IMG/VR virus record: IMGVR_UViG_2563366942_000004
Span: 1 to 4,907 of that record
Source of the DNA: a virus
Lineage: Duplodnaviria; Heunggongvirae; Uroviricota; Caudoviricetes
Direction: 5' to 3' (one strand)
DNA: 4,907 nt
Part shown: positions 1-4,907 of the stretch, piece after piece
Layout of the letters: each line of letters starts with the position of its first letter
How positions within the stretch are numbered: the stretch's first letter is position 1
Position numbers and translations under genes: made by a program
Notes under the pieces: generated by a model
Told to the model about the DNA's origin: nothing
Seen by the model: only the letters and a program-made list of their open reading frames with translations
Databases searched by the model: none

Positions 1-1064
1 GTTTTCAGGCCGTTGGGATCTTTCAGTGCATCCAGCCAGTCATAGACAATCTGTACCCAGGTGGTGAACGGACTGTACGCCGTCCAGATATGGAAAGTGA
101 TGGAGCGCGGCGGCGGAATTTCATCACCCCGGGCGCTGAAAAACATCAGGCCGTCACGGGTCCACATGCCCGTGTTTTCACAGATCCACCGCCCGTTACT
201 CTGGTCAAGCTCAGACTGATGGATCACACAGCCATGATGCTCACAAAGGTAGAAAACACTTTCTGGCTTATTCTTCTCCCACTTAAGACCGAAAGGCGAG
301 GCATCATCGCCAAATTTCAGATACTGCTCCTCCCCACAGTGCGGACAGGGCACATAAAAACGCATGAAGTGTGCCGACTCGTTAGCGGCTTTTTCGATCT
401 GGCAGGAGCCTTTGATTTTAGGCGTCGAGCCGCGAATGGATTTTGGCCATACAGAGCCCTCAATACGTTTATCCCCCAGCAGGGTTGGCGAACCCTCTTT
501 TTCAACATCCGGTTCGAACGAGGAAAGCTCGTCATAACAGACCACATCCACGGATTTTTCACGGTAGTTTTTTGCTGCCGCACCACCCAGACACCAGAAC
601 CCCACACCGGAGGAAAAACGCTTCAGGGTGAGCGTATTATCGCGGTGTTTTCTTCCGAACCATGGAGCCAGCTCCAGCAATGCAGGAACATCCCTTATCG
701 TTGGCTCAACATGAGATTTCATAAAATCTTCAGCAGCTGAGTCCGTGGGCTGAAAAAGAAGGCTGTTGCGTGATTTATGCTCAATAAAATAAGCCTCCAC
801 TCCCAGCAACATCTTTGTATAACCAACACGGGCAGATTTAATCAGGTTAACCGTGCGAATCAGATCGTTGCCCATACAGTTCATGATGCCAACCTGAAAC
901 GGCAGTGTTTCCCATCGCCCCGGGGTATAAGACGACTCTTTAGGAAGGTAATAATGTTTATTGGCCCACTGAACTGTCGTCAGTGGAACAGGAATAATGA
1001 GAGATAAAAGCCCTGTAGCTATCGCACCGGCTGCATTAGCTGCCTTCTGCGCGTCTGAAATCAT
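1..1064 (-). CDS. A: Terminase large subunit (lambda gpA-like), N-terminal ~354 codons; 3' end continues beyond window start
   Basis: My own minus-strand translation from ATG at 1064..1062 gives [85 protein letters not shown], later [29 protein letters not shown], and [19 protein letters not shown] at the window edge. These follow my recollection of lambda gpA ([34 protein letters not shown]). The ORF track lists no minus-strand ORF here, which fits a frame that has no stop before the window edge. The start overlaps the nu1 stop by ~29 nt, as in lambda. Not checked by search. Confidence 0.9.
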
Positions 1065-1526
1065 CGATCCACCCGCCCACGTTTTCACCGGCCTTAGCTG
1101 CAACATTGGAGGCTTTCGCGATTTCAGTTTTCACCACATCAAGGTGTGATGGTGAAATGTCCGGATATTTACGCTGTAATGTCAACGGCACACGCACAAG
1201 TATCCCCGAAATCTCCTGTGCCACACGTTGCAGAATGAAGGTAAACAGTTCAGTTTCCAGCACTACTCCGTCTTCACGGGCATTTTTCAGTTCCTGCGCA
1301 TCTGCCTGCGCTTTTGTGAGCCGGTAGCGTTCATAGTCAATGGTGCCGGGTTGTAAATCTGACTCCGCTGCCGCACGCAAATCGTCCAGTTCTTTGCGGA
1401 GCTTTTCGTTTTCGATATCAGTTTCCCTCTGCGCATACCACTGAATTGCCATGGCAGTATCAAATACAGATTCAATGCCCTTACTACCTTTGGAGGCGCA
1501 AGGGAGTCCCTGAGACTGCCAGCGTT
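1036..1526 (-). pseudogene. nu1: Terminase small subunit Nu1, 3' fragment (about codons 22-182), cut off from its 5' end by the IS
   Basis: The track ORF 1036..1608 (-) reads ...[82 protein letters not shown]..., closely following my recollection of lambda Nu1 from its WQEQGMP motif onward. The 29 codons upstream of the W codon (1521..1519) are read from IS left-end DNA and the apparent start is TTG, so the ORF as listed is chimeric. Confidence 0.85.
1521..1526. repeat. Target-site duplication AGCGTT, left copy
   Basis: AGCGTT at 1521-1526 is repeated exactly at 3937-3942. The bases outside each copy differ, so the duplication is at most 6 bp. Removing 1527..3942 restores an uninterrupted nu1 frame (...[13 protein letters not shown]...). 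Confidence 0.75.
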
Positions 1527-1560
1527 TATGAGACGACAATAACTCAGTCCGCCTGGCGCC
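1527..1560 (+). repeat. IS left terminal inverted repeat (imperfect)
   Basis: Left end TATGAGACGACAA... against the reverse complement of the right end TATTAGACGTCAA...: 11 of the first 13 positions match, and both arms end in GCGCC about 30 bp in. Extent is approximate. Confidence 0.5.
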
Positions 1561-1619
1561 GATTATTCTGGCCGGTTTTGTAACCTGAGTGTCATTTACA
1601 TGATCCAACAGGAAATGGC

Positions 1620-3119
1620 GTGACGCTCAATACTTCTCAGGTCAGTTACTATATGACTCAGCGTAAGAAAGGTATAACTCAGCATATCTCGGCCATGAAG
1701 GCTGGTATCTCAGTCCGTTCTGGTCGTCGGATCGAAAAAGGAGAGTGGGCAAAAAACAGTGTTAGGCACTGGCGCACACGCAAAGATCCTCTGGAAGCTG
1801 TGTGGGACAGCATGCTTGTTCCTCTGTTGAAAGAGAGGCCGGCTCTGACACCAACAACTCTGCTGGAGATGCTACAGGATAAATATCCCGGCCAGTACCC
1901 CAACAGCCTTCGAAGAACAATGCAACGGCGGGTCCGCGAATGGAAGCTACAGTATGGTGCAGAGCAGGAGGTCATGTTCCGCCAGCGACATCAGCCCGGT
2001 CTGCGAGGTCTGTCGGACTTTACTGAACTGAAAGGTGTAGTTGTCACCATCGCCGGTAAGTTGTTGGCGCATAAGTTGTATCACTTCCGTCTGGAATGGA
2101 GCCACTGGAGCTGGATGCGGGTTGTGCTGGGTGGTGAGAGCTTCTCTGCTCTGGCTGAAGGTCTGCAGGAAGCCCTCGGACAACTGGGCGGAGTGCCGGT
2201 AGAACATAAAACGGACAGCCTGAGGGCAGCATGGAAACAACAGGGCGAAGATGGACGCCGCGAGCTGACTGAGCGTTATGCTGCTCTCTGTCAGCACTAC
2301 GGAATGCAGGGCGTACACAATAATGCCGGTCGGGGCCACGAAAATGGCTCGGTTGAAAGTGCCCACGGACATCTGAAAAGGCGTATCTGTCAGGCGCTGA
2401 TACTGCGGGGCAGTAACGACTTCAGCACCATAGAAGAATATCAGGCCTTCATCACTCAGCAGGTTATGCGGCACAACCGTAACAATCAGGATCTGGTCAA
2501 GGAAGAACGTCTTCATCTGAAACCGCTGCCGCTTCGTCGCAGTGCTGACTATGATGAGCTGACTGTGAGGGTTAGCCGCAGCAGTACCATCAATGTGAAG
2601 CACGTCGTCTACAGCGTACCTTCCCGGCTTGTAGGTCAACTGTTACGGGTCCGGTTATGGGACGATCGTCTGAGCTGTTACGTTGGCAGCAGCGAGGTCA
2701 TGAGCTGCCCACGTGTCAGACCAGAAAAAGGGAAGACGCGGGCCCGTCGTATCGACTTCCGACATGTGATCGACAGTCTGGCAAAAAAGCCCGGTGCGTT
2801 CTGCCATGCAACGCTGAGAAATGACATCCTGCCAGACGATGAATGGCGGAGGCTGTGGCGTCGCTTATGTAATCATCTGGAACCCGACATGGCAGGCAGG
2901 CTGATGGTACATGCTCTGAAACTGGCTGCAGGATACGACGATATCTCAGTCGTGGCAAAAGGTATGGAGCAGATGCTGAATACCCCGGGAAACGTGGATC
3001 TGCACCGGCTGATGCGCTTCCTGGGTATAAAGGAAAAGGCGTTGCCGGTAGTCAATGTGAAACAGCATAACCTGAGCAGTTATGAGCAACTACTGCGTGG
3101 CAAGGGCGGTTCGCAGTGA
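1620..3119 (+). CDS. istA: IstA transposase (DDE, IS21 family), 499 aa
   Basis: Track ORF 1620..3119, GTG start preceded by AGGAAA (1610-1615). Likely helix-turn-helix near the N-terminus ([16 protein letters not shown]). Candidate catalytic residues in [15 protein letters not shown] and [16 protein letters not shown], which is my reading of a DDE pattern. Stop overlaps the istB start (GTGA at 3116-3119). Confidence 0.9.
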
Positions 3120-3871
3120 GCAATATCCATCCCCTTGAACGCAGCCTGCGTAAACTACGCCTGACACGAGTTGGAGCTGAATGGCACGCTCTGGAAAAAC
3201 GAGCACTGGCAGAAGGCTGGACACCATCGCGCTATCTTCTGACGCTATGCAATGAAGAACTCCTGTGGCGCGAGAGTGAAAAACTGCGTCGTTATAAAAA
3301 GGAGGCCCGGTTGCCAGTTGCCAAAACGCTAAGCGAATACGACTTCAGTCAGGTGCCGGAACTGAATGGAGCTCAGTTCCGGCAACTCTGTGAAACGACA
3401 GACTGGGTTGATGCAGGAGAAAACGTTCTGCTGTTCGGAGCCAGCGGGTTGGGGAAAAGCCATCTGGCGGCAGCGATCGTGGATGGCGTAGTAGGCCAGG
3501 GCTACCGGGCCCGGTTCTACAGCGCAGGAGAGTTGTTGCAGGAACTACGTAAAGCCAGAGCGCAGTTGAAACTGAATGAGCTGCTACTGAAACTGGATCG
3601 CTACCGGGTGATAGTGGTGGATGATCTTGGCTATGTCAAACGCGACAGCGCCGAAACGGGAGTACTGTTCGAGTTAATAGCGCATCGCTATGAACGTGGG
3701 AGCCTGGTGATAACCAGTAACCATCCGTTCAGCATGTGGGGCAGCATCTTCGTGGATGAGACTATGGCGGTGGCGGCGGCAGACCGGCTGATCCATCACG
3801 GATATATGTTCGAACTGAAAGGTGAAAGCTACAGGAAAAAGACAGCGAAGGCAGTAACAAGCGCGACTTGA
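3116..3871 (+). CDS. istB: IstB AAA+ ATP-binding helper protein, 251 aa
   Basis: Track ORF 3116..3871. Walker A GASGLGKSHLA and Walker B VIVVDDLGY. GTG start overlaps the istA stop by 4 nt, the usual coupled arrangement in IS21-family elements. Confidence 0.9.
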   Translation: MSNIHPLERSLRKLRLTRVGAEWHALEKRALAEGWTPSRYLLTLCNEELLWRESEKLRRYKKEARLPVAKTLSEYDFSQVPELNGAQFRQLCETTDWVDAGENVLLFGASGLGKSHLAAAIVDGVVGQGYRARFYSAGELLQELRKARAQLKLNELLLKLDRYRVIVVDDLGYVKRDSAETGVLFELIAHRYERGSLVITSNHPFSMWGSIFVDETMAVAAADRLIHHGYMFELKGESYRKKTAKAVTSAT

Positions 3872-3902
3872 TGTCGCACTGAAGGGGGCGGCCAGTATAG
3901 TT

Positions 3903-3936
3903 GGCGCGAGTCGGCAAAACTAGTTGACGTCTAATA
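3903..3936 (-). repeat. IS right terminal inverted repeat (imperfect)
   Basis: Reverse complement of 3903-3936 is TATTAGACGTCAACTAGTTTTGCCGACTCGCGCC, which pairs with the left end at 1527-1560. Confidence 0.5.
3924..3929 (+). promoter_or_regulatory. Outward-facing -35-like hexamer TTGACG in the IS right end
   Basis: TTGACG sits 7 bp inside the right terminus and points out of the element. IS21-family right ends are known to carry an outward -35. I found no good -10 at the proper spacing in the present flank. Confidence 0.3.
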
Positions 3937-3942
3937 AGCGTT
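3937..3942. repeat. Target-site duplication AGCGTT, right copy
   Basis: Exact repeat of 1521-1526, directly abutting the IS right terminus. Confidence 0.75.
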
Positions 3943-4000
3943 CAATCGTCCGCGGGTCCACGTTGAAAATTTCGGCAAGCCTCTTTTTATTAACCTTCAT
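3937..4000 (-). pseudogene. nu1: Terminase small subunit Nu1, 5' fragment (codons 1-21)
   Basis: Minus-strand ATG at 4000..3998 translates [21 protein letters not shown], compared with lambda Nu1 MEVNKKQLADIFGASIRTIQN from memory. The frame then runs into IS right-end sequence (LLDVN, stop at 3922..3920). Confidence 0.8.
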
Positions 4001-4025
4001 GAAAACAACCCATTATCAAATACAA

Positions 4026-4143
4026 GGCCCGACATGAAAACGCCAGAAAAAGGCATTTTCGGACACTTTCATGTCGGACCTTTACGGATGCAATATTAAA
4101 AAAAAACAAAAAGTTATATTCGAGAAGTACCGACACGATTTTC
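4026..4143 (-). promoter_or_regulatory. cosB-like terminase-binding region: three R-like repeats around an A-tract
   Basis: CCGACATGAAA at 4029-4039 and CCGACACGATTTT at 4130-4142 share one orientation; TTTCATGTCGG at 4067-4077 is inverted; an A-tract lies at ~4095-4113. This order (cosN, R3, bend site, inverted R2, R1, nu1 start) matches what I recall of lambda cosB. Element limits are approximate. Confidence 0.55.
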
Positions 4144-4177
4144 CCTGAAAAATTTTCATAAATAGTGAAAAACCGCG

Positions 4178-4189
4178 AGGTCGCCGCCC
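4178..4189 (-). other. cosN cohesive-end sequence (minus strand 5'-GGGCGGCGACCT-3')
   Basis: The reverse complement of 4140-4189 is GGGCGGCGACCTCGCGGTTTTTCACTATTTATGAAAATTTTTCAGGG. The first 17 nt are identical to the phage lambda left end as I remember it and the following ~30 nt are near-identical. Plus-strand 4190-4200 (CGTAACCTGTC) is the complement of the lambda right-end ...GACAGGTTACG. Confidence 0.8.
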
Positions 4190-4225
4190 CGTAACCTGTC
4201 GGATCGCCGGAAAGGACCCGCAAAA

Positions 4226-4240
4226 TGATAATAATTATCA
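4226..4240. promoter_or_regulatory. Fur-box-like 7-1-7 palindrome TGATAATAATTATCA
   Basis: Exact match to the 7-1-7 Fur-box consensus TGATAATnATTATCA. It lies ~36 bp beyond cosN and ~150 bp upstream of the ORF at 4389. A weaker ATAATcaATTAT palindrome sits at 4283-4294. Function is inferred only. Confidence 0.45.
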
Positions 4241-4388
4241 TCTACATGTCACAACGTGCATCTACACCATCAAACCACGTCAAATAATCAATTATGACGC
4301 AGGTATCGTATTAATTGATCTGCATCAACTTAACGTAAAAACAACTTCAGACAATACAAATCAGCGACACTGAATACAGGGCAACCTC

Positions 4389-4622
4389 ATGTCAACGAAG
4401 AACAGAACCCGCAGAACAACAACCCGCAACATCCGCTTTCCTAACCAAATGATTGAACAAATTAACATCGCTCTTGTTCAAAAAGGGTCCGGGAATTTCT
4501 CAGCCTGGGTCATTGAAGCCTGCCGCCGGAGACTGTGCTCAGAAAAAAGAGTTTCGCCTGAAGCAAACAAAGAAAAGAGTGACATTACTGAATTGCTCAG
4601 AAAACAGGTTAGACCAAATTGA
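4389..4622 (+). CDS. Small ribbon-helix-helix-like DNA-binding protein (77 aa), function unknown
   Basis: Track ORF 4389..4622, with a weak AGGG ribosome-binding site 8 nt upstream. The segment RNIRFPNQMIEQINIALVQKGSGNFSAWVIEACRRRL follows the strand-helix-helix pattern of Arc/MetJ/CopG-type proteins after a basic N-terminal tail. Its position beside the nu1/cos junction resembles the small ylcI/ynfO-class ORFs of E. coli cryptic prophages; that is unverified recall. Confidence 0.55.
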   Translation: MSTKNRTRRTTTRNIRFPNQMIEQINIALVQKGSGNFSAWVIEACRRRLCSEKRVSPEANKEKSDITELLRKQVRPN

Positions 4623-4679
4623 AGCAATCTAGATAATCGTGCAGACTACGCCCCCTCATATCACATGGAAGGTACTACA

Positions 4680-4907
4680 ATGGCTCAGGTTGCCATTTTT
4701 AAACAAATATTCGATAAAGTGCGAAATAATTTAAACTATCACTGGTTTTATTCTGAACTAAAACGTCACAATGTCTCACATTACATTTACTATTTAGCCA
4801 CAGAGAATATTCATCTTGTTCTTGAAAACGATAATACGGTTTTAATAAAAGGACAGGGTAAGGTTGTAAATGTAAGATTTTCAAAAAATAAATGCCTTAT
4901 AGAAGCC
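4680..4907 (+). CDS. Hypothetical protein, N-terminal 76 codons; continues past the window end
   Basis: ATG at 4680 with a GGAAGG ribosome-binding site 7 nt upstream; open through 4907 ([76 protein letters not shown]). Absent from the ORF track, presumably because no stop falls in the window. About 30% GC over 4681-4907 by my hand count. I could not assign a family. Confidence 0.5.

Follow-up and report, generated by a model that had tools for sequence, protein, structure and literature searches.

In the 4,907-nt stretch of viral DNA analysed here (the window), gene 1 of a phage-21-type lambdoid prophage, which encodes the small terminase subunit, has very probably been interrupted by transposition of a complete ISEc10 element. 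Each partner has a known counterpart of at least 99.9% identity, and the locus is a clean, fully resolved case of an active insertion sequence (IS) inactivating a prophage. The insertion in gene 1 is well explained and of a kind already known, and the same instance is visible in a public genome; apart from correct annotation its significance is slight, and it raises no new question. An earlier note on this DNA had described an IS21-family element splitting the small terminase gene with a clean 6-bp target duplication, and all of its coordinates hold to the base. The refuting conditions that it set were checked and none came true, nor does any observation contradict the structural account. The insertion comprises the following features.

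1036..1526, minus strand: 3' piece of gene 1, from bases 2 and 3 of codon 20 to codon 182 and the stop; it includes the left duplication copy
1521..1526, no strand: left copy of the target-site duplication, AGCGTT, which is single at the empty site
1527..3936, plus strand: complete ISEc10, 2410 bp, IS21 family (full-length 99.9% matches and termini from nine copies)
1527..1575, plus strand: left terminal inverted repeat of ISEc10, imperfect (34/49 nt match the reverse complement of the right end)
1620..3119, plus strand: istA, IS21-family transposase, 499 aa (NCBIfam NF033546)
3116..3871, plus strand: istB, AAA+ helper ATPase, 251 aa, GTG start (Pfam IstB_IS21, NCBIfam NF038214)
3888..3936, plus strand: right terminal inverted repeat of ISEc10 (34/49 outer nt complementary to the left end)
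3937..3942, no strand: right copy of the target-site duplication, AGCGTT (sequence comparison)
3920..4000, minus strand: 5' stump of gene 1, a 26-aa peptide (translation)

The 5' stump consists of codons 1-21 (4000-3938), followed by LLDVN contributed by the right end of the IS and a TAG stop (3922-3920); in E. coli strain MS 21-1, PGAP annotates the equivalent of 3938-4000 as a partial small-terminase pseudogene. Deletion of 1527-3942 restored the continuous minus-strand frame of 182 codons that the earlier note had predicted, with WQSQGLPC... directly after the junction. The restored 182-aa protein matches phage 21 gp1 (AAA32339.1) at every residue (100%), and the restored DNA of cos, gene 1 and gene 2 agrees at 99.9% with the phage 21 records X02501, M81255 and OL657228. 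The flanking frames also align to Nu1 across the junction, a check proposed beforehand: residues 1-163 matched positions 1-163 of the 164-position Pfam profile Phage_Nu1 with 271.9 bits.

The gene had been named nu1. It is a homologue (Pfam Phage_Nu1), gene 1 of phage 21, and not nu1 itself, since its product shares 61% identity with lambda Nu1 across residues 1-98 (60/98). Lambda Nu1 (PDB 1J9I, 6HN7) shares the Pfam family, the length class, the N-terminal winged helix-turn-helix and the location by cosB, whereas its recognition-helix residues and R-box sequences differ from those of the phage 21 type. For both lambda and 21, packaging of the phage's own DNA exceeds that of the other's by a factor of over 1000, and recognition-helix residues 20 and 24 determine this specificity (PMC4669245). 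Compared with phage 21, the encoded protein is identical and the overlap of gene 1 with gene 2 is kept, the difference being that the gene is split here by an IS.

The cut had also been placed in the N-terminal DNA-binding region, which the structural comparison bears out. Restored residues 1-54 are identical to the DNA-binding domain in PDB 7LWR and homologous to the lambda structures 1J9I and 6HN7, and codons 20-22, which the duplication spans, belong to the recognition helix of its winged helix-turn-helix. The 3' piece is promoter-distal and lacks half of this fold. Next to the interrupted gene lie cos, whose elements were placed by reference to the feature annotation of M81255 and OL657228, and the large terminase gene.

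4003..4220, minus strand: cos, phage-21-type
4017-4003, minus strand: IHF site I0
4039-4024, minus strand: cosB R1
4082-4067, minus strand: cosB R2
4118-4103, minus strand: cosB I1
4140-4125, minus strand: cosB R3
4160-4146, minus strand: I2
4189-4178, minus strand: cosN, 12-nt cohesive-end sequence GGGCGGCGACCT
4220-4209, minus strand: R4 (cosQ region)
1..1064, minus strand: large terminase gene (phage 21 gene 2 type), 5' part, 354 codons (Pfam GpA_ATPase, 195 bits)

We found cosN, R1-R3 and R4 to be identical to phage 21, in agreement with the previous description of cos as intact, and R1 lies 24 nt upstream of the gene 1 ATG. From cosN through gene 1 the sequence is identical to that of phage 21 save for a single additional base in the A/T run at 4098-4106, between I1 and R2, a variant that also occurs in other prophages. 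The ATG of gene 2 at 1064-1062 (start mapped from M81255) produces a 29-nt overlap with the end of gene 1. The large subunit had likewise been called intact; the window shows only its first 354 codons, but its counterpart at this locus in MS 21-1 is complete at 642 aa and bears no pseudogene flag. In its cos and head genes the prophage essentially equals phage 21. Past R4 (window positions above 4207) the likeness to phage 21 ends, and the prophage is a mosaic because the sequence beyond cosQ/R4 no longer resembles phage 21. Genes of the ylcI/ynfO and DUF1398 types adjoin cos in the window. An 83-aa ORF at 3990-4241 spans cos and was dismissed as spurious.

The break within the recognition helix strongly suggests that cosB recognition, and with it self-packaging, has been lost. 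In the undamaged prophage, gp1 would use this helix to bind the cosB R boxes and would anchor the large subunit beside cosN; a prophage devoid of intact gp1 should therefore neither cut nor package its own DNA, despite undamaged cos and large-subunit gene. Expression of gene 2 and the downstream head genes may also be reduced, as the late transcript crosses 2.4 kb of antisense IS, and a disturbed translational coupling of gene 2 to gene 1 could lower it further. This polarity is uncertain, since late transcription modified by Q may continue across the IS. Within the IS, the minus strand was no richer in terminator-like sites than shuffled sequence. When 1000-4400 was scanned for promoters and terminators, the counts lay near those for shuffled sequence, and no promoter faced outward at the IS's left end. 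Prophage predictors would count a terminase as present here even though self-packaging should be lost. Its undamaged state corresponds exactly to gene 1 and cos of phage 21, which are well studied, so packaging studies could use the locus as a natural gp1-null control.

The assignment of the element to the IS21 family, made previously from the letters alone, was upheld: both IstA and IstB pass the curated family profile cut-offs, and RefSeq names the matching copies, those of CFT073 among them, 'IS21-like element ISEc10 family'. IstA matched the equivalog profile NF033546 with 227 bits (cut-off 160; profile positions 2-293 of 294) and is identical to WP_000174402.1 of MS 21-1, the same protein as in the ISEc10 reference. 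Among Pfam profiles Mu-transpos_C_2 alone passed on IstA, rve giving no match at E<=0.001, and a sequence search found no solved structure for IstA. IstB reached 209 bits with IstB_IS21 and 267 bits with NF038214 (cut-off 200), and matched the IS5376 IstB structure 8Q3W with E=6e-45. The two ORFs lie on the same strand, with the istA stop and the istB start sharing 4 nt (GTGA). At residue 6 of IstB the window has Pro where the reference has His, the sole private substitution in this protein; it stems from one of the three private base changes of the window's ISEc10 copy, at 1764, 3132 and 3887.

Positions 1527-3936 matched copies in 526 genomes with 99.9% identity over the full length and the copies named ISEc10 by RefSeq, CFT073 included, with 99.8-99.9% across positions 1-2410; the ISEc10 reference agrees at 99.9% over 2410 bp as well as in termini and 6-bp duplication. 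The window and eight other independent insertions (9/9) share the termini TATGAG...CTAATA and a perfect 6-bp duplication. IS21-family elements create target-site duplications of 4-8 bp, and the 2410-bp length and imperfect terminal inverted repeats likewise agree with this family (about 2-2.7 kb). Many IS21 members end in 5'-TG...CA-3', which is typical of the family without defining it. None of the nine ISEc10 copies has such ends, TG occurring only at positions 3-4 of the left end; we treat this as a peculiarity of ISEc10 that gives no ground for excluding it from the family. ISEc10 was first catalogued from uropathogenic E. coli CFT073. Under laboratory selection, fresh ISEc10 insertions arose in CFT073 (PMC7482066). 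Compared with ISEc10 elsewhere, the insertion site described here is new, MS 21-1 excepted.

Related genomes supply the empty site in abundance, as the earlier note had suggested looking for. EC21GDE043 shows it base by base (...GACTGCCAGCGTTCAATCGTCC..., with a single AGCGTT) and carries the intact 182-aa gene annotated as WP_000867568.1, and the uninterrupted site occurs in at least 1194 complete E. coli genomes, counted by at least 80% coverage of a 600-bp query centred on the junction. By comparison, the junction of gene 1 with ISEc10 was found in one of 5426 complete genomes, MS 21-1, which differs from the window at six positions. ISEc10 is multicopy (nine copies in MS 21-1), and repeats are a classic cause of mis-assembly, so one might ask whether the insertion is an artefact such as a mis-join at the repeated IS. 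We give this reading practically no weight and rejected it on two grounds: both junctions carry the perfect 6-bp duplication, and a mis-join would not duplicate a sequence that is single at the empty site; and MS 21-1, an independent complete genome with six differences, has the same structure. Two other genomes, which gave the next-best matches to the whole window, were considered as carriers of the same event and rejected. In CMZE120, a related prophage with an intact gene 1 has ISEc10 in its holin gene essD, and in OkiPb01684 it sits in zinT, the adjoining small terminase gene being truncated by ISKpn26; the different sites (essD and zinT) mark these insertions as independent events.

ISEc10, an active IS21-family element of E. 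coli, would thus have transposed into gene 1 of the prophage, with a staggered cut at the target doubling AGCGTT across codons 20-22 (Glu-Arg-Trp). The event is probably recent in evolutionary terms; the perfect duplication, the flanks 99.9% identical to phage 21 and the occurrence in one of 5426 genomes all fit the earlier judgement that the insertion is 'fairly recent'. We regard it as ordinary decay of a resident prophage, of which it would form a single step. The cryptic prophages of K-12 carry damaged Nu1-type genes, nohD (DLP12) and nohA (Qin), which are old deletion remnants. There, too, the functional small terminase is lost while adjacent late-region genes are kept, but gene 1 in the window is merely interrupted and its halves are identical to a functional phage gene. 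The IS-truncated small terminase gene of strain OkiPb01684 offers a further parallel.

The insertion need not have been what disabled the prophage. In the prophage at this locus of MS 21-1, an IS3 element with a group II intron inside it divides the J-type tail-tip gene, and two further genes, one for lysis and one of DUF1364 type, are partial; given these other disabling lesions, the IS in gene 1 is only one of the blocks to phage production. The prophage may therefore have been dead already when ISEc10 arrived, making the hit in gene 1 a neutral one in a decaying element, a reading to which we assign an appreciable but minor probability. The head, tail-shaft, replication and regulatory genes of the MS 21-1 prophage are all annotated as intact, and this, like the 99.9% identity of the IS flanks to phage 21, speaks against that reading. 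The J::IS3 junction, searched for in other genomes, was present in MS 21-1 only, so that the order of the lesions cannot be read from their distribution. Prior inactivation is compatible with the structural finding and would alter only which lesion came first.

Since its cos is intact, the element could stay packageable and mobilisable even with gene 1 interrupted if gp1 were supplied in trans, either by another resident prophage or by a superinfecting phage with the packaging specificity of 21. A gene 1 of the 21 type is widespread among E. coli genomes. Passive prophages with a matching cos can be packaged by a helper, which is an established system in the laboratory (PMC4669245). We nevertheless consider such rescue unlikely: a megablast search of the MS 21-1 chromosome record, which would miss homologues below about 85% identity, detected only IS-derived matches and no second 21-type gene 1 or cosB, and the added IS elements lengthen the DNA between cos sites. 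The queries for such a second copy joined 100 nt of an IS end to either half of gene 1. Each matched nine places in MS 21-1, and since these equal its nine chromosomal ISEc10 copies, no second gene 1 or cosB was detectable.

Transposition of ISEc10 into gene 1, the reading that we prefer, also created a hybrid reading frame at the left end of the IS.

1036..1539, minus strand: hybrid ORF with a TTG start in the left end of the IS, or alternatively a TTG at 1608 (ORF list, translation)

Its predicted product is gp1 without residues 1-20, and such a truncated gp1 could be translated from the TTG in the IS end. In MS 21-1, PGAP annotates the hybrid ORF as a 167-aa 'terminase small subunit' (WP_016235658.1), a label that makes it look like an ordinary one. 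The truncated protein might have no DNA-binding helix and yet keep the self-assembly and large-subunit-binding regions. That the hybrid ORF (1539 or 1608 to 1036) might in this way poison the terminase of incoming 21-type phages, as an accidental packaging-interference defence, strikes us as very improbable. PICI proteins that redirect the terminase of a helper phage offer a loose comparison for such a hypothesised truncated gp1.

The earlier note had read this DNA as an IS21-family element splitting nu1 of a lambda-like prophage, flanked by a 6-bp target duplication. The features of the window are arranged as follows:

Left edge to 1064, minus strand: terminase large subunit frame, running off the edge, with its ATG at 1064-1062 (Pfam GpA_ATPase, 195 bits)
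1036-1526, minus strand: 3' part of the small terminase frame, overlapping the large subunit frame by 29 nt
1620-3119, plus strand: ORF of 499 aa, IS21-family transposase
3116-3871, plus strand: ORF of 251 aa, IstB helper ATPase
ATG at 4000, minus strand: start of a short gene, the 5' end of the small terminase gene
Past the ATG at 4000: cos-like region
4389-4622: DUF3950 (YlcI/YnfO-type) gene
From 4680: start of a DUF1398 gene

The hexamer AGCGTT is present twice (1521-1526 and 3937-3942), and the 2410 bp between the copies, starting with TATGAGACG and ending with CGTCTAATA, have imperfect inverted repeats as ends, in which 34 of the outer 49 nt match. The 499-aa protein scores above the cut-off of the NCBIfam equivalog for IS21-family transposases (NF033546; 227 bits against 160), as does the 251-aa protein for the model of the IstB helper ATPase (NF038214; 267 bits against 200), which upholds the assignment of istA and istB to the IS21 family. 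The smaller protein also matches Pfam IstB_IS21 (209 bits) and the solved IS5376 IstB (8Q3W, E=6e-45). Of 5426 complete E. coli genomes, 526 have a full-length match to all 2410 bp at 99.9% identity, located on chromosomes as well as plasmids, and RefSeq labels the matching copies 'IS21-like element ISEc10 family'. ISEc10 is mobile: laboratory selection on CFT073 yielded new copies inserted near lpp (PMC7482066). We compared eight further insertions in differing contexts, which defined the ends independently of the locus in the window:

essD (holin gene) of CMZE120, at about 9592-12001 of that locus (L002); duplication TACGTC
zinT of OkiPb01684
One site in each of CEA106S, 118UI, CFT073 and CU568-3
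A plasmid of AR_0019 that bears Tn3
A second site in MS 21-1

All eight have identical termini and a perfect 6-bp duplication (TACGTC, CAAAAC, ACGTCC, CTGATC, GGCTCC, GTCTTC, GGTGCC and GCCCTG), and the 6-bp repeat in the window is therefore the normal footprint of ISEc10. The final base is C in seven of the nine target duplications, six of those ending in TC or CC; ISEc10 may have a weak target preference for such sites, nine being too small a sample to judge. The CMZE120 prophage is a close relative with an intact small terminase gene, and its essD copy represents a second independent ISEc10 strike on a late gene of that prophage type. The zinT copy in OkiPb01684 lies about 0.4 kb from a Nu1-type small terminase gene apparently truncated by the IS5-family element ISKpn26 (8776-10215 of that locus, L003).

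Deletion of 1527-3942 gives a continuous 182-codon frame, as the earlier note stated. The rejoined protein covers the whole Pfam Phage_Nu1 profile (271.9 bits) and is 100% identical to bacteriophage 21 gp1 (AAA32339.1, M81255), so that the flanking frames align across the junction. Across the stretch that starts at cosN and takes in gene 1 and part of gene 2, the rejoined DNA agrees with three independent phage 21 records at 99.9% identity. The rejoined protein shares 60 of 98 residues with lambda Nu1 over the part present in PDB 6HN7. Thus, the interrupted gene, a homologue of lambda nu1, is gene 1 of phage 21; it had been correctly recognized as a Nu1-type small terminase gene but wrongly assigned to the lambda type. 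The expected empty site was found in EC21GDE043, which aligns base for base with a single AGCGTT and has the 182-aa gene annotated intact, and at least 1194 genomes cover 80% or more of a 600-bp query with the junction at its centre. In one assembly of Nissle 1917 (NZ_CP007799.1, 1350329-1351403), the match to the 3' part of gene 1 falls into two pieces over 1075 bp, a stretch with two 'terminase small subunit' annotations; another Nissle assembly has a single copy, and the two pieces could mean that the stretch is locally duplicated or that the assemblies differ.

Among complete genomes, only E. coli MS 21-1 (NZ_CP146670.1) carries ISEc10 at the same site of gene 1. The window differs from this record by six single bases (1764, 3132, 3887, 4221, 4266 and 4617) and is therefore a close relative or another assembly rather than the record itself. 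Three differences lie within the IS and are absent from the gene 1 copy of MS 21-1 and from the CMZE120 and CEA106S copies, one of them giving Pro6 instead of His6 in IstB; one of the differences outside the IS changes the last YlcI residue (Asn in the window, Asp in MS 21-1). The six differences could stem from a sister strain or from sequencing errors in another assembly.

We transferred the cos features onto the window from the annotations of M81255 and OL657228. The 12-nt cohesive-end sequence (4189-4178) and R3, R2, R1 and R4 are identical to those of phage 21, and gene 2 is intact in the part within the window and in full in MS 21-1, bearing out the claim of an intact cos and large subunit. 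From cosN to gene 1, the window departs from phage 21 at one place only: the A/T run separating IHF site I1 from R2 (4098-4106) is nine bases long instead of the eight in phage 21 and EC21GDE043, which alters the distance between R3 and R2 by 1 bp; the nine-base run is common to other prophages (BH100, NU14). A 27-nt inverted repeat (4024-4050 and 4056-4082) was rejected as a separate feature, as it corresponds to cosB R1 and R2 in opposite orientation in the phage 21 annotation. The phage 21 alignment stops just past R4/cosQ (beyond 4207; boundary region 4207-4355), and the prophage is therefore a mosaic with 21-type packaging and head genes. The right end, with its DUF3950 and DUF1398 genes, is unlike that of phage 21, placing a mosaic boundary directly beside cos.

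Within gene 1, the break falls in the N-terminal DNA-binding region, as proposed. Over residues 1-54, the restored protein shows no difference from the DNA-binding domain solved as PDB 7LWR and is homologous to that of lambda gpNu1 (1J9I). Feiss and colleagues placed the recognition helix here, with residues 20 and 24 setting lambda-versus-21 packaging specificity (PMC4669245). Because the duplicated AGCGTT spans codons 20-22 (Glu-Arg-Trp), the recognition helix is cut through. Given what is established about terminases in PMC4669245 and in the lambda/21 work cited there, gp1 without its helix-turn-helix would be expected not to bind cosB; the large subunit would then be unplaced at cosN, and concatemers would be neither cut nor packaged. 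Polarity of the IS on gene 2 is also possible.

Queries built from 100 nt of one IS end plus the gene 1 half beside it matched nine places each in MS 21-1, whichever end was used. This number equals the count of ISEc10 copies, suggesting that a resident second gene 1 is absent, and rescue in trans from such a copy seems unavailable on this sequence evidence. The tail-tip (J-type) gene of the same prophage is split by an IS3-family element (2471-5954 of the MS 21-1 locus, L001), in which an ltrA-encoding group II intron forms a nested insertion, and one lysis gene is partial; the prophage thus has several lesions, of which the IS in gene 1 is one. The J::IS3 junction, too, was found in MS 21-1 only among 5426 genomes and therefore does not show which lesion came first. 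Overall, the initial observation was confirmed and its interpretation supported apart from the phage type, with the mosaic prophage and the additional lesions as refinements. That IS elements inactivate prophage genes is textbook knowledge, both partners are already known as judged by identity (ISEc10, 99.9%; phage 21 gene 1, 100% at the protein level), and RefSeq already contains the same structure.

The 5' remnant of gene 1 encodes a 26-aa stump, comprising 21 gp1 residues followed by LLDVN from the IS end, and translation of the 3' piece could start solely at a TTG within the IS end. The resulting hybrid ORF (1036-1539; 21036-21539 in L001) runs from this TTG in the left ISEc10 end into gene 1 codons 21-182. 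In MS 21-1, PGAP calls it a 167-aa 'terminase small subunit' (WP_016235658.1) without a pseudogene flag, and the partial flag falls only on the 63-nt 5' stump. The unflagged hybrid is an annotation trap for prophage-completeness tools.

Follow-up and report, generated by a model that had tools for sequence, protein, structure and literature searches.

The 4,907-nt stretch of viral DNA analyzed here (hereafter the window, taken at its full length) very probably carries the cosQ–cosN–cosB packaging site of a lambdoid prophage with the packaging module of coliphage 21, residing in icd of a strain near Escherichia coli MS 21-1, in a form that the phage 21 terminase could still use. The small terminase gene next to this site is split by an insertion sequence. 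The cos is itself an ordinary member of a thoroughly characterized, already known family; its significance lies mainly in the correct annotation of a textbook phage 21 cos whose prophage was inactivated recently.

A lambdoid prophage of E. coli MS 21-1 matches the window at 99.9% identity, with six single-base differences between the two (Table 1); thus, the window represents the DNA of a close relative and not the MS 21-1 assembly itself. Three of these differences are within the insertion sequence, and the one at 4221 directly abuts the R4/cosQ box. On the minus strand, the order of features in the right part is a lambda-like right chromosome end, the packaging site and then the terminase genes. 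In the RefSeq annotation of MS 21-1, the gene for the terminase large subunit adjoins that for the small subunit, which is split by the IS21-family element ISEc10 (coding for istA and istB), and genes of the YlcI/YnfO and DUF1398 families are found on the other flank of cos. The large-subunit frame extends for 356 codons without a stop in the window and recovers the GpA_ATPase domain in Pfam (E = 2.1e-57); the corresponding gene is annotated as intact in MS 21-1.

Table 1. Coordinates of the features found in the window, ordered by position.
Feature	Position	Strand	Basis or remark
Large terminase subunit gene, 5' part (phage 21 gene 2, lambda A homolog)	1-1064	-	Open to window edge
Small terminase gene, 3' part (gene 1 nt 59-549, including the duplicated 6 bp)	1036-1526	-	Rebuilt gene 549/549
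ISEc10 (IS21 family), 2,410 bp	1527-3936	+	RefSeq annotation, junction mapping; 6-bp target duplication AGCGTT
istA	1620-3119	+	Within ISEc10
istB	3116-3871	+	Within ISEc10; IstB_IS21 Pfam match
Small terminase gene, 5' fragment (phage 21 gene 1, nu1 homolog), codons 1-21 + 1 nt	3937-4000	-	64/64 nt identical to phage 21 gene 1
I0, putative IHF site overlapping the gene 1 ribosome-binding region	4003-4017	-	Exact match to annotated phage 21 I0
cosB R1 box TTTCATGTCGGGCCTT	4024-4039	-	Exact match to phage 21 R1
cosB R2 box TTTCATGTCGGACCTT (plus strand), inverted relative to R3 and R1	4067-4082	+	Exact match to phage 21 R2
I1, IHF binding/bending site between R3 and R2, plus-strand core AAACAAAAAGTTA	4104-4118	-	Exact match to phage 21 I1
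cosB R3 box AATCGTGTCGGTACTT, predicted small-terminase binding site	4125-4140	-	Exact match to phage 21 R3; lambda R3 11/16
I2, putative IHF site between cosN and R3	4146-4160	-	Exact match to annotated phage 21 I2
cosN GGGCGGCGACCT, large-subunit staggered nick site	4178-4189	-	Single exact match; identical in lambda (DE3) and phage 21
R4/cosQ region CGGGTCCTTTCC, needed to end packaging	4209-4220	-	Exact match to phage 21 R4 (M81255 136-147); identical in lambda
YlcI/YnfO-family gene (DUF3950)	4389-4622	+	Opposite to late-operon strand; region homologous to lambda right end
DUF1398 gene, start only	4680-4907	+	Opposite to late-operon strand; region homologous to lambda right end
Single-base differences, window versus MS 21-1	1764, 3132, 3887, 4221, 4266, 4617		

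The phage 21 records feature a curated annotation of the cos sub-sites, and all seven of these sub-sites were searched for as exact strings in the window. The cohesive-end 12-mer GGGCGGCGACCT was found as one exact copy on the minus strand and was absent from 200 dinucleotide-preserving shuffles. It is the annotated cos of lambda (as given in the record of the lambda derivative DE3) and also corresponds to bases 1-12 of the phage 21 genome. Thus, the original prediction, made from the letters alone, that the cohesive end is identical to that of lambda was borne out at 12/12 positions, with the aligned match spanning the full expected length. Further, three R boxes fitting the pattern TCRTGTCGGNNCTT were detected at 4125-4138 (minus strand), 4069-4082 (plus strand, inverted) and 4024-4037 (minus strand), compared to none in the shuffles. 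The layout foreseen for cosB, with R3, an A–T run and IHF site, an inverted R2 and R1, is hence a real one. The window therefore displays the cohesive end, a cosQ upstream of cosN, R boxes in -, +, - order and an IHF site between R3 and R2, which together typify a complex lambda-like cos. The cosB region is situated between cosN and the small terminase gene (gene 1), whose ATG is at 4000; I1 overlaps a 9-nt A/T run at 4098-4106, and the specificity base pairs 56 and 59 of R3 correspond to window positions 4134 and 4131, both of which are G. The range first proposed for the site (4026-4200) falls 2 nt short of the end of R1 and leaves out both cosQ and I0.

A BLAST search with 3990-4260 against phage records returned phage 21, PhiR57_1, 4A7, 1W, 3W, ev017 and Lambda_4C10 as the top matches (97-99.5% identity), whereas lambda was 83% identical over a match confined to the part ending near I1. 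We then counted identities from a three-way alignment of the window, phage 21 and lambda. Across cosB, the window is identical to phage 21 at 116/117 positions (99.1%) and to lambda at 69/117 (59.0%); R3, R2 and R1 are each 16/16 identical to their phage 21 counterparts as against 11/16, 9/16 and 8/16, respectively, for those of lambda, and the identity over 4026-4200 is 98.9% versus 69.1%. The R3, R2 and R1 16-mers are exactly those of M81255 and OL657228, which is the sequence mark of phage 21 specificity, and base pairs 56/59 of R3 are G/G in both the window and phage 21 but T/C in lambda. The affinity to lambda is instead seen in the cosQ–cosN stretch, which matches it at 42/43 positions, with the 12-nt R4/cosQ box and cosN being identical. 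A search for the lambda-type R box CGTTTCCNTTCT, allowing up to 2 mismatches, found none in or near cos; the only 2 matches were both inside the insertion sequence and at chance level. Lambda packaging specificity was accordingly rejected for the window cos. Thus, the characterization of this cos as near-lambda is true of cosQ and cosN only and fails for cosB.

Lambda and phage 21 have cosQ and cosN in common, yet their terminases discriminate between the two types of site by a factor of more than 10^3 (10^3-10^4) through contacts between TerS and cosB. The determinants of this specificity are TerS residues 20 and 24 and base pairs 56 and 59 of R3, with these two base pairs being critical (PMC4669245). 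It is cosB and the recognition helix of the small subunit, rather than the cohesive end, that set the packaging specificity; hence, a cosN identical to that of lambda is no proof that lambda could mobilize the locus. Judging from its sequence, the window cos should serve a terminase of 21 specificity only, and lambda terminase should not be efficient on it. 

The window is of the phage 21 type from cosN leftwards and closer to lambda from the cosQ–cosN spacer outward, indicating a mosaic joint at or beside cosN. The location of this joint (window 4178-4270) fits cos being a recombination hotspot among lambdoid phages. The 21-type cosB along with the start of gene 1 (a segment of 204 nt) occurs in ~11% of complete E. 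coli genomes (584/5,426), under a terminase small subunit annotation in all the matches listed, and is also found in the isolated phages 21, 4A7, 1W, ev017 and PhiR57_1. With this cosB type so widespread, helper phages of 21 specificity are not rare.

As had been noticed at the outset, the neighboring small-subunit gene is broken. Junction mapping placed nt 1-64 of phage 21 gene 1 at window 4000-3937, with the gene resuming from its nt 59 onward at 1526; this overlap means that AGCGTT is duplicated, at 1521-1526 and 3937-3942. The intervening ISEc10 has imperfect terminal inverted repeats of ~50 nt at 1523-1574 and 3889-3940. Upon removal of the element and one copy of the duplicate, the rebuilt gene is identical to phage 21 gene 1 over 549/549 nt and its product to phage 21 gp1 over 182/182 aa. 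This rebuilt product is 52% identical to lambda Nu1, gives a full-length match to Phage_Nu1 in Pfam (E = 1.9e-81), and aligns at its N-terminus with the solved DNA-binding domains of lambda TerS (1J9I and 6HN7). The recognition helix of phage 21 (E20, S24) is present in the rebuilt protein; in the window, ISEc10 separates codon 21 of the gene from codon 22, and the insertion thus falls between the specificity residues 20 and 24 of that very helix (PMC4669245, Feiss laboratory). Among the 5,426 complete genomes, ISEc10 is inserted here in just 2, namely MS 21-1 and CMZE120, and this rarity together with the lack of any other change in gene 1 indicates a recent event.

What remains of gene 1 is in two pieces. 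The 5' fragment reads on into the insertion sequence and meets a stop after 26 codons, such that it now codes for 26 residues; the MS 21-1 annotation records it as a partial terminase small subunit. The 3' part would yield, at best, a protein without the first 21 residues. Here, an ORF on the minus strand (1036-1608) starts inside the left end of the insertion sequence and runs into the 3' part of gene 1, and RefSeq gives a 167-aa "terminase small subunit" starting from a TTG at 1539. This predicted 167-aa product would keep the parts for oligomerization and large-subunit binding but lack residues 1-21, which belong to the DNA-binding domain.

The size of the prophage and the presence of a second cos or a resident helper were extrapolated from MS 21-1, the close relative with 6 differences from the window. 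In that strain, the prophage is in icd at chromosome positions 2,178,791-2,235,912, with 56,910 bp between 212-bp repeats that are the duplicated ends of icd. This length is ~117% that of lambda (48.5 kb), the isolated phages with this cos being 43-50 kb; efficient lambda packaging requires 80-105% of the wild-type length (PMC2771126). Of the excess, ~2.4 kb is accounted for by ISEc10 and ~3.5 kb by an insertion of IS3 with a group II intron. The MS 21-1 prophage has full head, tail, lysis, replication and immunity modules; however, the IS3-family element with its group II intron breaks the tail-tip gene and one lysis gene is truncated, which together with the split gene 1 amounts to several independent defects. 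Adjoining attR, the prophage carries sitABCD (iron/manganese uptake) as cargo.

No exact match to a second cosN was found in the 63 kb downstream of the site in MS 21-1, and the matches with 2 mismatches in this region are at chance level. Assays of helper packaging are designed with a second cos downstream at a packageable distance (PMC4669245). A second 21-type copy of cosB and gene 1 is likewise absent from MS 21-1, in which the 204-nt query matches in one place; hence, no helper of this specificity resides in the strain. A longer query matches in 4 places in MS 21-1, which, given the single place of the 204-nt query, are explained by the cosQ/cosN parts common to other lambdoid prophages.

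The small subunit is known to bind R3, R2 and R1, with an IHF-induced bend at I1 that brings R3 and R2 to face its dimeric winged helix-turn-helix (PMC4669245). By analogy to the lambda and phage 21 systems, gp1 would bind R3, R2 and R1 of the window cos via its N-terminal winged helix-turn-helix, with the IHF bend at I1 allowing R3 and R2 to face the gp1 dimer. The large subunit would thereby be positioned to nick cosN with a 12-nt stagger, and translocation of the DNA would start at the cosB end, run in the direction of decreasing window coordinates and stop at a downstream cosQ–cosN. The ISEc10 that appears to have recently entered gene 1 at the codon 21/22 boundary, within the recognition helix, would leave the prophage unable to make a small subunit that binds cos, while the cis site probably remains unchanged because no mutation has struck it yet. 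Such a site should still be recognized and cut by a terminase of 21 specificity provided in trans. The likely consequences of this cutting are complementation by the helper or stimulated recombination with the incoming phage, and recombination, as between lambda and DLP12, would be the more likely outcome; the 56.9-kb element is unlikely to be transduced efficiently as a whole. 

Lambda terminase is reported to cut a cryptic cos in the K-12 chromosome, and docL particles are reported to be packaged in situ from a prophage cos. In principle, the ISEc10-disrupted prophage might be a helper-dependent hitcher, with a superinfecting or induced phage of 21 specificity cutting the chromosomal cos and packaging in situ towards the tail genes; we consider this improbable. 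If true, it would give rise to particles or recombinants that move sitABCD and the adjacent host genes bluF-ycgZ-ymgAB at a raised frequency, as a cos-phage counterpart of lateral transduction. 

The original prediction had gone further in taking the site to be a cos of lambda specificity, open to any superinfecting lambda-like phage with Nu1, with a resultant rise in the helper-dependent transduction of linked markers. The lambda-identical cosN and R4/cosQ (42/43 across cosQ–cosN), the overall architecture of cosB, which is that of lambda, and the documented packaging in trans of a nu1-disrupted prophage (PMC2669165) are all in keeping with this proposal. However, the R boxes are of the phage 21 type, with no CGTTTCCNTTCT match near cos, and cosB as a whole is just 59% identical to that of lambda. 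Moreover, with a passive prophage carrying the phage 21 cos, helper packaging amounted to 1.24 per cell when the helper was 21-specific, as against 1e-4 (some 10^4-fold less) when it was lambda-specific and 3.5e-4 when it was N15-specific (PMC4669245 Table 6). To this are added, in MS 21-1, a 56.9-kb unit that exceeds 105% of lambda and the lack of a downstream cos within 63 kb. Thus, lambda specificity is very unlikely: with a cosB of the phage 21 type and G/G at base pairs 56/59, being lambda-like is not enough for a phage to act as helper, and this part of the prediction is not supported. What stands of packaging in trans is the retained cis site, the split small subunit and the precedent of Sp4 (PMC2669165); it was the class of helper that was wrong, and the size and topology of the prophage pose obstacles of their own.

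Conversely, the site might be a dead remnant, barred even to a 21-type terminase by an extra base in the I1–R2 spacer or by some undetected requirement. While every annotated phage 21 sub-site is exact, and the cos was to this extent rightly called intact, the window and MS 21-1 count 9 T in the homopolymer next to I1 as opposed to 8 T in all five isolated phages with this cosB (21, 4A7, 1W, ev017 and PhiR57_1). The extra T changes the distance between R3 and R2 by 1 bp, and the placement of these boxes about the IHF bend is thought to be important (PMC4669245). Yet the same 9-T form, 100% identical over the 204 nt of cosB and gene 1 start, is found in at least 34 complete genomes, including those of UTI89, NU14, CB9615 and BEN2908, and is annotated in all of these as terminase small subunit. 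Further, every protein-binding box is unchanged, and gene 1 is without decay apart from the insertion sequence. We regard the 9-T run as a tolerated polymorphism and an altogether dead site as improbable. A third reading, in which a satellite of the PICI kind keeps cos purposely to hijack the terminase of a helper, would account for a cos without a working small terminase, and the PICIs of E. coli do keep cosN while redirecting the helper TerS (PMC9026076). Nevertheless, this is a ~57-kb lambdoid prophage with head, tail, lysis, replication and immunity modules, whose defect is a recent insertion seen in 2/5,426 genomes; its cosB is of the same type as the helper's, instead of being a distinct site dependent on Rpp, and no Rpp-like gene was seen in the prophage annotation. 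The satellite reading was rejected on gene content (structural genes complete, no rpp annotated) and is extremely unlikely.

The reading of the locus as a phage 21 packaging site in a disrupted lambdoid prophage can be placed among known systems as follows. Its closest relative is the cos of coliphage 21 (GenBank M81255, X02501, OL657228; Feiss laboratory), all of whose sub-sites along with cosN are exact in the window. The likeness includes cosB (116/117), gene 1 (549/549 once the insertion sequence is removed) and the same integration locus, icd; the window differs in having one extra T beside I1, a gene 1 interrupted by ISEc10, and a right chromosome end that is more lambda-like from the cosQ–cosN spacer outward. 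Lambda shares cosN, the R4/cosQ box and the architecture of cosB (R3, IHF site I1, inverted R2, R1) upstream of the small terminase gene, but differs in its R boxes (8-11 of 16), cosB (59%), base pairs 56/59 (T/C) and small subunit (52%).

Two defective prophages offer functional parallels. In Sp4 of E. coli O157:H7 Sakai, nu1 is disrupted by ISEc8 and the cos is identical to that of Sp14; Sp4 DNA is packaged, most likely by the Sp14 terminase (PMC2669165, Asadulghani et al. 2009), and the principle that a prophage with an IS-split nu1 can be packaged in trans is thus already demonstrated. Like the window, Sp4 is a lambdoid prophage with an IS-split small terminase gene and an intact cos, but it features ISEc8 instead of ISEc10 and occupies another genomic site. 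Moreover, Sakai has a co-resident prophage with an identical cos and intact Nu1, whereas MS 21-1, being without a second 21-type copy, has neither a co-resident identical cos with an intact terminase nor a second cos within 63 kb downstream, and its 56,910-bp cos-to-cos unit is above the efficient packaging range. In the case of the defective prophage DLP12 of K-12, recombination with lambda clusters at cos, with half of the junctions beside it, and the genes neighboring cos can be rescued into viable phage (PMC3945230). DLP12 similarly keeps its cos in a defective prophage; it is, however, homologous to lambda across nu1, A and cos (PMC3945230), whereas the module in the window is of the phage 21 type and the prophage nearly complete. 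The locus studied here furnishes a further example of an insertion sequence in a terminase gene leaving a cis site usable by related phages, and both defective prophages and what they carry (in this case sitABCD) may continue to be exchanged in this way, a principle shown earlier for Sp4 and DLP12.

Follow-up and report, generated by a model that had tools for sequence, protein, structure and literature searches.

A copy of the K-12 nohA/nohB Fur site lies beside cosQ in a lambda-like prophage and recurs at the genome ends of lambda-like phages

The closest described counterparts of the site reported here are two Fur sites of Escherichia coli K-12, one beside nohA in Qin and the other beside nohB (nohD) in DLP12. 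Using a Fur information model built on 24 sites, Chen et al. (2007) placed a Fur cluster of 22.3 bits at coordinate 1,634,624, position -233 of nohA, and one of 25.3 bits at coordinate 579,824 for nohB; the latter is the second-highest score in their strong-cluster table, where it occupies the third row (PMC2189734). A nohA oligonucleotide was gel-shifted with 150 nM Fur, and an earlier Fur titration in vivo had picked out a nohA fragment (Vassinova and Kozyrev 2000, as cited in PMC2189734); neither nohA nor nohB is given microarray support in Table 4 of Chen et al. (PMC2189734). Myers et al. (2013) listed nohA among the Fur-repressed operons (PMC3688515). The same work reported an FNR ChIP-seq peak with its summit at 1,634,625, 1 bp off the Qin site, and FNR summits coincide likewise with nine other Fur-bound promoters (PMC3688515). 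Given that the box does not fit the FNR spacing TTGAT-N4-ATCAA, the sequence does not account for the FNR peak at the Qin site.

We analyzed a stretch of 4,907 nucleotides (hereafter the window, which means the whole of this stretch). The window corresponds over its full length, with 99.9% identity, to a lambda-like prophage of E. coli strain MS 21-1, and its minus strand has the orientation of the lambda map (Table 1). An earlier note on this DNA had described a perfect palindrome situated between cos and AT-rich ORFs. This setting is correct, as cosN and cosQ are found on one side of the palindrome and the DUF3950 and DUF1398 ORFs on the other. cosQ is the packaging-termination signal (PMC4669245), and the segment 4020-4165 is taken as a putative cosB from the cos architecture of lambda and phage 21 (PMC4669245). 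Near the nu1 start, this segment contains an inverted repeat (4024-4050/4056-4082) with 27-nt arms that are 81% complementary, probably the oppositely oriented terminase-binding R sites of a phage-21-type cosB. The protein encoded by the rejoined nu1 parts matched Pfam Phage_Nu1 with E = 1.9e-81. In the prophage, however, nu1 is interrupted by ISEc10 after codon 21, an insertion present in only two of 5,426 complete E. coli genomes; therefore, no small terminase subunit would be made from the prophage, which is presumably packaging-defective. An RNA family search of positions 3900-4907 returned no match near the gathering score, and a hit to the PrrF family (20.7 bits against a cut-off of 90) was discarded as chance. 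Outside the window, an ompC-like porin gene (L003, 14065-15147) is found in the same prophage, with the lysis cassette on one side and the Q-like antiterminator on the other; it is likely to be a lysogenic-conversion gene.

Table 1. Features of the 4,907-nucleotide window around the cos region of the prophage (positions are those of the window).
Feature	Position	Strand	Remarks
terL start	1064 down to 1	-	Cut by the window edge; follows the nu1 3' part
nu1 (terS) 3' part	1036..1526	-	terL start next
ISEc10 (IS21 family), within nu1	1527..3937	+	
istA of ISEc10	1620-3119		
istB of ISEc10	3116-3871		
5-bp target duplication GCGTT flanking ISEc10	1522-1526 and 3938-3942		
nu1 (terS) 5' stub, 21 codons	3938..4000	-	Partial terminase small subunit in RefSeq; ATG at 4000
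Putative cosB region, cosN to nu1 start	4020..4165	-	Approximate bounds; from position relative to nu1 and cosN
cosN, 12-base cohesive-end sequence	4178..4189	-	AGGTCGCCGCCC; minus strand reads GGGCGGCGACCT
cosQ	4213..4219	-	AGGACCC, minus strand GGGTCCT; aligns with lambda 48,473-48,479
Fur operator (binding near certain), 9-1-9 site AATGATAATAATTATCATC	4224..4242		Consensus matches, DLP12 identity, conservation
Perfect 7-1-7 palindrome TGATAATAATTATCA, core of the Fur operator	4226-4240		
Sigma-70-like match GTGACA (4252-4247), 16-nt spacer, TATCAT (4230-4225)	4225..4252	-	10/12
Sigma-70-like match TCTACA, 16-nt spacer, AATAAT	4261..4288	+	9/12; weak candidate
Second palindrome ATAATcaATTAT	4284..4295		5-nt arms, 2-nt spacer
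Inverted repeat, 13-nt arms	4287-4299/4307-4319		ATCAATTATGACG / CGTATTAATTGAT, 85% complementary, 7-nt loop
YlcI/YnfO-family ORF (DUF3950, 77 aa)	4389..4622	+	
DUF1398 ORF (YbcV/YdfO family)	4680..4907	+	Continues past the window edge

The palindrome had been claimed to match the Fur box exactly at 4226-4240, and both its sequence and its position were confirmed. It is unique in the window, even when two mismatches are allowed, and it agrees with the 7-1-7 motif TGATAATnATTATCA at 14 of 14 positions. The classical Fur box GATAATGATAATCATTATC is matched at 16 of 19 positions (4221-4239) and the 9-1-9 form AATGATAATnATTATCATT at 17 of 18 (4224-4242), and the next-best positions of the window outside this cluster reach a consensus match of only 12. 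Weaker overlapping Fur sites, shifted by 6 bp, widen the likely footprint to about 4218-4248. When the window was shuffled with its dinucleotides preserved, 0.01 matches to the palindrome were expected, and one of 200 shuffles gave one. The Fur core lies 6 bp from cosQ. We also considered Fis, FNR, ArgR, TyrR, Zur, DnaA and IHF as the binding protein, and these were rejected on inspection of their consensus sequences, which the half-site or G-C spacing does not fit.

A weaker palindrome had also been noted downstream. A short inverted repeat does exist there, although it occupies 4284-4295 rather than 4283-4294, and it is not Fur-like. It matches the two longer Fur consensus forms at only 8 of 19 and 8 of 18 positions, a level reached by hundreds of positions in the window. 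In other words, it scores as background, since its 2-nt spacer breaks the Fur register, and we rejected it as a weak Fur site. This palindrome overlaps the AATAAT -10-like hexamer and one arm of the larger inverted repeat at 4287-4319. The larger repeat, which precedes the DUF3950 start codon by about 70 nt, has been conserved in lambda, Qin and DLP12 and may form a 5'-leader hairpin or serve as the operator of some other factor.

The comparison with K-12 shows that the site is already known, as it is a further copy of the K-12 nohA (Qin) and nohB/nohD (DLP12) Fur site. On alignment, the nohA-ynfO intergenic region of Qin and the nohD-ylcI region of DLP12 are both collinear with the window from cosN to beyond the box. 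In each of the three, 233 bp separate the start codon of nu1, nohA or nohD from the box centre (in the window, from the ATG at 4000 to 4233), and the coordinates of the clusters published by Chen et al. coincide with the box centres; for nohA, counting 233 bp from the published start of the gene leads to the same centre. The DLP12 site, a Fur site by model prediction, is identical to the window in the 15-mer core, the whole 19-bp site and the immediate flanks; it differs in the linker base at window position 4220 (A for G) and in one base about 25 bp downstream. Its coordinate of 579,824 in U00096.2 corresponds to 580,601 in NC_000913.3. The Qin site, centred at 1,634,624 in U00096.2 and at 1,636,600 in NC_000913.3, likewise lies 6 bp outside cosQ between ynfO/ydfO and nohA, and shares 14 of the 15 core bases. 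It differs from the window in the central non-contact base, which is G instead of A, and in a few flank bases; on the window strand, the core of both Qin and lambda reads TGATAATGATTATCA, the central base being the only change. In the immediate flanks, Qin and lambda have one further base change. The offsets of 777 and 1,976 bp between the two sets of coordinates equal the insertions that separate the two K-12 sequence versions.

Scoring with a Fur weight matrix had been proposed as a check, and the published model already supplies a value, given that the identical DLP12 19-mer scores 25.3 bits (PMC2189734). The reading of the palindrome as a Fur operator is thus upheld by K-12, where a published Fur site has this sequence and this position. 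Because of this orthology with the experimentally tested Qin nohA site, we consider Fur binding near certain here, with the palindrome as the core of a true high-affinity operator. For this window, the result has little significance beyond adding one more copy of a catalogued Fur-binding site.

The earlier note had also considered an iron-responsive operator unexpected next to a phage packaging site. This expectation did not hold, as such boxes are a regular feature of lambda-like cos regions. Lambda itself has the box TGATAATCATTATCA at 48,452-48,466, six bases from its cosQ at 48,473-48,479; the box has the same place relative to cosQ and the cohesive end as in the window, and its sequence is that of the Fur-binding Qin site. 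Phi80 has a perfect TGATAATAATTATCA and N15 has CGATAATAGTTATCG, although in these two phages the neighbouring gene (gp59-like) is oriented toward cos, unlike in the window. In the searchable literature, we found no discussion of the lambda, phi80 or N15 box as a Fur site. The phi80 record NC_021190.1 labels a 55-bp block that includes the box (46,084-46,138; L330, 385-439) 'cosQ; aka R4 region', which indicates that the conservation had been noticed but was credited to packaging.

We then surveyed cos sites in IMG/VR, which were collected by cosN (AGGTCGCCGCCC), a gap of 20-26 nt and cosQ (AGGACCC), so that the box itself was not used for selection. The 222 cos sites obtained were clustered into 42 lineages on the sequence 40-220 nt beyond cosQ, and a box was called when at least 11 of the 14 positions of the 7-1-7 motif were matched and the match started 3-7 nt after cosQ. 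A box was present in 24 of the 42 lineages, whereas the other 18 scored 9 or less; the background rate of a box-grade match in the same loci was 0.2%. In the box-bearing lineages, the cosN-cosQ spacer itself has diverged and the far flank is unrelated. The consensus of the lineage representatives, AAAtGATAATgATTATCAtTT, that is AAA(T/C)GATAAT(G/A)ATTATCA(T/A)TT(A/G)C, is that of the 9-1-9 Fur model, symmetric and with the outer AA/TT, which the 7-1-7 form lacks. Such symmetry is expected of a dimeric binder and not of a promoter. In the lambda/DLP12 lineage, for which we compared 60 unique sequences, no variation was seen at 12 of the 14 specified positions of the box, and the other two, at its left edge, change only rarely. 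The central base, by comparison, differs in many of the sequences, and the flanks are variable as well. This pattern is that expected for selection on Fur recognition, and the box appears to be selected. The cosN-to-box segment was found in 3,829 of 5,426 complete E. coli genomes (about 71%), with up to seven copies per genome.

A separate scan of contigs for cosN plus cosQ added almost nothing, as most hits were either chance matches in genomes of high GC content or contamination by lambda spike-in DNA. Seven contig ends (L137, L143, L169, L229, L230, L236 and L244) were identical to lambda in the cosN-cosQ spacer and in the 50 nt beyond cosQ, and they came from assemblies labelled Chromatiales, Oceanobacillus profundus, Pseudomonadales and others. 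Contamination of these assemblies with lambda control DNA is the most likely explanation.

One of the best Fur boxes of E. coli is part of the conserved right genome end of lambda-like phages, lambda included, and this raises the question of why these phages keep a top-ranking Fur box beside cosQ, which seems never to have been asked. We found no mention of a role for iron or Fur at cos in the cos and Fur literature searched. In most phage lineages it stays 3-7 bp from cosQ irrespective of the neighbouring genes. A tentative answer, which we hold to be less likely than not, is that selection maintains the box as an accessory element at the ends of lambda-like genomes and that it links iron status, via Fur, to an event at cos. 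If this is true, then the candidate events would be the entry of transcription into the terminase operon, the termination of packaging, what happens to the first-injected DNA end, and titration of Fur during the lytic phase.

For the window, our best full explanation, to which we assign a probability of roughly 55%, is a Fur operator that represses weak transcription starting inside the box and directed toward nu1. On the basis of the experiments with the orthologous site, Fe2+-Fur dimers would occupy roughly 4218-4248 when iron is sufficient and would leave the box when iron is scarce, and the most likely consequence would be repression of weak transcription begun within the box. The box covers the spacer and the -10 hexamer of the minus-strand match GTGACA/TATCAT, which makes this the candidate Fur-repressed promoter, and this match is the only one in the window with the classical geometry of repression. 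Transcripts from it may run over cosQ, cosN and cosB into the terminase operon.

The output toward nu1, which the earlier note had named as one of two possibilities, agrees with the literature assignment of nohA as Fur-repressed (PMC3688515), but a conserved promoter was not found: a match of at least 9 of 12 over the box occurs in only 2 of the 24 box-bearing lineages on each strand. Both lambda and Qin have the weaker minus-strand hexamers GTGATA and TATCAC; a further difference from Qin is that the downstream nu1 of the window is split by ISEc10. To reach nu1, a transcript from this promoter would also have to begin with a leader of some 220 nt that spans cosN and cosB. As the promoter is weaker in lambda and Qin and absent in other lineages, as such a leader would be needed, and as we found no expression data, the output toward nu1 is of low certainty; with the same low certainty, we rank it first and control of the 4389 and 4680 ORFs second. 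In the strain of the window, control of terminase is moot because ISEc10 has destroyed nu1. The K-12 annotation should also be read with caution, since nohA was assigned as the regulon target by proximity and its promoter is predicted only.

We also considered the possibility that the box places the DUF3950 ORF at 4389, the DUF1398 ORF at 4680 and, in lambda, also bor under iron control, which would make it a switch for lysogenic conversion. Within the lambda/DLP12/Qin lineage, these ORFs are oriented away from the box, no other promoter is obvious for them, and the TCTACA/AATAAT match (9/12) lies between the box and the DUF3950 ORF. A plus-strand ORF also adjoins the box in a few other lineages (L038, ynfO-like; L007; L058). 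However, the TCTACA/AATAAT match starts 21 bp beyond the Fur core, and the box centre is about 60 bp upstream of its predicted start, so that box and plus-strand promoter do not overlap. The -35 hexamer of this promoter is variable in the lambda/DLP12 lineage and absent in lambda and Qin, and the second palindrome, which covers its -10 hexamer, is not Fur-like. In addition, the adjacent gene reads toward cos in at least 14 of the box-bearing lineages inspected, as well as in phi80 and N15; examples are the Rz spanin in L009 and a GnsB-like gene in L025. In such cases there is nothing to control on that side. One RNA-seq study under copper stress also showed the Fur regulon up and ybcV, the DUF1398 gene of DLP12, strongly down (PMC13618251).

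As a general role, the control of these two ORFs that the earlier note had put forward is thus not supported, given that the neighbours often face cos and that no promoter is conserved on either strand. It is unlikely as an explanation of the box, although lineage-specific use for the control of accessory genes is possible. Fur-controlled lambdoid accessory genes do exist; the promoter of stx1 is iron-regulated. Another case is sitABCD, which is carried with a fur box by 70% of infant-gut lambda phages (PMC6969025). There, as proposed here, host Fur makes a prophage function iron-responsive, but the sitABCD box lies in the promoter of an identifiable cargo operon (PMC6969025), whereas the cos box often has no outward-facing gene.

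A further alternative is that the box serves the genome end itself, either with Fur acting next to cosQ, as a host accessory factor or as an obstacle, in packaging termination or in protection of the first-injected end, or with the box as a multicopy decoy. In the decoy version, Fur would be titrated during lytic replication and host iron uptake would be raised. The position of the box is consistent with such roles, as it follows cosQ at 3-7 nt whatever the flanking genes are and a promoter is conserved on neither strand, and the label in the phi80 record points in the same direction. The decoy would also have a precedent in the titration of Fur in vivo by the multicopy fragment, which is how nohA was cloned (PMC2189734); by our own estimate, however, it is quantitatively doubtful that a few hundred genome copies would titrate Fur. 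For a host-protein site in cos, the precedent is the IHF site I1 in cosB, where the site of an abundant host DNA-binding protein likewise lies in or beside cos (PMC4669245). I1 is placed between terminase-binding sites and contributes to packaging initiation (PMC4669245), whereas the Fur box is outside cosQ and is missing from satellites and from many normally packaging phages.

This last difference argues against a need for the box in packaging. The box does not behave as a subsite of lambda cos, being absent from 18 of the 42 lineages with cosN and cosQ, and it is absent from all five PICI-like satellite lineages, compared with 10 of 25 TerL lineages (Fisher p = 0.04). In these satellite-like lineages, the Nu1 homologue is Rpp-like and TerL is missing within 3.5 kb; they share cosN and cosQ and use the terminase of the helper. 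Given that satellites with the same cosN and cosQ lack the box, packaging probably does not need it. The linker between box and cosQ also varies by 4 bp, and therefore the two have no fixed helical phasing. The cos literature that we searched names only cosQ, cosN, I2 and cosB, with no requirement to the left of cosQ. We therefore regard a service to the genome end as quite unlikely.

A roadblock or insulator role, in which either a Fur box or a terminator would keep transcription out of terminase, was rejected, as cos-facing terminators are found in box-bearing lineages too; an either/or distribution of box and terminator was not found, and most box-less lineages have no terminator either. 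Finally, the palindrome might be an AT-rich sequence that arose by chance and is bound by no protein. The earlier note had allowed for a chance match in such AT-rich DNA, and Fur boxes resemble -10 hexamers, but this reading is extremely improbable given the 0.01 matches expected in shuffles, the box in 24 of 42 diverged lineages against a background of 0.2%, a core that is essentially invariant in 60 related sequences while its central base varies, and the binding of Fur by the orthologue in vitro and in vivo (PMC2189734).

The survey also revealed a distinct arrangement in the PICI-like elements, which contain two inverted cosN plus cosQ units separated by 550-900 bp (for example, L006 317-359 on the minus strand and 1087-1128 on the plus strand). 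The same two-unit layout was seen in L013, L015, L030, L042, L044, L079, L099, L108, L111, L121, L248, L249, L261, L280, L281 and L285. The two units flank a single gene for a 144-aa Nu1/Rpp-like protein, capsid-like genes adjoin, and there is no Fur box. The unit with the canonical layout is followed by a terminator hairpin, and the other unit points the opposite way. Such opposed cos units would allow packaging in both directions.

Follow-up and report, generated by a model that had tools for sequence, protein, structure and literature searches.

Background

In Escherichia coli K-12 the Qin prophage carries the gene pair ynfO-ydfO, and the DLP12 prophage carries the related genes ylcI and ybcV. 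All four are counted among the uncharacterised E. coli genes, also known as the y-ome (PMC11551758). In DLP12 the gene order is ylcI-ybcW-ybcV, with ybcV and ybcW being divergent (PMC7660256), and the same split arrangement is found at the right end of the phage lambda genome, which comprises a YlcI-type ORF (48109-48303c), lambdap79, lambdap78 and bor. Here the YlcI-type gene and the DUF1398 gene (lambdap78) both lie on the strand of bor and are about 650 bp apart, the gap holding an opposing ORF of 68 aa (lambdap79 in lambda, ybcW in DLP12). The YlcI-type protein of lambda and DLP12 is 64 aa in length. The YlcI-type ORF is unannotated in the lambda reference; the lambda gene called orf-64 is a different one, lambdap73.

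The lambda genes past Rz at the right end are regarded as non-essential, and lambdap78 was found to be non-essential by CRISPRi (PMC10695390). A ybcV::kan mutant is viable (PMC3945230). According to a statement cited in PMC4077768, overexpression of YdfO led to higher resistance to oxidative stress, and ydfO was induced by ionic liquid (PMC4077768). The genes ydfO/ybcV also respond to PdhR (PMC7660256), to DicC (PMC11430063) and to sabinene adaptation. De-repression of ybcV by more than 1000-fold was reported on overexpression of the H-NS-associated T4 protein MotB (PMC7827196), a result that may be confounded by an induced DE3 prophage with its own copy of the gene. All these expression data come from K-12 or BL21, and in K-12 they concern cryptic copies only; in the literature searched, we found no experiment on the timing of expression of such a cassette from a lambda-type lysogen.

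The DNA analysed in this work, referred to as the window, is the whole stretch of 4,907 nt (positions 1 to 4,907) of the Caudoviricetes record IMGVR_UViG_2563366942_000004. An initial annotation, made from the letters of the sequence, had noticed an AT-rich gene pair at the end of the window, had guessed that the first product is a ribbon-helix-helix (RHH) protein, and had compared the layout with that of antitoxin-toxin pairs. As a fallback, it had proposed that these might simply be small, poorly characterised ORFs of E. coli prophages, and this is what they proved to be, namely genes of the ynfO/ydfO (Qin) and ylcI/ybcV (DLP12) types. The pair is like Qin ynfO-ydfO in gene order, orientation, spacing and both Pfam families. 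The core of the first protein is about 96% identical to that of Qin (L007), while the second protein is about 75% identical and represents a variant distinct from K-12 YdfO. With the right end of lambda, the pair shares the position relative to cosN and the strand opposite to the late operon; it differs from lambda and DLP12 in the tail of the first protein, which is 77 aa long, and in the gap between the two genes, which is 57 nt and not about 650 bp.

Results

Composition and control signals of the gene pair

The first gene (ORF1, ynfO-type) occupies positions 4389..4622 on the plus strand and encodes 77 aa from an ATG start. It is followed by a spacer of 57 nt (4623..4679, plus strand) and by the second gene (ORF2, ydfO/ybcV-type), of which the first 76 codons are in the window (4680..4907, plus strand; ATG at 4680, open to the window end). 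The length of ORF1 and the gap had been read in the same way by the initial annotation, and its remarks on strand, composition and translation signal also held. The terminase genes lie on the minus strand. The GC content is 44.2% for ORF1, 30.3% for the in-window part of ORF2 and 31.6% for the full gene, against 50.4% for the terminase part and 53.6% for the IS element, which agrees with the ~30% versus ~50% or more noticed before. A Shine-Dalgarno-like GGAAGG, read from the sequence at 4667..4672 on the plus strand, 6-7 nt 5' of the ATG at 4680, is the putative ribosome-binding site of the DUF1398 gene. The possibility that ORF2 ends just past the window did not hold, as it continues for 60 codons beyond it. 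The full gene, which lies at 8481-8891 and 10181-10591 in the related loci L001 and L127, respectively, encodes 136 aa; in the matching genomes no further gene of that orientation follows it.

A consensus scan of the plus strand from cos to the ATG of ynfO revealed no convincing promoter. A weak sigma-70 promoter-like match, TAGACC-16 nt-GATAAT, is present at 4610..4637 on the plus strand, at the 3' end of ynfO. It carries 9 of the 12 consensus bases (scanned at the equivalent positions 8411-8438 of L001), and the five promoter-like sites of the region are not above the number in shuffled sequences (3.3 +/- 1.7); we regard it as a candidate only, which could drive the DUF1398 gene independently. 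No terminator-like site was found by scanning the plus strand of the spacer. The minimum free energy of the segment 4620-4690 was -4.9 kcal/mol versus a shuffle mean of -13.2 (z = +2.79), that is, the spacer is less structured than shuffled sequence. Since the spacer is free of a terminator and ORF2 has its own ribosome-binding site, ynfO and the DUF1398 gene are probably co-transcribed in this arrangement. A weak hairpin (z -1.5) without a U-tract follows the DUF1398 stop codon, and no known RNA family of Rfam was detected in the window or in L001.

Protein families of ORF1 and ORF2

The ORF1 product matched Pfam family DUF3950 (PF13132) with 72.8 bits (cut-off 25; E 2e-20), NCBIfam NF041551, 'YlcI/YnfO family protein', with 35.2 bits (cut-off 30), and phrog_949 with an E-value of 6e-33. 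By these profile matches ORF1 is a YlcI/YnfO (DUF3950) protein. The 76 in-window residues of ORF2 matched Pfam family DUF1398 (PF07166) with 76.1 bits (cut-off 22; E 3e-21), and a full-length relative, P0121, scored 144.8 bits against the same family. The full-length product also matched PDB entry 2HH8, in which E. coli YdfO was solved by NMR ('hypothetical protein ydfO'), with an E-value of 2.9e-67. On this sequence similarity ORF2 is identified as a DUF1398 protein homologous to YdfO. In RefSeq, DNA that is 99.7-99.9% identical is annotated with a 'YlcI/YnfO family protein' and a 'DUF1398 domain-containing protein'.

The ORF1 protein starts with a basic N-terminal arm, continues with a core that hardly varies (residues ~10-50) and ends in a hypervariable C-terminal tail that begins at about codon 50. 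Comparison of the first 50 codons with those of phage BP-4795, in which the flanking DNA is unrelated, gave a dS of 0.81, a dN of 0.08 and an omega of 0.10. For the DUF1398 gene, omega was 0.21-0.37 against five diverged alleles. As the Pfam scores of both proteins exceed the gathering cut-offs and both genes are under purifying selection, we concluded that ORF1 and ORF2 are genuine genes rather than chance ORFs.

Among 1.84 billion representative proteins searched by profile, no more than 180 proved related to ORF1 at E <= 0.001. The truly divergent ones, with 32-54% identity, preserve the pattern [KR]xIRFP..LIExI..NFSAWVxEAC (with three dots before NFSAW in one rendering), and a survey of viral contigs for divergent members gave near-identical copies only. 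The DUF1398 allele of the window is 100% identical to those of the phages ev099, Kati, Chlobot and PhiR49_1. In a cross-species survey of DUF1398 loci, which used overly specific scan patterns, the matches outside Escherichia were for the most part contamination with lambda control DNA.

Position of the pair next to cos

The cosN cohesive-end sequence, AGGTCGCCGCCC, was located at 4178..4189 by aligning the window with the right ends of lambda, 2H10 and ev207; we take it to be the reverse complement of the 12-nt left end of lambda. The right end of the phage genome starts at 4190, and ynfO starts 200 nt inside it. The plus strand of the window corresponds to the reverse strand of a lambda-type genome, and the segment 4150-4551, from cos through about codon 54 of ORF1, is 94.8% identical to lambda. 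ORF1 is transcribed away from cos and counter to the late operon, as bor is in lambda. The order in the matching genomes runs on the late strand from the lysis genes through a KilA-N gene to a small hypothetical gene, continues on the other strand with the DUF1398 gene and ynfO, and then reaches cos, nu1, A and the head genes.

The small terminase gene (nu1) of the window prophage is interrupted by ISEc10, and the prophage is packaging-defective; it still has lambda-type head genes. The closest genome is that of E. coli MS 21-1, which is 99.9% identical over window positions 1500-3960 (the IS and its flanks) and carries the same ISEc10 insertion. The cassette DNA is also present in viable lambdoid phages, lambda included, and positions 4200-4907 of the window were matched in 3807 of 5426 complete E. 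coli genomes (~70%).

Linkage of ynfO and the DUF1398 gene

A survey of the locus across related prophages, as proposed by the initial annotation, showed that the pair is tight for one variant of ynfO and separable elsewhere. By tblastn, a YnfO-type gene was found in 155 phage records versus 43 for DUF1398. For the variant with the 77-aa tail, the DUF1398 gene lies about 60 nt downstream in 79 of 80 viral loci; in the one exception, L088, an IS5 insertion removed DUF1398 and left ynfO. In phage ev207 the YnfO-type gene is followed by bor. In BP-4795 a lone DUF3950 gene occupies the same slot, adjoining an unrelated HNH/terminase module, and in L032 a DUF1398 gene lies beside a third type of terminase without a YnfO gene. 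The divergent members of the YnfO family have no DUF1398 neighbour, and some distant ones adjoin integrases or sit in islands without packaging genes. The DUF1398 paralog ycgX stands alone after bluR in a regulatory locus outside any prophage. DUF1398-like DNA was detected in 5376 of 5426 E. coli genomes in total, and ycgX was the only match in about 2,400 E. coli records.

The YnfO core is the constant occupant of the slot. Behind it comes a DUF1398 gene, either at about 60 nt or beyond an inserted ORF of opposite orientation, or else bor or nothing. A mosaic joint is seen near codon 50-55 of ynfO, beyond which the tail is hypervariable. The linkage between the 77-aa tail and DUF1398 is best read as the outcome of a recombination joint within ynfO, which moves tail and cargo jointly.

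YnfO is a probable RHH protein

The guess that ORF1 encodes an RHH protein is plausible, although its support stays below statistical significance. With a profile of the divergent members, the CopG-family RHH protein 9kkd_A ranked first among 177,635 PDB sequences (E 0.2), and with a profile of the core only, CdbA (6sbw_A) ranked first in the same set (E 0.57). CdbA is a confirmed RHH protein (PMC7156744). The two alignments share one register, and the same register was obtained when YnfO was compared with P22 Arc by hhalign (E 0.003-0.02, probability 2-11%); in this comparison NIRFP is paired with the Arc motif NLRWP, at the junction of strand and helix A. Pfam served to check the Arc and Mnt sequences. 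RHH_6 was matched by 1 of 18 YnfO members (E 0.09), no Pfam RHH family was above threshold for YnfO, and no PDB entry reached significance when YnfO was searched by sequence or by profile.

The RHH repressors, i.e. P22 Arc and Mnt, the CopG family and CdbA, also resemble YnfO in their size, in the basic N-terminal arm and in a G/S-x-S motif ahead of helix B, and two helices are predicted in YnfO. In the AlphaFold2 monomer model (pLDDT 67) these helices span residues 19-32 and 34-54 and the basic N-terminus is disordered. Unlike the RHH repressors, the monomer model has no strand; the strand of RHH proteins forms only in the dimer. Profile searches and structure prediction had been proposed for both proteins; the searches named a family for each, whereas a Foldseek search with the YnfO monomer model against the PDB returned nothing at E <= 0.001. 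Taken as a whole, the sequence features make YnfO a probable RHH protein. We found no shared operator 5' of ynfO; since the upstream DNA of BP-4795 is unrelated to that of the lambda-type phages, no conserved operator can be named.

Discussion

A probable accessory cassette between the lysis genes and cos

We consider it somewhat probable that the gene pair is an accessory cassette of the Qin ynfO-ydfO type, similar to a 'moron', which lies between the lysis genes and the cos/terminase region. The locus has several marks of a moron: it is placed between the lysis genes and cos, its GC content is 30-32% versus about 50%, it runs opposite to the late operon, and it is variable in presence and absence. 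Lambda bor and other morons are like the cassette in slot and strand, in a GC content below that of the flanks, in being dispensable for lytic growth and in the presence/absence polymorphism among related phages. Bor differs in being an outer-membrane lipoprotein with serum resistance (record note), whereas the cassette proteins appear to be cytoplasmic and the reports of a benefit from them are limited to overexpression and expression profiles.

In such a cassette, YnfO would be a small RHH protein that binds DNA as a dimer and is built of a basic arm, then a beta-strand around NIRF, then two helices; it would probably regulate transcription, either of the leftward unit to which it belongs or of phage DNA nearby. 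The DUF1398 protein would be an AT-rich-encoded cytoplasmic cargo, one of several alternatives for the slot and dispensable for phage growth. It would probably be expressed from the prophage under particular stresses once silencing, presumably by H-NS, is relieved.

A possible role in packaging

A rather unlikely alternative is that YnfO is linked to packaging, with a site of action at cos or close by, or an effect on transcription that enters the terminase genes, for example by insulating or tuning late transcription or by assisting cos recognition, with DUF1398 as an unrelated passenger. The YnfO-type gene is always the first on the opposite strand beside the start of packaging, both with the lambda-type cos/Nu1 and with the HNH/terminase module of BP-4795. 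It is also present in capsid-forming satellites that have their own TerS/TerL (PMC13612085), and in one member the core forms a fusion with a DNA-binding segment that resembles Terminase_2 (E 1.7e-6). This fusion is a single case, however, and may be an artefact of gene calling, and the third terminase type, that of L032, does without a YnfO gene. The distant members beside integrases, or in islands that lack packaging genes, likewise speak against such a link. Rpp, the packaging-redirection protein of satellites (PICI), is a winged-HTH protein with no relation to DUF3950 (PMC6739421), and the non-essentiality of the lambda genes past Rz (PMC10695390) would leave YnfO an auxiliary role at most.

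Possible protection of the host cell or prophage

It is improbable that the pair, or DUF1398 alone, is a protection system that excludes superinfecting phages or counters host defences. In favour of this idea, the pair lies in a variable cargo slot in which bor is an alternative, and many cargo genes in prophage slots of this kind are protective; its GC content is low, its prevalence among E. coli prophages is extreme, and it is still intact in a prophage with a broken terminase. Searches with the 5,027 models of PADLOC-DB 2.0, however, gave no match for ORF1 and only Csx23 for DUF1398, at a chance-level E-value of 0.023, and no enzymatic or sensor domain was detected. The paralog ycgX is found in nearly all E. 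coli genomes searched at a locus that is not a prophage. A resistance phenotype was not found in the papers searched, beyond the bare listing of ydfO loss for one phage-resistant mutant.

An unlikely toxin-antitoxin module

The antitoxin-toxin layout raised by the initial annotation fared poorly. A type II toxin-antitoxin (TA) module, with YnfO as an RHH antitoxin and autorepressor and DUF1398 as a toxin, would act in prophage stabilisation or in abortive phage infection, and we judge it very unlikely; the looser layout of a regulator followed by cargo is possible. The arrangement does recall a TA pair, in that a small, probably DNA-binding protein comes first, a second small gene follows on the same strand without an intervening terminator, and DUF1398 comes next in nearly all viral loci of the variant with the 77-aa tail. 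The gap of 57 nt nevertheless exceeds what is usual for TA pairs, and the pairing is not obligate. As counted above, YnfO-type genes outnumber DUF1398 genes in phage records, the pair is parted in lambda and DLP12, DUF1398 stands solo as ycgX and in L032, and YnfO is found without DUF1398 in BP-4795 and ev207. Loss of DUF1398 to IS5 in L088, with ynfO left behind, fits the same pattern. The C-terminal tail of YnfO, which is the part of an antitoxin expected to bind the toxin, is hypervariable.

Nor does the second protein look like a toxin. It had no toxin match in Pfam or PADLOC, overexpression of its homologue YdfO alone was beneficial in the report cited in PMC4077768, YdfO was produced for the NMR structure 2HH8, presumably in E. 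coli, and the ybcV knockout is viable. The gene ydfO has been listed as 'essential only by TraDIS' (PMC5821084), which would suit a TA pair; in our own reading AT-rich, multi-copy genes are prone to be without mapped insertions, and we gave the listing no weight. A HEPN toxin was considered for the DUF1398 protein and rejected: HEPN_AbiA_CTD was matched by 4 of 19 members over about 35 residues, with about 16 bits versus 27. The R-x4-H motif seen in ORF2 is not conserved in spacing; ycgX reads KHYRIAH, and the histidine is replaced by leucine or proline in 6 of 19 members. Furthermore, the DUF1398 protein has an alpha+beta fold.

An unlikely virion protein

That DUF1398 is a virion protein is extremely unlikely, since the labels 'head protein' (phrog_413 and RefSeq lambdap78) and 'putative envelope protein' (older records) were assigned by automated prediction (the record notes 'Predicted by GeneMark'), and the gene lies on the strand opposite to the late structural operon, is non-essential in lambda (PMC10695390), and has a chromosomal paralog beside bluR, and the protein was a soluble monomer in the NMR work (2HH8).

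Meaning for the lambdoid prophages

The gene pair is an ordinary and very common one, already annotated in thousands of genomes. For the ynfO-ydfO pair, the TA idea can be dropped, and the labels 'head protein' and 'envelope protein' that DUF1398 carries in databases are unsupported. What is conserved in the slot beside cos is the YnfO-type gene, not DUF1398, and the coding sequence of ynfO contains a recombination joint. As a test of DNA binding is simple, YnfO, which is kept even in lambda, makes a cheap first target among the y-ome genes of prophages. It is a speculative reading, and an improbable one, that the YnfO core might be a dedicated DNA-binding factor of the lysis-packaging junction, common to phages and satellites, which controls transcription into the cos/terminase region or marks the genome end. 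If true, recombination within the gene would exchange the tail and the cargo (DUF1398 or bor) behind the core, and a function would be given to a gene that is missing from the reference annotation of lambda.

Mosaic structure of ynfO, and a repeat in its upstream DNA

Comparison of ynfO (4389-4622, plus strand), which encodes a 77-aa YlcI/YnfO-family protein, among phages revealed a mosaic recombination joint inside the gene, near codon 50-55 (about 4540-4555). The first 49 or so residues are near-invariant among phages; the C-terminal tails are mutually unrelated, and each tail travels with its own downstream DNA. In one viral contig (L088, 438-1454), an IS5 transposase gene lies immediately 3' of ynfO, at the expected start of the DUF1398 gene, and represents a second independent IS insertion into this small region.

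An inverted repeat, ATCAATTATGACG / CGTATTAATTGAT, with arms 7 nt apart, is located at about 4287-4319 of the window, 70-100 nt 5' of the ynfO start. It is kept in lambda-type phages and missing from phage BP-4795, which carries a lone DUF3950 gene in the same slot. The repeat could be an operator or a piece of cos-proximal architecture.

Annotation of the lambda and DUF1398 genes

The lambda reference record (NC_001416) leaves unannotated a 64-aa YlcI/YnfO-type ORF (locus L002, 3110-3304, equal to 48109-48303 complement), even though this conserved gene evolves under selection. The designation 'orf-64' refers to another lambda gene, lambdap73. The annotated start of lambdap78 (L002, 2043-2576) looks over-extended, giving a product of 177 aa as against 136 aa in homologues. 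DUF1398 proteins are labelled 'head protein' in PHROGs (phrog_413) and RefSeq and 'putative envelope protein' in older GenBank entries. We consider both labels unsupported, given that the gene lies on the non-late strand and is non-essential in lambda, that the protein was soluble when used as an NMR target, and that a paralog is encoded on the chromosome.

Distribution of the families

Lambda control DNA contaminates assemblies assigned to many unrelated organisms, as contigs of 3.5 kb or 48.5 kb, and the apparent host range of the YlcI/YnfO and DUF1398 families is therefore inflated. The contamination was noticed among loci L011-L039, protein matches P0016, P0025 and P0082 and the phage record MW057783; the organisms credited with such contigs include Kitasatospora, Pedobacter, Cohnella, Bradyrhizobium, Staphylococcus and a 'Campylobacter phage'. 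A divergent YnfO-type core fused to a Terminase_2-like DNA-binding segment (protein P0340; L046, 4714-5103) is carried by an integrase-primase element of 6.8 kb resembling a phage satellite. YlcI/YnfO genes have been reported in Enterobacter capsid-forming PICIs too.

The small terminase gene and the two sides of cos

The small terminase gene nu1 (overall region 1036-4000, minus strand) is interrupted after codon 21 by ISEc10, an IS21-family element carrying istA and istB (about 1527-3937), leaving fragments at 4000..3938 and 1526..1036. A 5-bp direct repeat, GCGTT, is found at both ends of the element (1522-1526 and 3938-3942), and the identical insertion is present in E. coli MS 21-1. Since nu1 is split, the window prophage should be incapable of packaging.

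Left of about 4150, the DNA comprising cosB and the nu1 start (about 4001-4150) is strongly diverged from its counterpart in the lambda-type nohD prophage (L001, 7650-7950). The cosB region contains an imperfect inverted repeat whose 27-nt arms lie at 4024-4050 and 4056-4082. Across cosN, on the side opposite cosB, the DNA is 95-99% identical to the same prophage. The two flanks of cos are thus of different ancestry, and the terminase specificity class differs.
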